A DNA stretch of 64,000 bases from the human T2T-CHM13v2.0 reference genome, Homo sapiens. Below are positions 1 through 64,000 of the stretch, one piece after another (positions within the stretch are counted from its first letter, which is position 1; every line of letters starts with the position of its first letter). Position numbers and translations under genes: made by a program. Under the pieces are notes generated by a model, which worked only from the letters and a program-made list of their open reading frames with translations, made no database searches and was not told the origin of the DNA. The stretch is from NCBI RefSeq assembly GCF_009914755.1, contig NC_060930.1; one strand, given 5' to 3'.

Positions 1-359
1 GACAGTAGATTGGAGCACTTGTGAGGCAGGGTCTCAGTTTCACAGACCTCTCTCATGACATATAAGCCCTCCCCCTTTCTTCCTTTGAACCCGTAGCACA
101 GAACATTGAGGCTTTCTCTCTAAGTAGAAGACAAGACCTGGATTCAGCCAGGGAGCTCACAGGATGTGTAGGGGGCAAGGGCAGGGTGATGTCTGTGCCT
201 TGAAGATGGCATTGGGTCTTTCAGCTGCTGTTGTCTAGCATCCCTTCCCTCTGAGAGGCCGCTGTGGGTTATGCACAGCCCCTGTAGGGACGTGGTGTGT
301 CACTGCTATCTATCCCTATGCCATGGGGTTTTTAAGACCCGTGCTCTTCCTGGCAACAG

Positions 360-521
360 GGAACGCCTAAGCTGTTAAGGACCAGCGAGTGCGACTTTGT
401 GTTCGAATGGGAGACTCCTGTCGTCTGTCCTGATGAAGTGAGGATGGATGGCTGTACCCTGACAGATGAGCAGCTCCTCTACAGCTTCAACTTGTCCAGC
501 CTTTCCACGAGCACCTTTAAG
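360..521 (+). CDS. IGF2R: IGF2R exon ~37 (MRH domain 12/13; [54 protein letters not shown])
   Basis: cag|G at 360, AAG|gtaatg at 521; 162 nt, phase 0-0; CI-MPR repeat motif C.FVFEW.TP.VC. Confidence 0.95.
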
Positions 522-1738
522 GTAATGCGTTCACCCTGGGCGTTGCTGGTGCAGGTGTACCAGGTGCCAGGTGCTGTGAGGCTGCTGGGAGTGTTTTGGA
601 TAATGTGGTACCTGTGAGCTGAGAGGGTGTATGTGGCCACTGGGCAGCATCTTGGTGCTCTCGTAGGGCATGCCAGGTCTCAGGAAGGTTCTTGGATTGC
701 GTGGCCAACTCAGCGCAGCTGACACTTGCGTTGTACCTCATGGCTCTGCACTTAACGCTTTTTGATGATAAGTAACCTCATGAGGCGGGTAGTGGGACCC
801 TTTGTATCAGACAGAGGGCAGGTGGGGCAGCCCGGAGACATGAATGTAAGGTATCCATGGGGGCAGGGCCAGCTCCTGGGTGGCTGAAATCTACAGGGAT
901 TTAATTCCTCCAACCTGGTTGAAGATGATCAAGGCAGTTGTTTGCTGATTGTGGCAGCTTTGGGAAGAGGGAGGTAGGAGGTGCCCTGGAATTGAGAGGC
1001 ACTTGGGCATGTGCCTCCATGCCATGCCAGAGCCCTGGCGTGTGCTGATTCTTTGGGCTGCTGGTCTTACTGATGTGGTGTCGTGGTCACTGGTGCCTGG
1101 GGGCCCCTGACTCCCTAAGCCTAGATATCTAGATGTTACCATGCCAGTGCCTGGACTGGGGTACGGAACCCCAGCACCTGCTGTGGCACGGCGGCTGGTG
1201 AGTGATGAGCCTGGAGTTTTGGGCCCAGGTGTCAACACCCTGGCTCCTGTGATGGAGCCCTCTGCCTGGGTACAGGTCCTCCCGACAGGTGTGCAGTAGG
1301 TGTGAGCCTTCTGGGCGCTGGGTGGGCCAGGAGAGTCAGGTCCATGCTTCAGCGTGCAGCGTCGGCTCTGCTCATTCACTCACTTGGCCCGCACAATGTC
1401 TTATTACACAGGTGAGGGAGGTGGGGTGACCCCACTGCTGGGTCCCTTCTCACTGGGCTCTGACTGGAGACGACAGCCAGAGCAGTGGCTGGCTGGCAGG
1501 GGTGGCCGAGGCCCCCAGCAGGGAGCAGGAGGAGCAAGCAAGCTGGGCCTAGGGGTTGGGGGAGGCCCCCCAGGGAAAGCCTAGGGCCAAGGCGATTGCG
1601 TGGCTCTGATGCACACAGAGGAGTCTTTGCTCTTCCTCATGAACCTGCCTCCAGCATCAGCTGCAATAGTGGTTCTCTCTTCACTTTGAGACCTGGGTGC
1701 TGCCACTCTGCTGACGGCCACGCATGGTTTTTGTCCAG

Positions 1739-1946
1739 GTGACTCGCGACTCGCGCACCTACAGCGTTGGGGTGTGCACCTTTGCAGTCGGGCCAGAACA
1801 AGGAGGCTGTAAGGACGGAGGAGTCTGTCTGCTCTCAGGCACCAAGGGGGCATCCTTTGGACGGCTGCAATCAATGAAACTGGATTACAGGCACCAGGAT
1901 GAAGCGGTCGTTTTAAGTTACGTGAATGGTGATCGTTGCCCTCCAG
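1739..1946 (+). CDS. IGF2R: IGF2R exon ~38 (domain 13; [13 protein letters not shown]...NGDRCPP)
   Basis: ccag|GT at 1739, CCAG|gtaaat at 1946; 208 nt; frame matches ORF 1724-1963. Confidence 0.95.
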
Positions 1947-2287
1947 GTAAATATTTGCAATGAGGTAAATAAACTTCAAGCTCATAGTAAACTAGAAATT
2001 AGACATAGCAGCAGAAAGAAGCTGCGGAGTGGAGCTCCACGGTCCTATGAGTGCTGTAACCTTGGGCGTGAATGTGAGCTGTTCCTCTGTACACCCCCGG
2101 TGTGAATGCTGGTGTGTGAATCACGCTGTGTTCTCTCAGTTGCCTGGTGAGTTTTGGCAGGTGAATGCCGGTTGTCACGTAGGTGCTTTAGGATGGGCAG
2201 CTTCCTTAGGGACTGCTGCTGCATTCTGAGGTGATTGTGCCTGGCGAGGCACAGCTGCCACACTGATAATGTTCTTCTTCTTTCCAG

Positions 2288-2434
2288 AAACCGATGACGG
2301 CGTCCCCTGTGTCTTCCCCTTCATATTCAATGGGAAGAGCTACGAGGAGTGCATCATAGAGAGCAGGGCGAAGCTGTGGTGTAGCACAACTGCGGACTAC
2401 GACAGAGACCACGAGTGGGGCTTCTGCAGACACT
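2288..2434 (+). CDS. IGF2R: IGF2R exon ~39, fibronectin type II insert of domain 13 ([49 protein letters not shown])
   Basis: Pyrimidine tract + ccag at 2287, T|gtgagt; FN2 signature CVFPF..WCSTT.DYD.D..WGFC; 147 nt, phase 1-1. Confidence 0.96.
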
Positions 2435-2994
2435 GTGAGTAGGACGGCTCCGCGTCCCCACATGGCCTGGGGCCTTGATACTGTCAAGGCTCGATTCACA
2501 CTGAGACCTTTGTGGATGCCCCAGTCAGTGGCAGGAATTCTCTTGCATAAAATATTTTCTTACTCGGGCTGTTTCCCACAGAGAAACGTTTGAATTGCTC
2601 TGTGGGATTGCTGGGTAACCGTATCTACAGACCGTGGTAGAGCTGCCGTGAGATGCTGTGCTGGGTGGCTGGCTAGGCCCACTCACTAGCTGGAGGGCCT
2701 TGTGTCCACATACCAGGTTTTAGCCCTGGTGGTTCAGATTATGCCTCAGGAAAATGAATGTCTGCTATGGGTCTTCAGGATTCTGAAGCTAGTGAGGATT
2801 CCGGTAAACCAGGCGACTCATTTATTGACTTTCTGCCATGTGGCAGCCCAGGTGGGGATGGAGGTTTCTTGGTGAGCCACACTCAGTGCCTTGCCCCTGC
2901 GGTGCTCAGGAAGTTTCATGAGAGGAGCCAACTGCTGTGACTTGTGTCTACGGACCGTGAGATGAGGGAAATGCATGAAAAATTACTAATTTTT

Positions 2995-4305
<1,311 letters not shown>

Positions 4306-4469
4306 GTCCAGGGACCAAAATGGGATGTATTAAGGAACCAAACGTGTTAAATTTACGAAGGATTGCTATAGCTTTGTTTTGAGGCTTATTTTGACAAAAC
4401 GTTATTCCCTATTTTCTGAATCACACTCCTGTTTTCAAGTACTTGTAGGTATTACATTATTATCTTAAA

Positions 4470-4765
<296 letters not shown>

Positions 4766-5067
4766 TATCTTATTTTTTTTCGTGATCATTAGTAGATTGG
4801 TCAAATATTGAATACCCGTGTGAGGAATCACCTAGGGCTGTGGGGTTATTAAGAAGTACGATGAAAGGCTGTGTGCCAAGGAGCTGGGTCTATTTGGAGT
4901 CAGGATACACATGAGTGAATCAACATGAGATGTGGCCAGGGCAGCACGTGGTGTGTTGCCAGATGGCGGTTGGAGTCTGCAGGTGCTCCTGAGGCAGCAT
5001 GGGGAAGGCGTGCAGGAACGTGCCCTGGTGCAGGCCTTGGTCTGACATTCTCCCGCCTCTGCTCCCC

Positions 5068-6098
5068 TGAAGGGGTGGCCTGCCCCTCCACACTTGTGGG
5101 TATTTCTAGTCGGGTGGGATGAGAGACTGAGAAAAGAAATAAGACACAGAGACAAAGTATAGAGAAACAACAGTGGGCCCAGGGGACCGGCACTCAGCAC
5201 ACCAAGGACCTGCACCGGCATCGGCCTCTGAGTTCCCTCAGTTTTTATTGATTATTATTTTCATTATTTTAGCAAAAAAGGAATGTAGTAGGAGAGCAGG
5301 GTGATGATAAGGAGAAGGTCAACAAAAAACATGTGAGCAAAAGAATCTATATCATAATTAAGTTTAAGGGATGGTACTATGCCTGGACATGCACATAGGC
5401 CAAATTTATGTTTCTCCCCACCCAAACATCTCAGCGGAGTAAAGAATAACAAGGCAGCATTACTGCAAACGTGTCTCGCCTCCCGCCACAGGGCAGCTTT
5501 TCTCCTATCTCAGAGTTGAACAAATGTACAATCGGGTTTTATACCGAGACATTCAGTTCCCAGGGGCAAGCAGGAGAAAGTGGCCTTCCTCCATCTCACC
5601 TGCAAGAGGCTTTCCTCTTTTACTAATCCACCTCAGCACAGACCCTTTACGGGTGTCAGGCTGGGGGACAGTCAGGTCTTTCTCATCCCACGAGGCCATA
5701 TTTCAGACTATCACATGGGGAGAAACCTTGGACAATACCCAGCTTTCCAGGGCAGAGGTCCCTGCGGCCTTCCGCAGTGCATTGTGCCCCTGGTTTATTG
5801 AGACTAGAGAATGGCAATGACTTTTACCGAGTATACTGCTTATAAACATTTTGTTAACAAGGCACGTCCTTCACAGCCCTAGATCCCTTAAACCTTAATT
5901 TTATACAACACATATTTTTGTGAGCTCCAAGTTGGGTCAAAGTGGCTGGGGCAGAGTGGCTGGGGCAAAGCTACAAATTAACAACATCTCAGCAAAGCAA
6001 TTGTTTAAAGTACAGGGCTTTTTCAAAATGGAGTCTCTTATGTCTTCCCTTTCTGCATAGACACAGTGACAGTCTGATCTCTCTCTCTTTTCCCTACA
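5068..6098 (-). mobile_element. HERV-K (HML-2) LTR5 solo LTR, probably LTR5A
   Basis: Minus strand begins TGTAGGGAAAAGAGAGAGAGATCAGACTG and ends ACCCCTTCA; 1031 bp; TATA-like TATAAAA near 5540; 6-bp TSD CTCCCC at 5062-5067 and 6099-6104. Confidence 0.9.
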
Positions 6099-6106
6099 CT
6101 CCCCAG

Positions 6107-6341
6107 CAAACAGCTACCGGACATCCAGCATCATATTTAAGTGTGATGAAGATGAGGACATTGGGAGGCCACAAGTCTTCAGTGAAGTGCGTGGGTGTGA
6201 TGTGACATTTGAGTGGAAAACAAAAGTTGTCTGCCCTCCAAAGAAGTTGGAGTGCAAATTCGTCCAGAAACACAAAACCTACGACCTGCGGCTGCTCTCC
6301 TCTCTCACCGGGTCCTGGTCCCTGGTCCACAACGGAGTCTC
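6107..6341 (+). CDS. IGF2R: IGF2R exon ~40 ([79 protein letters not shown])
   Basis: ccccag| at 6106, TC|gtgagt at 6341; 235 nt; hand translation continues in frame from exon 39. Confidence 0.95.
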
Positions 6342-7151
6342 GTGAGTGCCTTCCCAGTCCACCCGCGGCGCCACACCCTCAGCATGTGAACTTCAGACTG
6401 CTTGACGATGGTTGGCTCTTTTGGGTTCTCAAGATGGGAATACTATGCCCATGTGAGGCTGATGGTGGTTGAGTTGTGACTGTTCCTGGAAGCAGCCCGC
6501 AGTGTCAATCCTGGCACAGAGGGTGGTTCTGAGGTCAGAGTGGGGGCAGGAGCTTTGGTGACTGGAAACGGAGCCTCTGGAGCTGGAAGAACCTGGGCGG
6601 ACTGAGTTAGGCTGGGTTTGATTTGCGTTTGTGTGTAGCTCAGGTTGTGGGAGGCGTGTGGGTTTTCTCGGGTCTTTGGCAGGAGCTCCTTAGGCTTTGC
6701 TGGCTGGGGTCAGCCCATGGTCCTGACCACTCTGCGTGGGGAGCGCCCGCTTGGCCAGGTGCTCCTGCAAGACATCACCGAGGAGCAGGGGCATGGACTC
6801 ACAGGGTTTAAGTGGTTCTAAGTGAGGTGGGAAACTTGCCGAGATTCTAGCCACTGCCTCTCCCAGCCCCGGAGCCCTTCTTTCTACTGTACCACGCTGT
6901 GTCCAGGGTGGCCGCAGGTGTGGACATTCCACTCCGCGTGTGTCTGGTTGGTGAGCTCCCTTCTTCAGTGAAGACTTCTTTTGCCCTTTTTTTTTTTAAT
7001 TGGAAAAGCTATTTTAGTGCTACATTCAGTGATGGAATGGAGCCCTTAGTTATCAGAACCTTTCTCTGAAAGTAAAGTGAAGAGCCCTCCTGTGTCAGGG
7101 CAGAGACGTCACTTGCATGCCTTTTACCTGCCCCTTTGTGTCGTTTTCTAG

Positions 7152-7288
7152 GTACTATATAAATCTGTGCCAGAAAATATATAAAGGGCCCCTGGGCTGC
7201 TCTGAAAGGGCCAGCATTTGCAGAAGGACCACAACTGGTGACGTCCAGGTCCTGGGACTCGTTCACACGCAGAAGCTGGGTGTCATAG
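7152..7288 (+). CDS. IGF2R: IGF2R exon ~41 ([45 protein letters not shown])
   Basis: tag|G at 7152, G|gtaagg; 137 nt; ORF 7117-7347. Confidence 0.95.
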
Positions 7289-9706
7289 GTAAGGCCTGTG
7301 GGTCCTGGTCCTTGGTTCAAGGAGCAGCATCTGAACCGGGAAGGTGAGGGTGTTCTCAGGATGGCAAGGAGAGTGAGCATGTGCTTTGGTGGAAACCTCC
7401 AGATATGATTGCCTGTCACTGTCTCACAGGCATTTTGGCTCTCCTGGCACATTAAAATAAGTGCTGCTTTGTATTATATGAGACTGCAGGTCCTAGTCTG
7501 TGTGTTTAGAGGGGTTGGGCTATCTCGGGGAAGTGCGTCTATCCAGGAGGAAGTCTCAGAATGTTCAGAGTTCCTCTGAAGTTCACGTTCTAGCTGTAGA
7601 TCAAGTGCCTAAATTGGCATAAACACACGTGTTTGTTTAGGAAAGCCAAACAGTTGCATGAGGACTTGGTACAGGTAGTTCAGAGGTACATCTTTGTAAA
7701 ATGTCTTAACAATTTTTCACGGGAAATTGATCTTGTACTTGGTTGCTGAGTGAAAGTTGTTTTCTTTCATTATTTAAAGGAGGAAAATAGAGGTTTCTTA
7801 GTAAGAGCAATTAGGATTTGTTGGAGGGACCAGTAAAGGAAAATATTCACCTTTGCCTCTTAGGCTGGAGTGGGGTTTCCCGAGTTGTCCTGATTCAGCC
7901 ACAGGGCTACTTCAGATTAGCTTGAGATGTTGAGATGGAGAAAGAGAATTCCGAGAAAACTACTGCCACCCTTGATAAAAATCACACACAGACTCTGCAG
8001 GTTGGTAGGTGGAGGGAGAGCTGCCATACAGGAAGTGGCGCCCAGACCGCCAGCCTGAGACCCGCCCTCCCTGGGAGGTTCTTACTGCTTTAGAGGTCAG
8101 TTATTGCTGCCACTCCCACACTGCCCCAGAAGGGGGAAGGAGGGAAGGTCGTGGAGGGTTGCTTTTTCCCCTGTAATCTTGCAGTATATATGGATATTCG
8201 ACTAGTCTTTCCCCAACTTCAGCCAACTGAAATGACTAAAACACTTAAGGCTTCCTAAAAGTTTGAGGCAGGAGGAGCAAAAGAGAGTAGTGAACACAGG
8301 GGGTGACATGGAACTAGATCATCTGACTTCTTAGCGGTGACCTGCAGGCCACCTCCATTTGGAGAGCACCATTTTGCAAGTCCAGCCTCGCCTGGCGGGA
8401 AGAGCTCATGCTTTCTCCTGGGGCTGGCATTTGGCATCCTGAGCACCTGCTGACCGGAACGAGAAATAATCTGGTGTCTGACACCAAATGAGCTCTTAAT
8501 CTTTGGCGCCAACAAGACAGCATCTAAGGACAACCACGGTGCCCCCATTGTCCGCTTAGGGAATGGACCCCTGTTGGGGTGGGAGGTAGACTTTTTGTTT
8601 TCGGAACCAACATGTCTCAAGCAGCTGTGCTTAATATATGTTTAATCCCCATCCACTCCATGGGGCAGCGTTGTCATCCGTTTCACAGGCTGGGCCCCTG
8701 AGCCGAGGAGGTTGAGCCTCCTGCCCAATCAGTAAGGGCTGTCTACACTATTAAAGTTTTTTCTTGTTTGATCCCATATGCCAGAAGTTTTAAAAATTTT
8801 CCGTAAAACAGTGGAATTCTTTTTTCCAAAATTTTACACAGAAGCCCAATATTTAAAACAAATTCAGCTGGAGCAGCTTTGAGTTTGGGGCAGGCCTGAG
8901 AGCCTAGAGTCCCACCTCCCACCTCACCATCCAGCAGCCCTCAGTACCTCAGCCTGTGTCCTGTGGAAAACACTCGGGAAGTGAGCACTGTGCCCATGTT
9001 GCCTCCACCGCATGCCCCTGCCTGGAAGGATCTGTGTGTGTGTGGTCAGGGTGGAAGGCACCTGCTTCCCCTGGACACCCTGCGCCATGCCCTGGAGACA
9101 TCATCTGTCCATGCAGCCAGGCTGGGCCCAGACCGTTCCCAGAACAGCCCCCTGCGCAGCCACAAGCAGCCTCTTGGTGGTGGCTTGAGAGTTGGAACCT
9201 GGCGGCCATGCTGCCCCAGTGATACCTGCAGCTTAAAGCATGTACTCACTTTTCTCTCAGACCCTGCGGGTTCGAGGGCTCAGGTTTTTCTTTTAACGGG
9301 TCACTTTTAAAAGCAGACAGTGCTCGACTGAAAGCTAGAAGACCCTAGAAAACCACAGTTGGTTTCTGTTTCTGGCTTTTCACTTTTTCCATTCTGTGCT
9401 CTGTTATTACTGGGAGGCTCACATGAGGGTACCTGTCAGGAAAGCACCTAATATGATAGAGAGAGTTTACACAATTGGAGCGATAATGAAGGCTGCCATT
9501 ACCCGGGGTCCCACTGTTCACATGAGTTTGTTGGGCACTTTCTATACATGCCCGAAACCTGCCCACTTTGGACAGTGCCCTGTTCTGCAGGTAAGGCCCT
9601 CAAGGCTCAGAAGCTCAGCAACCCAGGGCCACAAAGTACGGGAGTAGGAGGGTTTGGGTTTGACCCCAGGTCTTAGGCTGTGACAATTGTGCAGTGGGCC
9701 AGGTGA

Positions 9707-10132
<426 letters not shown>

Positions 10133-10189
10133 TGAGGCTTTTTATAATGCACTAGAAATAATGTCAGTTCAATCATTTGTGTGTTTCAG

Positions 10190-10304
10190 GTGACAAAGTT
10201 GTTGTCACGTACTCCAAAGGTTATCCGTGTGGTGGAAATAAGACCGCATCCTCCGTGATAGAATTGACCTGTACAAAGACGGTGGGCAGACCTGCATTCA
10301 AGAG
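10190..10304 (+). CDS. IGF2R: IGF2R exon ~42 ([39 protein letters not shown])
   Basis: ttcag|G at 10190, AG|gtcagg; 115 nt. Confidence 0.94.
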
Positions 10305-11263
10305 GTCAGGAGACTGGGGGCTCAGAGCGGGACTGTGCAGTGAGCATACTGGAGGGAATTCCTCCTTGGGGTTTTCATGGGCAGGTTTTGGCTGAGTCTT
10401 AGGAGCTCAGGGCCAGAGCCGCTGATTGTGCTGTATTGGGCGGGGCTGCTCCAGGCAGGGAAGACCTCCAGATACAGTGCTGAGACACTGTTACAAGACC
10501 AGTGCAACTTCTCTGGGCTAGCTTGTCTCTTGAACTAGGTTTAGCACTGGCTGAGCAGTACTTAACTGACCTCTACCTTTGAATGTCATAGTAGAAACAA
10601 AGGGGCGTGGATTTGTCCCACCCGAGGTGTTCAAGCAGCCTGGCTGGGACCCTCGAGCAGCTGGGACCTGCATCTGGACCTGGGATGTGCTTGGATTATA
10701 TTCAAGTTTTCCCGGCCACATTGCATCTGGTGCCAGGGAGAGCTTGGCCAACAGAGGGTGCATGTGAGCTGCTGTTTGTGAACAGAACTGATTCCTTCCA
10801 GACGCTGAGTTTGGAAAAGGGGTGACTCAGAAATTGCCAAAGGATTTATGAATGTATGAGTCTGAGAAGCTTAAACAAAAATCTAAAAATCTAGGAGCAA
10901 ATTTTCCAGGTTTTGAATGTTGCACGGTTTACAAATTTTAAAAAATTTATATTGAATGCTTGCCTGCTTTGTCACATTACTGATGTGTGCACCACAGTCA
11001 TCTTCCCTGTCCATTGTGGTGATGAAAAGAAGTGAGTAAAATAACCACCCTCGCTCCGAGCTGCCGTCAGTGTTGAGTCGGGAAATTCTGCCTAGGCCTG
11101 CGCAGCCCGGGGAGTGGGGGCCTCGGGACCCAACTGAAGTCTCGCAGCACCTTGACTGAAAGCCAGTGAGCTGCTTCAAGGGCTCCGCAGTGTTCATTGT
11201 TTTGCAGTCTTCCCTTATGTCTGGCTGGGGAAGTGACTGTAGCCTGTGCTTCCCTCCTCCTAG

Positions 11264-11410
11264 GTTTGATATCGACAGCTGCACTTACTACTTCAGCTGG
11301 GACTCCCGGGCTGCCTGCGCCGTGAAGCCTCAGGAGGTGCAGATGGTGAATGGGACCATCACCAACCCTATAAATGGCAAGAGCTTCAGCCTCGGAGATA
11401 TTTATTTTAA
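11264..11410 (+). CDS. IGF2R: IGF2R exon ~43 ([49 protein letters not shown])
   Basis: cctag|G at 11264, AA|gtaagt; 147 nt. Confidence 0.95.
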
Positions 11411-12072
11411 GTAAGTAAAACGTTTTCCTTCTGAGCTGTGAAATGTGTTCAAAATTAAACCAGCAATGCCGCTCTTTCCCTATCGGGGAGCACTGCAGGA
11501 TAAATAGGTCTGTGTTTTAGTTACTGTTGCTGGAGTCATCGTCATCTTTTGCTTAAACTGAGGAAAAGCGTTACTCAATCATTAAGTTTTAACACCAAAG
11601 ATGGTGAATTCTCATGAGTGTAAAAATAAATCCCCCGTCCTTCTCCCTCTCTTCATGATAATCTCAGGGGTTGAAGCCGAAGCCTTCTGACATGTTTGAG
11701 CAGGAATCTTCTGGGCTTACCAGTGTTTAGAAAATAAGTTTCTCAGCAGTGTTACTGGGGCTGCTCTTGGGGGTGGTGGCCGAGGTGCACAGACAGGGCG
11801 AGGGCCGTGTGGTGCTGGATACGGCACCTGAGGAAGGTGGATTAGCACTCAGAGGCCAGAACTGGTTGGGGAGAAAGCCTCTTGAGAGGGAAACTGGTGT
11901 CCTCAGAATTGCTGTGGGGTCACAGACGTGCTGCCCTAGCGTGTCCGTGCTTCCTTTCCCTAGGAAAGGAAGCATCCTGGGGCCCTGCAGTGATTCTGAG
12001 GACTGAGGGTTTATGTCATGAATGCCTTCTTGAAGGACTTCCATGTCACTGTGATCTTTTCTGTCTCTTCAG

Positions 12073-12260
12073 GCTGTTCAGAGCCTCTGGGGACATGAGG
12101 ACCAATGGGGACAACTACCTGTATGAGATCCAACTTTCCTCCATCACAAGCTCCAGAAACCCGGCGTGCTCTGGAGCCAACATATGCCAGGTGAAGCCCA
12201 ACGATCAGCACTTCAGTCGGAAAGTTGGAACCTCTGACAAGACCAAGTACTACCTTCAAG
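12073..12260 (+). CDS. IGF2R: IGF2R exon ~44 (domain 15; [62 protein letters not shown])
   Basis: ttcag|G at 12073, G|gtaatc; 188 nt. Confidence 0.95.
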
Positions 12261-12974
12261 GTAATCCGTGGCTTCCCACAAAGTTCCACATTTAACTTCC
12301 TCCAAGGAAGGGGATTAAAATTTTCAACTAACTCCCTTCAGTTGAAATCTCGGACCACTTTTAAAACAAAAACCATGGTCTAATTCTTTACTTTGTTATG
12401 AATTTCTTGACAGTGGATTGAGCGATACGTGTCAGAACTAAGCATTTCACTGTAGGCAAATTGTGTCTTAGTTATCAAGTAAATGTACAAAAAAACTAAA
12501 ACCTGGTCTGATCCAGTGGTTCTGAGGTTGGGTGGAGGCTGAGCTGTGCACAGTCAGAATTGCCTTTGATTTGGTTTTAACCATGACACTTCCTTATTTT
12601 GGAATGCCAAATAATATTAGAGAAGGGTAAGAGATTTTATATTTGTAAGAAGGATGAAAGGAAACTGGCCTAAATGTTAGGATGTAGGTTAAAATCAACC
12701 AGGACGCACATAGGGCAGAGTCCAGGGTGTGAAGGAAGGTTTTAAACTGGCACTAATAAGGGTGTTGCCCTTTGTTCCCTCACATAATCGTGAAAGGCTG
12801 CTTTTGTTTTGAACAGCTAGTCTTAACTATATACCTTTCATAATTTGATTTTTGAACCGTGTGTGGATGTAATAACTCTTTAAAAAAAAATGAAGTGTGT
12901 TTAAAGAAAACCCCAGCCTGCTCTGATGTCAAAGAGCTGCCGATCATGTCCTCTGGGAGGGGAGAGTAGTGATA

Positions 12975-13581
12975 GCTGAGAAGGAGCAGGTGCTCTGTGC
13001 CCTGGTGCTGAGCACATTGCCGAGAAGGAGCAGGTGCTCCGTGCCCTGGTGCTGAGCTCATCGCCGAGAAGGAGCAGGTGCTCCGTGCCCTGGTGCTGAG
13101 CGCATCGCCGAGAAGGAGCGGGTGCTCTGTGCCCTGGTGCTGAGCGCATCGCTGAGAAGGAGCGGGTGCTCTGTGCCCTGGTGCTGAGCGCATCGCTGAG
13201 AAGGAGCGGGTGCTCTGTGCCCTGGTGCGGCTGAGAAGGAGCGGGTGCTCCGTGCCCTGGTGCTGAGCACATCGCCGAGAAGGAGCAGGTGCTCCGTGCC
13301 CTGGTGCTGAGCACATCGCCGAGAAGGAGCAGGTGCTCCGTGCCCTGGTGCTGAGCGCATCGCCGAGAAGGAGCAGGTGCTCCGTGCCCTGGTGCTGAGC
13401 GCATCGCCGAGAAGGAGCAGGTGCTCCGTGCCCTGGTGCTGAGCGCATCGCCGAGAAGGAGCAGGTGCTCCGTGCCCTGGTGCTGAGCGCATCGCCGAGA
13501 AGGAGCAGGTGCTCTGTGCCCTGGTGCTGAGCGCATCGCCGAGAAGGAGCAGGTGCTCCGTGCCCTGGTGCTGAGTGCATC
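12975..13581. repeat. 44-bp GC/CpG-rich minisatellite, ~14 copies (one 35-bp short unit), IGF2R intron 44
   Basis: Unit CGAGAAGGAGCAGGTGCTCCGTGCCCTGGTGCTGAGCGCATCGC; starts at 13021, 13065, 13109 etc. Confidence 0.97.
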
Positions 13582-14180
13582 TCCACGACGGCAGCACCTG
13601 ATGGAGGGAAGCTGGGTCAGCATCGCTGCTCCTGGTCACAGATTGTAGACAGCGCCCTGGTGCATCTGCTCATAGCACCTGTGGCCCCTGAATAGAACTG
13701 GGAAAGTGAATGTTCTGCTTTCTGGGTGAGTTGATGATGGGAAAGTTGATCAGCCTCATTCACTTGCATAACTCCACAGCACGGAGCTAGCACTCTGTGT
13801 TTCTCTGTTCTCTGCCTTCCTCACACTTCGGTGAATCCTTCAGTCATTCAGAATCAGATGTTGCATGTCACAGGTTGTGCCTTCTCTTGCTGTCCTCTTT
13901 CCCAGTGCTCGGTAAATCTTGATTAAAGGAAGGAAGGAAGGATTGTTTCAGAAGCCTTCAGGGGCCCTATCATGCAGAGAAGGAAAGTCTAGGCTCTCTC
14001 TGACACAGCTTGAAGATGTCTGAGAGGCTCCCATGTACCAGGGTAGCCTTGCAAGCTGCTGCTCCTACACATGCCTCAGCCATCAGGTTATTCACTAGTT
14101 CCCAAAGTCACCCTGTAACCTGGTGGGTTTACATATGCTGCTCTTGGTGCTGGAATGCCTTGGCCCACCTTCCTCATCCT

Positions 14181-14498
14181 TCCAAACCTACTTCTAGTGC
14201 CCCTCCTGGGAAGGCCCACCTTCTCATAGCAGGGTGACACCGCTGGTGTGTCTGCAGGATTCCAAACCTACCTCCAGTGCCCCTCCTGGGAAGGCCCACC
14301 TTCTCATAGCAGGGTGACACCGCTGGTGTGTCTGCAGGATTCCAAACCTACCTCCAGTGCCCCTCCTGGGAAGGCCCACCTTCTCATAGCAGGGTGACAC
14401 CGCTGGTGTGTCTGCAGGATTCCAAACCTACCTCCAGTGCCCCTCCTGGGAAGGCCCACCTTCTCATAGCAGGTGATACTGCTGGTGTGTCTGCAGGA
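14181..14498. repeat. 80-bp tandem repeat, 4 copies
   Basis: TCCAAACCTA... starts at 14181, 14261, 14341, 14421. Confidence 0.96.
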
Positions 14499-15069
14499 GT
14501 CTTCACGCTCCATCGCGCAGCACTGGCCACTTGTCTGGTTACACATAAGACCTCCACGTTCACAAGTGGTATGTCTAGCAGACCTTTGAGGATCCCCAGC
14601 TTTCAGAGTGCTTGTGCATGCGCATTTAGTCATTCTTGGTAAATAAAATCCCTTTCAGACCTTTTCACTTTCTTCATTCACCAGCCCCAGGAAGTAGCTT
14701 TAGTTTTAAGACATCTTTTCATCTTTCATGAAGAAATGAAGTTTCTATCTCTTCCTGAGGCTTGCCATTCCTTCGGGAGGGCAGAGCTGTCTCTCATCAG
14801 GACGTGGAGCTGCTGGGCGGTTTGCTTCCCCACATCAGCCCTGTGGAACAGTCCATTCAGCAGCCCCTGCTTCAGCTACTCCCAAGCGAGAATGTGGGGC
14901 CCTCCCGGAGCGGAGCCGCACCGCCTGTCTCTGGGCCCCATCTGTGTGTGGACATGTCCGTCTCCTACCCTGCACTCTCGCCTCTGCATTCCTGGCACCC
15001 AGCAGCACCAGCCACAAAGATTTTCAGCCAGTGACAAAGGTTGGGAGCAGCAGAGTTCATGCAAGGAGT

Positions 15070-15522
15070 CCACACAAGGGTTCCTCACTTCTGACAGCAA
15101 CAGCACACTGAAGGGGTTCCCAAGCCAACTTCAGATTTACCCTTTCACCATAACTCACAGAGCTCCCTGGAAGCAGTTACACTTATAGTTATGATTTACT
15201 GCAGCAAAAAGATACAGGTTAAAATCAACCAAGATGCACACAGGGCAGAGTCCAGGAGGGAATTGAATGCAGAGTTCCCACCAGCTCTCCCGTGGAATCA
15301 GATGTGTTGTGTTCCCAGCACCCACGTGTGGCAGTGCACATGGAGTATCATCAGCCGGAGGTGCTTCCCCGAGCCTTGGTGTCCAGAGTTTTTCCCGGGG
15401 CTCTGACATGGGCAGGATTGGTCCATTGATCACTCAGGTACTGCATGGCCAGCCCCTGCTCCGTATCCTGTCATTAGCCAAGGAGCAAGGCCAGCCCTCT
15501 TTTTGGGCAAGGTTAAATTCTT
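15070..15522 (-). mobile_element. Old LTR (MER21-like) interrupted near its end by the CHP1 retrocopy
   Basis: Resembles recalled MER21; terminal segment GGGCAAGGTTAAATTCTT continues as TACTGCA at 18392 after the pseudogene; boundaries approximate. Confidence 0.55.
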
Positions 15523-18383
<2,861 letters not shown>

Positions 18384-18597
18384 AAATTCTTTACTGCATG
18401 CTGACTAAGGGCAGGGCTCTATCCATGTGCATCGAGTGGCCTCGTAAGCTGTGAACAGAGTGCCTGTGGGACGTGGGATGAAGTCTCTTCTGCCTGATTT
18501 TAAGTCTTTGCAAACTTTTTAGACCGTAAGGAGCTAAGCTCAGTCTGCTCGTGAAAAATGATGGTGACATGCCATGTGTGCCCTTCCCGTTTGACAG

Positions 18598-18784
18598 ACG
18601 GCGATCTCGATGTCGTGTTTGCCTCTTCCTCTAAGTGCGGAAAGGATAAGACCAAGTCTGTTTCTTCCACCATCTTCTTCCACTGTGACCCTCTGGTGGA
18701 GGACGGGATCCCCGAGTTCAGTCACGAGACTGCCGACTGCCAGTACCTCTTCTCTTGGTACACCTCAGCCGTGTGTCCTCTGGG
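18598..18784 (+). CDS. IGF2R: IGF2R exon ~45 ([63 protein letters not shown])
   Basis: acag|A at 18598, GG|gtgagt; 187 nt; ORF 18558-18788. Confidence 0.95.
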
Positions 18785-19215
18785 GTGAGTATGACATCCG
18801 GAAGCTTAGCACTTGTACCCCACATCTTCCCTTAAGAATAAGTGTATGTGTGTTTTTTCCCCAATGTTTTCTTGTGAAATATTCAGAACATGCACCAAAA
18901 AATAGAGAAAATGATAGAAGCGGACCCCACATAGTCAGTGCCCCGCTCCGTTGCTTGTCAGCATCCTGCCACTGATTTTTGGTCCATGGCTGCGTCACCT
19001 CCCACCACCCCCAGTAGCAGTGCCATTGTTTCCTTTGTGTGTACCATGCCCCGAATAGGGTCCAGTCAGGGCACCCCAGCTCTGTCCCTCTACCCTGTTC
19101 CCATTGCTGCCTCCCTCTCCTTAGCTCCTGGGAGGCAAGTACTGGTGGTGCCTCCTCTGTGTAATCCTGGAACATCTTTTGTGTCGTAATACAAATGATT
19201 GTTTGGTAAAGTTTC

Positions 19216-19267
19216 ACTTTGATTTGAGTGCAGTATTTTTACTTTGATTTGAGTGCAGTATTTTTAC
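19216..19267. repeat. 25-bp direct tandem duplication
   Basis: ACTTTGATTTGAGTGCAGTATTTTT x2. Confidence 0.9.
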
Positions 19268-19494
19268 GTTTGTTTGAATGAATGAAAAGCTTACTCTCCA
19301 GATTTTGAGAATCAGCATGAGAACAGAGGGAGCAGTTTCTGCTCTGAAGGAAGGTGGCACCTCCATTGGTTGTCTTGTGTCCCACAGCCGTTTTATACTT
19401 TGCCACGAATAACATGTTGTCAGTTGCTTTCCTCTTGGATTTATTTTCTTCTTATGTTACCCCCACCCATCATTGTATTTATATTTATTTTTAC

Positions 19495-19793
19495 TTTTTA
19501 TTTTTTTGGGATGGACTCTTGCTCTGTCACTCAGGCTGGAGTGCAGTGGTGCGGTCTTGGCTCGTTGCAACCTCTGCCTCCTGGTTCAGACGATTCTCCT
19601 GCCTCAGCCTCCCAAGTAGCTGGGATTGCAGGCATGTGTCATTATGCCCTGCTAATTTTTGTATTTTTGGTAGAGATGGGGTTTCACCATGTTGACCAGG
19701 CTGGTCTTGAACTCCTCACCTCAGATAATCTGCCTGCCTTGGCCTCCCAAAGTGCTGGCATTACAAGCGTGAGCTGCCATGCCCGGCCTGGCC
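19495..19793 (-). mobile_element. Alu
   Basis: Reverse Alu body with T-rich tail. Confidence 0.9.
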
Positions 19794-20541
19794 CACCATT
19801 TTACATAAGCTTTTCATTCTCTGTCCTGAGACTTTAAGATTGGGGGAACATGAATTCTTGCCATGTAATTGTTTCCTTCATGTCCTGAAAAAGGGACCGT
19901 AGAGTCAGCAGACGACAGTGGTGGGGGTCATGGGGGAATGAAGATCACACATTTTACATCTTAAATCAGCACTCCCCCTGCCCACCCTTAACAGTGGACA
20001 TGAGCTCAGCAAAAACCAGCTTTGTCCTGTGCTGTTCAGGCCTGTGTACTTAGGGATCCTCAGCTGCACAGTCAGGGAAAGAGGCTTTTGGTTGAAATTT
20101 CACTTGTGGTATTTTCAGCTTTTGAATGTTTATGGTGTTCCGGTGACGTCATTACAAAATGAAAGGATTGAAACTGGAAGTTCTTCCTGAAAGAAGCAAA
20201 ATGTGAATTTTTATAAAAGATAAAACCCAGAAGTGAACTTTCCCTGCATTCTCTGTCATGGAGAGGCTACAGCTGCCATGAGATGAATCCTGCCTCCTGA
20301 CATGGCAGCTGGTCTTCTGTGTGGGTTTGAGGGACCAGGCCAGGCTAGGATCCCATCCATGTTGAATGTTTAGAGTTCGACTTCTGTGAGTAGGAAAAGC
20401 ACCGTTTATAGGGCTTTGGTGTTTGACTCTAAAACCAGAGAGGAAGATTCTCCAGGAAACCTCGGTTTCATGATGTTCAGAACATCAGGATTGGGAGCTG
20501 TTTAAATCCCTTAACACACTGACAAGGTAATAAGGACTTTA

Positions 20542-20988
<447 letters not shown>

Positions 20989-21490
20989 TCATGTAACTAT
21001 AACAAACAGGTAGCAATGTTCGCCCTAATAGATTACCATTTTTAGTTCTTTTAGCTATTTCTTCTGGAATTTACCTCAGTATTTTAAATTAACATCCTAT
21101 ATCTCATCTGTTGACTTCCTGCAATAGTAGATGAAGATAGAGCTGTCTTACACCTTCCTCCTACTTTACAAAAATGGTTCTTTCACAATATTTGATTAAA
21201 GTCAAAAAATTTACACAAAGCTAAAAGACAGGCATCTACAGATGGAAGGGGCAGGCTATGTGCCCAGCACAGTTATTGATGACAAGACCCACCCACTTAT
21301 GAAATACCAGGAGAGCAGATACAAAGAAAAGACTGTAAAAGCTTTAGGGGAGGCTAATTTGTTGTATTAGAAAATAATTCAAGAAAGGTTAAAATACTTT
21401 AAATCCTCACTTTATATCATCGATAGGTTCTTGGAAACTGCAACTTTATGTGAAATGATGTATAATGAAACCAGTTTTTTTTCCTCAGCT

Positions 21491-21820
<330 letters not shown>

Positions 21821-22849
21821 TCATCAACTTTATAATGAGACAGTTTTGAAGGAAATGATGTCATTCGAGGACCTCCCATAGTCGCTTCACGGAAGGTTGC
21901 AGTTTGAAGGAAACTGTCAGCGACCCTATGAGGACACACTGTACTGGACAACAGTGGTGTCTAAGCTGAGAGGGGTGGCAGAGTTCCCAGCTTTTAAAAT
22001 TTCTTACAGTGATAGCATCATATGAAAGTAAAACCATTTTCTTGAAAGAAATGAAGGAAGGAAGAAAAGGTAGAGTTCCTAATTGTTTGGAAGACATACT
22101 GTTAGACTTCCTGTCTTAGTATGCATGCCAGTATTTTAAGAATAACCACTAAAATAATATAAATATAGTATGTAACTTCCAAAACAGCGGAGAAGAAAAG
22201 GAGAAGTAAAAATACTTAAATCCCCAAAGAAGACAAGCAAGGAGAAAAATAAAACAAAAATCAGATAAGTAGAAATTTCAGCCCAGTATGGTAGAAATAA
22301 ATCTAAATATATCTATAATCATAAGTATAGCTTGACTAAACTTGTCAGCTAAAAAACAAGTTGTCAAACTGGATTTCAAAAACAACTCTGTTTACAGGGA
22401 ACATGCCTAAAACAAGGATACAGAAAAGACCAAAGTCAAAGGAGAAGAAAAGATATACCAGAAAATAATCTGAAAGAAAGCTGCAGTAGTTATGTTAATA
22501 TAAGATAAAATAGGATATTAAAGAAAAATATTAGGGATAAAGAATAAAGAGGGTCATTATAATTTTAAAAGGGCTAATTTCCTAGGAAGATACAAGAATC
22601 CTAAACTTCCATCTACCTAATAAAAAAGCCTTGATATGTAAAGCAGAAATTGACAAAACCACACACAAGAAACAAGCCTAGTGATTGCTGGGTTGAGTAG
22701 ACAAAGAGTAAAGCTTTTTTTGGAAGATTGAGACAGCACAGTGAAAAGCAAGATTTAATAGACATGCGCAGAACACTGTTCCCTGCGTTGGGAGAACACT
22801 GTTTGCCCAAGCTTACATCAAACACTTAGAAAACTTTAGCAAAAATTAA

Positions 22850-23190
<341 letters not shown>

Positions 23191-24617
23191 TAAGTCAGCA
23201 GATTTCTGACTGATGCAATTAACTACATACATGATGCAATTAAGTTAGGAACCAAGAACAAACAACTGAAAAATAGAAATACGTTTGAAGACTAAAACTC
23301 ACTTCTGAATAATCTATGGTCCAAAGAAGAAATCAAAGGTAGAAAGTAAAATACGCTTAGAACTGAGTGATGATGTGTCTCTTGGATGCATTTCGAGTGG
23401 TCCTGAGTGGCTGGAGCTGCTTCTGGGTGAGTGGGTTTCTGGCTTGGAGGGAGAGGTCTGCATAGCTCTCAGACCTGTCTGTGGAGTGTGGTGGTGCTTC
23501 TTTCTGAGCAGAGGTCAACCCTTGCAGGCCCACCTAGAACTGGACGCCAGGCTGTCCCTGTGGTTTCTTGTCTTGCTGATGTTTTAGATTGTTTGGCTTA
23601 AGCTGAACTTTGAGAGCGGCAGCCCTTGCGGCTGGGCCGCGGGTTGGCCTGTTGCCCTCAACCTCAGTTCTTTGAGCAGCCGGCATCTTCAGCAGCACAA
23701 GATGCGCCCCGCTGGGGTTGCCTCTTATCACCAGCAGCACAGGAGGAATTTCTGTTTATGTGATCCTGTTCCTGTGTGTGTGGCCCCAAGTGACAGAGGG
23801 CCAGAGAGATTAGAAGTGTCAAGTCGTTACACTCTTGAGTGTCATCTTGCTCCCTAAGCGCAAAGGGAAGTCTCCGTGGTTGTTTCTCATTTTCTATTAT
23901 TGTCCCAACTCTGCTTGAGTGTTCGATGTCATGGAAACGCACTGCTTTTTCCCACAAGTGTGCATGTGGGTCTTGGGTGGGAATGGTGAACTCCGCTGGT
24001 GAGGCAGCTGGTGTGCTCAAGAGCCTTCTCCTGGGATGGAGCAGGCTTGGAGAGAGGAGACCCGTCGGGGGCTGTGCTGGGCTCTGCTGCTCCCTGGGCC
24101 CCACCCTGGTCTGTGGCCGCCCCTGGGCCCCGTCCTGGCCTGTTTCTAAGGCCCCCTGGGCCCCTTTCGTGTGGAGATGGTGTCTCATGGTGGGCTGCGC
24201 TCACTGCTTCCAGAAGAAATTCTGAGAGGAAAGAGCTCTGACCCTGGAGAGAAGTGTGGTGCTTCGGGACAGCCTCTGCCCCAGCCTAGTCCTGCCGTGG
24301 ATTGGGCCACCTAGAGGGGGCCGCGTCCCTCCTGCCTGTCTCCTCTGTGTTTGGGTGAATGATAGTTCATGGAGCTGGAAGCAGTGCCTTCTTGTCTGCT
24401 TTCTGACAACCCTGCCACAAACTCATCATCAGGAACTTTTTGCAGCCCTCTTCCATGTGGAGTGGGACTTGTGGCCTTGTTTTCTGGGCAGGAGTAAGAA
24501 TCACATGGTGTTGGGAAAGTCAGAGCTGCTCTTGCCTTGGGGACTCAGGTCTCAGGTTGTGGCTGTGGCAGCAGGACCACCCTGTGACACGGCTCCTTTT
24601 CTGTGACGTCCTTGCAG

Positions 24618-24770
24618 GGTGGGCTTTGACAGCGAGAATCCCGGGGACGACGGGCAGATGCACAAGGGGCTGTCAGAACGGAGCCAGGCAGTCGGCGCGG
24701 TGCTCAGCCTGCTGCTGGTGGCGCTCACCTGCTGCCTGCTGGCCCTGTTGCTCTACAAGAAGGAGAGGAG
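24618..24770 (+). CDS. IGF2R: IGF2R exon ~46, juxtamembrane + transmembrane segment ([51 protein letters not shown])
   Basis: tgcag|G at 24618, AG|gtaagc; 153 nt, phase 2-2; hydrophobic run followed by KKERR stop-transfer. Confidence 0.96.
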
Positions 24771-25350
24771 GTAAGCGGGTGGCAGGGCGAGGTGGGGCGG
24801 GTGGATGCATGCCTCCCATAGCTAATCTTGGGGTCAGTTTTGTGGGGTTTTATTTATTTGTTTTTAAGCCCTACAGCAGCGAAGGCTCGAGGTTCTTAGT
24901 CCAAAACTCTCTGGAAGCAGTCCCCAGCGTTGTGGTTTTTAAATGCCTGCATTTCTGTCTGACCAAGGCCGAGGCCCTCGCACATCACCCGTGCCTGCGG
25001 CTTCTAGGACCGTGGTCCTTTGTGTCCAAAGATGAGTAGAACATTAAACGGCACCTTTCATGGGTGCCTTTTCCCACTGAGCAGCTGACCCCTCTGCCCT
25101 CCTCACATCATAAATGCAGGAGTTTATTAAGCGCCTGCTATGTACCAGGTATGATGCCATCCTTTTGCGCCACTTTGCTGGGTGAAAGGACTCTCCATGT
25201 GACGGTCAAGCAGATTTTCACGTCAGGCGTCAGTGTTAGTGGCTCTGACCTGGGGGCAGGAGCTGGCCAGCTCAGGCGTTCCCTGCTGCCACTGTCATTT
25301 GCCAGCTGAGCCACAGGCCAATGAGAGAGGTGGTCAGAAAGTACCAACCA

Positions 25351-25433
25351 TGGAGGTTGCAGTGAGCCAAGATCTCACCACTGCACTCTAGCCTGGGCAA
25401 CAGAGTGAGACTCTGTCCAAAAAAAAAAAAAAA
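25351..25433 (+). mobile_element. 5'-truncated Alu right-arm fragment
   Basis: GGAGGTTGCAGTGAGCCAAGATC...A tail. Confidence 0.85.
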
Positions 25434-25844
25434 GTACCGATTGTGGCCCTCTACACCCAAAATGCAGAATGGGGCAGAAGAAGGTCTGGGCCGGGAAGGG
25501 CATGTGATGTCTGTCTCTGCGAGCCACCATTGGGCAGGCTTAGTGGCGACGGACTGGTGTGGTCCTGTTAGTCATGTGAAAAAGTCCTTGCCCTAATGTT
25601 AAGTTGCTCTAGAGGGCCCTCTGCTGTTGGATTCCAAAGCCCATGTTCTTTCCACTCAATCACAACAAATACATTAGGGTATATATAACCTGTCACGGCT
25701 ACTCATTTGTCATTCAGAATGTGGGAGAAATGCAGCCGCCACCAGCCCCCTGGTGGTGCAGATGGGGGTGGGGCTGGCGGGGGTGGGGCTCCTGCCCATG
25801 CCCTCTCTACACTGGAGTAATTATTGTCTCCTTTTTTTTAATAG

Positions 25845-25914
25845 GGAAACAGTGATAAGTAAGCTGACCACTTGCTGTAGGAGAAGTTCCAACGTGTCCT
25901 ACAAATACTCAAAG
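25845..25914 (+). CDS. IGF2R: IGF2R exon ~47, cytoplasmic tail (ETVISKLTTCCRRSSNVSYKYSK)
   Basis: atag|G at 25845, AAG|gtaatt; 70 nt; CC palmitoylation sites and start of the YKYSKV internalisation motif. Confidence 0.96.
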
Positions 25915-26772
25915 GTAATTTTCTGTGGCGAGTCTCTTGAAGGCCTGCCTCCCCGGCCCCCTGTGCTGCGCTGTCCATGTCGTTCTCATCAGGGGTGCCA
26001 AGGAAAGCAGTCACAGGCTGACTGGAATCCAGAAAGGAAAGCAACACCCGTTGCCTCAGCCACTTACGCCAGCACATTTTTTTGTTATTTTTTTCCCTCA
26101 AGTTTCTCTCGTGGTTACAACTGATTTCCTTGAAGTATTTAATAATTAGGTTGTTTCCACTGTTTTTGGCTGTTCTTTAAAAAAAAAACAAAACACACAC
26201 ACACACAGTAGTGAAGATAGTTGTGCATGTAGCATTTGGATGATTTCTTTCAGATAAATTTGCAGAAAAGAGGCATTATCTGGATCAAAGGACATAATGT
26301 TTGTGGTCTCGATGGGTAATGATGAATTGCTCTCTAAAACTAGGCTTTTGACTCGAGTCCCTCCTTTGACATTCCTCCCCTGCCATGCAGTGGGCACCTT
26401 TCAGTCTATGAGTAGCCCGGAAGAGCCCCTTCTCCCCCAGCTGCGCTGGGGGATCACTGGTCTGCTTTTCGGTCCAGGCCATCCCGAACGCCTTCTGCTT
26501 GGTCCCACCCTTGGCTGTGAGACTCCTGCCAAATGACCCCACTGCCACCCTCCCAAACCCTCCTGCCTTGGTGCAGTCTCATTAGGAACAGGAAGGTGTT
26601 GCCAGCCCTCGTCTTCCTTTCCCTGGGAACTGGAGATGCAGTGACTGTGAGGACAGTGGGCCAGTTCTTCCCCAGCTCGTGCCAGCAGAGAGCATCCCTG
26701 ATGTGGTGGATGGTGGAGCAGAATGGGGTCTCTTAGGGGGCTCACGTGGTCTCTGCTGTTGATCCCTGGCAG

Positions 26773-27183
26773 GTGAATAAGGAAGAAGAGACAGATGAGA
26801 ATGAAACAGAGTGGCTGATGGAAGAGATCCAGCTGCCTCCTCCACGGCAGGGAAAGGAAGGGCAGGAGAACGGCCATATTACCACCAAGTCAGTGAAAGC
26901 CCTCAGCTCCCTGCATGGGGATGACCAGGACAGTGAGGATGAGGTTCTGACCATCCCAGAGGTGAAAGTTCACTCGGGCAGGGGAGCTGGGGCAGAGAGC
27001 TCCCACCCAGTGAGAAACGCACAGAGCAATGCCCTTCAGGAGCGTGAGGACGATAGGGTGGGGCTGGTCAGGGGTGAGAAGGCGAGGAAAGGGAAGTCCA
27101 GCTCTGCACAGCAGAAGACAGTGAGCTCCACCAAGCTGGTGTCCTTCCATGACGACAGCGACGAGGACCTCTTACACATCTGA
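26773..27183 (+). CDS. IGF2R: IGF2R terminal exon coding part ([20 protein letters not shown]...[10 protein letters not shown])
   Basis: gcag|GTG at 26773; WLM retrieval motif and C-terminal acidic-dileucine DxxLL (GGA binding); TGA 27181-27183. Confidence 0.97.
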
Positions 27184-27993
27184 CTCCGCAGTGCCTGCAG
27201 GGGAGCACGGAGCCGCGGGACAGCCAAGCACCTCCAACCAAATAAGACTTCCACTCGATGATGCTTCTATAATTTTGCCTTTAACAGAAACTTTCAAAAG
27301 GGAAGAGTTTTTGTGATGGGGGAGAGGGTGAAGGAGGTCAGGCCCCACTCCTTCCTGATTGTTTACAGTCATTGGAATAAGGCATGGCTCAGATCGGCCA
27401 CAGGGCGGTACCTTGTGCCCAGGGTTTTGCCCCAAGTCCTCATTTAAAAGCATAAGGCCGGACGCATCTCAAAACAGAGGGCTGCATTCGAAGAAACCCT
27501 TGCTGCTTTAGTCCCGATAGGGTATTTGACCCCGATATATTTTAGCATTTTAATTCTCTCCCCCTATTTATTGACTTTGACAATTACTCAGGTTTGAGAA
27601 AAAGGAAAAAAAAACAGCCACCGTTTCTTCCTGCCAGCAGGGGTGTGATGTACCAGTTTGTCCATCTTGAGATGGTGAGGCTGTCAGTGTATGGGGCAGC
27701 TTCCGGCGGGATGTTGAACTGGTCATTAATGTGTCCCCTGAGTTGGAGCTCATTCTGTCTCTTTTCTCTTTTGCTTTCTGTTTCTTAAGGGCACACACAC
27801 GTGCGTGCGAGCACACACACACATACGTGCACAGGGTCCCCGAGTGCCTAGGTTTTGGAGAGTTTGCCTGTTCTATGCCTTTAGTCAGGAATGGCTGCAC
27901 CTTTTTGCATGATATCTTCAAGCCTGGGCGTACAGAGCACATTTGTCAGTATTTTTGCCGGCTGGTGAATTCAACCTGCCCAAAGATTGATTT

Positions 27994-28033
<40 letters not shown>
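27994..28033 (+). repeat. (TG)n microsatellite in IGF2R 3' UTR
   Basis: ~16 uninterrupted TG units at 28001-28033 plus a short upstream interrupted stretch. Confidence 0.95.
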
Positions 28034-28036
<3 letters not shown>

Positions 28037-28270
28037 TGGAGTTGAGGTGTCAGAGAAAATGAATTTTTTCCAGATTTGGGGTATAGGTCTCATCTCTTCA
28101 GGTTCTCATGATACCACCTTTACTGTGCTTATTTTTTTAAGAAAAAAGTGTTGATCAACCATTCGACCTATAAGAAGCCTTAATTTGCACAGTGTGTGAC
28201 TTACAGAAACTGCATGAAAAATCATGGGCCAGAGCCTCGGCCATAGCATTGCACTTGGCCTCATGCTGGA

Positions 28271-28374
28271 GGGAGGCTGGGCGGGTACAGCGCGGAGGAG
28301 GAGGGAGGCCAGGCGGGCATGGCGTGGAGGAGGAGGGAGGCCGGGCGGTCACAGCATGGAGGAGGAGGGAGGCG
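28271..28374 (+). repeat. G-rich 32-bp tandem repeat (~3.2 copies) in IGF2R 3' UTR
   Basis: GGGAGGC...GGAGGAGGA units start at 28271, 28303, 28335, 28367. Confidence 0.8.
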
Positions 28375-28626
28375 CTGCTGGTGTTCTTATTCTGGCGGCA
28401 GCGCCTTTCCTGCCATGTTTAGTGAATGACTTTTCTCGCATTGTAGAATTGTATATAGACTCTGGTGTTCTATTGCTGAGAAGCAAACCGCCCTGCAGCA
28501 TCCCTCAGCCTGTACCGGTTTGGCTGGCTTGTTTGATTTCAACATGAGTGTATTTTTTAAAATTGATTTTTCTCTTCATTTTTTTTTCAATCAACTTTAC
28601 TGTAATATAAAGTATTCAACAATTTC

Positions 28627-28632
28627 AATAAA
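28627..28632 (+). terminator. Polyadenylation signal AATAAA (proximal IGF2R); further AATAAA at 28952, 31189, 33510, 35584
   Basis: Hexamer in AU-rich context with upstream TGTA and downstream GT/T tracts. Confidence 0.75.
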
Positions 28633-30640
28633 AGATAAATTATTAATTGGGTGTTACCATTTTTTCCTTGATAGTGAGACGTTCCCGAGCGAGTTACCCA
28701 TCTGCCTGCCTGTCTTTTCTTTCTGTTAAGTGACTGAATTTGGGTTTTAACTCTGGTGTTCTCGTTGACCCTTTATGAGGCAGCACTTTCATTTTTCTCC
28801 AGAGTCTCCTGGTCGTAGGTGTTAACTTTGGGTCCAATCTGCCTTCCCTTGGCTCTTTCTAGATCCGATTTCTTTACCTTCTCCAGGCCAACCTCGGGGT
28901 GTGGTCCTGTTCATCAAAACAATGAACATGGAGTTTAGAGTCCAGTGAGTCAATAAAGCTTTTTTTTGTGCAACCTGATCTAACATGGAGATGTTTTCTC
29001 TTGAGTAAACTCACTGAGTTTTCCATCTTAAATTACTCAGCAGTGACTGAGAGCTACCTGCATGGAAGCAGGAAGTTACTCCAGTGTTATAAACAAACTT
29101 CTTAGACTCAACATCCTATCCTCCATCCCTTTTTTTTTCCTGTAGAGTCCAAAAACCTCAACCGTCTCATTTTTAAATTATCCAATTGGAGTTACCTTTT
29201 TAAAAAAGTTATTCTTAAGGACTTTCCAATACCTCTCCTGAGGAAGACATGTCAGGTCTTCTAAAAGTTTACATTATGACCAAAGAAAGATGCTGGTCCT
29301 CAGGCATTCTACCCAGGGGGCTGTTCTCCAGGCCATTCCCACCTCCTGCTAAGACCATGGGGAGCCCTCTCTGTAAGGAGGGGCATATGCAGGGACCTGC
29401 CCATCCCCTTGGTAAGCTGGATGGCAAAAAGGCATGTTGTCTGCACCACTGGCTGCCTGCTAATGTCGCTGTCAGTGGGGAAGGAGAAGTGACAACACGT
29501 TTGAGTGCATTTGCTTTGACTCTTAGAAACCCAAGCCTCTGAAAAAAGAGTAACTACTTGCCAGCTGTTGTTACAGATGATATTTTTAGGAAAACATCCC
29601 GTGACAGCAAATCAGAATTGGACTCTTTTTCAGAGAAATGATTTTATTGATGGAGTACAACCTGGGTATTTAGCTTCCTTTCAACAAAATTTTTTGTGCC
29701 CCTTTCTTGAGACTGTCCATGAATGACAGAGACATAGAATAAGAACTGGGGTGCTAAAGATGGAATAGGCAAACCCCACACCAAGGAAATCCACAGTGAA
29801 GTGGAAATCTGGTTCTTATGAACATTTTAAGAGCATCTGAAGCCTGTACTTCACCAACCCTAAAATAATACGTAACACGAGATGATTCCTCAGGAAGGAA
29901 CATATAGACATACAGACAGGAGACAACATATAGACATTAGAACTTACAGGACAAAGAACTCTTTTTCCCTGAATCATTTGAGATGAAGTTTCTTCCCATC
30001 ACCAGGCATTCCTACAAACAAGGACCTTCACACGACTAAGATGCCACCTGGTGATTAAAGAACACTTTGGGCTGGTCCGATCCATTGTACAAGTTAAAGC
30101 ACTGATGGGTACACAGGTCTTACCCCTGTTGGCGATCGGGTCACAAGGAGCCAGTGTGTGTGTCACCAGGAGGTTGTATGGACGAGACTGGATTTCTGGA
30201 AATATCCTTTACTGACTCTGAAGAATCCCATGGCTCAGGGAGGTACACTCATGTCCTTTCTTACTTCTCCGGTTCCACTCTGTTGACTAGTAGTTGGCCT
30301 CTTGAGCCATACTTGCTGTCAGTTCTGGACATTGTTCTGTGAGAATGGGGTCAACGGGCAGTCGTGGTGCAGGTGAGCTTGTGTGCAAGGCGGCAAGATA
30401 GCCACATTGAGTTGGGGACAGTATGGCCTGGGGGTGTTGGATAGGTAAGGCAGAAGCAAGCCCAGAACTTGGAGCCTGTTGTGCCTGTCACAGTAAGGAG
30501 TTTGAAGTCCTGAAAGCAGTTGAGAGCTGTAGGAGGGCCAGATTGGGCTTTTGAGCAAGATAGTCTAGATGAAAGTAAAGAGATGGAGACGCTTCAGCAA
30601 CCAGATGGGAGGTTGGGCATGGGAGCTGTGGCTGTGCTGA

Positions 30641-31078
<438 letters not shown>

Positions 31079-32407
31079 TCTTTTTCTTAAAGAGGGACAG
31101 ACTGAAGGTAGGCTGTGAATGGTCAGTTATTTGTATTTCTTTACCTTTTATGCTATCTTGTAGTTTGACCAGTTTGCAAAACAAATTGAATAAAAAGTAA
31201 TTGATAATGTTGTTTTGATGCTCAGTGTTTGAGGGAAACACAATCTAGTGAATGGGGTTATTGGTTGTCACACCTGGGAGAGTGAAAATGAGGGGCTCAC
31301 AACCCAGGTGAGGTCATCTGGTGCCACTCAGCCCCATCCCAGAGAAAGCAGCCTTGGGATGCTGGCCTCGGTGACAACCAAGAAGTGATGGTGGGTTGCT
31401 AGAGACAGGGTGGAGCACAGAGCCCTGGAAGGAAGCAGGAAGTCAGGTTCAAGAAAGGACTTGTGACCTCACCCTTGGCTTCAGGGTTTTATTTTTCTTT
31501 CTTTTAAAACATTTTGAGACAACATGTAGACATTCAAACTTACAGAACAAAGAACTATTTTTTCCCTGAATCATTTGAGACTAAGTTCCCTCCTATCACC
31601 AGACATTTCTACAAATGAGGACCTTCACAGGACTAAGGTGCCACCATCAGAACCACAATATGTGGGGACGGTACTGCCAGCTAAGCCTCAGTGCTGTTTC
31701 GGTGTTGACAGCTGTCACAATGATGCCCTTTTCAGTAGAGGAGCCTGTGATGGTCACGTGTTGCAGGTGATCATTGTGCCATTTGGTTTACTTCTGTCTG
31801 GAAAGTTTCTCCTTTCTGTAACCTCCATGACCTTGACACATGAGGTCACTCTTCTCACCCGCCCCACCTCTGGGAGGGTGCCTGATTTGCCCTGCCCCAC
31901 CCAGCGGCTTTAGGACTCAGCTCTTCAGGAACAATTAGGGAGAGGGCCCTTGGGTCTAACTGCAAAATCATACTTGAACTAGAAAATCCCGTTGGCATAG
32001 GTATGGATTGTCATATAGAAACATTTTTCGCAGTGTGCCCCGTGGAACACTTGTTCTGTATGTTGTTAACAGATGTTTTGCAAAAAATGAAAAGGACCTG
32101 AGCTCTAATAAGTTTGGGAAATGCTGAATTGAAGTGAAACAGCTTTTCTTGGTGTGAGACCTTTCAGAGTCTTTAAAGGAGAGTTGCTGACCACACGTGA
32201 AATCACAATAGAAAATGGCCAGCAGGCCTCCAGGTAGGCAGCAATTCCTAGACATTTGCCTGTGTTCCCTGGGGGAGCTGGTGGCCTGTGACCATCCACT
32301 GGGAAATTCCCTTCTGTGGCGAGGTTCTGTTGTTTTCCAGAGGCTCCCACGGAGCATGCTGGGTGGGTGGTCTGTATGAGACCACACCGTTGATGAGCAG
32401 TGAGGCC

Positions 32408-33275
32408 CAAACAGGTATATCAAAAAATGCTCAGCATCGCTGATCATCAGGGAAATGCACATCATAAACACAGTGAGACGTTGCCTCACACCTGCCAGAA
32501 TGGCTGCTGTCAGACGAAAGACAACAAGTGTGGGTGAGGATGTGGAGAAAAGCGAACACTTGTCCACCTTTGGTGAGAATGTAAATTGGTATAGCCATTA
32601 TGGAAAACAGGAAGTTCCTGAAAAAATTAAGAACAGCTACCAGGAATCCCACATCTGGGTGTATATCCAAAAGAAATGAAGTCAGTACCTTGAAGAGATC
32701 TCTGCAGCCCCTGTTCATTGCAGCATTATTCACAATAGCCAAGATAGGGAAAAAGCCTCAGTGTCTACTGACAAATAAAGATGGATCAAGAAAATGCATG
32801 TATGTATACACACACACAGTGGAATACCAAGTCTTGCGGAAGAAGGAAATCCTGTCATTTGTGACAACATGGATGAGCTGAGAGAACATTATGCTAAGTG
32901 AAATAAGCCAGACACAGAAAGAAAAATACCAGATGATCTCACTTATATGTGGAATCTAAAAAGGTTGGACTCAGAAGCAGAGAGTGGAATGGTGGTTACC
33001 AAAGGCCAGAGGGTGCAGGAAGTGAGCAGATGTTGGTGAAAGGGTGCAGAGGTTCAGCTATGCAACATGAATGAATTCTGGAGATCCACTGTGCAGCATG
33101 GTGACTATGATACTGCTTTGTGTATTTAAAATTTTCAGAGAGTAGATCTTGTGTTCTTTCCCCTCTCCAAATAAAAGGAAATTATTTGAGGTGATGGATA
33201 TGTTTAACTAGCTTGACTGGGGCAATGATTTTGTAATGATAAGTATCTCAAAACATCATGTTGTACAACATAAGT
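32408..33275 (+). mobile_element. L1 (L1M-class) ORF2 3' end/3' UTR fragment
   Basis: L1 hallmarks ATCAGGGAAATGCA, GCAGCATTATTCACAATAGCCAAGAT, ATGCTAAGTGAAATAAGCCAG. Confidence 0.85.
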
Positions 33276-33278
33276 ATA

Positions 33279-33750
33279 CAATTGACCCTTGAACAATACA
33301 GGTTTGAACTCTGTGGGTCCACTTACATGCGGTTTTTTTTTTCTGTAAAAGTTACACCCGATGCGTCAGCCCCTTCTTCTACCTCTTCCACCTCTGGTAC
33401 CCTTGGCACAGCAAGACCAACCCCCCACTTCCTCCTCCTCCTCCTCAGCCTACTCAGGGTAAAGACAAGGATGAAGACCTTTATGATGATCCACTTCCAC
33501 TTAATATATAATAAATATATTTTCTCCTCATGATTTTCTTAAAACTTTTTCTGTATTTTATTGTAAGAATACAGTATATAATACATACAACATCGAAAAT
33601 ATGTGTTAATTGACTCTGTTATTGGTAAGGCTTCTGGTCAACAGTAGGCAATACTAGTTGTTAAGTTTTAGGGGAGTTAAAGTTCTATGTGGGTTTTCGA
33701 TTGTGTGTGGGGTCCGTGCTCCTAATCCCTGGGTTATTCAAGGTTATTCT
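33279..33750 (+). mobile_element. Tigger2-family DNA transposon derivative inserted in the L1
   Basis: Terminus CAATTGACCCTTGAACAA and degenerate inverted end TTCAAGGTTATTCTA. Confidence 0.75.
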
Positions 33751-33900
33751 ACATAATTTTTCTGTCCGTTACACCTCAGTAAAGCTGGATAAAAGCGAAA
33801 ACCAAAAGACTACGAAGGCTAGGAGAAAATCAGTACATGCCACTCCAGCCCCCATTCTCCCCAGAAGCAGTCCCCACTTCTTCCCCTCAGCTTTGTCCCC

Positions 33901-34631
33901 TGTCAGTTTAAAATCATGAGGTTCATAAATTTGAAAAGGAAAGCTTTATTTCTTGTAAAGGGTCTCAGCCTGCAAAATCGCCATCCTGGCAGGCTGGGAA
34001 GTGTATCCAGCAGAGACCAAAGGCAGGTACTTGGAGACGGGGAAGGATGAGGCAGGAATTTATGCTGAATGGGTTGGCCAAGCATACATATTCAACAGGT
34101 GATGGGGGGAGCTATGAATATTCATGACAGGGGGACATGCACATGCATTGTAAACATTCCTGTTACATACGCCCCATGATCACTTTGGGGTGGAGACTTA
34201 ACATTTAAATGCATTTCAATTAGGACTTATGTGTCAAAAGGTGAAGCAGGGACATGAACGCCCTCAGTGCATGCCTGGGCAAACTAGACAACCAGTCCAT
34301 GCTTGGTGGTCTTTTACCAGGAGAAAGTCCCTGAAATCAGGCTCTTGTTAAAGCTGTAGTTACAGCTGGTGGAGAAGGGGGTCAGTTAGTCTGCATCTGG
34401 CCATAGGTGGTGAGCTGAAATTGTTGCCGTATTGCTGATCTCCAGGCCCCTGCTTATTTAGCTGCCAGAGAAAAAGAAAACAAAACAAAACTTTGTGGCA
34501 GTTAGAACCTAGTTTATTTTTTAAGTGCCTGACTTAACTCTTGCCTGGCATGGCCATAGGTCATGTTTATAATTTGGCATCTTACTTCCACAAAGAGTCT
34601 GTTCTGTCGTGTTATGATCTGTAATTTTAAC
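33901..34631 (-). mobile_element. ERV1-class solo LTR (subfamily not assigned)
   Basis: TG..CA-type ends, minus-strand AATAAA near 33945, LTR-like composition. Confidence 0.55.
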
Positions 34632-34774
34632 ACCACCAACAGACTTCTCTCTCCTTCAGGTCAAATTCTCCAAGTTAACCTTAGCATTGATGCAGCTGAA
34701 ATACTGGAGCCATTGAACGGACACTTCTGACCTGTTCCTACACTATCCTCCCACCTTTGGGTGCTGAGGTAGAT

Positions 34775-35122
34775 TGCTATGGGTTGAACTATATTCCCCA
34801 AAATTCACATGTTGAACTCCTAACCCCAGTACTTCAGAATGTGACCTTATTTGGAGATAGTGTCTTTAAAGAGATAATTAAGTTAAAATGAGATCATATG
34901 AATGGGATGTAATTTAATATATGTGTCTTTATAAGATGAGGAGATTAGGACGCAGACTCACACAGAGGCATGGCCAACTGGAAGCCAAGGAGAGAGGCCT
35001 CAGAAGAAAGCAAACCTGCCCACACCTGGATCTCAAACTCCCAGCCTCCAGAAGTATGAGAACACAAATTGTTTAAACTACACAGTCCATGGTACTTTAT
35101 GGCAGCCTAAGCAAACTAGCCC
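34775..35122 (+). mobile_element. MLT1 (MaLR) LTR
   Basis: TGCTATGGGTTGAA...CAGAATGTGACCTTATTTGGAGATAG...CAGCCTCCAGAA. Confidence 0.8.
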
Positions 35123-35250
35123 AGACACACTCAGCAACCTTCCCACTGCCAGTCACACGATGCGCGCACATACATGCTGGGCACTCCCCAAGGCCCTGTG
35201 CCTCTGGGAGAGTACGCAGAACCCCATGTCATGATTCCTCCCATCGGAGC

Positions 35251-35790
35251 TGAAGGAAGCCAGAACATGCTGACCTGCAACATGCTACTTTAGCCTAAGG
35301 ATTATTTGGCACTGGAGGCAGTTAAGAAGCAGCAAATGTATTTGCCTAAAAGCAAGACATACATTTTTCAAAAGTGTCTCTCCTTCCCTCTCTGAACAAG
35401 AGTTAATCACAAAGACAGCTCCAGACACCGCTCAGCTTGGAGATGGCAGCAGAGGTGTTCACGTAACCATCCTCACTAACTCGCCTTCTCTACCCCAACC
35501 TTTCCACTTGGTGCAGACGCCTTCCTGCAGCGCCGTCTCTGGAAGCTTGAAGTCACTTTCCTGTGTCCCAGCATTTCTCTACAAATAAATTGTTCTTAGT
35601 GAAGATGGTACGTATGCCAGAGCGTGAAGCCTATCTTTCAATTGCTGTTTCCTGAATTTCTCTCATGTCTATATGAGATGTACATGCTAGAAACTTGTTT
35701 TTCTCTTATTAATCTTTTAATTTTTTTTTATAGGGGCCCCAGCAGAAAACTTAGAAGAGTACACAGAATAGGATTTTTTCCTTCTTTACA
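35251..35790 (+). mobile_element. MER34-like LTR
   Basis: Starts TGAAGGAAGCCAGAACAT..., contains TGCCTAAAAGCAAGACATA, ends TTTACA. Confidence 0.6.
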
Positions 35791-35849
35791 AAGTTCCGTG
35801 TAGGAAGGCATGAGCATTTCTCTTCCTATCACAAGTGTCCATGCCATGG

Positions 35850-37159
35850 TGTGTCCGGAATTGGTGGGTTCTTGGTCTCACTGACTTCAAGAATGAAGCC
35901 GCGGACCCTCGCGGTGAGTGTTACAGCTCTTAAGGTGGCGAGTCTGGAGTTTGTTCCTTCTGATGTTGGGATGTGTTCGGAGTTTCTTCCTTCTGGTGGA
36001 TTCGTGGTCTCGCTGGCTCAGGAGTGAAGCTGCAGACCTTCGCGGTGAGTGTTACAGCTCTTAAAAGCAGTGTGGACCCAAAGAGTGAGCAGTAGCAAGA
36101 TTTATTGCAAAGAGCGAAATAACAAAGCTTCCACAGTGTGGAAGGGGACCCGAGCGGGTTACCACCGCTGACTAGGGCAGCCTGCTTTTATTCTCTTATC
36201 TGGCCCCACCCACATCCTGCTGATTGGTAGAGCTGAGTGGTCTGTTTTGACAGGGCGCTGATTGGTGCGTTTACAATCCCAGAGCTAGACACAAAGGTTC
36301 TCCACGTCCCCACCAGATTAGCTAGATACAGAGTGTGGACACAAAGGTTCTCCAAGGCCCCACCAGAGTAACTAGATACAGAGTGTCCATTGGTGCATTC
36401 ACAAACCCTGAGCTAGACACAGGGTGCTGACTGGTGTGTTTACAAACCTTGAGCTAGAGACAGAGTGCCGATTGGTGTATTTACAATCCCTGAGCAACAT
36501 AAAGGTTCTCCATTTCCCCACCAGACTCAGGAGCCCAGCTGGCTTCACCCAGTGGATCCCACACCGGGGCTGCAGGTGGAGCTGCCATGCGCCCGCACTC
36601 CTCAGCCCTTGGGTGGTCGATGGGACTGGGCTCCGTGGAGCAGGGGGTGGTGCTCATCCGGGAGGCTCAGGCCGCACAGGAGCCCAGGGAGGGGGTGGGA
36701 GCCTCAGGCATGGCGGGCTGCAGGTCCTGAGCCCTTCCCGGCGGGAAGGCAGCTAAGGCCCGGCGAGAAATCGAGCGCAGCGCCGGTGGGCTGGCACTGC
36801 TGGGGGACCCGGTTCACCCTCCGCAGCTGCTGGCCCGGGTGCTAAGCCCCTCATTGCCCGGGCCGGCAGGGCCGGCCGGCTGCTCTGAGTGCGGGGTCTG
36901 CCAAGCCCACGCCCACCCGGAATTCCAGCTGGCCCGCAAGTGCCGCGCGCAGCCCCAGTTCCCGCTCGCGCCTCTCCCTCCACACCTCCCTGCAAGCTGA
37001 GGGAGCTGGCTCTGGCCTTGGCCAGCCCAGAAAGGGGCTCCCACAGTGCAGTGGTGGGCTGAAGGGCTCCTCAAGTGCCACCAAAGTGGGAGCCCGGGCA
37101 GAGGAGGTGCCGAGAGCGAGCGAGGGCTGTGAGGACTGCCAGCACGCTGTCACCTCTCA
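35850..37159 (-). mobile_element. ERV9 LTR12 (LTR12C-like) solo LTR
   Basis: Minus-strand TGAGAGGTGACAGCGTGCTGGCAG start and TCCGGACACA end; repeated CCAAT-containing units; CpG-rich U3; 4-bp TSD ATGG at 35846-35849 and 37160-37163. Confidence 0.93.
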
Positions 37160-40056
37160 ATGGTACCTGGGCTAAAATAGACATTCAGGACCATGTTTTT
37201 GAACAGTTAGGAAAATGAGTGGATTTTCTGCATCAAATTTTCAGTAGTTCCCAGGAACAGTTAGCATAATGGGCCACAAGGGCATGCAGGGTGGTGAGTG
37301 GATGTGGTGGGGGCCGCCTGGATGACAGGCCTGGCCTGGGGCTCCTCATGGCCGGAAGTCAGCCTCCCTGTGTTAGCTCTGCCCGCAGGTCCTGGGCCTC
37401 ATCTCTGGATTTGTTTGGGAGGGCTGCCATAATAAAGTACCACAGACTAGGGGCTTCAACAACAGAAATGTATGTCTTCCAGTTCTGGAGGCTGGGAGTC
37501 CAACATCAAGGTGTTGGCAGGGTTGATTCCTTCTGAGACTGTGAGGGAGAATCTGTTCCAGGTTCCTAGGAGCACAGCGTTCCCCTTCTGACAGGCACAA
37601 AGCAGGAAACAGCCAACCCTGGGGGCCTGTTGAGGAGGACAGAAGCCTAGGACACACTGCGGGGCCCTGAGCACAGCCCCATGGGGAGGGGAGTGGCAGG
37701 AGCAGGAGTTTCCACCCCAGGCAGCTGCCCCCTCTGCACCTGGGACCATCGGGTGGGCAGCAGGCCCAGTGCCCAGTGACTGACTTGCTCATTCATGGCT
37801 GATTTTCTCACACATATGTGCTTCCCCAGACCTCCATCATGGCCCTTGGGGCCAGGACTGGTCTGCCCTGTGTGCTGACAGCCACTTCACTGGCAGGTAC
37901 CTGGATTCATGTACAAATCTGGGCCTAAACCCAGCTCTTGCCTTCTCTCTGTTTCCAGGTGAGACCTGCCTCTGCTCCGGCTCTGGCAGCTGGCTTGATC
38001 CCCTTCTCCTCCCTGGCCTTAGGGGGCACTGAGACCTAGGACAGATGAGATGCCCACCTGGAGTTTGTGTCTAGTTGGACATTAGGTGAATAGGATTTCA
38101 GCATAGGGAGTTTTGGAAAATCAGTCCCTGGTGACAGGGCTTTGAGTGAGTTGATTTATTAAGACTTGACATAGAGCCAGGCATGTGATTCTGGGCAGAT
38201 GACTTGCCCCCTTAGGCCTTCGTTTCTCATTTCTCATCTGCAGTACGTGGGGGTGAGCAGTTCCATCAGATCAGGAGACGGGGCTCAGAAGGAGCCCGGC
38301 CTGCCATCCTAGATGCTCAGGATGGTGGCAACGGCTTGTTCTCAGTTGGCCGTGGCCCTCAGTCCCATCTCCCCTTTGCAATTTTGATTGCCTGGGATGT
38401 CTGGTCATCCCCTCATGGACCCAAACCATGGGGCTGGGAGACAGTGGAAAAGGAAGGATGCAGGGGTGGGTACAGGCTCCCTTGCTCCCTAGTCCAAGCC
38501 AAAGAAAGGAGGCCTGAGTCCATTGAGCACCCAGAGTTGGGGGCAGCTGCTTTCTCCATGAAACAGGTGAGCAGTGGCACCAGGCTTGGCCTGGACAGGC
38601 CACTGGGGAGGTGGTACCACAGAGGGGCCTGGTTTCTCCTCAAAGTGTGCTGAAAGTGGGCCCCTTGCACCCTGGCTGCTTCCCATCCACATGCAGGACA
38701 CTCGTGTCAGGGTTGTGGGCACAACAGGGCCAGCACTGAGTGTGCGCCACCACCTTCCTCTGGGCTGGGGAGTGTCTGCCTCTGGCCCACCTCCCTCCTG
38801 CCCAGGGCATGCTCAGCCTTCTGGGTGGCAGCCCCCTTGAGCCCTCTCTTGGCAGCAGCTGAGCATTTCCAAAGAAGAAAACCCCCCAGGAGTGGGAATT
38901 ATGGAGCTGCAGCCCCCAAGGTGGGGCATGCTTTTGACCAAATCAGCCAGTGGGTCTACTGGGCTTGAGGCTCAGCTGAGAGTCTCAGAAATCCAGAGTA
39001 TGCCTGACACCATGGGCCTCTGTTTATCTGTACTTCTATGTGCATGTGGAGGGGCTCACCCCCAATGCCACATGCACTCCTAGGTCTGAAAATGGGGGAG
39101 GGATGGGGTGTTTTCCACCTTGCGCCACTTTGATGCCTTCCATCAGCAACTCTGAGCCAGAGCCTACTGGGGCATTACCCCTGTGCAGAGGTAACTCCCT
39201 GGCCCAGGTTCCCTAGGAACTTGGGCTATTGCACCATCAGCGAGGAGTCTGCCCAGGGGAGGGGAGGCAGTGAGTGGCACCTGTAGGAGCTCGGGTAGGT
39301 TCTGGAGAGCACAGCCATCTGGGTCATTGACAAGGTGCAGGCAATGGGCCTGCTGGAGAGTGCTGGGCTGCTCAGTGTGGGGCAGGGAGGAGCCCTGCAG
39401 CTGCTCTGGGATTCCCAGGAGCCTGAAGCTTTCTTGTCTGTTGCCGTGACACCATGTCACCACAAACTGAGCTGCGTAAAGCATGCACACTCCATGTCTC
39501 CTGGGCTCTGTGGTCAGGAGGGTAGCTGCAGGGCAGCTGGATGTTACATTCAAGGTGTTAGCTGCAGTGGTGGCCTCGTCTCAAGGCTCATCTGGAGAAA
39601 GATTTGATTTGGAGCTCAAGTGGATATCGGCAGGATTCATTCTGTCCCACTTCAGGACCAAGGGTCTTGGTTTCCCGCTGGTTGCCAGCTGAAGGTACCC
39701 ACAGCTCCTTGCCATGTGGGCCTCCACCACAGGGCCAGGGCTCCATCACAGCCAGCAGGGGAGAGAGACTCTCAGCCATGTGGATGTTACAATCTTAAGG
39801 AGCATGATCATGGAGGTGTCATCCGTGACACTTGCCATTTCCATTGGTTACAGGCAAGTCACAGGTTCTGCACACTCAGCTGAGAGGTGAGGATATGTGG
39901 GCCACTGGACAGCCAGTCTGCTACACCCTCTGGTCTTCTTTCTTGTCTCCTGCTCTTCCCTCCACCTTGTAAGGCACTTTTTGGATGGTAGGACTGGTTT
40001 TGGGGTCCTGTGGTGCCCCATGCCTGCTGCTGTCCCAGCTTTGGTGACTGTCTCTT

Positions 40057-41225
40057 TGTTACAGGACCTTTGAGGTGTCAATTTTCTGGCTGGAAACCTC
40101 TGTGGTCATGGTGCCTTTGCATGAGCTCTTGTCCTGCGTCCAGGAAGAATAAGGGACATAGACAAGTGAAGGGTGAGCAAGACGAAGATGAGCTCTATTG
40201 AGTGTTACAACAGCTCAGAGGACACCTGCATTGGGTAGCTCCTCTTCTAGGCAGGTCATCTGTCGAGTGTTCAGTTCTCAGTAGAGAGGAGGCCCAGGAG
40301 AGGTAGCTCCTCTCTGCAACTGGTCATCCTGATGTTTGCAGCTCTCAGCAGAGAGGAAGCCCTGGAGAGGGTGGTTCCTCTCTGCCAGCAGGTTGTCGCT
40401 GCAGCTATCAGCAGAGAATGTGGCTCCTCTCTGTGGGTTGTCCCATCATCTCCAGCTATCGGCAGAGAGGGTACTCCTTTCTGCAGCTGGTTGTCCCATC
40501 ATCTCTCTGCCCTCTTCATCCTCTAGCTATCCTCTGCCCTGCTCTGGCTGAGTCCAGGGCTTTTATGGACCTCAGAAGGGAGGAAGTGCATGCCAGTTGT
40601 TCTGTGGGTGGCCATGGGTGGGTTAGGAAGAGGCACCACAAGTCCCCACTCTGGTTTCCGGGACTGGCAGCCCAGGCCCCAGCCTTCAGGCCCTTCTTGG
40701 CCTGAAGGTGGGCCTTACTAGGGACACACCTCCTTCTTCCCAGGACTCTGTCTGCCTCCTGCTGCCATTCATGGCCCCAGGTCTCAACCCCAACCCTGCT
40801 CTGAGATCGGAGCAGGTGCTGGGATGGGAGAGGGGCCAGGCAGTGGGAGCAGACTCTTCTGAGCCTGGGATGGGGACTAGTGGGGAGGCCTTCCCAGGCC
40901 CCTGAGGTTGCAGGCTGCAGAGATGCCCAGGTCTTGTGCCTGGGAGGGCAGCCACAGCTGCATCCACGGAACTCCCACCCTGCCAACTCAGAAGGGGTGG
41001 GGTTCCTGCTTGTCCCTGGCTCCTGCCTGCTCTGTGGAGTGAGAGGCCCAGGTCTGCAGCCACAGGTCAGGTGGTTGCAGCTGCATCCAGGCAGGCAGAT
41101 CTGGCCTGCTGCTGGCCCCCTCCAAGAGCACAAGGAGGCTTGGATCCACAGTCCCAGGAGGGTGGGGCTTCCATCAGCTCCGTGGAGTGTTCAGCCCCAG
41201 CCACGCCTCCCTGCTGCTGCCATCA
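40057..41225 (-). mobile_element. MER52-type ERV1 LTR (3' LTR of a truncated provirus)
   Basis: Minus-strand TGATGGCAGCAGC start, TGTAACA end; preceded on the minus strand by polypurine tract AGAGGGGGAAA (41226-41236). Confidence 0.8.
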
Positions 41226-43420
41226 TTTCCCCCTCTGAAGAGGTACACCTAACTGCTGTTAGGGTAGGGACAATGACCACTCTTAACTGCTTCGTGCTGA
41301 CCAGGGATATTGTTTTGGGAAAACAACAGTCAAGTCTCTCTCAGAGACCTATCTAAGAATATCCAGTACAAGGCAGCCATCATCTGAGGCTCCATTTTCA
41401 TGACCATTTGGAGTTTAACGGCCCATCCCTTGTTTCTTCTGAGCTGTAGTCAGATATCACTAGTTGGTTCACCTTCACAATTGTCAAAAGCTACAAATAG
41501 CTCAAAAGAAAAGCTTCCTTGATTCTGAAAAACAAGATAAAGGATCAACAGTATTCCAAGCAAAAGGTCAAAACAAGATTGCTTCAGTCTTCTATTAGTT
41601 CAGCTCACCCAGTCAACTCCTATTCACAATCTCCAAAATTATCAGAAATCTGCATTTGAAGACTATAATCCATCCCTTGAAGAGGATCAAAACATGACAA
41701 CAATTGTCTGTGAATGTCAAAATGTCCTAGCGTATTCATAGTCAAAAACACAATTGATGAAGAAATCTGGTCACCTCTGTGATTTACAATAACCTAACAC
41801 AATAACCCTAGCTATGATTGATAACACAAACTCAGGCATCAGAAATCTAGAAATCCCATACAATTTTGAAACACACATTAACATTTTTCACTAAAATATA
41901 ACCTGAAGATCAAACACCTTATTTTGGTAATCCTATGTAACTAAACTTGTCAAATAACCCTGTTTACCTCTCCCTTTCGATGCTCCAGGTGTCTTCTGTA
42001 GCATCCAAAACTCAGGGGTTAGGAAAGAAAATTTTGAAGCTGTAAAGGCTCAAAACACTTAACAGAATTTTTGGTTACTATAAGTCATTCATTTAAATGA
42101 CTCAAAGCAAAAACCTTCAGTCACTAAGAGGGAAGACCTAATTTTCCAAACAATCTAACTTTTAACCATCGCACTCCTTTTTAAGAAGTCCTTTTAAGTC
42201 TCTTATTATCCAACTTTAGCCATGCCAAATGGCCAATTGAATTCATGGAGGGGCAGAGAATATAGTGATTTTTTTATTGTTCCTGCAACCAGTTTGCACA
42301 GAGAGAGAAACCAAAAGTCTGACTGGTAAGAACTTTTACCCTTTCGCCAGCATGTCAGGCTGCTGAGCTCCCTTCCCCTCAGCTATGGAGCCCTATTGAC
42401 CCTGGAGTCCTGTTGATCTCTTGTCCTTCCCTTCTTGTGTCAGTAGCTTATTCACAAAGAAAACAAAATCTTTCATTGCATGAAAATCTTGTTCAAGTGA
42501 AAGCCAAATTTTACCCTTACATTAGTCTATTAATGTCAACCCCAATTAAAAAAAATAAAACCTTACAGAGAAATCCATCCAATCTTAATCAGTTTGATCA
42601 TGAACTGAGATTGTTATAAATCTTTTATAACCTTTTACAAATTTTTTTTGTTAAACAGCATGTAAGTGCTTCAAGAAAACCTTGTTGTGCTTGTATTCCA
42701 TTGTTCAACTTATGGAAAACCAAATAATATCCTTTTTAGTGTAGTCAATATGTTTACACACAGGATTCCTTTTACAAGATTAATTTTTTACAAACCTTCC
42801 ATAACTTGTTTGAACCTTAAGCTTTATCTTATATAATTTAAAACAATCATTTAACCCTCTGAACTAGGCAAAAATTTACATTCCCATGCCTTCTTATATT
42901 ATTTTACTAATGATACATTTTACTCTCCTTACTCACCTCACGTGTAGATCTGTTTTCAGTAGTCATCACTACATGTTATAATGGTAGCTCTTAGTAATTG
43001 TTAATTTTGGTGAAATACCCAGTAAGTTATTTTAGTTACGTACTTAGGTGCAGATGAGGTCTAACTATTTCCAGCATAGCTAGGGCAGGCCCTACCAAAC
43101 TGCAAAGCAGGAAAGTTGAACAATTTTCAAAAGCCAAAGCAGTTTATGACCTTAAAGCATTTAGTCAACCTAGTTTCTGACTTGCATAATTTAGACCATG
43201 TCTATATTTTGAAGACATTTCTATTTTCATTTTACTGATAATTTAAAAGACAGCCTATTTAGCAAAGTCATACTTAAGTGAATTTGAAAATTGCTTAGAC
43301 TTATTTACTTAATTTATGAACACTCTTTTACTTATAAGCCAATTTGGTAGACACAACATATAACAGTAAGTGTACATACAAGTAAACACATCTAGACATG
43401 TATACACACACACAAATGAA
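41226..43420 (-). mobile_element. ERV1 (MER4-group/MER52-int-like) internal sequence reaching to ~0.5 kb upstream of the SLC22A1 TSS
   Basis: Contiguous with PPT and LTR; motifs recalled from MER4-group internals (AAGTCTGACTGGTAAGAA.TTTTACCCTT; TTTATGACCTTAAAGCATTTAG); upstream boundary approximate. Confidence 0.7.
42389..42419 (-). promoter_or_regulatory. Two adjacent DR-2 nuclear-receptor elements (HNF4A response elements of SLC22A1)
   Basis: Minus strand GGGTCA-at-AGGGCT (42389-42402) and AGATCA-ac-AGGACT (42406-42419), ~1.64 kb upstream of the ATG, matching the recalled position of the OCT1 HNF4A DR-2 pair. Confidence 0.7.
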
Positions 43421-43439
43421 GAGGTGGAGCTTAAAACAC

Positions 43440-43576
43440 CCAAATTGGGTGCAGTGTATACTGCTTGGGAGATGGATGCACCAAAATCTCACAAATCACC
43501 ACTAAAGAACCTGCTCATGTAACCAAATAATACCTGTTCCCTCAAAACCTATGGGAAAAAAAAACTAAAAAAAATA
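43440..43576 (+). mobile_element. L1PB-like 3' end fragment with A tail
   Basis: CACCAAAATCTCACAAATCACCACTAAAGAAC...A-rich tail. Confidence 0.75.
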
Positions 43577-43830
43577 CTTAAATGGTATCACAGAACTAAT
43601 TAGCCGAATACAGTATCTAGTACCTGGCTGTCACCCAATACTTGCCTCATACCATCACATCTAGAAAACAAGTAGATATTCTTTTTGGAAGAGCCCTGAG
43701 GGAGCTACTAGGAGGTTTGCACGGCCTGCTCTCCTGCCCTCTTCTTGCTCTGTGGCTGAACTTCAATTCTCTTCGGGCTTAGACCCCACTGACTCGCTCC
43801 CGGGCAAAGCAAACGATTTGATCAGATGGC

Positions 43831-43836
43831 CACGTG
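43831..43836. promoter_or_regulatory. E-box CACGTG in SLC22A1 core promoter (USF1/2 type)
   Basis: Perfect CACGTG 200 bp upstream of the ATG; matches the recalled OCT1 USF site. Confidence 0.8.
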
Positions 43837-44024
43837 CATTCTTCCTTTTCCTGAAACCAGCACCATAGGGTAAAAGATTATTTCTACTTGGTTGCCTTCC
43901 AGATGTTTCACACTTGGACAGCAAACTGATTTCAAACCACTCCTTTTCAAAGATCTCTGAGGGAGACATTGCACCTGGCCACTGCAGCCCAGAGCAGGTC
44001 TGGCCACGGCCATGAGCATGCTGA

Positions 44025-44456
<432 letters not shown>

Positions 44457-46312
44457 TAACATGGGAGTTCCTGGGACAGGGAGAAATATAAAGCAAATCC
44501 TATGAAGTTCAGTTCCATATCAGGAAAGAGGTAGGGGGCTATGTTTATTGTGCAGTTCGTGGGTGTCTGGCTGTGTCCCAGGCACGGGGCATTCTCTTCT
44601 CTAGTTTAATCCACCACAAACTCTGGGTCTTTGAGGAGGAAGCTGAGGCAGGAGAGAACAGCTAGCACAAGTGGGGGGCCAGGTTGCCAGGTTGCTTGAA
44701 TGGGAGTTGACTGGGAGACCAGGAGCCTCTCTGCCTGCCCCACTGGCTTCTCCCAGAACTATCAACTTGCTCTGGGTCCCGCTTCCCCACCAATAGTACT
44801 GTGGGCCCCCTCCTTCTGCTCAAGAGTGATGACGATTGACCTCAATGATGGTGTTGAGGTGGCCTGGAATTGCCCTGGCTTGGAAGTGAGAATATTTGGT
44901 GGAATCCCAGCTGTGCCCCTTATTAGCTGAGCATCACTGGGTAAGTCACTGCCTCTCTAAGCCTCATTTCCTCATCAGTCAACCAGGGATGATGACAGCT
45001 GCCTCATAGGGGTGTGAGCTTCAGCTGGGATCTGTGAAAGCACTGAGCAAATCCAAACTGAGTCACACCGTGCAGTCCGATGGGGCCCATGGGATAGGGC
45101 GATGGCCTCAAAAGGGCCTTGCTTGAGTAGTTTACTTGGTTATTTGAGCATTTTGCTTTGAGAATCCTTTAGTAAAAAGTGTCACCACATTTTTTTCCCA
45201 TCATGAGCCCTTTTGAAACTATTGCACGGTAACAAGTGTGGATGCTTGGTGGGTTGGAGAAGCTGTGGGCCAAAGCCCGTCAGGGGCCTTCTGTTAGTAA
45301 CGAGCAGTGGCGTGGTTTTGGTGCAGGCACTGCTTCCCTGAAATAAGAGGTAACTGGGCCCTCCCTGCCTCTGGTCCTGCCCACTTGTCTGCCCCCACTA
45401 CCCTCGCCCAAGCTCTCCGGACTTCTTGGGTCTCTGTTCTTCCTCTTTTCCCTTTCCTGAGTGGTATCAGCGGTGACACATTTAGGGCTATTACTGGAGG
45501 AAAGCTTAGGGTCCCTCCCCTCTGGGCCTGAGCATTGCTCTACCTGCTTGCCTGGAGCAGAGCAGGTGCCGGTGCAACTGGCTTTACGATGCTGAAGAGA
45601 CATCTTGTCTCCAAGGCATCCTCCAACAATGGATGACAAGTTAGGCAGCCCACCTTCCAGGGATCTCCAACCATCTGACATTCCCACTGGGAATCTAGAA
45701 GCAGACCAGGATGAGGATGTGTTTGCTCTCTGGGACTGAGACATACTCTGCTTTGAGGAGATCAGATGTGATCATTCCTCCAGTCAGACATCCACCCAGT
45801 ATGTTCGGCATACTCCCTCTATTCTGGCACTGGGTGTGATGCCGCAGGGGAGATGCAGAAGAAGATTGTGAGGTCCCTCAAGGAGTCTGCAGTCTTGTGG
45901 GGACTGAGAGGGGAAGAGGATGGCAAGAATGAGACCAGTGTTCGTTTAATGACAGCCCAAGGCCGCCTGTGGTGAATGCCATGAGCAGGGCGGAAAGGGA
46001 CTGGTGGGCTCTAAGAAGGTAGAGATCTCAGCTGCTGAGCTCTGAGCTGATCATAGACGTCTTCTGGGAGGAGGTGGCTTTGAGCTGAGCCTCAGCTGGT
46101 ATTTGGACCAGCAAGGAGAGGGGACAGGTGGAGTAGAGGGGAGGGGAAGTAGATCCCCAGACCAAGGGGAGAGCTTGAGCCTAGGCTCAGGGCCCAGGGA
46201 GTGTTTGCTGCATTCAGGGTGCAAGGAGCACTGATATGAGGGTCATGATATGAGGAGTTGTGGGGAGAACACTGGTGTCTAACCTTGGGGCCAGAACACG
46301 GAGTGCTTAGTG

Positions 46313-46550
46313 TGGGGTTGCCAGGTACAATACAGGATGCCCAGTTAAACTCGAACATTTGAACTTCAGATAATCCAACTGGATAGGATACTTACTTCCC
46401 AGATACTGCATGATATTTGGTACTGATAACTGAGACTGGAAATGCAAATATTGCATGAACATACTTATCCTAAAAAAAAAAAAGTTGTTTATCTGAAATT
46501 CAAATTTACCTGGGCATTCTGTATTTTTATTTGTGAACCCTGGCAACGCT
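46313..46550. mobile_element. MER53-like palindromic hAT MITE
   Basis: Inverted ends GGGTTGCCAG / CTGGCAACGCT and internal self-complementarity (CCCAGTTAAA...TTTACCTGGG). Confidence 0.75.
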
Positions 46551-47455
46551 ACCTTAGTGCCCAACAAAGGAGTTTGGGTCTTATTTAGGCAGGCAAGCAA
46601 GGTGACCCTAGCTGGACTCGTGAATGGGTGGGAAGGGGCGGTGGTGGGATTGGAGGCTTCAGGAGAGGTAGAGAGATGCATGAGGAGGCCAAGAGTGAGC
46701 CCCGGTAAGAAGTGTTGGCCAACATGGTTGTCATGGGAATGAAGGGAAGACAAGATGTAAGAGATGCCAGCATTGTCAGGGCTGGGGAGAAGGAGGCCCA
46801 GCTTGGCGGAGGGCTCTGGCTTGGGGGGTATAGGCAAATGGAGCTTCTGAACGCTGAACTGGGAGCCTTGGAGAGGCAGCCATGTGGGCAGGTAGAGGGG
46901 CCTGGTAAGAGGGGACCTTGGGGTGCAGCAGAAGTGGGGAGGCTGGGACAGAGAGGGGCCCGAGAGTGCTTTAGAACAGCTTGCCTGTCCGTGGCAGCTG
47001 TGGAGGGGGCTTCCAATAACCCCAAGATGTAGAGCCCTGGGGAGGATTGTGGGAATCCTGGAACTCTGATGGGCAGAGATGGTGAAGAGGATATGGTTTG
47101 TATTGTACCTGGCAACCCCACACTAAGCACTCCATGTTCTTTTGGGGTCGTGGTAAGTTGGGAGGGTGGTGGGATTCATGTGGAGATTTTCCAAGGTGAT
47201 TGGAAGCCTGGGGGTAGGTGGGAGGGTGATAGAAACTGGCTCGTGGGTAAGAATTGTCTCCCACTTTAACCCCAACTTCCTTGGCCCCAGCTCCTCCTCC
47301 AAAACTGAAAATTATTGTTGGGGAATCAATCTTAGTTATTCATTTCTGCAGAACTAATTTTTAACCTAGCATTGCCTTGGACATTGGAACTTGCTTTAGG
47401 AGGGAAGGTGAGCTAATCTGTTCGAACGCCAAGTTTAACTCCCACTGCAAGGCTA

Positions 47456-49346
47456 GGTGCTAAGATCATGAGGTCCACTCGGGGGGGATGTGGGCATTTT
47501 CCTGGCTTTTGACTCTCCCAACAAGAGGATCTCCTCTGGTGCTAAGATCATGAGGTCCACTCGGGGGGGATGTGGGCATTTTCCTGACTTTTGACTCTTC
47601 CCAACAAGAGGATCTCCTCTGGTGCTAAGATCATGAGGTCCACTCAGGGAGGGATGTGGGCATTTTCCTGGCTTTTGACTCTCCCAACAAGAGGATCTCC
47701 TCTGGTGCTAAGATCATGAGGTCCACTCGGGGGGGATGTGGGCATTTTCCTGGCTTTTGACTCTCCCAACAAGAGGATCTCCTCTGGTGCTAAGATCACG
47801 AGGTCCACTCGGGGGGGATGTGGGCATTTTCCTGGCTTTTGACTCTCCCAACAAGAGGATCTCCTCTGGTGCTAAGATCATGAGGTCCACTCGGGGAGGA
47901 TGTGGGCATTTTCCTGGCTTTTGACTCTCCCAACAAGAGGATCTCCTCTTCTGCTAAGATCATGAGGTCCACTCGGGGGGGATGTGGGCATTTTCCTGGC
48001 TTTTGACTCTCCCAACAAGAGGATCTCCTCTGGTGCTAAGATCATGAGGTCCACTCGGGGGGGATGTGGGCATTTTCCTGGCTTTTGACTCTCCCAACAA
48101 GAGGATCTCCTCTTCTGCTAAGATCACGAGGTCCACTCGGGGGGGATGTGGGCATTTTCCTGGCTTTTGACTCTCCCAACAAGAGGATCTCCTCTGGTGC
48201 TAAGATCACGAGGTCCACTCGGGGGAGATGTGGGCATTTTCCTGGCTTTTGACTCTCCCAACAAGAGGATCTCCTCTGGTGCTAAGATCATGAGGTCCAC
48301 TCGGGGGGGGATGTGGGCATTTTCCTGGCTTTTGACTCTCCCAACAAGAGGATCTCCTCTGGTGCTAAGATCATGAGGTCCACTCGGGGGGGATTTGGGC
48401 ATTTTCCTGGCTTTTGACTCTCCCAACAAGAGGATCTCTTCTGGTGCTAAGATCATGAGGTCCACTCGGGGGGTATGTGGGCATTTTCCTGGCTTTTGAC
48501 TCTCCCAACAAGAGGATCTCCTCTGGTGCTAAGATCACGAGGTCCACTTGGGGGGGATGTGGGCATTTTCCTGGCTTTTGACTCTCCCAACAAGAGGATC
48601 TCCTCTGCTGCTAAGATCATGAGGTCCACTCGGGGAGGGATGTGGGCATTTTCCTGGCTTTTGACTCTCCCAACAAGAGGATCTCCTCTGGTGCTAAGAT
48701 CATGAGGTCCACTCGGGGGGTATGTGGGCATTTTCCTGGCTTTTGACTCTCCCAACAAGAGGATCTCCTCTGGTGCTAAGATCATGAGGTCCACTCGGGG
48801 GGGATGTGGGCATTTTCCTGGCTTTTGACTCTCCCAACAAGAGGATCTCCTCTGGTGCTAAGATCATGAGGTCCACTGGGGAGGGATGTGGGCAGTTTCC
48901 TGGCTTTTGACTCTCCCAACAAGAGGATCTCCTGTGGTGCTAAGATCATGAGGTCCACTCGGGGGGGATGTGGGCATTTTCCTGGCTTTTGACTCTCCCA
49001 ACAAGAGGATCTCCTCTGGTGCTAAGATCATGAGGTCCACTCGGGAGGGATGTGGGCATTTTCCTGGCTTTTGACTCTCCCAACAAGAGGATCTCCTCTG
49101 GTGCTAAGATCATGAGGTCCACTCAGGGAGGGATGTGGGCATTTTCCTGGCTTTTGACTCTCCCAACAAGAGGATCTCCTCTGGTGCTAAGATCATGAGG
49201 TCCACTGGGGAGGGATGTGGGCATTTTCCTGGCTTTTGACTCTCCCAACAAGAGGATCTCCTCTGGTGCTAAGATCATGAGGTCCACTCGGGGGGGATGT
49301 GGGCATTTTCCTGGCTTTTGACTCTCCCAACAAGAGGATCTCCTCT
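47456..49346. repeat. 82-bp VNTR, ~23 copies, SLC22A1 intron 1
   Basis: Unit GGTGCTAAGATCATGAGGTCCACTCGGGGGGGATGTGGGCATTTTCCTGGCTTTTGACTCTCCCAACAAGAGGATCTCCTCT; 1891 bp. Confidence 0.98.
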
Positions 49347-50545
49347 ATCAGTCTTGGTTTCAGCCACAGCCCCCACACCAGGCCAGCTGTCTTCCACCAG
49401 CCATGAGTGCTGAGCAAGGGAAAGTGGTCTCAGGCCAAGGGAGACAGAGGTAGTTACATTAGTGTTTCTCAAACTTGGCTGATCCTCAGGATCACCTGGA
49501 TTCCTATTCGGGACCCACTGAGGCAGAATACACAGGGAATCTGTGGTTCCACCAGGACCCTGTGTGGTTCTCGTGATGGAGCAGTAGGTTGCTTTATAAT
49601 CGTGCCGGAAAGAGCTGCCCCGGCCCTGGTGAAATCCCAGCAGGAGCAGCGAGTGGGCTTAGGAGATTCCCATCCTCCATCCCGTCCCTACCTTTATGCA
49701 GCCCCAGCTTCTCCCAGGGCCCAGCCTATCTTCTCAAGGTGCACAAATGTGTCAGGGTACTCATGGTTGGGCTGGTGTTTGGGAGCAGAGGAAGCATGGC
49801 AGGTTTACAAGCTTTGCAGGTGGCTCTAGAAACTGATCCTCAGGGTAGCCTGGGGCAGAGCCAGTTCTCTGTGTGGATGAGATGTTGGAAGGTGGGATGC
49901 ACTCCAGCTCCAGGAGCTCACTGGTTCCATATACAGTCCTGGGGCATGATGGCAACAGGGTGTTTCAGGAAGGCGGCAGGCACATCTTACAGAGATACCA
50001 ACTTGCAAAGATTATAATAAAAACCAGACAAACAATGGCTGAGAAGGGAATAAGCCGAGGCCCCAGGTAATAATTCCACATCTTTCCCTGACCCCTGCAA
50101 CTTGAGTGAAATCCTGTACGGCAGACCACGGGTGAGGCTGCAAAGAGAGAGTTGGGCAGTTGGAGACACAAACCCTGGGAAAGCCAGATAAGGACGTGTC
50201 CACGTGTATTCTAATGGCAGAGCACACGGCAGGCAGGAAAAGAACCACAGCCAAAAAGAGTTATACATCGGGTGGGTGACCTGGGAGGCGCTCCATGGAG
50301 AAGCTGTGTTTTAAGCTGAATTTTAGAGGAAATCAATATTGGGATTGGCAGAAAACATGAGAGTGACACTGAGCAGTAGCTTGTCGCACGCCCCAGAGCT
50401 GTACCACCCATAGGAGCAGACACTGGGGTCTGGGCAGAAGGCAGTTACTAGGAGAGGCTTGTGTTTGTTTCTGAAACTCAGGTGGTAACACAGAGTTTAA
50501 CCTATATTTCAGGGAAAAAAAAAAGTGCTCATGTCAAGGAACTAG

Positions 50546-50898
<353 letters not shown>

Positions 50899-51689
50899 AG
50901 TTCTGAATGTTTGACCCCAGGATCGGGGCATGGTGTGGCTCAAACTGGCAACTTTAGAGATTTGAGGGTTGGAAGTGGGGGTAATAAAACCTGTTTCTAA
51001 AATAAAAGGGTTTATTATTTATTAAAGCTATCTGCATGTGATTTCTCCCCTCCAATGCACCCAGCAGCCCTATGGGTGTGATGGAATGGGTACAACACAC
51101 GTTTCAGACAGGGAAACTGAGGCCCAGGGCTGTGAAGTGACTCACTGCCATCGTACTCCACAGTATTCTGGTTAGGGGAGCCATGGACTTGATGCAGACA
51201 AAGCAGTGTGGAGGGACGGGGGCAGGAAGGATGTGTCGACCACCCAGGAGGGGCTGTACCAGGAACTGAAAGGGTCGAGAGGCCTCCACCCAACACCCTC
51301 TGTTCTCCCCAGAGTCCACTCTTTCTGCCTGTCTCAACTCTAAAGAGGAAGGGGCCATTCTTCTGCCCTCCAGCCTCTACCATGTCTAGGCATGTGCCAG
51401 CATCACCATGCTCTGTGCTATGGGAGGTAGGACTCTTGGATGTCCCTCCACTCCTGGTTTTCTTCCCCAAGGCCTCTAAACGCAGGGAATATCTGCCTTC
51501 TCCAAAAACCCAAACAAAACAAGCCCTTCCCAGCAGCCCATGCCTGTCTTTTCCTCTGTCCCCTCCACCTTGATATCTTCCCTCCCCTGGCTTTTGGTGC
51601 ATGGGAGCCTCTGATGTCCTCCTAACCTTTGGTCCCACCCACATGTGACCATAAGGCACAGTCTATCTCAAGAAACTTAACAACTAATA

Positions 51690-52075
51690 GCTTACTATTG
51701 ACTGGAAGGAAGCTTTGCCAATCACATAAACAGCCAATGAACACATATCTTGTATGTTATATGTATTATACACTGTATTATTACAATAAAGTAAGCTAGA
51801 GAAAAGAAAATGTTAAGAAAAACTTAAGGAAGTGGAAAAACATCACGAAGTGGAAGTGAATCATCATCAAGGTTTTCACCCTCATCATCTTCACGTGGAG
51901 TTGGCTAAGGAGGAGGAGGAAAAGAGGGCTTGGTCTTGCTGTCCTGGAGGGCAGAGGCAGAAAAGGTGGAAGAGGTAGAAGAAGAGACAGGCACACTCGG
52001 TGTAAATTTTATTGAAAAAAAAAAATCTGTAAGTGGACCCGCGCAGTTCAAACCCATGTTGTTCGAGGGTTAGTC
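51690..52075 (-). mobile_element. Tigger2-family derivative, opposite orientation to the copy at 33279
   Basis: Ends AAGTGGACCCGCGCAGTTCAAACCCATGTTGTTCGAGGGT; homologous to 33279-33750. Confidence 0.75.
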
Positions 52076-52227
52076 GCATTTGATATTTGCTGAGTGATTC
52101 ATCAGAAACTTTGAATTTGTCTTATGAAAATGTAGTAGGAGAAAACTCTGTGAAACAGCCCAGGGATACCGAGTTTGATGAACTGCATTTGCTTTGCTGA
52201 AGAGAGGATGGAAGGGTGTAGTCCTGA

Positions 52228-52686
<459 letters not shown>

Positions 52687-53307
52687 TGAGATGGGATGCA
52701 GAGGGTTAGGAAGGGATTTTGTTGCAGCGGTTGATAGGGGAGAGGTTATGGAGGAAACTAGGGCTCTTAGAGATGTTAGGTTTGGAGATGAGTTGCACGG
52801 CCTGAGACATCTACGAAGAGATGCCAAGGAGCCACTTGGGTATGTGAGTGAGCTCTGGAAAGGGGTCTGGGCTGGAGTTCAATATCGGGGGTTTGTCACC
52901 AGTAGTTGGTATTTAAGGCTGTACAGCATATCAGGATGTGCTGGAAGAGGGTGTCGAGAGAGAACTGCAATGCAGAAAGGTAGGCAGGGAAAGTGCCCTG
53001 GGAAAGGAGACAGGAAAAATGGCAGCGAGATCGAAGGACAACTGTTCTCCAGGGCGCTTGTGGAAATGCACCAGGAGACCACGAGGAGGAGTGGTCAGAA
53101 TCTGCTGTGGGGGGCCTGGCACCCAGGACAGGGTGGTTGGAGAAAACCCGAAGGCAGGAGAGTGGAGTTGTGTGAACAACTCTTTAAAAGAGTGTGGGGA
53201 GGGTCCAGGATGAGGAGGCTGATAGGGGAGGGAGTCAGGGATGCAGGAAGAAGACAGGGGCCAGGGAACCCAGGCCTGGCTGGGGGTCTGAGGCCCAGCT
53301 CAGAGGT

Positions 53308-53612
53308 GGAGACAGAGAGAAGGGACAGAGAGCCAGGTGCTGCCGCAGGAGACAGGGAGAGGGGACAGAGCCAGGTGCTGCCCCAGGAGACAGAGAGGGG
53401 ACAGAGCCAGGCGCTACTGCAGGAGACAGGGAGAGGGGACAGAGCCAGGTGCCGCTGGAGGAGACAGGGAGAGAGGACAGAGCCAGTCACTGCCCCAGGA
53501 GACAGGGAGAGGGGACAGAGCCAGGCACTGCCCCAGGAGACAGGGAGAGGAGACAGACCCAGATGCCGCTGCAGGAGACAGGGAGAGGGGACGAAGCCAG
53601 GTGCCGCCACTG
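53308..53612. repeat. ~38-bp purine-rich minisatellite, ~8 copies, SLC22A1 intron 2
   Basis: Unit CAGGAGACAGGGAGAGGGGACAGAGCCAGGTGCTGCCC; starts at 53346, 53384, 53420, 53458, 53496, 53534, 53572. Confidence 0.92.
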
Positions 53613-54407
53613 GGGCTGAGCATCCCTGGTTAGAAGACGTGGGTTCTGGCAGAAGTTCCTATGTTTTCACAAAGGGCAAGGGTTTACTGGCCGGTTTGGG
53701 GCTGTCCTGAGGCGGGGTGGAGGTCTGAGGCCAGGGGACACAAGGTGGACAAGTGAAGTGGCCTAGTGGAGGCAGATGGGGGTGGCAGAGGGGACGGGGG
53801 CGGCAGGCGGGTGGGGAGCGTGGGTGGGCGGGCACACTGCATGGTCTGCCCTTGGCTTCTTTCCTTGGCTCTTGGAGAACATGGGGTGTGGTCAAAAAAT
53901 TGGGTGGGAACAGTGCAATCCCAGCGAGTAATTTGCCCATTTCATTCCCGGAAAAAGGAGAAGAGAAACAGCCCTGTATGGCTACACTATCAGAGCTGAA
54001 TATGGCACTGAAAAGCTTCCATGATGGTTGATAAGACTATGGGAGGAAGGAAGCCTGGTTTGGGTGCAGCCTGACCAGTGGCGATAATAATGATGCCATC
54101 TGCTAAATATGAAGATAAGGCAAGGGGACAGGCGTGAACTGGAGAGGGTCTGCGGGCACTGCCCGGCTGAGCTGTGATGCTGCTGGGAGCGCTCAGACTC
54201 CTCTTCAGACCCGGAAGGGCTGCGGAGCTTGTTGGGACAGATGAGCAGGCTGGGCGGTGCACTGGGCACTGCTGTCCTGATAGACCCTGCAGTCTCCCAG
54301 GACAGTGGTGCGGTGGCCTCCGACTGTGACCCTTGGCATCCCACCATGCATGTCTGACCCCAGATTTCAACCTCTCCCACCTGTCCTCCATGTCTCCTTC
54401 TCTCTGA

Positions 54408-54614
<207 letters not shown>

Positions 54615-56001
54615 TAACGTGGGTAGGGGGTTGTTTGTGGGGTCAAGGAGCTTGCGGGGCACCAGTTCCTTGTATTTATGTGACTAGGGCAGGACATGGG
54701 CTAGAATGGCCTCCTCTCTTTTTGTGTCTGAGACACTTAAATTATCACTTAGATTACTGACCTATTAATCAACTAATCTATTTGGGGAACAAAAAGACCC
54801 CATGCTGATGTGCTCACAGCAGTCAGGATGGGGTGCAGAAGAGGAGATAAGTGAGAGAATATTCTAGCATTTTACATAAGAAAGAACCAGCAACTCCTTA
54901 AAATAAATACAGCAAACTTGACGGGCTTGAATGGCACTCAAGAATTAGGAAAGAAAACAGGAGCAAATAAAATAAGGATTGTGAAAATCAGGATTTTGAA
55001 AAAGTTGAAGTATAAACCAACATGAGGAGTTTTACATATCAGCCTTTTTTTCCCTTTCAAATATTCTAAGGTTAAGAATACAAAACAAAAAACCCTTTCC
55101 GGGAGGAATGCAGCCTAAGAGTCATCTGTACTTCCCCAGGCCAGGGCACGGCAGCCAGCAGTGAGGATGAGCCACACTTTTACTCATTTGTGGGGGAGAA
55201 AAAAGAAATAGCCATGTCTTTTCATCTTTGAAAACAAGGTGCTATCACTTGGCATTCTGAGAACTCATTCACTAGGGCCAAGAGGATCCACGTTCCCGCC
55301 TTGAGAAGCCATGAGCAGCCTGGTGAAGCTGAGCTGGCTCAGCCCCATGCGTGTGGAGCCTGTGACAGCCTCTGCTGCTAGGCACCGTCCCACACATGGT
55401 TAGGGGGTCTGACCCGGGGCCACATCCACGCTCCAACACCACCCGCAGCCCCTCCACCCACGACTCCCCTGACTTCCTTTTCCCCTTTTCATTTTTGTTC
55501 CCGTTACACGTATCACGCTCTAACATAGGATTGCATTCTCTTATCTGTGATGTGGAGCGTCTGCCAAATGAGGTCTCCCAGGGCAGGACTCTACCTCCTA
55601 TGCTTAACGATGTGCCTCAGACACCCCGCACAGTACCAGGTCCCCAGGAGGCACTCAAAGATATTTGCTAAATGAATGAACACCCCTGGGGTCCTGACAA
55701 ATATTCCAGCTGAGTCTGGAGCTTCTCGAGGAAGGCGTTGGGGAGGAGAGGCCAGTGGACTGAGTCCTGAAGCAGGCAGAGGGGAGTGCAGATGGTAAAG
55801 GAGCAGACGCGGAAAGCGACGGTCAGGGAAAAGCCAGAGAGCCAAGCAGCCTGGTGGATCTCCGGGGCCTTGGTTTGATGGGTCCGGGGCCCCGGTTTGA
55901 TGGGTCCGGGGCCCCAGAGAGAAGGGGAGGCGTGAGCGCGGCTGTGGTTTGCGGGAAGGAGAAATGGGAGACACACAAGAGAGAAGCCTGGGAGCAGGTG
56001 A

Positions 56002-56304
<303 letters not shown>

Positions 56305-56433
56305 TGAGGCCCTTCCTCCTGCCTACGGGGAAGGGGCGCCGGCCACCCCTCTGGCTGCGCTTTCTGTCCTCTCGAGGGACCAGTCTCTTGGAGTGGGGGG
56401 CGCCTACAGGCCGTCTTCCAAAGGCCATGGTGT

Positions 56434-56898
56434 CCACATGCATAACGCATGGGGCTGCGCGGAGCCCGGCGCTTCCCACACTCATGACGCATAGGGATGA
56501 GCTGGTCCCGGGGTTTCCCACACGCATGACGCATAGGGATGAGCTGGTCCCGGGGTTTCCGACACGCATGACGCATAGGGATGAGCTGGTCCCGGGGTTT
56601 CCCACACGCATGACGCATAGGGATGAGCTGGTCCCGGGGTTTCCCACACGCATGATGCATAGGGATGAGGGGAGCCTGGGGCTTCCCACATGCATGATGC
56701 ATAGGGATGAGCAGAGCCCGGGGTTTCCCACATGCATGATGCATAGGGATGAGCAGAGCCCGGGGTTTCCCACACGCATGATGCATAGGGCTGCACAGAG
56801 CCCGGGGTTTCCCACAGGCATGATGCATAGGGCTGCACAGAGCCTGGGGTTTCCCACACGCATATCGCATGGGGCTGCGTGGAGCCAGCGCTTCCCAC
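56434..56898. repeat. 42-bp VNTR, ~11 copies, SLC22A1 intron 4
   Basis: Unit GCATGACGCATAGGGATGAGCTGGTCCCGGGGTTTCCCACAC; 14-aa periodicity in the ORF track. Confidence 0.96.
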
Positions 56899-58397
56899 CA
56901 CTTGTACTGTTCAGGTTGTTCTGTTATTACCAGGCGGCCCAGGTTACATGTGGAGCTTTCCTCAGACAAAGCCTCTTTAGATAGGTTCCCCCAGATAAAG
57001 GTGGGCCATGCCAAGAGTCGGACAGAAATCCAGGAAAACTCAGGGCCTCAGCATGTGCACTTTCCAGAAACACAAGGCTGAACCTCACTCCCGGGTGAAG
57101 GAGGCAGCTTTTTGAGGGTTGCTCAGTGGCCTTGGGAAATCTGTATCAGCGTCCAGTGGTAGGAAAGTCTCCACAGGTGGCAATCCCACTGCAATGGCTA
57201 CCACTCCCGAGAGTCCCCTAGAGTCCGTCCCAGGGGTGCTGGCATGAAGTCAGATGCTCTGTTATCTTCTTGATCCTCTCCCTCTTCCCCCTCTTCTCTT
57301 CCTCTCTGCTGTCATCTCTGCTCTTCTCCCACTTCTTCATTTTTATAGTACTATTGGTATTATTATTAAGACACTGAAATACCTCTCATCTAGCCATAGA
57401 GCAGGCATTTGATCTTGATTGAATGAATGAGTGACAGAATGAAGGAACAACAGGCCTGCTCAATGCAACCTTCTCTGGGGACTGTGTACCCTGAGCCATT
57501 ATGACACAGAATCAGTCCAAACAAGGTGTTAATCATATTAGCTGTGAGTGCTTCGCAGAGTCTGAAGGGCAAAGAACTCCACAGGTCAGTTTTTATTGTG
57601 GTGGAGGGAAGAGGGGGTAGCAGAAAGGTCCACAGAGAGGAATTTCTCATCCCTCCACCTTTTGTCTTAGTTTTGCTGAGAGCAGACCTCATCTGTGGGT
57701 GGCACTAGAGTTAACCCAGTCTCTCTAAATGAAAGAGTTGTACACGTATGGCCAGGGAGTTCTGAGGAGCCTGCCCTTCCCCTGCCTCGTCCTTGTGAAA
57801 CAGGGATCTCTCCAGCAGAAAGGCAAATTCTGCATGCTCAGGCAGGGTGAGGCAGTCAATGCCGGCCAGCTTTCAGAAGACCCTTATGCCAGAGAGGCCC
57901 AGTCTTTGAGTTGTACCCTCCTCGTCCCATTTGAAATAGACAGCATGGTGTTGATTTGATTTTAAAGGACAGTAAATACATTTTATTTTGTTTGAGAAAT
58001 ATTTTGAGAAGTGTTCAACAGCCCTTGTATTGCCTGGAGATGTCCTGGTGTCATCGGGTAATATACATGGAGCATCTGCTCTGTGAGTGTTTTCCGTGGG
58101 GGACAAAGGCTGCCCCAGGAGAGATGAGGCCCCTGCTGCACAGAAGGAAGGCTACATAGGAAGCGATGGCTCCCTTTTGGTCTATAAATCTTAGGTGACA
58201 CTAGGAGTCTGAGTGACCCACAGAGCTGTGACCTGGGCCACATGGGCTAGCGCACAGTGACCCCAGGTCCTCATCCTCTTGAGGGATTACAGCCCCAACG
58301 TGGGGAGGGCAGGCTGCACTGAGCAACAGCATCACCCCGCTCAGGGCTGAACGTCAGACCGAGGAAAATGCCAGATAGTGATGAGTGGTGTTCGCAG

Positions 58398-58512
58398 GTG
58401 TGTGCCGGAGTCCCCTCGGTGGCTGTTATCACAAAAAAGAAACACTGAAGCAATAAAGATAATGGACCACATCGCTCAAAAGAATGGGAAGTTGCCTCCT
58501 GCTGATTTAAAG
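58398..58512 (+). CDS. SLC22A1: SLC22A1 exon 5 ([38 protein letters not shown])
   Basis: gcag|G at 58398, AAG|gtgaaa; 115 nt; PESPRWL motif. Confidence 0.96.
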
Positions 58513-58721
58513 GTGAAATCTAGGAAGGGGTATCTCACATCACTGAATCTGGGGCTGGGTTCTGGTGCAGATTCGTCTGGGGCTGCCAGGGGAAAGAGCA
58601 GAACTGTGCCCCTTGTCATGGGTGTGAAGCACGGTGGTGGCAAGGCTCACCTCCCCAGGGGCTCCCAGGTGGCTCTGCTCATGACAGCGTGAGTGTGGCT
58701 GATGCTCTCCCTCCTTCCTAG

Positions 58722-58829
<108 letters not shown>

Positions 58830-61807
58830 TGAGGGGCGTTCCTGTGCGTCTCTCCAGGCAGAATCAGCACGCTCGCCCAAGCACTGGGCTATAGATTAGA
58901 GACAGTGGAATACTCAGGTGGAAAAAGAGAAAGGGAAAAAGAATTGTAATATAGTTGTGAGTGGTCAAAGAGCTCTTTTTGTTTCTCCCTTGGGGATTGA
59001 ATAATAAGGAAAAGGCTTCATTTTAGTGAGGAGCATTTGTTACCTTTGGGAGATCACCAGTGGGATGAGAGAAATAGGATAAAGGGTTATCGGGGCTGCC
59101 TCCGTTCCACATGGTCTCATCTTCTGGGAATAGCCAAGTCTTGACTCGGCGTCAGAAGGTGGATGAGAGCTCCTGGAGCGTTCGAGGAGGAAGTTCCATT
59201 CCTCATATCTAAACACCCTAGAGACCCTACCTGAGCATCTCTGTGCATTTGTTACCTATTGACTAGAGAACGCACACCCACATGGACCCACGCACACACG
59301 CTTTGCACATTCCAGGGGTCTGCATGCTCCCCCAGCTGCTGTCACGAGCAGGAATCCCCTGCCCTGCTCCCTAGGAGGATGCTGGCTCACCTCCTCCGCA
59401 CAAGGGCTTTCCCCTCAGCATACAGTGAGGGCCCCCCAACTGCACTCTGGGCCTGGCCCCTTCAGCGGGAGCAGCTCCGCTACCCAGGCACACTTGTTTG
59501 CTCTTCTATGTGAGGTTTTATTGGAACAAAGAGTTTGTAGTAAGTCAGTGCCTGGCATATTGCAGACCCTAAATCAATATTTGCTGAAAGTTGAATGAGT
59601 AAACACTGTGCCCCAGAATCTGTCCAGGTTCAGTGTGTCCTGTCCTGCCTCAACCTTCACCCTCCCTGTCTCCGAGTTTGCCGCTGGGGTCCTGCACCCA
59701 GCCACATGCTGGGCCCGTGAACCTTTGCAAATAGCCCCATGTACCTGGTGGGTTTCCATGGATACTCAGTGTTGAACTCAGCATGGAGGCTGGGACTGGC
59801 CGCTGCAGTGGAAGTAACTGCCCGCTCTGCTACGCTGTTCAGCTCCCCTCCCCAGCTCCGAGACTCCCCACAAGGCAGTGTTCTTGACTCTTCTGTTCTG
59901 TTACCCCCACATCCAGTCCTCTGGCAAGTTCCATCAACTGGCTTGGAAATGCCTTCAGAACCTGCTGCCTCCCATCTTGGGCACCCTGGGTTCCCTTGCT
60001 GGGGTTGTAGTAGCCCTGTCCTTGGCACTAATTCTTTGTATAAATGTCAGCTGTCTCATGGACAGTTCTGCAGCATCTCTTACCTGCATTACTGTAGGCA
60101 CCTTCTGGGTGGCCTGCTGGCTTTACCCATGCCCCTCGGTGCTCCACAAAGCAGGCAAAGGCATCCCTTAGAGCTCAACAGACCTTGTCTCTCCCTGTTT
60201 ACCCTCTGCTGGCTTCCTAATCACTGAGAATAAAGCCAGATCCTTTTCTGTGGCCCACAAGGCCTCACGCCTTTGGCCCCTGAACGCCCTTTTCTACTGT
60301 CCTGCTGGTTGTCATGACTGAGACTCGAAAGGTCTGTCCACCATGTCCTGGCTGTGTGACCTTCCAAAGGGCCTTAATCTCTCCGTGACTCAATTTCCCC
60401 CTCAGTAATGGGAGAAGTGATAGTACCTATCTCACAGATGTGTTGGGAGGATTAAGGAGATTATATGTGTAAATGACATAGAAGAGGGTACAGCATCCAT
60501 GCAGGAAATGTTCAATGTCAATGTGGTTTTTTTTGTTATTTTAATACACACATGCAATTCATGAGCTCTGCCCACAGGTGGCAGCCCGGCACATTTGTTA
60601 ACTGGCTTGTTGACAGGAAAATCAAGGTTACACGTTCCTTTCTCTTAAACCAGTTTCTTTATCAGTAATATGACTGCTGTCTTTAACTGGCTAAATGGTA
60701 CAGAGGCACTCAGGCTAACCTCAACTCCTTGAGTTGCAGGCAAGCACCTTGTTTCTTGTTCTCTTGACCCTTTGTCCAATCAGGAATAATTTAGGACTAG
60801 AAACAAAAGCATCCCAATGCTTCTTTAGGCGAAATTTTATCAAAGAAGGATACATTCCTTAGCAACATGCATTTTCATCTCAGTTTTGGAGCTGATAGGC
60901 AATCTGCATGCTGGGATGAGACAGTAATTTCTTATTGACCCAAATCTGTTCTCACAATGTAAATATGACTGTAAAAGCTTTCTAGCTTCCAAATGATATT
61001 TTCCCCCCGAAGTGACACATGAGGCACCCTACATTTTGGCTCAGGTGAGAGTGATTTAGCTAGGCCTCGGGTCTGTGTGCCATATGCTGTAATGTTGCTA
61101 CATTTTCTCAAATATGGACGGAGGGGGTGTGCAGTGAATGGAAGAGCGTAGGTGAATCAATAGCGCCCACTAAGGACAGCACAGTAAAGGGCCGGGAATG
61201 CCATGGTGCGGTTGGAAAGACCTGGCCCATGCCTCTGTCTGTTGTGCCCTGAGTCTTCTGAGTGCCCTGAGTGCATACTGTGTGCTGGGAACTATAATTG
61301 GCACTTTTGTACGCTAATTCAGTGAGTACTCAAGACAAACAGATGTGGGAGGTACTATTACAATCCCATTTACAGACGAGGGAACTGAGGCCCAGAGAGG
61401 TTAGTTAACTTCCTCAAGGTGACACAGCTCATAAAGCAATCCGACACCTGGCCCCTTACTTCCTGGTCTCTCCTGCCCACCTCCTCGTAGGCCTGTTGGG
61501 GTGTCAGATGAGGTACGCACGTGCAGGGCTTGGTGCAGAACCAGACATTTAAATCTGCAGTGAACAGTAGCCATCCTCACGTGCAGTCTCCAGGAGACTT
61601 GGAGGCATATCCTACAAGTCAGACTCTCACATCTATCATGAAAAAAATGTATCATTGGGGCCCTTCTAGGACACTCTTTCTCATTTTTACTCCCCTCTTC
61701 TCATATTGCTCTAGGGCATTCTAAACCCAGTGATTCATGCTCTTTCTCCATCTGCGAGGGGCTTTTTTTTTTTTTTTTTTTCTTCAGTCTCTGACTCATG
61801 CCTTTGA

Positions 61808-62567
<760 letters not shown>

Positions 62568-62738
62568 TTAAAAATGTGTACACCCGGGCAGCATGATCCA
62601 CGTAAAGATGGGGAACCTTTCCAACTTCTCCAAAGCCTCCCTCAGGCTCCTTCACAACAACCCCTGCCACCCCTCCAAGGTCACCACTACTCTGCCCTTT
62701 GTCAGCACAGATTGTGCCTGTTCTTGAGCTTCATATAG

Positions 62739-63071
<333 letters not shown>

Positions 63072-64000
63072 TGAGACCCACCCATGTTGTCACATGAGAG
63101 TGTAGTTGGTACTTCAAACAAAATTATTGTGTAGGATTCCACTGTATGAATATGACACTCTGCATCCCTTCCACTGTTGATTGTCACTTGTGTTGCTTCC
63201 AATGTTTGCCACTTATTGGGACTAAAATCATCCTTGCACGTATCTTTGGGCAGGCACATGCTTTCATTTCCCTTGGGTACAGGTCTGTGAGTACACTTGC
63301 TGGGTCCCAGGGAGGCATATGTTTAGCTCTAGCAGACACTGCCAAACAGCTTTCCAAAGTGGTTAGACCATTTTATACTCCTCCCAGGAACACATGGGAG
63401 CTCCGATTACTCCAGATCCTCCCAACACTTGATCTGGCTCATCTTTTTAAGAGTGGCCATTTTGGTGGATGTATACTTTAGTCTGTAATTCTTACAATCA
63501 AAGATAAACCAAGCTACATTTAAACCTAAAGCAGATTAACTTCAGTCAGTTTTAATTTGAGTACGTAAATTGCCTTTCACATTCATTGCTCTTGGATATG
63601 TTGTAAAATAAATACAAGGGCAGATCTGCTCTTTTCTCAGTTTTTACTGCGTGTGCTCTGCACTTGCTGATTTAGTGAGTCATTTTGGCAGGCTTTCGTG
63701 CAGGGTATTGTAGAGACTGTTCTGTGAAATCTGTATGCCCAAGAACTAGGCTGTGTAGATCAGGCTGGAAAGAAAAAGGGTTGGGGAAAGAAAGCTCAGT
63801 TTTCTTTTCCCTTTTTTTCATGGAGAAAGAACAGAGAACACAGGAAAAGGGGCAGCATGGATCTGAAATAGATTTTGCTCACTTTCTTCCCAATCTCTCT
63901 GTTTCTGGAATCCTGGGTAAGATGTGATGGATGGGCATACTTTTAAAAAGTTCACAGCACTGAGTGCCAAGAAGGAGGGCCATCGAGGGCTAAGTCCATT

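What the first reader, a model, noticed from the sequence alone, without database searches (positions are those of the whole stretch)
5041..6110. A HERV-K LTR inserted inside the IGF2R exon-40 splice acceptor and now appears to supply its branch point and polypyrimidine tract
Seen: the antisense LTR5 (5068-6098) is flanked by the TSD CTCCCC, and the right copy is followed directly by the AG of exon 40. Removing the LTR and one TSD rebuilds TCTGACATTCTCCCGCCTCTGCTCCCC-AG, a textbook acceptor (branch-like ctgAc at 5045 plus pyrimidine tract) that now sits 1 kb from its AG. Only 8 host nt remain between LTR and exon. The reverse complement of the LTR 5' end reads TCTGATCTCTCTCTCTTTTCCCTACA: a ctgAt branch candidate (A6077, 29 nt from the junction) and an AG-free pyrimidine tract. 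Inference: splicing of a constitutive, frame-critical exon depends on retroviral sequence, i.e. an insertion that repaired its own damage.
Basis: partly seen in the sequence, partly recalled or inferred. Interest (0 to 1): 0.9.

Follow-up and report, generated by a model that had tools for sequence, protein, structure and literature searches.

The report
Retroviral LTR supplies IGF2R exon-40 branch site
An ape-specific endogenous-retrovirus LTR landed six bases upstream of an essential exon of the human IGF2R gene, pushed the gene's own splicing signals a kilobase away, and its own end now provides the branch points and most of the pyrimidine tract used to splice that exon.

Summary
Window 5068-6098 is a 1031-bp antisense solo LTR with TG..CA ends, flanked by the 6-bp duplication CTCCCC. 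The right copy abuts the AG of IGF2R exon 40. A published catalogue lists exactly this interval as HML-2 solo LTR "HML2.LTR362", subgroup LTR5A, about 13.7 My old.

Removing the LTR and one duplication rebuilds a good acceptor: ctgAc at -25 and 18 of 20 pyrimidines. That acceptor is now stranded about 1 kb upstream.

Published lariat sequencing (Pineda & Bradley 2018, File S2) places three branchpoints for this acceptor at window A6069, A6071 and A6077, with 3, 8 and 8 reads.

The CTGAT plus AG-free pyrimidine run is a family trait: 28 of 29 and 29 of 29 other copies have them. The LTR therefore arrived carrying a ready-made branch site and tract.

Not tested here: the empty site in other primates, and whether splicing depends on these bases. 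I found no paper linking this LTR to IGF2R splicing. The case is a new variant of TE-derived splice signals.

The parts
5041..5067 (+). Orphaned ancestral acceptor region of exon 40: branch-like ctgAc (A5045, which would be -25 in the empty site) and a pyrimidine tract. It now lies 1,040-1,066 nt upstream of the AG.
   Evidence: Sequence read. The reconstruction follows from the target-site duplication. No AG lies between 5045 and 5067.
5062..5067 (.). Left copy of the target-site duplication CTCCCC
   Evidence: exact 6-bp match to 6099-6104
5068..6098 (-). Solo LTR of HERV-K(HML-2), subgroup LTR5A, antisense to IGF2R, 1031 bp, TG..CA ends. Catalogued as HML2.LTR362.
   Evidence: at least 39 other full-length copies at 92-95% identity. 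(shared termini and duplications). (Subramanian 2011 supplement: chr6 minus strand, hg19 160503942-160504973, 1031 bp, LTR5A, 13.73 My).
5071..5072 (+). First AG of the LTR. It lies 27 nt downstream of the orphaned branch-like A5045, so it is a potential cryptic acceptor (tgaAG|g). Its use would give a stop 17 codons after the junction.
   Evidence: pyrimidine fraction 0.80, yUnAy at -28, A at -3. Usage was not tested.
6069..6077 (+). Mapped lariat branchpoints A6069 (-38, 3 reads), A6071 (-36, 8 reads) and A6077 (-30, 8 reads; ctgAt). All are LTR sequence.
   Evidence: Pineda & Bradley 2018 File S2 rows chr6:160504944, 160504946 and 160504952 on the + strand (score defined). Coordinate offset hg19 = window + 160,498,875.
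6078..6104 (+). Polypyrimidine tract of the present acceptor: 27 nt with 25 pyrimidines and no AG. 21 nt come from the LTR and 6 nt from the host (the right duplication).
   Evidence: (rank 1 of 277 AGs in intron 39 by pyrimidine fraction; 32 nt AG-free).
6099..6104 (.). Right copy of the target-site duplication CTCCCC
6105..6106 (+). Host AG of the exon-40 acceptor
   Evidence: hub annotation (exon starts at 6107)
6107..6341 (+). IGF2R exon 40: 235 nt, entered in codon phase 1, frame-critical
   Evidence: Hub annotation. (the joined CDS of the window is open; skipping the exon gives a stop after 4 codons).

Best explanation
A HERV-K(HML-2) LTR5A element integrated antisense into IGF2R intron 39, in the last six bases (CTCCCC) before the AG of exon 40. 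The published estimate for this copy is about 12-15 My; the subgroup was active about 15-21 Mya. It may have arrived as a provirus that later collapsed to a solo LTR.

The integration moved the exon's own branch site (A5045) and pyrimidine tract 1,037 nt upstream. It left only the duplicated CTCCCC and the AG next to the exon.

Read antisense, the purine-rich 5' end of the LTR's U3 is ...GTGACAGTCTGAT(CT)nTTTTCCCTACA: branch-site motifs followed by an AG-free pyrimidine run. This sequence, joined to the host CTCCCC-AG, now forms the acceptor. U2 snRNP branches at A6069, A6071 or A6077. U2AF most likely binds 6078-6104 and the host AG.

The cassette is present in essentially every copy of the family, so the insertion allele could probably splice exon 40 from the start. 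That would explain how an insertion in such a hazardous position became fixed.

Shown: the insertion anatomy, the family-intrinsic cassette, and branchpoints inside the LTR. Inferred: U2AF binding, immediate splicing competence, and the timing.
For: - Anatomy: exact family termini and a 6-bp duplication abutting the AG.
- Identity and age: HML2.LTR362, LTR5A, 1031 bp, 13.73 My (range 11.97-15.49) in the Subramanian 2011 supplement. That paper gives LTR5A activity as about 15-21 Mya (passages). My own star-tree branch length for this copy is 2.9% over all sites and 2.5% over non-CpG sites, from 27 copies.
- Branchpoints: three rows in Pineda & Bradley 2018 File S2 map to A6069, A6071 and A6077, with 3, 8 and 8 lariat reads carrying a mismatch at the branch.
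- Coordinates: the offset was calibrated on three Mercer branchpoints and two Taggart 3' splice sites. The LTR interval itself matches to the base.
- AG exclusion: the last upstream AG is at 6071-6072, and 276 other AGs were scanned in intron 39 (from 60 nt inside its 5' end), many between the old branch site and the exon. A branch outside the LTR is therefore mechanistically implausible.
- Cassette is a family trait: CTGAT in 28 of 29 other copies, AG-free to the LTR end in 29 of 29, at least 85% pyrimidine in 29 of 29.
- No sign of later adaptation: the only private change in the last 30 nt is C at 6085 where 26 of 26 compared copies have T.
- Acceptor strength: the present acceptor ranks 1 of 277 AGs in the intron by pyrimidine fraction, 0.90.
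Against: - No LTR-less orthologue was seen, so the empty site is a deduction from the duplication.
- Only one of the three branchpoint atlases searched lists branchpoints here. Mercer 2015 DataS2 and the Taggart 2017 files have none for this intron; some of those files were cut when stored.
- Pineda & Bradley align reads only to the last 250 nt of each intron. Their data therefore cannot show or exclude use of the old branch site at 5045.
- The 25 nt upstream of A6077 recur in at least two other LTR copies, L003 and L020. That call would count as their 'moderate' confidence class, whose adenine frequency they report as about 50% against 77% for high confidence.
- A6071 lacks a U at -2.
- File S1, which would name the paired 5' splice site, gave no hit and was probably cut.
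- No mutational evidence for dependence exists.
- With 22 private substitutions in 1031 nt, only 0.64 are expected in 30 nt. Constraint on the LTR end cannot be judged.
Confidence: 0.87

Rival explanations
1. The anatomy is the same, but the insertion did not repair its own damage. The LTR-derived acceptor is poorer than the ancestral one. The allele was mildly deleterious and was fixed by drift. A fraction of transcripts is still mis-spliced, either by exon 40 skipping or by use of the orphaned branch site and tract with the LTR's first AG at 5071-5072, and those transcripts are removed by nonsense-mediated decay.
For: The orphaned signals followed by an AG form a plausible acceptor: pyrimidine fraction 0.80, yUnAy at -28, 37 nt AG-free. 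Both aberrant products meet early stops. TEs are strongly depleted close to splice acceptors, and TEs near exons are more often found in chimeric ESTs (passages of Zhang et al. 2011).
Against: By the crude measures used, the present tract (0.90 pyrimidine, yUnAy at -30) is as good as the rebuilt ancestral one (18 of 20 pyrimidine, yUnAy at -25). The cryptic site has A at -3 and would define a 1,269-nt exon. The hub annotation lists no exon in the LTR. No RNA data were available either way.
Confidence: 0.2
2. The published branchpoint calls are artefacts of the repetitive LTR sequence (mis-mapping or template switching). The real branch site has not been mapped.
For: The 25-mer upstream of A6077 is not unique. 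Two other atlases list nothing for this intron. The read counts are low (3, 8 and 8).
Against: The method requires the other half of each read to match one 5' splice site exactly, in the same gene, with an inverted alignment and a mismatch at the branch. All three calls fall on adenines at -30 to -38. The 25-mers upstream of A6069 and A6071 occur in none of the 29 other copies examined. Even if the calls were wrong, the AG-exclusion logic still places the branch inside the LTR, because only 8 host nt remain.
Confidence: 0.06
3. The flanking CTCCCC repeat is a coincidence of pyrimidine-rich DNA. The LTR did not split the acceptor, and the left flank at 5041-5067 was never the exon 40 acceptor.
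For: Both flanks are C/T-rich, which raises the chance of a 6-mer match. 6 of 29 other copies show no exact duplication.
Against: The match sits exactly at the family-defined termini. 23 of 29 other copies carry an exact 5- or 6-bp duplication at the same boundaries. The left flank happens to carry a consensus branch motif 22 nt upstream of the junction, an AG-free stretch and 18 of 20 pyrimidines. Only about 8 of the 277 AGs scanned in the intron reach a pyrimidine fraction of 0.80 or more.
Confidence: 0.03

Closest known systems
Antisense Alu exonization (poly-U tract plus AG of an antisense Alu becomes a 3' splice site). Recalled from the field; no paper on it was read here.
   Same: A retroelement read antisense offers a pyrimidine tract that the spliceosome adopts as part of an acceptor.
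   Different: In that case the TE creates a new, usually alternative exon, supplies the AG, and enters the mRNA. Here the exon and the AG are ancient host sequence, no TE base is in the mRNA, and the TE replaces the branch site and tract of a constitutive exon.
Transposed elements that introduce or eliminate branch points (Kralovicova et al. 2021, OGDH intron 4a; passages seen)
   Same: TE insertions near a 3' splice site can bring new, usable branch points at the typical 19-37 nt distance.
   Different: That work used engineered MIR insertions in reporters, competing with distant branch points of an alternative exon pair. This case is a natural, fixed retroviral LTR serving a constitutive exon.
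Hazardous zones for intronic TEs (Zhang, Romanish & Mager 2011; passages seen), and the report that antisense HML-2 takes part in no mRNA splicing events (van de Lagemaat et al. 2006; abstract and passages seen)
   Same: The same class of element (an intronic LTR, antisense) and the same question: what lets a TE survive next to an exon.
   Different: Those surveys show depletion and silence. For example, only 1 of 6 full-length mouse LTR elements within 20 bp of an exon lies near an acceptor. This copy sits 8 nt from a constitutive acceptor and takes part in splicing. A splice-site-based screen would miss it because the AG is host sequence.
Plant transposons spliced out as introns through signals in their termini (maize Ds/dSpm in wx, bz, adh1). 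Recalled; not read here.
   Same: An insertion carries splice signals that limit the damage it causes.
   Different: Those elements are removed, imperfectly, from exons and give leaky mutant alleles. Here the element stays intronic and the allele is the fixed wild type.

Membership tests
HERV-K(HML-2) solo LTR, subgroup LTR5A | LTR termini TG...CA shared with other family copies | tested here: met
   28 of 29 other copies begin with TG (L009 begins CG) and 26 of 29 end exactly in CCCTACA.
HERV-K(HML-2) solo LTR, subgroup LTR5A | 5-6 bp target-site duplication directly flanking the LTR, with no internal proviral sequence next to it (solo status) | tested here: met
   CTCCCC lies on both sides. 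The flanks are IGF2R intron and exon sequence.
HERV-K(HML-2) solo LTR, subgroup LTR5A | Length about 1 kb and high identity to many other genomic copies | tested here: met
   39 other full-length matches at 92-95% identity, from 1477 first-look candidates. The paper gives an LTR5A canonical length of about 1004 bp.
HERV-K(HML-2) solo LTR, subgroup LTR5A | Assignment to LTR5A by the subgroup-specific insertion and RepeatMasker/Repbase similarity | not tested
   I did not test the diagnostic insertion. The label is taken from the Subramanian 2011 supplement row HML2.LTR362, whose interval matches to the base.
Functional 3' splice-site region (branch site and polypyrimidine tract) | Branch nucleotide mapped by lariat reads at a typical distance from the AG | tested here: met
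   Published data looked up: A6069, A6071 and A6077 at -38, -36 and -30. One dataset of the three searched.
Functional 3' splice-site region (branch site and polypyrimidine tract) | yUnAy-type motif, a pyrimidine tract, and an AG-exclusion zone between branch and AG | tested here: met
   ctgAt at -30; 25 of 27 pyrimidines; 32 nt AG-free.
Functional 3' splice-site region (branch site and polypyrimidine tract) | Loss of exon inclusion when the element is mutated | not testable with these tools
   Needs a minigene or genome editing.
TE exonization | TE-derived bases are part of the mature mRNA | tested here: not met
   The LTR ends at 6098 and the exon starts at 6107. The hub annotation lists no exon of any transcript within 5068-6098.

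The most novel reading that the evidence does not exclude
The antisense end of HML-2 LTR5 elements is a portable, pre-formed branch-site and pyrimidine-tract cassette that lacks only an AG. In apes, inclusion of a frame-critical exon of IGF2R depends entirely on it. An essential housekeeping and tumour-suppressor receptor is therefore coupled to whatever acts on HML-2 LTRs: KRAB-ZNF/TRIM28 heterochromatin, DNA methylation, and LTR-driven antisense transcription. This could give ape-specific, LTR-state-dependent modulation of IGF2R output through exon 40 skipping or the 5073 cryptic acceptor followed by nonsense-mediated decay. Other antisense LTR5 copies may act as latent acceptors in the same way.
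Probability: 0.15. Interest if true: 0.8.

Novelty: new variant of a known kind. Interest (0 to 1): 0.62.

Why it matters
This is a natural experiment in splice-signal replacement. An exon that presumably used its own branch site and tract throughout mammalian history has used retroviral ones in the human lineage for roughly 12-20 My.

It shows concretely how a TE can survive in the most strongly depleted intronic position: by bringing equivalent signals with it.

It also gives a counter-example to the reported splicing silence of antisense HML-2.

It marks 6069-6104 as LTR bases where human variants could cause IGF2R exon 40 mis-splicing. Variant filters that discount repeats would overlook them.

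The prediction about the empty site in gibbons or monkeys can be tested in minutes with public genomes.

Tried and rejected
1. From memory I suspected the element was not LTR5 but another HML family. The Subramanian 2011 supplement lists the exact interval as LTR5A, so that doubt is withdrawn.

2. I first thought the family might make 5-bp duplications, with the sixth base matching by chance. The 5-bp and 6-bp tests exclude each other at a given site, and the IGF2R copy passes only the 6-bp test.

3. Constraint or adaptation in the last 30 nt of the LTR cannot be judged. There is 1 private substitution against 0.64 expected.

4. Mercer 2015 DataS2 and the Taggart 2017 files list no branchpoint for intron 39. 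The BPHunter supplements held here are small and gave no hit. Pineda & Bradley File S1, which holds the 5' splice site pairing, gave no hit and was probably cut when stored.

6. Literature searches for IGF2R with LTR, splice acceptor and intron, with HERV-K or LTR family names, with LTR5, and with 'exon 40' returned nothing about this insertion. Subscription journals are not covered.

7. No primate or other mammalian genome is available through the tools, so the orthologue test was not possible.

Full report
**What is in the sequence**

Reading 4900-6400 shows a block that begins TGAAGGGG at 5068 and ends CCCTACA at 6098, 1031 bp long. CTCCCC lies immediately before it (5062-5067) and immediately after it (6099-6104). 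AG follows at 6105-6106, and the annotated start of IGF2R exon 40 is at 6107. Only eight host bases separate the block from the exon.

Exon 40 is the fourth of the twelve exons (37-48) in the window. It is 235 nt long and is entered in codon phase 1. The joined coding parts of the window read open to the annotated stop. Leaving exon 40 out gives a stop four codons after the junction.

**Is the block a real LTR insertion with a real target-site duplication?**

A search of the window's own assembly returned 39 other full-length matches at 92-95% identity, out of 1477 first-look candidates; only 40 were scored. I fetched 29 of them with flanks.

- 28 of 29 begin with TG (L009 begins CG), and all 29 share the following bases GAAGG.
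- 26 of 29 end exactly in CCCTACA. L020 and L026 each differ by one base there, and L018's end is aberrant.
- 23 of 29 are flanked by an exact duplication at precisely these boundaries: 15 of 5 bp and 8 of 6 bp. Four of the 6-bp rows (L011, L019, L022, L023) are segmental-duplication copies of one insertion. Six of 29 show no exact duplication.

The IGF2R copy passes the 6-bp test and not the 5-bp test, so CTCCCC is a genuine 6-bp duplication.

**Which LTR is it?**

The doubt was wrong. The additional file of Subramanian et al. 2011 (PMC3228705; supplement searched, passages of the main text) has this row: HML2.LTR362, chromosome 6, minus strand, hg19 160503942-160504973, 1031 bp, LTR5A, age 13.73 My (range 11.97-15.49). 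With the offset derived below, this is window 5068-6098 to the base.

The paper's text gives LTR5A activity as about 15-21 Mya and LTR5A proviruses as about 20.1 ± 5.4 Mya.

My own estimate used no consensus. It was a star-tree branch length from pairwise distances among 27 copies (the 30 fetched minus three segmental duplicates). The result is 2.9% over all sites and 2.5% over non-CpG sites. That sample is biased towards the nearest relatives of this copy.

By general knowledge of primate divergence, these figures fit an insertion in the ape lineage after the split from Old World monkeys. This is an inference. No primate genome could be consulted.

**The empty site**

Retroviral integration duplicates the target. 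Deleting 5068-6098 and one CTCCCC therefore gives the pre-insertion allele: ...TCTGACATTCTCCCGCCTCTGCTCCCC-AG|CAAACAG. In that allele:

- ctgAc (A5045) is a perfect yUnAy at -25.
- No AG lies between it and the acceptor.
- 18 of the 20 bases before the AG are pyrimidines.

By the same crude measure, only about 8 of the 277 AGs scanned in intron 39 reach a pyrimidine fraction of 0.80 or more. The left flank looks like the ancestral acceptor, which now lies 1,037 nt further from its AG.

**Where is the branch now?**

I calibrated hg19 = window + 160,498,875 in four ways.

- Three Mercer 2015 branchpoints fall on adenines at -26, -28 and -25 of exons 41, 43 and 44.
- Two 3' splice-site coordinates printed in the Taggart 2017 tables match exons 41 and 43.
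- The LTR interval in the Subramanian supplement matches.

Pineda & Bradley 2018 (PMC5959240) File S2 is a BED file of branchpoints of moderate or high confidence. [quoted passage not shown] It holds exactly three rows with the prefix 1605049:

| hg19 position (chr6, +) | Score | Window position | Distance from exon 40 |
|---|---|---|---|
| 160504944 | 3 | A6069 | -38 |
| 160504946 | 8 | A6071 | -36 |
| 160504952 | 8 | A6077 | -30 |

All three positions are adenines and all lie inside the LTR.

Caveats on these branchpoints:

- Their pipeline aligns reads only to the last 250 nt of each intron. It cannot report on the old site at 5045.
- The 25 nt upstream of A6077 recur in at least two other copies, L003 and L020. 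That call is probably of their moderate class.
- A6071 has no U at -2.
- File S2 was cut when stored, and File S1 (the 5' splice-site pairs) gave no hit.
- Mercer DataS2 and the Taggart files list nothing for this intron.

Independent of any atlas, the last AG upstream of the acceptor is at 6071-6072, and only eight host bases remain next to the exon. A branch outside the LTR would have to act across about 1 kb containing many AGs.

**Did the LTR bring the signals, or were they acquired later?**

Among the 29 other copies:

- 28 have CTGAT at the homologous place (L009 has TTGAT).
- 29 are AG-free from that adenine to the LTR end.
- 29 are at least 85% pyrimidine there.

Compared with 26 independent copies, the IGF2R copy has 22 private substitutions and one private single-base indel. 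In the last 30 nt there is one: C at 6085 where 26 of 26 have T, a pyrimidine-for-pyrimidine change. One more lies at 6055. With 0.64 expected in 30 nt, this says nothing about constraint. It does show that no adaptive remodelling was needed.

The cassette is the antisense reading of the purine-rich start of U3. The present tract (6078-6104) has 25 of 27 pyrimidines and is 21 nt LTR plus 6 nt host. By pyrimidine fraction the present acceptor ranks 1 of 277 AGs in the intron.

**Mechanism proposed**

Integration split the acceptor between its tract and its AG. The LTR end then substituted for the branch site and most of the tract. The host AG and the exon were untouched. The allele was competent for exon 40 splicing at once and could drift to fixation.

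- Shown: the anatomy, the family-intrinsic cassette, and the mapped branchpoints.
- Inferred: U2AF binding to 6078-6106, immediate competence, whether the insertion began as a provirus, and the date.

**A by-product**

The orphaned branch motif and tract are now followed by the LTR's first AG at 5071-5072 (tgaAG|g; pyrimidine fraction 0.80, yUnAy at -28, 37 nt AG-free). Its use would add 1,034 nt to exon 40 and meet a stop 17 codons after the junction. Whether it is used is unknown. This is the core of the main rival reading, that the allele is slightly leaky rather than fully repaired.

**Comparison with what is known**

- TEs are strongly depleted near splice acceptors. Mutagenic insertions cluster there (Zhang et al. 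2011, passages).
[quoted passage not shown] 2006, abstract and passages). Their screen looked at splice sites inside internal parts of full-length ERVs, so it could not have seen this case.
- TE insertions can supply usable branch points. This has been shown with engineered MIR insertions and is discussed for disease-causing cryptic exons (Kralovicova et al. 2021, passages).
- Antisense Alu exonization and plant transposons that are spliced out are conceptual neighbours. I recall these and did not read them here.

The present case differs from all of these. A fixed retroviral LTR replaces the branch site and tract of an ancient constitutive coding exon, and contributes no base to the mRNA.

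Four searches returned no paper that connects this LTR with IGF2R splicing: IGF2R with LTR, splice acceptor and intron; with HERV-K or LTR family names; with LTR5; and with 'exon 40'. Subscription journals and unreadable supplements may hold more. The two ingredients, the LTR catalogue row and the branchpoint rows, are each public. The connection between them appears to be new.

**Verdict**

I class it as a new variant of a known kind (TE-derived splice signals), with interest of about 0.6.

Noticed in passing
window 5041-5073: The stranded ancestral branch motif and pyrimidine tract are followed by the LTR's first AG (5071-5072). This makes a plausible cryptic acceptor. Its use would extend exon 40 by 1,034 nt and give a stop 17 codons after the junction.
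   Followed up: partly
L011 (C12:8.23 Mb), L019 (C8:12.69 Mb), L022 (C8:12.16 Mb), L023 (C8:7.56 Mb): Four LTR5A copies share the same flanks (..tgattttccaag|LTR|tccaag..). They are one insertion copied by segmental duplication between chromosomes 8p and 12p. I counted them once in the divergence statistics.
   Followed up: partly
L002-L030 flanks: This HML-2 subgroup shows both 5-bp duplications (15 copies) and 6-bp duplications (8 copies, 5 of them independent insertions) at identical LTR boundaries. 6 of 29 have no exact duplication.
   Followed up: partly
window 7126, 11236, 12048: Published branchpoints (Mercer 2015, Taggart 2017, Pineda & Bradley 2018) for IGF2R introns 40, 42 and 43 fall on adenines at -26, -28 and -25. 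I used them to calibrate the hg19 offset. A further Mercer point, hg19 160525677, does not fit the same offset, which implies an indel between hg19 and this assembly downstream of about 12.1 kb.
   Followed up: partly
window 4457-4782: This masked repeat in intron 39 carries the motif ..CCACCTCGGCCTCCCAG.., which I recall as typical of an Alu. It ranks among the more pyrimidine-rich AG contexts of the intron (AG at 4727, 0.80).
   Followed up: no

What the first reader, a model, noticed from the sequence alone, without database searches (positions are those of the whole stretch)
41226..43420. The HNF4A-type DR-2 elements of human OCT1 lie inside endogenous retrovirus internal sequence
Seen: a DR-2 pair at 42389-42419 within sequence contiguous with a PPT and MER52-type LTR; only ~450 bp of non-repeat DNA precede the ATG. 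Recalled: HNF4A activates human OCT1 through two DR-2 sites at about this position, and human OCT1 is liver-dominant whereas rodent Oct1 is also strongly renal. Inference: primate-specific exaptation of ERV internal (non-LTR) DNA may contribute to the hepatic expression of a major metformin/morphine transporter.
Basis: partly seen in the sequence, partly recalled or inferred. Interest (0 to 1): 0.75.

Follow-up and report, generated by a model that had tools for sequence, protein, structure and literature searches.

The report
Retroviral reshuffle built OCT1's HNF4A element
Two published binding sites for the liver factor HNF4A upstream of the human drug transporter OCT1 lie inside the broken remains of an old retrovirus; one is shared with other copies of that virus, and the other sits across a 260-base reshuffle found only in this copy, which likely created it.

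Summary
The core observation holds, with one coordinate fix. The published OCT1 (SLC22A1) double DR2, -1642 to -1604 from the ATG, maps to 42389-42427. Both sites lie in the non-coding internal part of an antisense, 5'-truncated ERV1 provirus of the PBS-Pro (HUERS-P/MER52) kind: LTR 40057-41225, PPT, internal DNA to 43422. Divergence suggests roughly 30-50 My (rate recalled). New here: the pair is a composite. A 260-bp block carrying site 1 (42157-42416) is out of family order. Site 1 is identical in 3 of 19 paralogs and one base off in 10. Site 2's first half-site spans the block's right junction. All 30 paralogs aligned there keep the uninterrupted join, and none scores as well. Both junctions are unique in the genome. 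The motifs alone are at chance level, so function rests on published EMSA and reporter work that I saw only second-hand. The idea that this explains liver-over-kidney expression is not supported: HNF4A is in the proximal tubule and occupies the rat Oct1 promoter. No ortholog or ChIP data could be tested.

The parts
40057..41225 (-). 3' LTR of an antisense provirus (1169 bp, TG...CA ends, GC-rich; TATA-like and degenerate poly(A) signals seen by eye); MER52/LTR28-like name recalled, not tested
   Evidence: (paralog matches start at 40056-40057; 1925 candidates, 40 scored)
41226..41236 (-). polypurine tract directly before the LTR
   Evidence: same arrangement in the chrX paralog
41226..42156 (-). 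internal segment A (3' end of the internal region, no coding remnant detected)
   Evidence: 0 of 3 frames hit Pfam
42157..42416 (-). internal segment C, 260 bp, out of family order: in paralogs it lies about 0.6-1.5 kb further toward the proviral 5' end, about 1.0-1.7 kb 3' of gag/protease remnants
   Evidence: both junctions unique
42389..42402 (+). DR2-1 (AGCCCT at TGACCC), published HNF4A site; shared with the ERV family
   Evidence: identical in 3 of 19 aligned paralogs, one base off in 10
42414..42427 (+). DR2-2 (TGATCT ct TGTCCT), published HNF4A site placed by coordinates; first half-site spans the C|B junction, second half-site is a subfamily variant of segment B
42417..43422 (-). internal segment B; proviral homology stops at 43422 (5' half with gag, PBS and 5' LTR absent here)
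   Evidence: chrX paralog continues for about 5 kb to a 5' LTR
43421..43585 (+). high-copy repeat with an A-rich tail abutting the broken end (L1 3' end by recall); no target-site duplication seen
43586..44030 (+). non-repeat proximal promoter and 5' UTR, with E-box CACGTG at 43831-43836 (-200 to -195)

Best explanation
The OCT1 double DR2 lies in the internal DNA of a truncated ERV1 provirus and is a composite: site 1 is shared with other copies of the family, and site 2 was likely created when a 260-bp internal block carrying site 1 was inserted out of order, a join found in no other copy. Shown: position, proviral anatomy, family order A-B...C against A-C-B here, uniqueness of both junctions, and the state of both sites in paralogs. 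Inferred: the insertion put site 1 11 bp from a half-site already present in segment B and supplied the first three bases of the other half-site. The likeliest route is a reverse-transcriptase jump out and back between co-packaged RNAs, because the return is to within one base of the departure point with 1-2 bases of microhomology (about 55%); host repair after integration is nearly as likely (about 40%). Loss of the proviral 5' half then left the pair 1.6 kb from the ATG and removed the PBS-Pro silencing target (inferred). From the literature: HNF4A binds the pair and raises OCT1 transcription as one input beside HNF1 and USF1/2. I put a real contribution at the native locus at about 55%.
For: Coordinates and probe. 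Every non-self match to 42150-42650 stops near 42413-42417. 30 of 30 aligned B-start copies are preceded by A-end sequence (14-22 of 25 matches) and not C-end sequence (5-10 of 25). Their first half-site has 2-5 mismatches (4 in 22 of 30) against 1 here, and none totals 2 or fewer. In 19 of 19 aligned C-end copies the second-site position has 7 or more mismatches. C|B 24-mer: self plus one 3-mismatch hit, control 1. A|C 26-mer: self only. 0 of 13 non-self matches cover both sides. Paralogs carry two LTRs, a PBS-Pro-like sequence, Gag_p30 and zinc-knuckle remnants. K2P 0.13-0.16 to the nearest internal copies (0.10 for one short match); 0.21-0.22 between the chrX copy's LTRs. HNF4A knockdown lowers OCT1 (PMC5045537; bioRxiv 10.64898/2026.06.15.732466, 30% of cortisol induction).
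Against: The motifs are at chance level in the window. A random join of this internal DNA gives a spanning DR2 of equal quality 1.6% of the time, so the site need not reflect selection. The placement of site 2 is deduced from published end coordinates; the original paper (PMID 16436500) was not held. Only 40 candidates per search are scored, so a second A-C-B copy diverged at both junctions could be missed. Both Gag_p30 hits are below Pfam's cut-off, and only 3 of 33 frames hit anything. The donor of block C is unresolved (4 weak sites favour another subfamily, 1 the same; AU p 0.22). Knockdown data do not show that HNF4A acts through these sites. SNP -1620 between the sites has no effect.
Confidence: 0.8

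Rival explanations
1. Same origin, but the pair is a neutral by-product: it binds HNF4A in EMSA and on plasmids, while native hepatic OCT1 depends on the conserved intron-1 HNF1 enhancer, the E-box and other HNF4A sites.
For: Motif density at chance; HNF1 and USF1/2 inputs; HNF1A knockdown cuts OCT1 induction 35%, similar to HNF4A's 30%; HNF4A occupies rat Oct1, where these elements are reported absent; an NF-Y site in the same block works on SV40 but not on the native promoter.
Against: Reviews call the two elements functionally important and OCT1 tightly HNF4A-controlled. This rival concerns function, not origin, so it is compatible with the anatomy above.
Confidence: 0.4
2. The insertion is the cause of the primate shift to liver-dominant, kidney-poor OCT1.
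For: OCT1 is reported in rodent but not monkey or human kidney (PMC9398928); the estimated age fits a simian origin.
Against: HNF4A is present in the proximal tubule and on rat Oct1 in kidney, so gaining HNF4A sites should not remove renal expression. It could only work if the provirus also displaced a kidney element or silences the locus in kidney; untested.
Confidence: 0.12
3. Both DR2s were carried ready-made by a subfamily with the A-C-B order, or arose by point mutation after insertion, with no copy-specific rearrangement.
For: Searches score only the best 40 candidates; the second half-site of DR2-2 is indeed a subfamily variant (5 of 5 close copies).
Against: The closest copies that cover the point keep the A|B join; genome-wide pattern scans find neither junction elsewhere.
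Confidence: 0.07

Closest known systems
HNF4A double DR2 of human SLC22A1 (Saborowski 2006; seen through PMC6313513 and PMC7959823)
   Same: The same element, -1642 to -1604; already reported as not conserved in rodents.
   Different: No retroviral origin or composite build was found in the passages read or in searches.
HUERSP supergroup of class I ERVs (HUERS-P1-3, MER52, LTR25; PMC4724089, PMC5753468)
   Same: PBS-Pro-like site, gamma-type Gag p30 remnant, LTR divergence 21-22% inside the published 18-32% range.
   Different: This copy is 5'-truncated and internally rearranged; exact family name untested; no pol or env hit in the frames scanned.
ERV-derived tissue-specific regulatory elements such as BAAT/MER11A, APOC1/LTR2, CYP19A1/MER21A (listed in PMC4419796); B3GALT5 LTR bound by HNF1 and the AMY1 retroviral enhancer (recalled)
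   Same: Retroviral DNA supplying regulatory input to a neighbouring host gene.
   Different: Those are mostly LTR promoters or enhancers. Here the sites are internal DNA, in a provirus antisense to the gene, and one site spans a rearrangement junction.
Alu-borne DR2 retinoic acid elements (PMC1785376, search listing only)
   Same: Repeat-borne DR2 motifs spread in primates.
   Different: SINE, family-wide motif; not a copy-specific composite.

Membership tests
ERV1 provirus, HUERS-P/MER52 kind | LTR with TG...CA ends, dispersed copies, preceded by a PPT | tested here: met
ERV1 provirus, HUERS-P/MER52 kind | Internal region flanked by two LTRs in an intact relative | tested here: met
   G000:C23 91.625 and 91.632 Mb; the window copy has only the 3' LTR
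ERV1 provirus, HUERS-P/MER52 kind | PBS-Pro after the 5' LTR | tested here: met
   in 2 of 2 relatives examined, 8 of 9 bases match the nine given in PMC10602909; deleted in the window copy
ERV1 provirus, HUERS-P/MER52 kind | Gamma-type gag/pro remnants | tested here: inconclusive
   Gag_p30 E 6e-4 and 4e-3 (below cut-off), zinc knuckle E 4e-4, in 3 of 33 frames; protease-like motif by eye; 0 of 3 window frames
MER52 / MER52-int specifically | Best match to the Dfam or Repbase MER52 models rather than LTR27, LTR28 or HUERS-P2/P3 | not testable with these tools
   no repeat library held; name recalled
HNF4A DR2 response element | Two RGKTCA-like hexamers spaced by 2 | tested here: met
   2 mismatches each; not above chance
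HNF4A DR2 response element | HNF4A binding and activation | not testable with these tools
   reported in PMC6313513 and PMC7959823 citing the 2006 paper, which was not held
Exapted transposable-element regulatory site | Site lies in repeat-derived DNA younger than the lineage split | tested here: met
   rate recalled; no orthologs available
Exapted transposable-element regulatory site | Needed at the native locus, or under purifying selection | not testable with these tools
   no ortholog, ChIP or editing data

The most novel reading that the evidence does not exclude
A single copying error inside a retrovirus assembled a two-site HNF4A enhancer from parts about 2 kb apart, and this composite, brought next to the gene by loss of the provirus's 5' half, now supplies a major share of HNF4A-dependent OCT1 expression in simian liver, so that steroid and PXR control of human metformin and morphine uptake runs through a retroviral junction that rodents lack.
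Probability: 0.3. Interest if true: 0.75.

Novelty: new variant of a known kind. Interest (0 to 1): 0.5.

Why it matters
It gives a dated, base-level origin for a well-known pharmacogene element and explains why the element is missing in rodents. It shows a route to new binding sites, a junction inside ERV internal DNA, that family-level motif scans and LTR-centred screens would miss. It also makes sharp tests possible: primate orthologs can separate a viral from a host origin of the join, and natural paralogs with site 1 alone are ready controls for the need for two sites.

Tried and rejected
First idea of a simple internal deletion at 42413-42417: rejected, the order is A-C-B. Idea that C lies 7-8 kb away in full-length copies: in two of the three such copies the gap holds an L1 or a KRAB-zinc-finger retrocopy; the third (chr8) was not read across. 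LTR end first placed at 40077, with an apparent 4-base target-site duplication: dropped, the end is 40057. Donor of block C from another subfamily: inconclusive. HNF1 consensus scan did not find the intron-1 site (1 match, 1.03 expected). One search was uninformative because it allowed no mismatches and cannot match the window's own pair. No tRNA genes in the window. SLC22A1 not found in the searched supplements of PMC5630026 (4 files not searched). PMC4842917, PMID 16436500 and PMC3781413 were not held. Earlier scan findings were not available.

Full report
Position of the published element. The SLC22A1 ATG is at 44031. PMC6313513 (passages, figure legends and Table 1 seen) places a doubled DR2 at -1642 to -1604 from the ATG and SNP -1620T>C between the two elements. 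These map to 42389, 42427 and 42411, and the paper's EMSA probe equals window 42387-42429. Its E-box (-200 to -195) falls on CACGTG at 43831-43836, confirming the numbering. The sites are therefore 42389-42402 and, by deduction from the coordinates, 42414-42427. As sequence the motifs are unremarkable: 92 such matches in the window against 73.3 +/- 8.8 in shuffles, 23 of them from one VNTR. Their standing rests on published experiments.

What the DNA is. 41226-43422 has many dispersed relatives (2912 candidates, 40 scored, 112 matches at about 69-89% identity). On the minus strand it runs into a polypurine tract and a 1169-bp LTR at 41225-40057 with TG...CA ends. A relative on C23 has this LTR at both ends, 6.7 kb apart. 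There and in a C9 relative the 5' LTR is followed by a sequence matching 8 of the 9 PBS-Pro bases given in PMC10602909 (passages seen). Relatives show Gag_p30 (E 6e-4 and 4e-3, below cut-off) and zinc-knuckle (E 4e-4) remnants 5' of the region, in 3 of 33 frames scanned; the 3 window frames hit nothing. This fits the HUERSP supergroup, which includes MER52 (PMC4724089, PMC5753468; passages seen). The exact name is recalled and untested. The window copy ends at 43422 against a high-copy A-tailed repeat (43421-43585, L1 by recall), leaving about 445 bp before the ATG.

Age. K2P distances without CpG columns to the nearest copies are 0.13-0.16 for the internal segments (0.10 for one 172-column match) and 0.19-0.24 for the LTR. 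The C23 copy's two LTRs differ by 0.21-0.22 (approximate because small secondary alignments were included). At a recalled 2.2e-9 per site per year this gives about 30-50 My, a likely simian insertion. No ortholog could be examined. [quoted passage not shown]

The rearrangement. Every non-self match to 42150-42650 stops near 42413-42417. Mapping shows the family order A-B, with block C about 0.6-1.5 kb beyond B toward the proviral 5' end, whereas the window reads A-C-B. The loci fetched by then fall into 45 elements, two of which are a duplicate pair on C16. Of 35 elements with the start of B, 30 aligned and 5 did not; all 30 are preceded by A-end sequence (alignment of five). Of 28 with the end of C, 19 aligned across DR2-1 (one with a gap) and 9 did not. 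Genome-wide scans allowing 3 mismatches find the A|C junction only here, and the C|B junction here plus one 3-mismatch hit, matching the control count of 1. 0 of 13 non-self matches cover both sides. At most one base of the A|B join is lost, with 1-2 bases of microhomology at each end.

Origin of each site. DR2-1 lies wholly in C: identical in 3 of 19 copies, one base off in 10, and as good a DR2 in 9 of 19. The 21-mer around it has 2 exact and 7 one-mismatch matches elsewhere in the genome. DR2-2 is a hybrid. Its second half-site is segment B, in a variant shared by 5 of 5 close copies and not by 10 of 12 others (that group was defined from a tree including the window). Its first half-site takes three bases from C and three from B. 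At this place the 30 uninterrupted copies have 2-5 mismatches in the first half-site, against 1 here, and none totals 2 or fewer (lowest 3, in 3 of 30). In the 19 C-end copies the matching position has 7 or more. A random join would do this 1.6% of the time, so luck suffices and selection is not shown.

How it likely arose. An exact jump out and back suits reverse-transcriptase template switching between co-packaged RNAs (established retroviral behaviour, recalled; about 55%). Templated insertion during host repair, perhaps with the deletion of the 5' half, is the alternative (about 40%). Whether C came from the same subfamily as A and B is unresolved: 4 weak sites against, 1 for, AU p 0.22. 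By the C23 copy, about 5 kb including PBS and 5' LTR is missing. That would have moved the sites closer to the gene and removed a target that ZNF506 binds in this ERV group (PMC10602909); both consequences are inferred.

Function. HNF4A knockdown lowers OCT1 in human hepatocytes (PMC5045537, passages) and cuts cortisol induction by 30% in HepaRG, with HNF1A knockdown cutting it by 35% (bioRxiv 10.64898/2026.06.15.732466, passages; its supplements are closed and may bear on this). PMC5122737 (passages) calls OCT1 tightly HNF4A-controlled. None of this shows action through these sites at the native locus. Against the liver-versus-kidney inference, HNF4A is in the proximal tubule and occupies the rat Oct1 promoter (PMC3396597, passages), although renal OCT1 is reported absent in monkey and human (PMC9398928, passages).

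Novelty. The element and its absence in rodents are known. A link to retroviral DNA was not found: search 16 (2 papers with 3 of 4 terms; one read in passages, no SLC22A1; the other seen as a listing only), search 43 (20 of 298 listed; of the two naming SLC22A1, PMC4419796 ties it only to MLT1B in placenta; the other was not read), searches (0 papers). PMC12273786 and PMC7903485 (passages) added nothing on this locus. The three primary papers were not held, and any browser's repeat track probably already shows the overlap. The junction origin of site 2 is the part least likely to be on record. Verdict: real, a new variant of transposable-element-derived regulation, interest 0.5.

Noticed in passing
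window 47456-49346: SLC22A1 intron-1 VNTR, 82 bp x 23 copies at 96% match; each unit carries a 2-mismatch DR2 on the minus strand (23 hits). A possible copy-number-variable nuclear-receptor array.
   Followed up: no
window 42236: This assembly has the A allele of rs6935207 (-1795, NF-Y CCAAT box in PMC6313513), inside block C. 22 of the 24 paralogs aligned there (of 28) also have A, so the G allele is likely the derived one.
   Followed up: partly
window 35845-37164: A second LTR-like repeat with 41- and 50-bp tandem units and many CCAAT motifs, LTR12-like by recall, about 7 kb upstream of SLC22A1.
   Followed up: no
L034:1-1005 (-), G000:C9 near 35.168 Mb: A spliced KRAB zinc-finger retrocopy with a 335-aa open stretch inserted in a paralogous provirus.
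   Followed up: no
window 42387-42420: The DR2-1 stretch is followed by an imperfect 17-bp repeat of itself; its first part is also present in paralogs, and the C16 pair lacks one unit.
   Followed up: partly
L035:591-818, G000:C9 near 127.576 Mb: Another close paralog has its own rearrangement, with part of segment B inverted next to block C.
   Followed up: no
window 46293-46334 and 47099-47140: A 42-bp inverted repeat, 98% complementary, 764 bp apart in intron 1.
   Followed up: no

What the first reader, a model, noticed from the sequence alone, without database searches (positions are those of the whole stretch)
56434..56898. SLC22A1 intron-4 VNTR is a phased array of consensus NF-kB sites overlapping RBPJ sites
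Seen: GGGGTTTCCC at 56510, 56594, 56636, 56720, 56762, 56804 and 56846, GGGGCTTCCC at 56678, and a degenerate copy at 56552. Eight match GGGRNWYYCC, and each overlaps TTCCCAC (reverse GTGGGAA, the RBPJ/CSL core). The 42-bp period is four helical turns, placing sites on one DNA face; units also carry TGACGCA/TGATGCA (bZIP-like). The outermost units lack the kB site. Inference: a copy-number-variable inflammation/Notch-responsive element, resembling a synthetic kB reporter, 130 bp from exon 4 of a drug transporter.
Basis: partly seen in the sequence, partly recalled or inferred. Interest (0 to 1): 0.7.

Follow-up and report, generated by a model that had tools for sequence, protein, structure and literature searches.

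The report
Cryptic NF-kB repeat enhancer in SLC22A1
A 42-letter DNA repeat inside the drug-transporter gene SLC22A1 carries eight textbook sites for the inflammation switch NF-kB, each overlapping a Notch-pathway site; DNA containing it boosts a plasmid reporter in a colon-cancer cell line, but it barely varies between people and is likely kept shut in the chromosome.

Summary
In detail: 11 head-to-tail units of 42 bp (56438-56898), 8 kB-consensus sites, each overlapping an RBPJ core. It is the longest of only 2 tandem arrays of this composite site in the genome at 20-50-bp spacing. It has reporter activity: a published GP5d STARR-seq peak has its summit in the array, and the RefSeq enhancer is centred on it. 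But that peak belongs to a cluster described as silenced at the chromosomal locus. Length is nearly fixed (399.9 +/- 4.8 bp in 18 genomes, not an eVNTR). kB arrays are no commoner than reversed-pattern controls. Phasing is at chance level. kB columns are not better conserved. TNF did not change OCT1 in two cell systems. kB clusters in repeats and RBPJ/NF-kB crosstalk sites are known classes. Verdict: likely a chance-born cryptic enhancer; factor binding untested. New member of a known kind.

The parts
56438..56898 (.). Minisatellite of 11 head-to-tail units (ten of 42 bp, last of 41 bp); about hg38 chr6:160,134,259-160,134,719
   Evidence: hg38 offset
56510..56855 (.). Eight kB-consensus decamers (56510, 56594, 56636, 56678, 56720, 56762, 56804, 56846) plus one broken copy at 56552
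56473..56898 (-). Ten RBPJ cores, all in one orientation; 8 overlap a kB site, 2 lie in the outer units; no head-to-head paired site
56438..56479 (.). Unit 1: ancestral-type unit, RBPJ core without kB site; 5 differences from unit 11, 8-11 from inner units
56858..56898 (.). Unit 11: ancestral-type unit, 41 bp, RBPJ core without kB site
56270..57017 (.). Published GP5d genome-wide STARR-seq peak (hg38 chr6:160134090-160134838), summit at about window 56560, cluster 3
   Evidence: PMC10474299 supplementary file 4; converted
56070..57269 (.). RefSeq functional element 'enhancer', 1200 bp, centre 56669.5 against array centre 56668; its source assay not seen
   Evidence: hub annotation in the finding; (presumed source paper not held)
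56135..56303 (+). SLC22A1 exon 4, 134 bp upstream of unit 1
   Evidence: hub annotation; translation
56447..56871 (+). Ten GCATG words on the transcribed strand (RBFOX-type RNA motif, recalled), one per unit except unit 2

Best explanation
This is a nearly fixed 42-bp minisatellite whose inner units carry a composite NF-kB/RBPJ site; DNA containing it works as an enhancer on a plasmid, likely through NF-kB dimers binding the eight sites, while in the chromosome it is likely shut in most cells (a cryptic enhancer) and likely arose by chance. Shown: the anatomy; reporter peak with summit in the array; near-fixed length; no excess of such arrays over controls. Inferred: (1) history - the ancestral unit had only the RBPJ core (as units 1 and 11 still do), two substitutions in an inner unit made the kB site (unit 6 keeps the half-way state), and block duplications spread it; (2) germline methylation, from CpG-type decay at 7 of 18 variable columns; (3) NF-kB as the activator, because all strict kB and RBPJ sites of the 1.6-kb surroundings lie in the array and p53 and AP-1 sites are absent; (4) RBPJ would compete with NF-kB, not cooperate, because the sites overlap and no paired site exists; (5) closed chromatin, from the cluster label in one cell line.
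For: GP5d STARR-seq peak chr6:160134090-160134838, signal 12.39, qval column 18.9 (MACS2 -log10 scale assumed), summit at window 56560; an even spread of 15,390 summits would hit a given 465 bp with p about 0.002. Cluster 3 = low signal, little open chromatin or active marks, 'resemble cryptic enhancers'. RefSeq functional elements need experimental support and this one is centred on the array. All 8 strict kB and all 9 full RBPJ sites in 55800-57400 are in the array; no AP-1 or p53 half-site; best p53 full-site with both cores has 6 mismatches. Three-copy crosstalk-site reporters: 7 of 7 respond to RelA to some degree, NICD suppresses 6 of 7. Chance origin: triple kB arrays 270 and 158 matches against 209 and 478 for reversed controls; stricter patterns 33 and 13 against 28 and 32; composite 12-mer 261 against 385. 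No extra conservation of kB columns: 2 of 10 vary against 11 of 32, p 0.47. Length 399.9 +/- 4.8 in 18 genomes, eVNTR False. No similar unit in the first 1.4 kb of SLC22A2 intron 4, no second copy in the genome.
Against: No ChIP, ATAC or methylation data for this locus were seen; cluster 3 holds 10,741 of 15,390 peaks (70%), so the label is a weak statement about one peak in one unstimulated cancer line. The peak is 748 bp and includes the end of exon 4 and flanks, so the array is not shown to be the active part. Only one of 36,549 held rows of the GP5d sheet matches, so it was not called in the other libraries' rows that were held; HepG2 and RPE1 sheets were cut. The composite array is rare (2 loci, control 1), which a selection story would also predict. 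No primate sequence was available to date it.
Confidence: 0.55

Rival explanations
1. A real inducible enhancer in vivo: in some cells (myeloid, B cells, airway, demethylated tumours) the array opens, NF-kB binds, and SLC22A1 or IGF2R rises; Notch/RBPJ damps it.
For: Reporter activity; meets the sequence rule of kB homotypic clusters, which as a class are p65-bound and virus-inducible, 588 elements; LPS raised OCT1 mRNA and protein in one Calu-3 study cited in a review; region is CpG-rich for an intron (obs/exp 0.59).
Against: TNF and shorter LPS exposure did not change OCT1 mRNA in Calu-3; TNF did not change ASP+ uptake in hepatocyte spheroids of one donor, phenotype not verified; cluster 3 in GP5d; no SLC22A1 or matching coordinate in the one held supplement of the RBPJ crosstalk paper, which lists promoter peaks only; no sign of selection.
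Confidence: 0.2
2. RBPJ is the main reader: ten same-orientation sites recruit RBPJ co-repressors (a silencer), or NICD/EBNA2 in Notch-active or EBV-infected cells; the kB match is a by-product.
For: RBPJ core is in 10 of 11 units and is older than the kB site; its columns vary once; RBPJ represses through kB-overlapping sites at other genes (passages).
Against: No head-to-head paired site: best second half at 15-17 bp has 3 of 7 mismatches for all 10 sites; the measured activity is activation in a line without known Notch drive; no locus-level RBPJ data.
Confidence: 0.1
3. The motifs are inert and the reporter peak has another cause: unmethylated CpG-rich plasmid DNA, bZIP half-sites, a splice signal, or read mapping on a repeat.
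For: Peak called in the non-methylated library and in no other held row; 9 bZIP-like half-sites; exon 4 donor and one minus-strand acceptor-like stretch in the peak; low-signal cluster.
Against: Reads were filtered at MAPQ 20 and called against input; a separate RefSeq enhancer is centred on the same array; no full bZIP site.
Confidence: 0.1
4. The array acts in the pre-mRNA: ten GCAUG words 143-567 nt downstream of exon 4 bind RBFOX proteins and promote exon 4 inclusion, or the strong fold affects splicing.
For: 10 GCATG on the sense strand against 1.5 per kb in the window; folding z -3.4; exon 4 is 169 nt, so skipping would shift the frame.
Against: Only 2 of 10 are the full UGCAUG; GCATG arrays are everywhere (895 matches, control 34); shuffles destroy the repeat, so the fold z-score is inflated by copying one palindromic unit; exon 4 is in the selected transcript and no skipping data were seen.
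Confidence: 0.05

Closest known systems
kB homotypic clusters (kBR-HCTFBS) among p65 ChIP-STARR-seq enhancers, PMC11934927
   Same: Three or more kB sites within 400 bp, head-to-tail, in repetitive DNA; 111 p65 elements lie in simple tandem repeats, 588 clusters in all (passages).
   Different: Membership needs p65 binding and virus-inducible activity, not seen for this locus (supplement unreadable); here every site also overlaps an RBPJ site.
RBPJ/NF-kB crosstalk (CT) sites of Hes1, Il6, Ifnb1, Igk, NFKB2; PMC13736121
   Same: Overlapping kB and RBPJ motifs; the array is a natural version of their three-copy reporters (sections 27 and 29).
   Different: Those are single, conserved, promoter sites with shown double occupancy; this is an intronic eight-copy array without occupancy data or evidence of conservation.
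Cryptic enhancers in genome-wide STARR-seq (GP5d cluster 3), PMC10474299
   Same: The locus is itself a row of that cluster.
   Different: The cluster is described with p53 and zinc-finger motifs and about half transposons; this member is a kB/RBPJ minisatellite without p53 site.
Expression-linked VNTRs (eVNTRs), including those at SLC22A1
   Same: GC-rich minisatellite in an annotated enhancer, the kind enriched among eVNTRs.
   Different: This array is flagged eVNTR False. The published SLC22A1 repeats are others: the 82-bp intron-1 VNTR, a lead length-eVNTR at chr6:160070993 and a liver motif in the 38-bp repeat at window 53308.

Membership tests
Minisatellite | Head-to-tail units longer than 6 bp | tested here: met
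   Period 42, 10.2 copies by TRF, 91% matches, 0% indels; 11 units by alignment
VNTR (polymorphic) | Common copy-number alleles | tested here: not met
   Mean 399.9, SD 4.8 against ref 401 in 18 genomes; of six allele mixes tried only 'one of 36 haplotypes lacks a unit' fits; small sample
eVNTR | Length or motif associated with nearby expression | tested here: not met
   eqtl False (genotyping error 0.194 exceeds one unit, so power is low); no chr6 row at 160134 in Lu 2023 files 3-5, file 4 cut; 0 hits in 4 held files of PMC11701250
kBR-HCTFBS (PMC11934927) | At least 3 non-overlapping kB sites within 400 bp | tested here: met
   8 consensus sites in 346 bp; by pattern match, not by the paper's matrix scan
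kBR-HCTFBS (PMC11934927) | p65 bound in cells and stimulus-inducible reporter activity | not testable with these tools
   Supplement too large to read
RBPJ/NF-kB crosstalk site | kB motif overlapping an RBPJ motif | tested here: met
   8 of 8 kB sites
RBPJ/NF-kB crosstalk site | Occupancy by RBPJ and/or NF-kB | tested here: inconclusive
   No hit in the one held supplement; that list covers promoter peaks only
Notch sequence-paired site | Two RBPJ sites head-to-head 15-17 bp apart (geometry recalled) | tested here: not met
   All 10 sites in one orientation; best partner has 3 of 7 mismatches
Episomal (STARR-seq) enhancer | Peak over input in a genome-wide reporter library | tested here: met
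   GP5d peak with summit in the array
Cryptic enhancer | Closed or unmarked at the endogenous locus | tested here: inconclusive
   Cluster 3 label in GP5d only; no locus-level tracks
CpG island | GC above 50% and CpG obs/exp at least 0.6 over 200 bp or more (rule recalled) | tested here: inconclusive
   Array GC 0.62, obs/exp 0.59; one 500-bp window upstream reaches 0.62

The most novel reading that the evidence does not exclude
The genome's longest tandem array of NF-kB/RBPJ crosstalk sites is a latent inflammation-versus-Notch switch inside SLC22A1: shut in liver and epithelia, it opens in activated immune cells or demethylated tumours and drives OCT1 (or neighbouring IGF2R) there, changing cationic-drug uptake outside the liver.
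Probability: 0.12. Interest if true: 0.65.

Novelty: new member of a known kind. Interest (0 to 1): 0.3.

Why it matters
As a cryptic enhancer it matters little: one of thousands of plasmid-active, chromatin-silent stretches. It is still a handy natural test piece: eight crosstalk sites in one 461-bp fragment with measured reporter activity, on which NF-kB/RBPJ competition can be tested directly. If it opens in immune or tumour cells it would give a mechanism for OCT1 expression outside the liver. Because its length is nearly fixed it is unlikely to explain differences in drug response between people.

Tried and rejected
Helical phasing as design: rejected, 8 of 35 other kB arrays are within 1 bp of a whole turn and 4 of 35 within 0.5 bp, against 26% and 13% by chance (35 of about 42 other loci read by hand from the first 100 listed rows irregular ones left out). 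Selection on the sites: not seen (few columns, low power). Paired Notch site: rejected. p53 or AP-1 as driver: no sites. Full bZIP, AhR or NRF1 sites: none. Paralogue origin: nothing similar after SLC22A2 exon 4; SLC22A3 was not returned. Identity with the published SLC22A1 VNTR: that is the 82-bp intron-1 repeat. Coding role: a 368-codon unspliced frame crosses the array, reached by 1.6% of 500 flank shuffles, post hoc and not followed up; normal read-through of exon 4 stops at once. Source of the RefSeq enhancer: I recall that 1200-bp RefSeq enhancers come from HCT116 STARR-seq (Neumayr 2022), but that paper is not held and only shows that such names exist. Papers not held. Searches that found no description of this array: (listings only).

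Full report
Observation. The window holds 11 head-to-tail units from 56438 to 56898, 134 bp after SLC22A1 exon 4. TRF gives period 42, 91% matches, no indels; unit 11 is 41 bp. The array has no second copy in the genome by DNA search (that search skips common words) and no counterpart in the first 1.4 kb of SLC22A2 intron 4.

History read from the units (inference). Units 1 and 11 differ at 5 places, but each differs from the inner units at 8-14, so they likely keep the older state: RBPJ core, no kB site. Two substitutions turn that state into the kB site, and unit 6 has only one of them. Units 2-5 differ by 0-2, units 7-8 by 0 and units 9-10 by 2, which points to block duplication. Seven of 18 variable columns are CpG-type transitions, which suggests germline methylation. 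Among inner units 2 of 10 kB columns vary against 11 of 32 others (p 0.47), and 1 of 7 against 3 of 21 when CpG columns are removed: no sign of selection, with little power.

Is the arrangement special? Triple kB-consensus arrays with 10-40-bp gaps give 270 and 158 matches in the genome against 209 and 478 for the reversed patterns; the first 100 listed rows of each already cover 18 and 26 loci. Stricter patterns give 33 matches at 13 loci and 13 at 5 loci, against 28 and 32 control matches. The composite 12-mer occurs 261 times against 385, 7 of them here. Pairs of composite kB+RBPJ sites at 20-50-bp spacing are rare: 8 matches at 2 loci, 6 here and 2 in a 30-bp repeat on contig C17, against 1 control match. 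So this is the longest such array in that spacing range, but a shuffled unit yields the composite in 0.03% of trials, enough for a handful among more than 55,000 VNTRs. Phasing: 26% of integer periods from 20 to 50 lie within 1 bp of a whole turn, and 8 of 35 other kB arrays do (spans read by hand, 7 irregular loci left out).

Is it variable? The hg38 place was fixed from the 38-bp repeat row and confirmed by the k-mer. In Lu et al. 2021 (PMC8275641; supplementary row, legend and passages) the locus chr6:160134282-160134683 has reference length 401, assembly mean 399.9, SD 4.8 in 18 genomes, Vst 0.0026 (ANOVA p 0.017), eVNTR False. Of six allele mixes tried, only one missing unit in one of 36 haplotypes fits. 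Short-read error for the locus is 0.194, larger than one unit, so the eQTL negative is weak. Lu et al. 2023 (PMC10234305; supplement searches; locus list unreadable and one file cut) link SLC22A1 to two other repeats, not this one. PMC11701250 gave 0 hits in 4 held files. The Garg preprint text has no SLC22A1 (its supplements are closed and may bear on methylation effects). The 'SLC22A1 VNTR' of PMC8327921 is the 82-bp intron-1 repeat (passages and supplement).

Does it do anything? Yes on a plasmid. PMC10474299 (supplement search, passages) lists a GP5d genome-wide STARR-seq peak at chr6:160134090-160134838, non-methylated wild-type library, signal 12.39, summit at window 56560, inside unit 3. 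It is in cluster 3, which the authors describe as low-signal, poor in open chromatin and active marks, and like cryptic enhancers; that cluster holds 70% of the 15,390 peaks. It is the only match in the 36,549 held rows of that sheet; the file is cut, so other cell lines were not seen. Separately, the RefSeq enhancer 56070-57269 is centred within 2 bp of the array centre; such records need experimental support (PMC8744684, passages), but I could not see which assay. Within 55800-57400 all strict kB and full RBPJ sites are in the array, and there is no AP-1 or p53 site, so NF-kB is the likeliest activator. That step is inferred, not shown.

How would the two factors act? The sites overlap, all point one way, and there is no head-to-head partner, so competition is expected, not cooperation. 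In PMC13736121 (passages, sections 27 and 29) three-copy reporters of seven crosstalk sites all responded to RelA to some degree, three also to NICD, and NICD suppressed six. Its one held supplement has no SLC22A1 or matching coordinate, but its peak list is promoter-only.

Does it control SLC22A1? Nothing seen says so. A review (PMC7730617, passages) reports LPS raising OCT1 in Calu-3 in one study, and no change with shorter LPS, TNF or IL-4 in another. TNF did not change ASP+ uptake in hepatocyte spheroids of one donor, with the caveat that the inflamed phenotype was not verified (PMC11283471, passages).

Rivals. In-vivo inducible enhancer in some cell type (0.2); RBPJ-led silencer or Notch/EBNA2 element (0.1); inert motifs with another cause for the peak (0.1); RBFOX-type splicing element, from 10 GCATG words on the sense strand, weakened because such arrays are very common (895 matches against 34) (0.05).

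Known kinds and novelty. kB homotypic clusters in repeats are a described class of 588 p65-bound elements, 111 p65 elements lying in simple tandem repeats (PMC11934927, passages; supplement unreadable). Crosstalk sites are described too. The locus is already annotated as an enhancer. I found no paper that describes this array or its motifs (search listings; subscription papers are not covered). Verdict: real feature with reporter activity, likely a chance-born cryptic enhancer, new member of a known kind, interest 0.3.

Noticed in passing
window 55878-56984 (+): Unspliced 368-codon open frame from an ATG in intron 3 through exon 4 (other frame) and the whole array; 1.6% of 500 flank shuffles reach this length. 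Likely a GC-rich, period-divisible-by-three accident.
   Followed up: partly
window 47456-49346: 82-bp intron-1 VNTR, 23 copies here against 22 in hg38; the human-specific SLC22A1 VNTR of PMC8327921.
   Followed up: partly
window 53308-53608: 38-bp repeat in intron 2; a motif in it is a liver eQTL candidate for SLC22A1 (p 4.1e-8, PIP 0.19, SNP-like) in PMC10234305.
   Followed up: partly
L065:620-735 (G000:C17:3975519-3975634): The only other tandem array of composite kB/RBPJ sites: 30-bp unit, 3.9 copies, 100% identical, so likely young.
   Followed up: partly
G000:C5:109717836-109717891 and G000:C8:55496844-55496917: Short arrays of three strong kB-consensus sites, candidates for the same kind of test.
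   Followed up: no
window 55750-56750: CpG-rich stretch over exon 4 and the array (obs/exp 0.53-0.62), just at island level, while the paralogous SLC22A2 intron start is AT-rich.
   Followed up: partly
window 32301-32311: Single strong kB-consensus site on both strands in the IGF2R 3' UTR.
   Followed up: no
window 56480-56773: Units 2-8 carry a weak GGGA-core look-alike exactly 16 bp head-to-head from the RBPJ site, with 3 of 7 mismatches; probably chance.
   Followed up: partly
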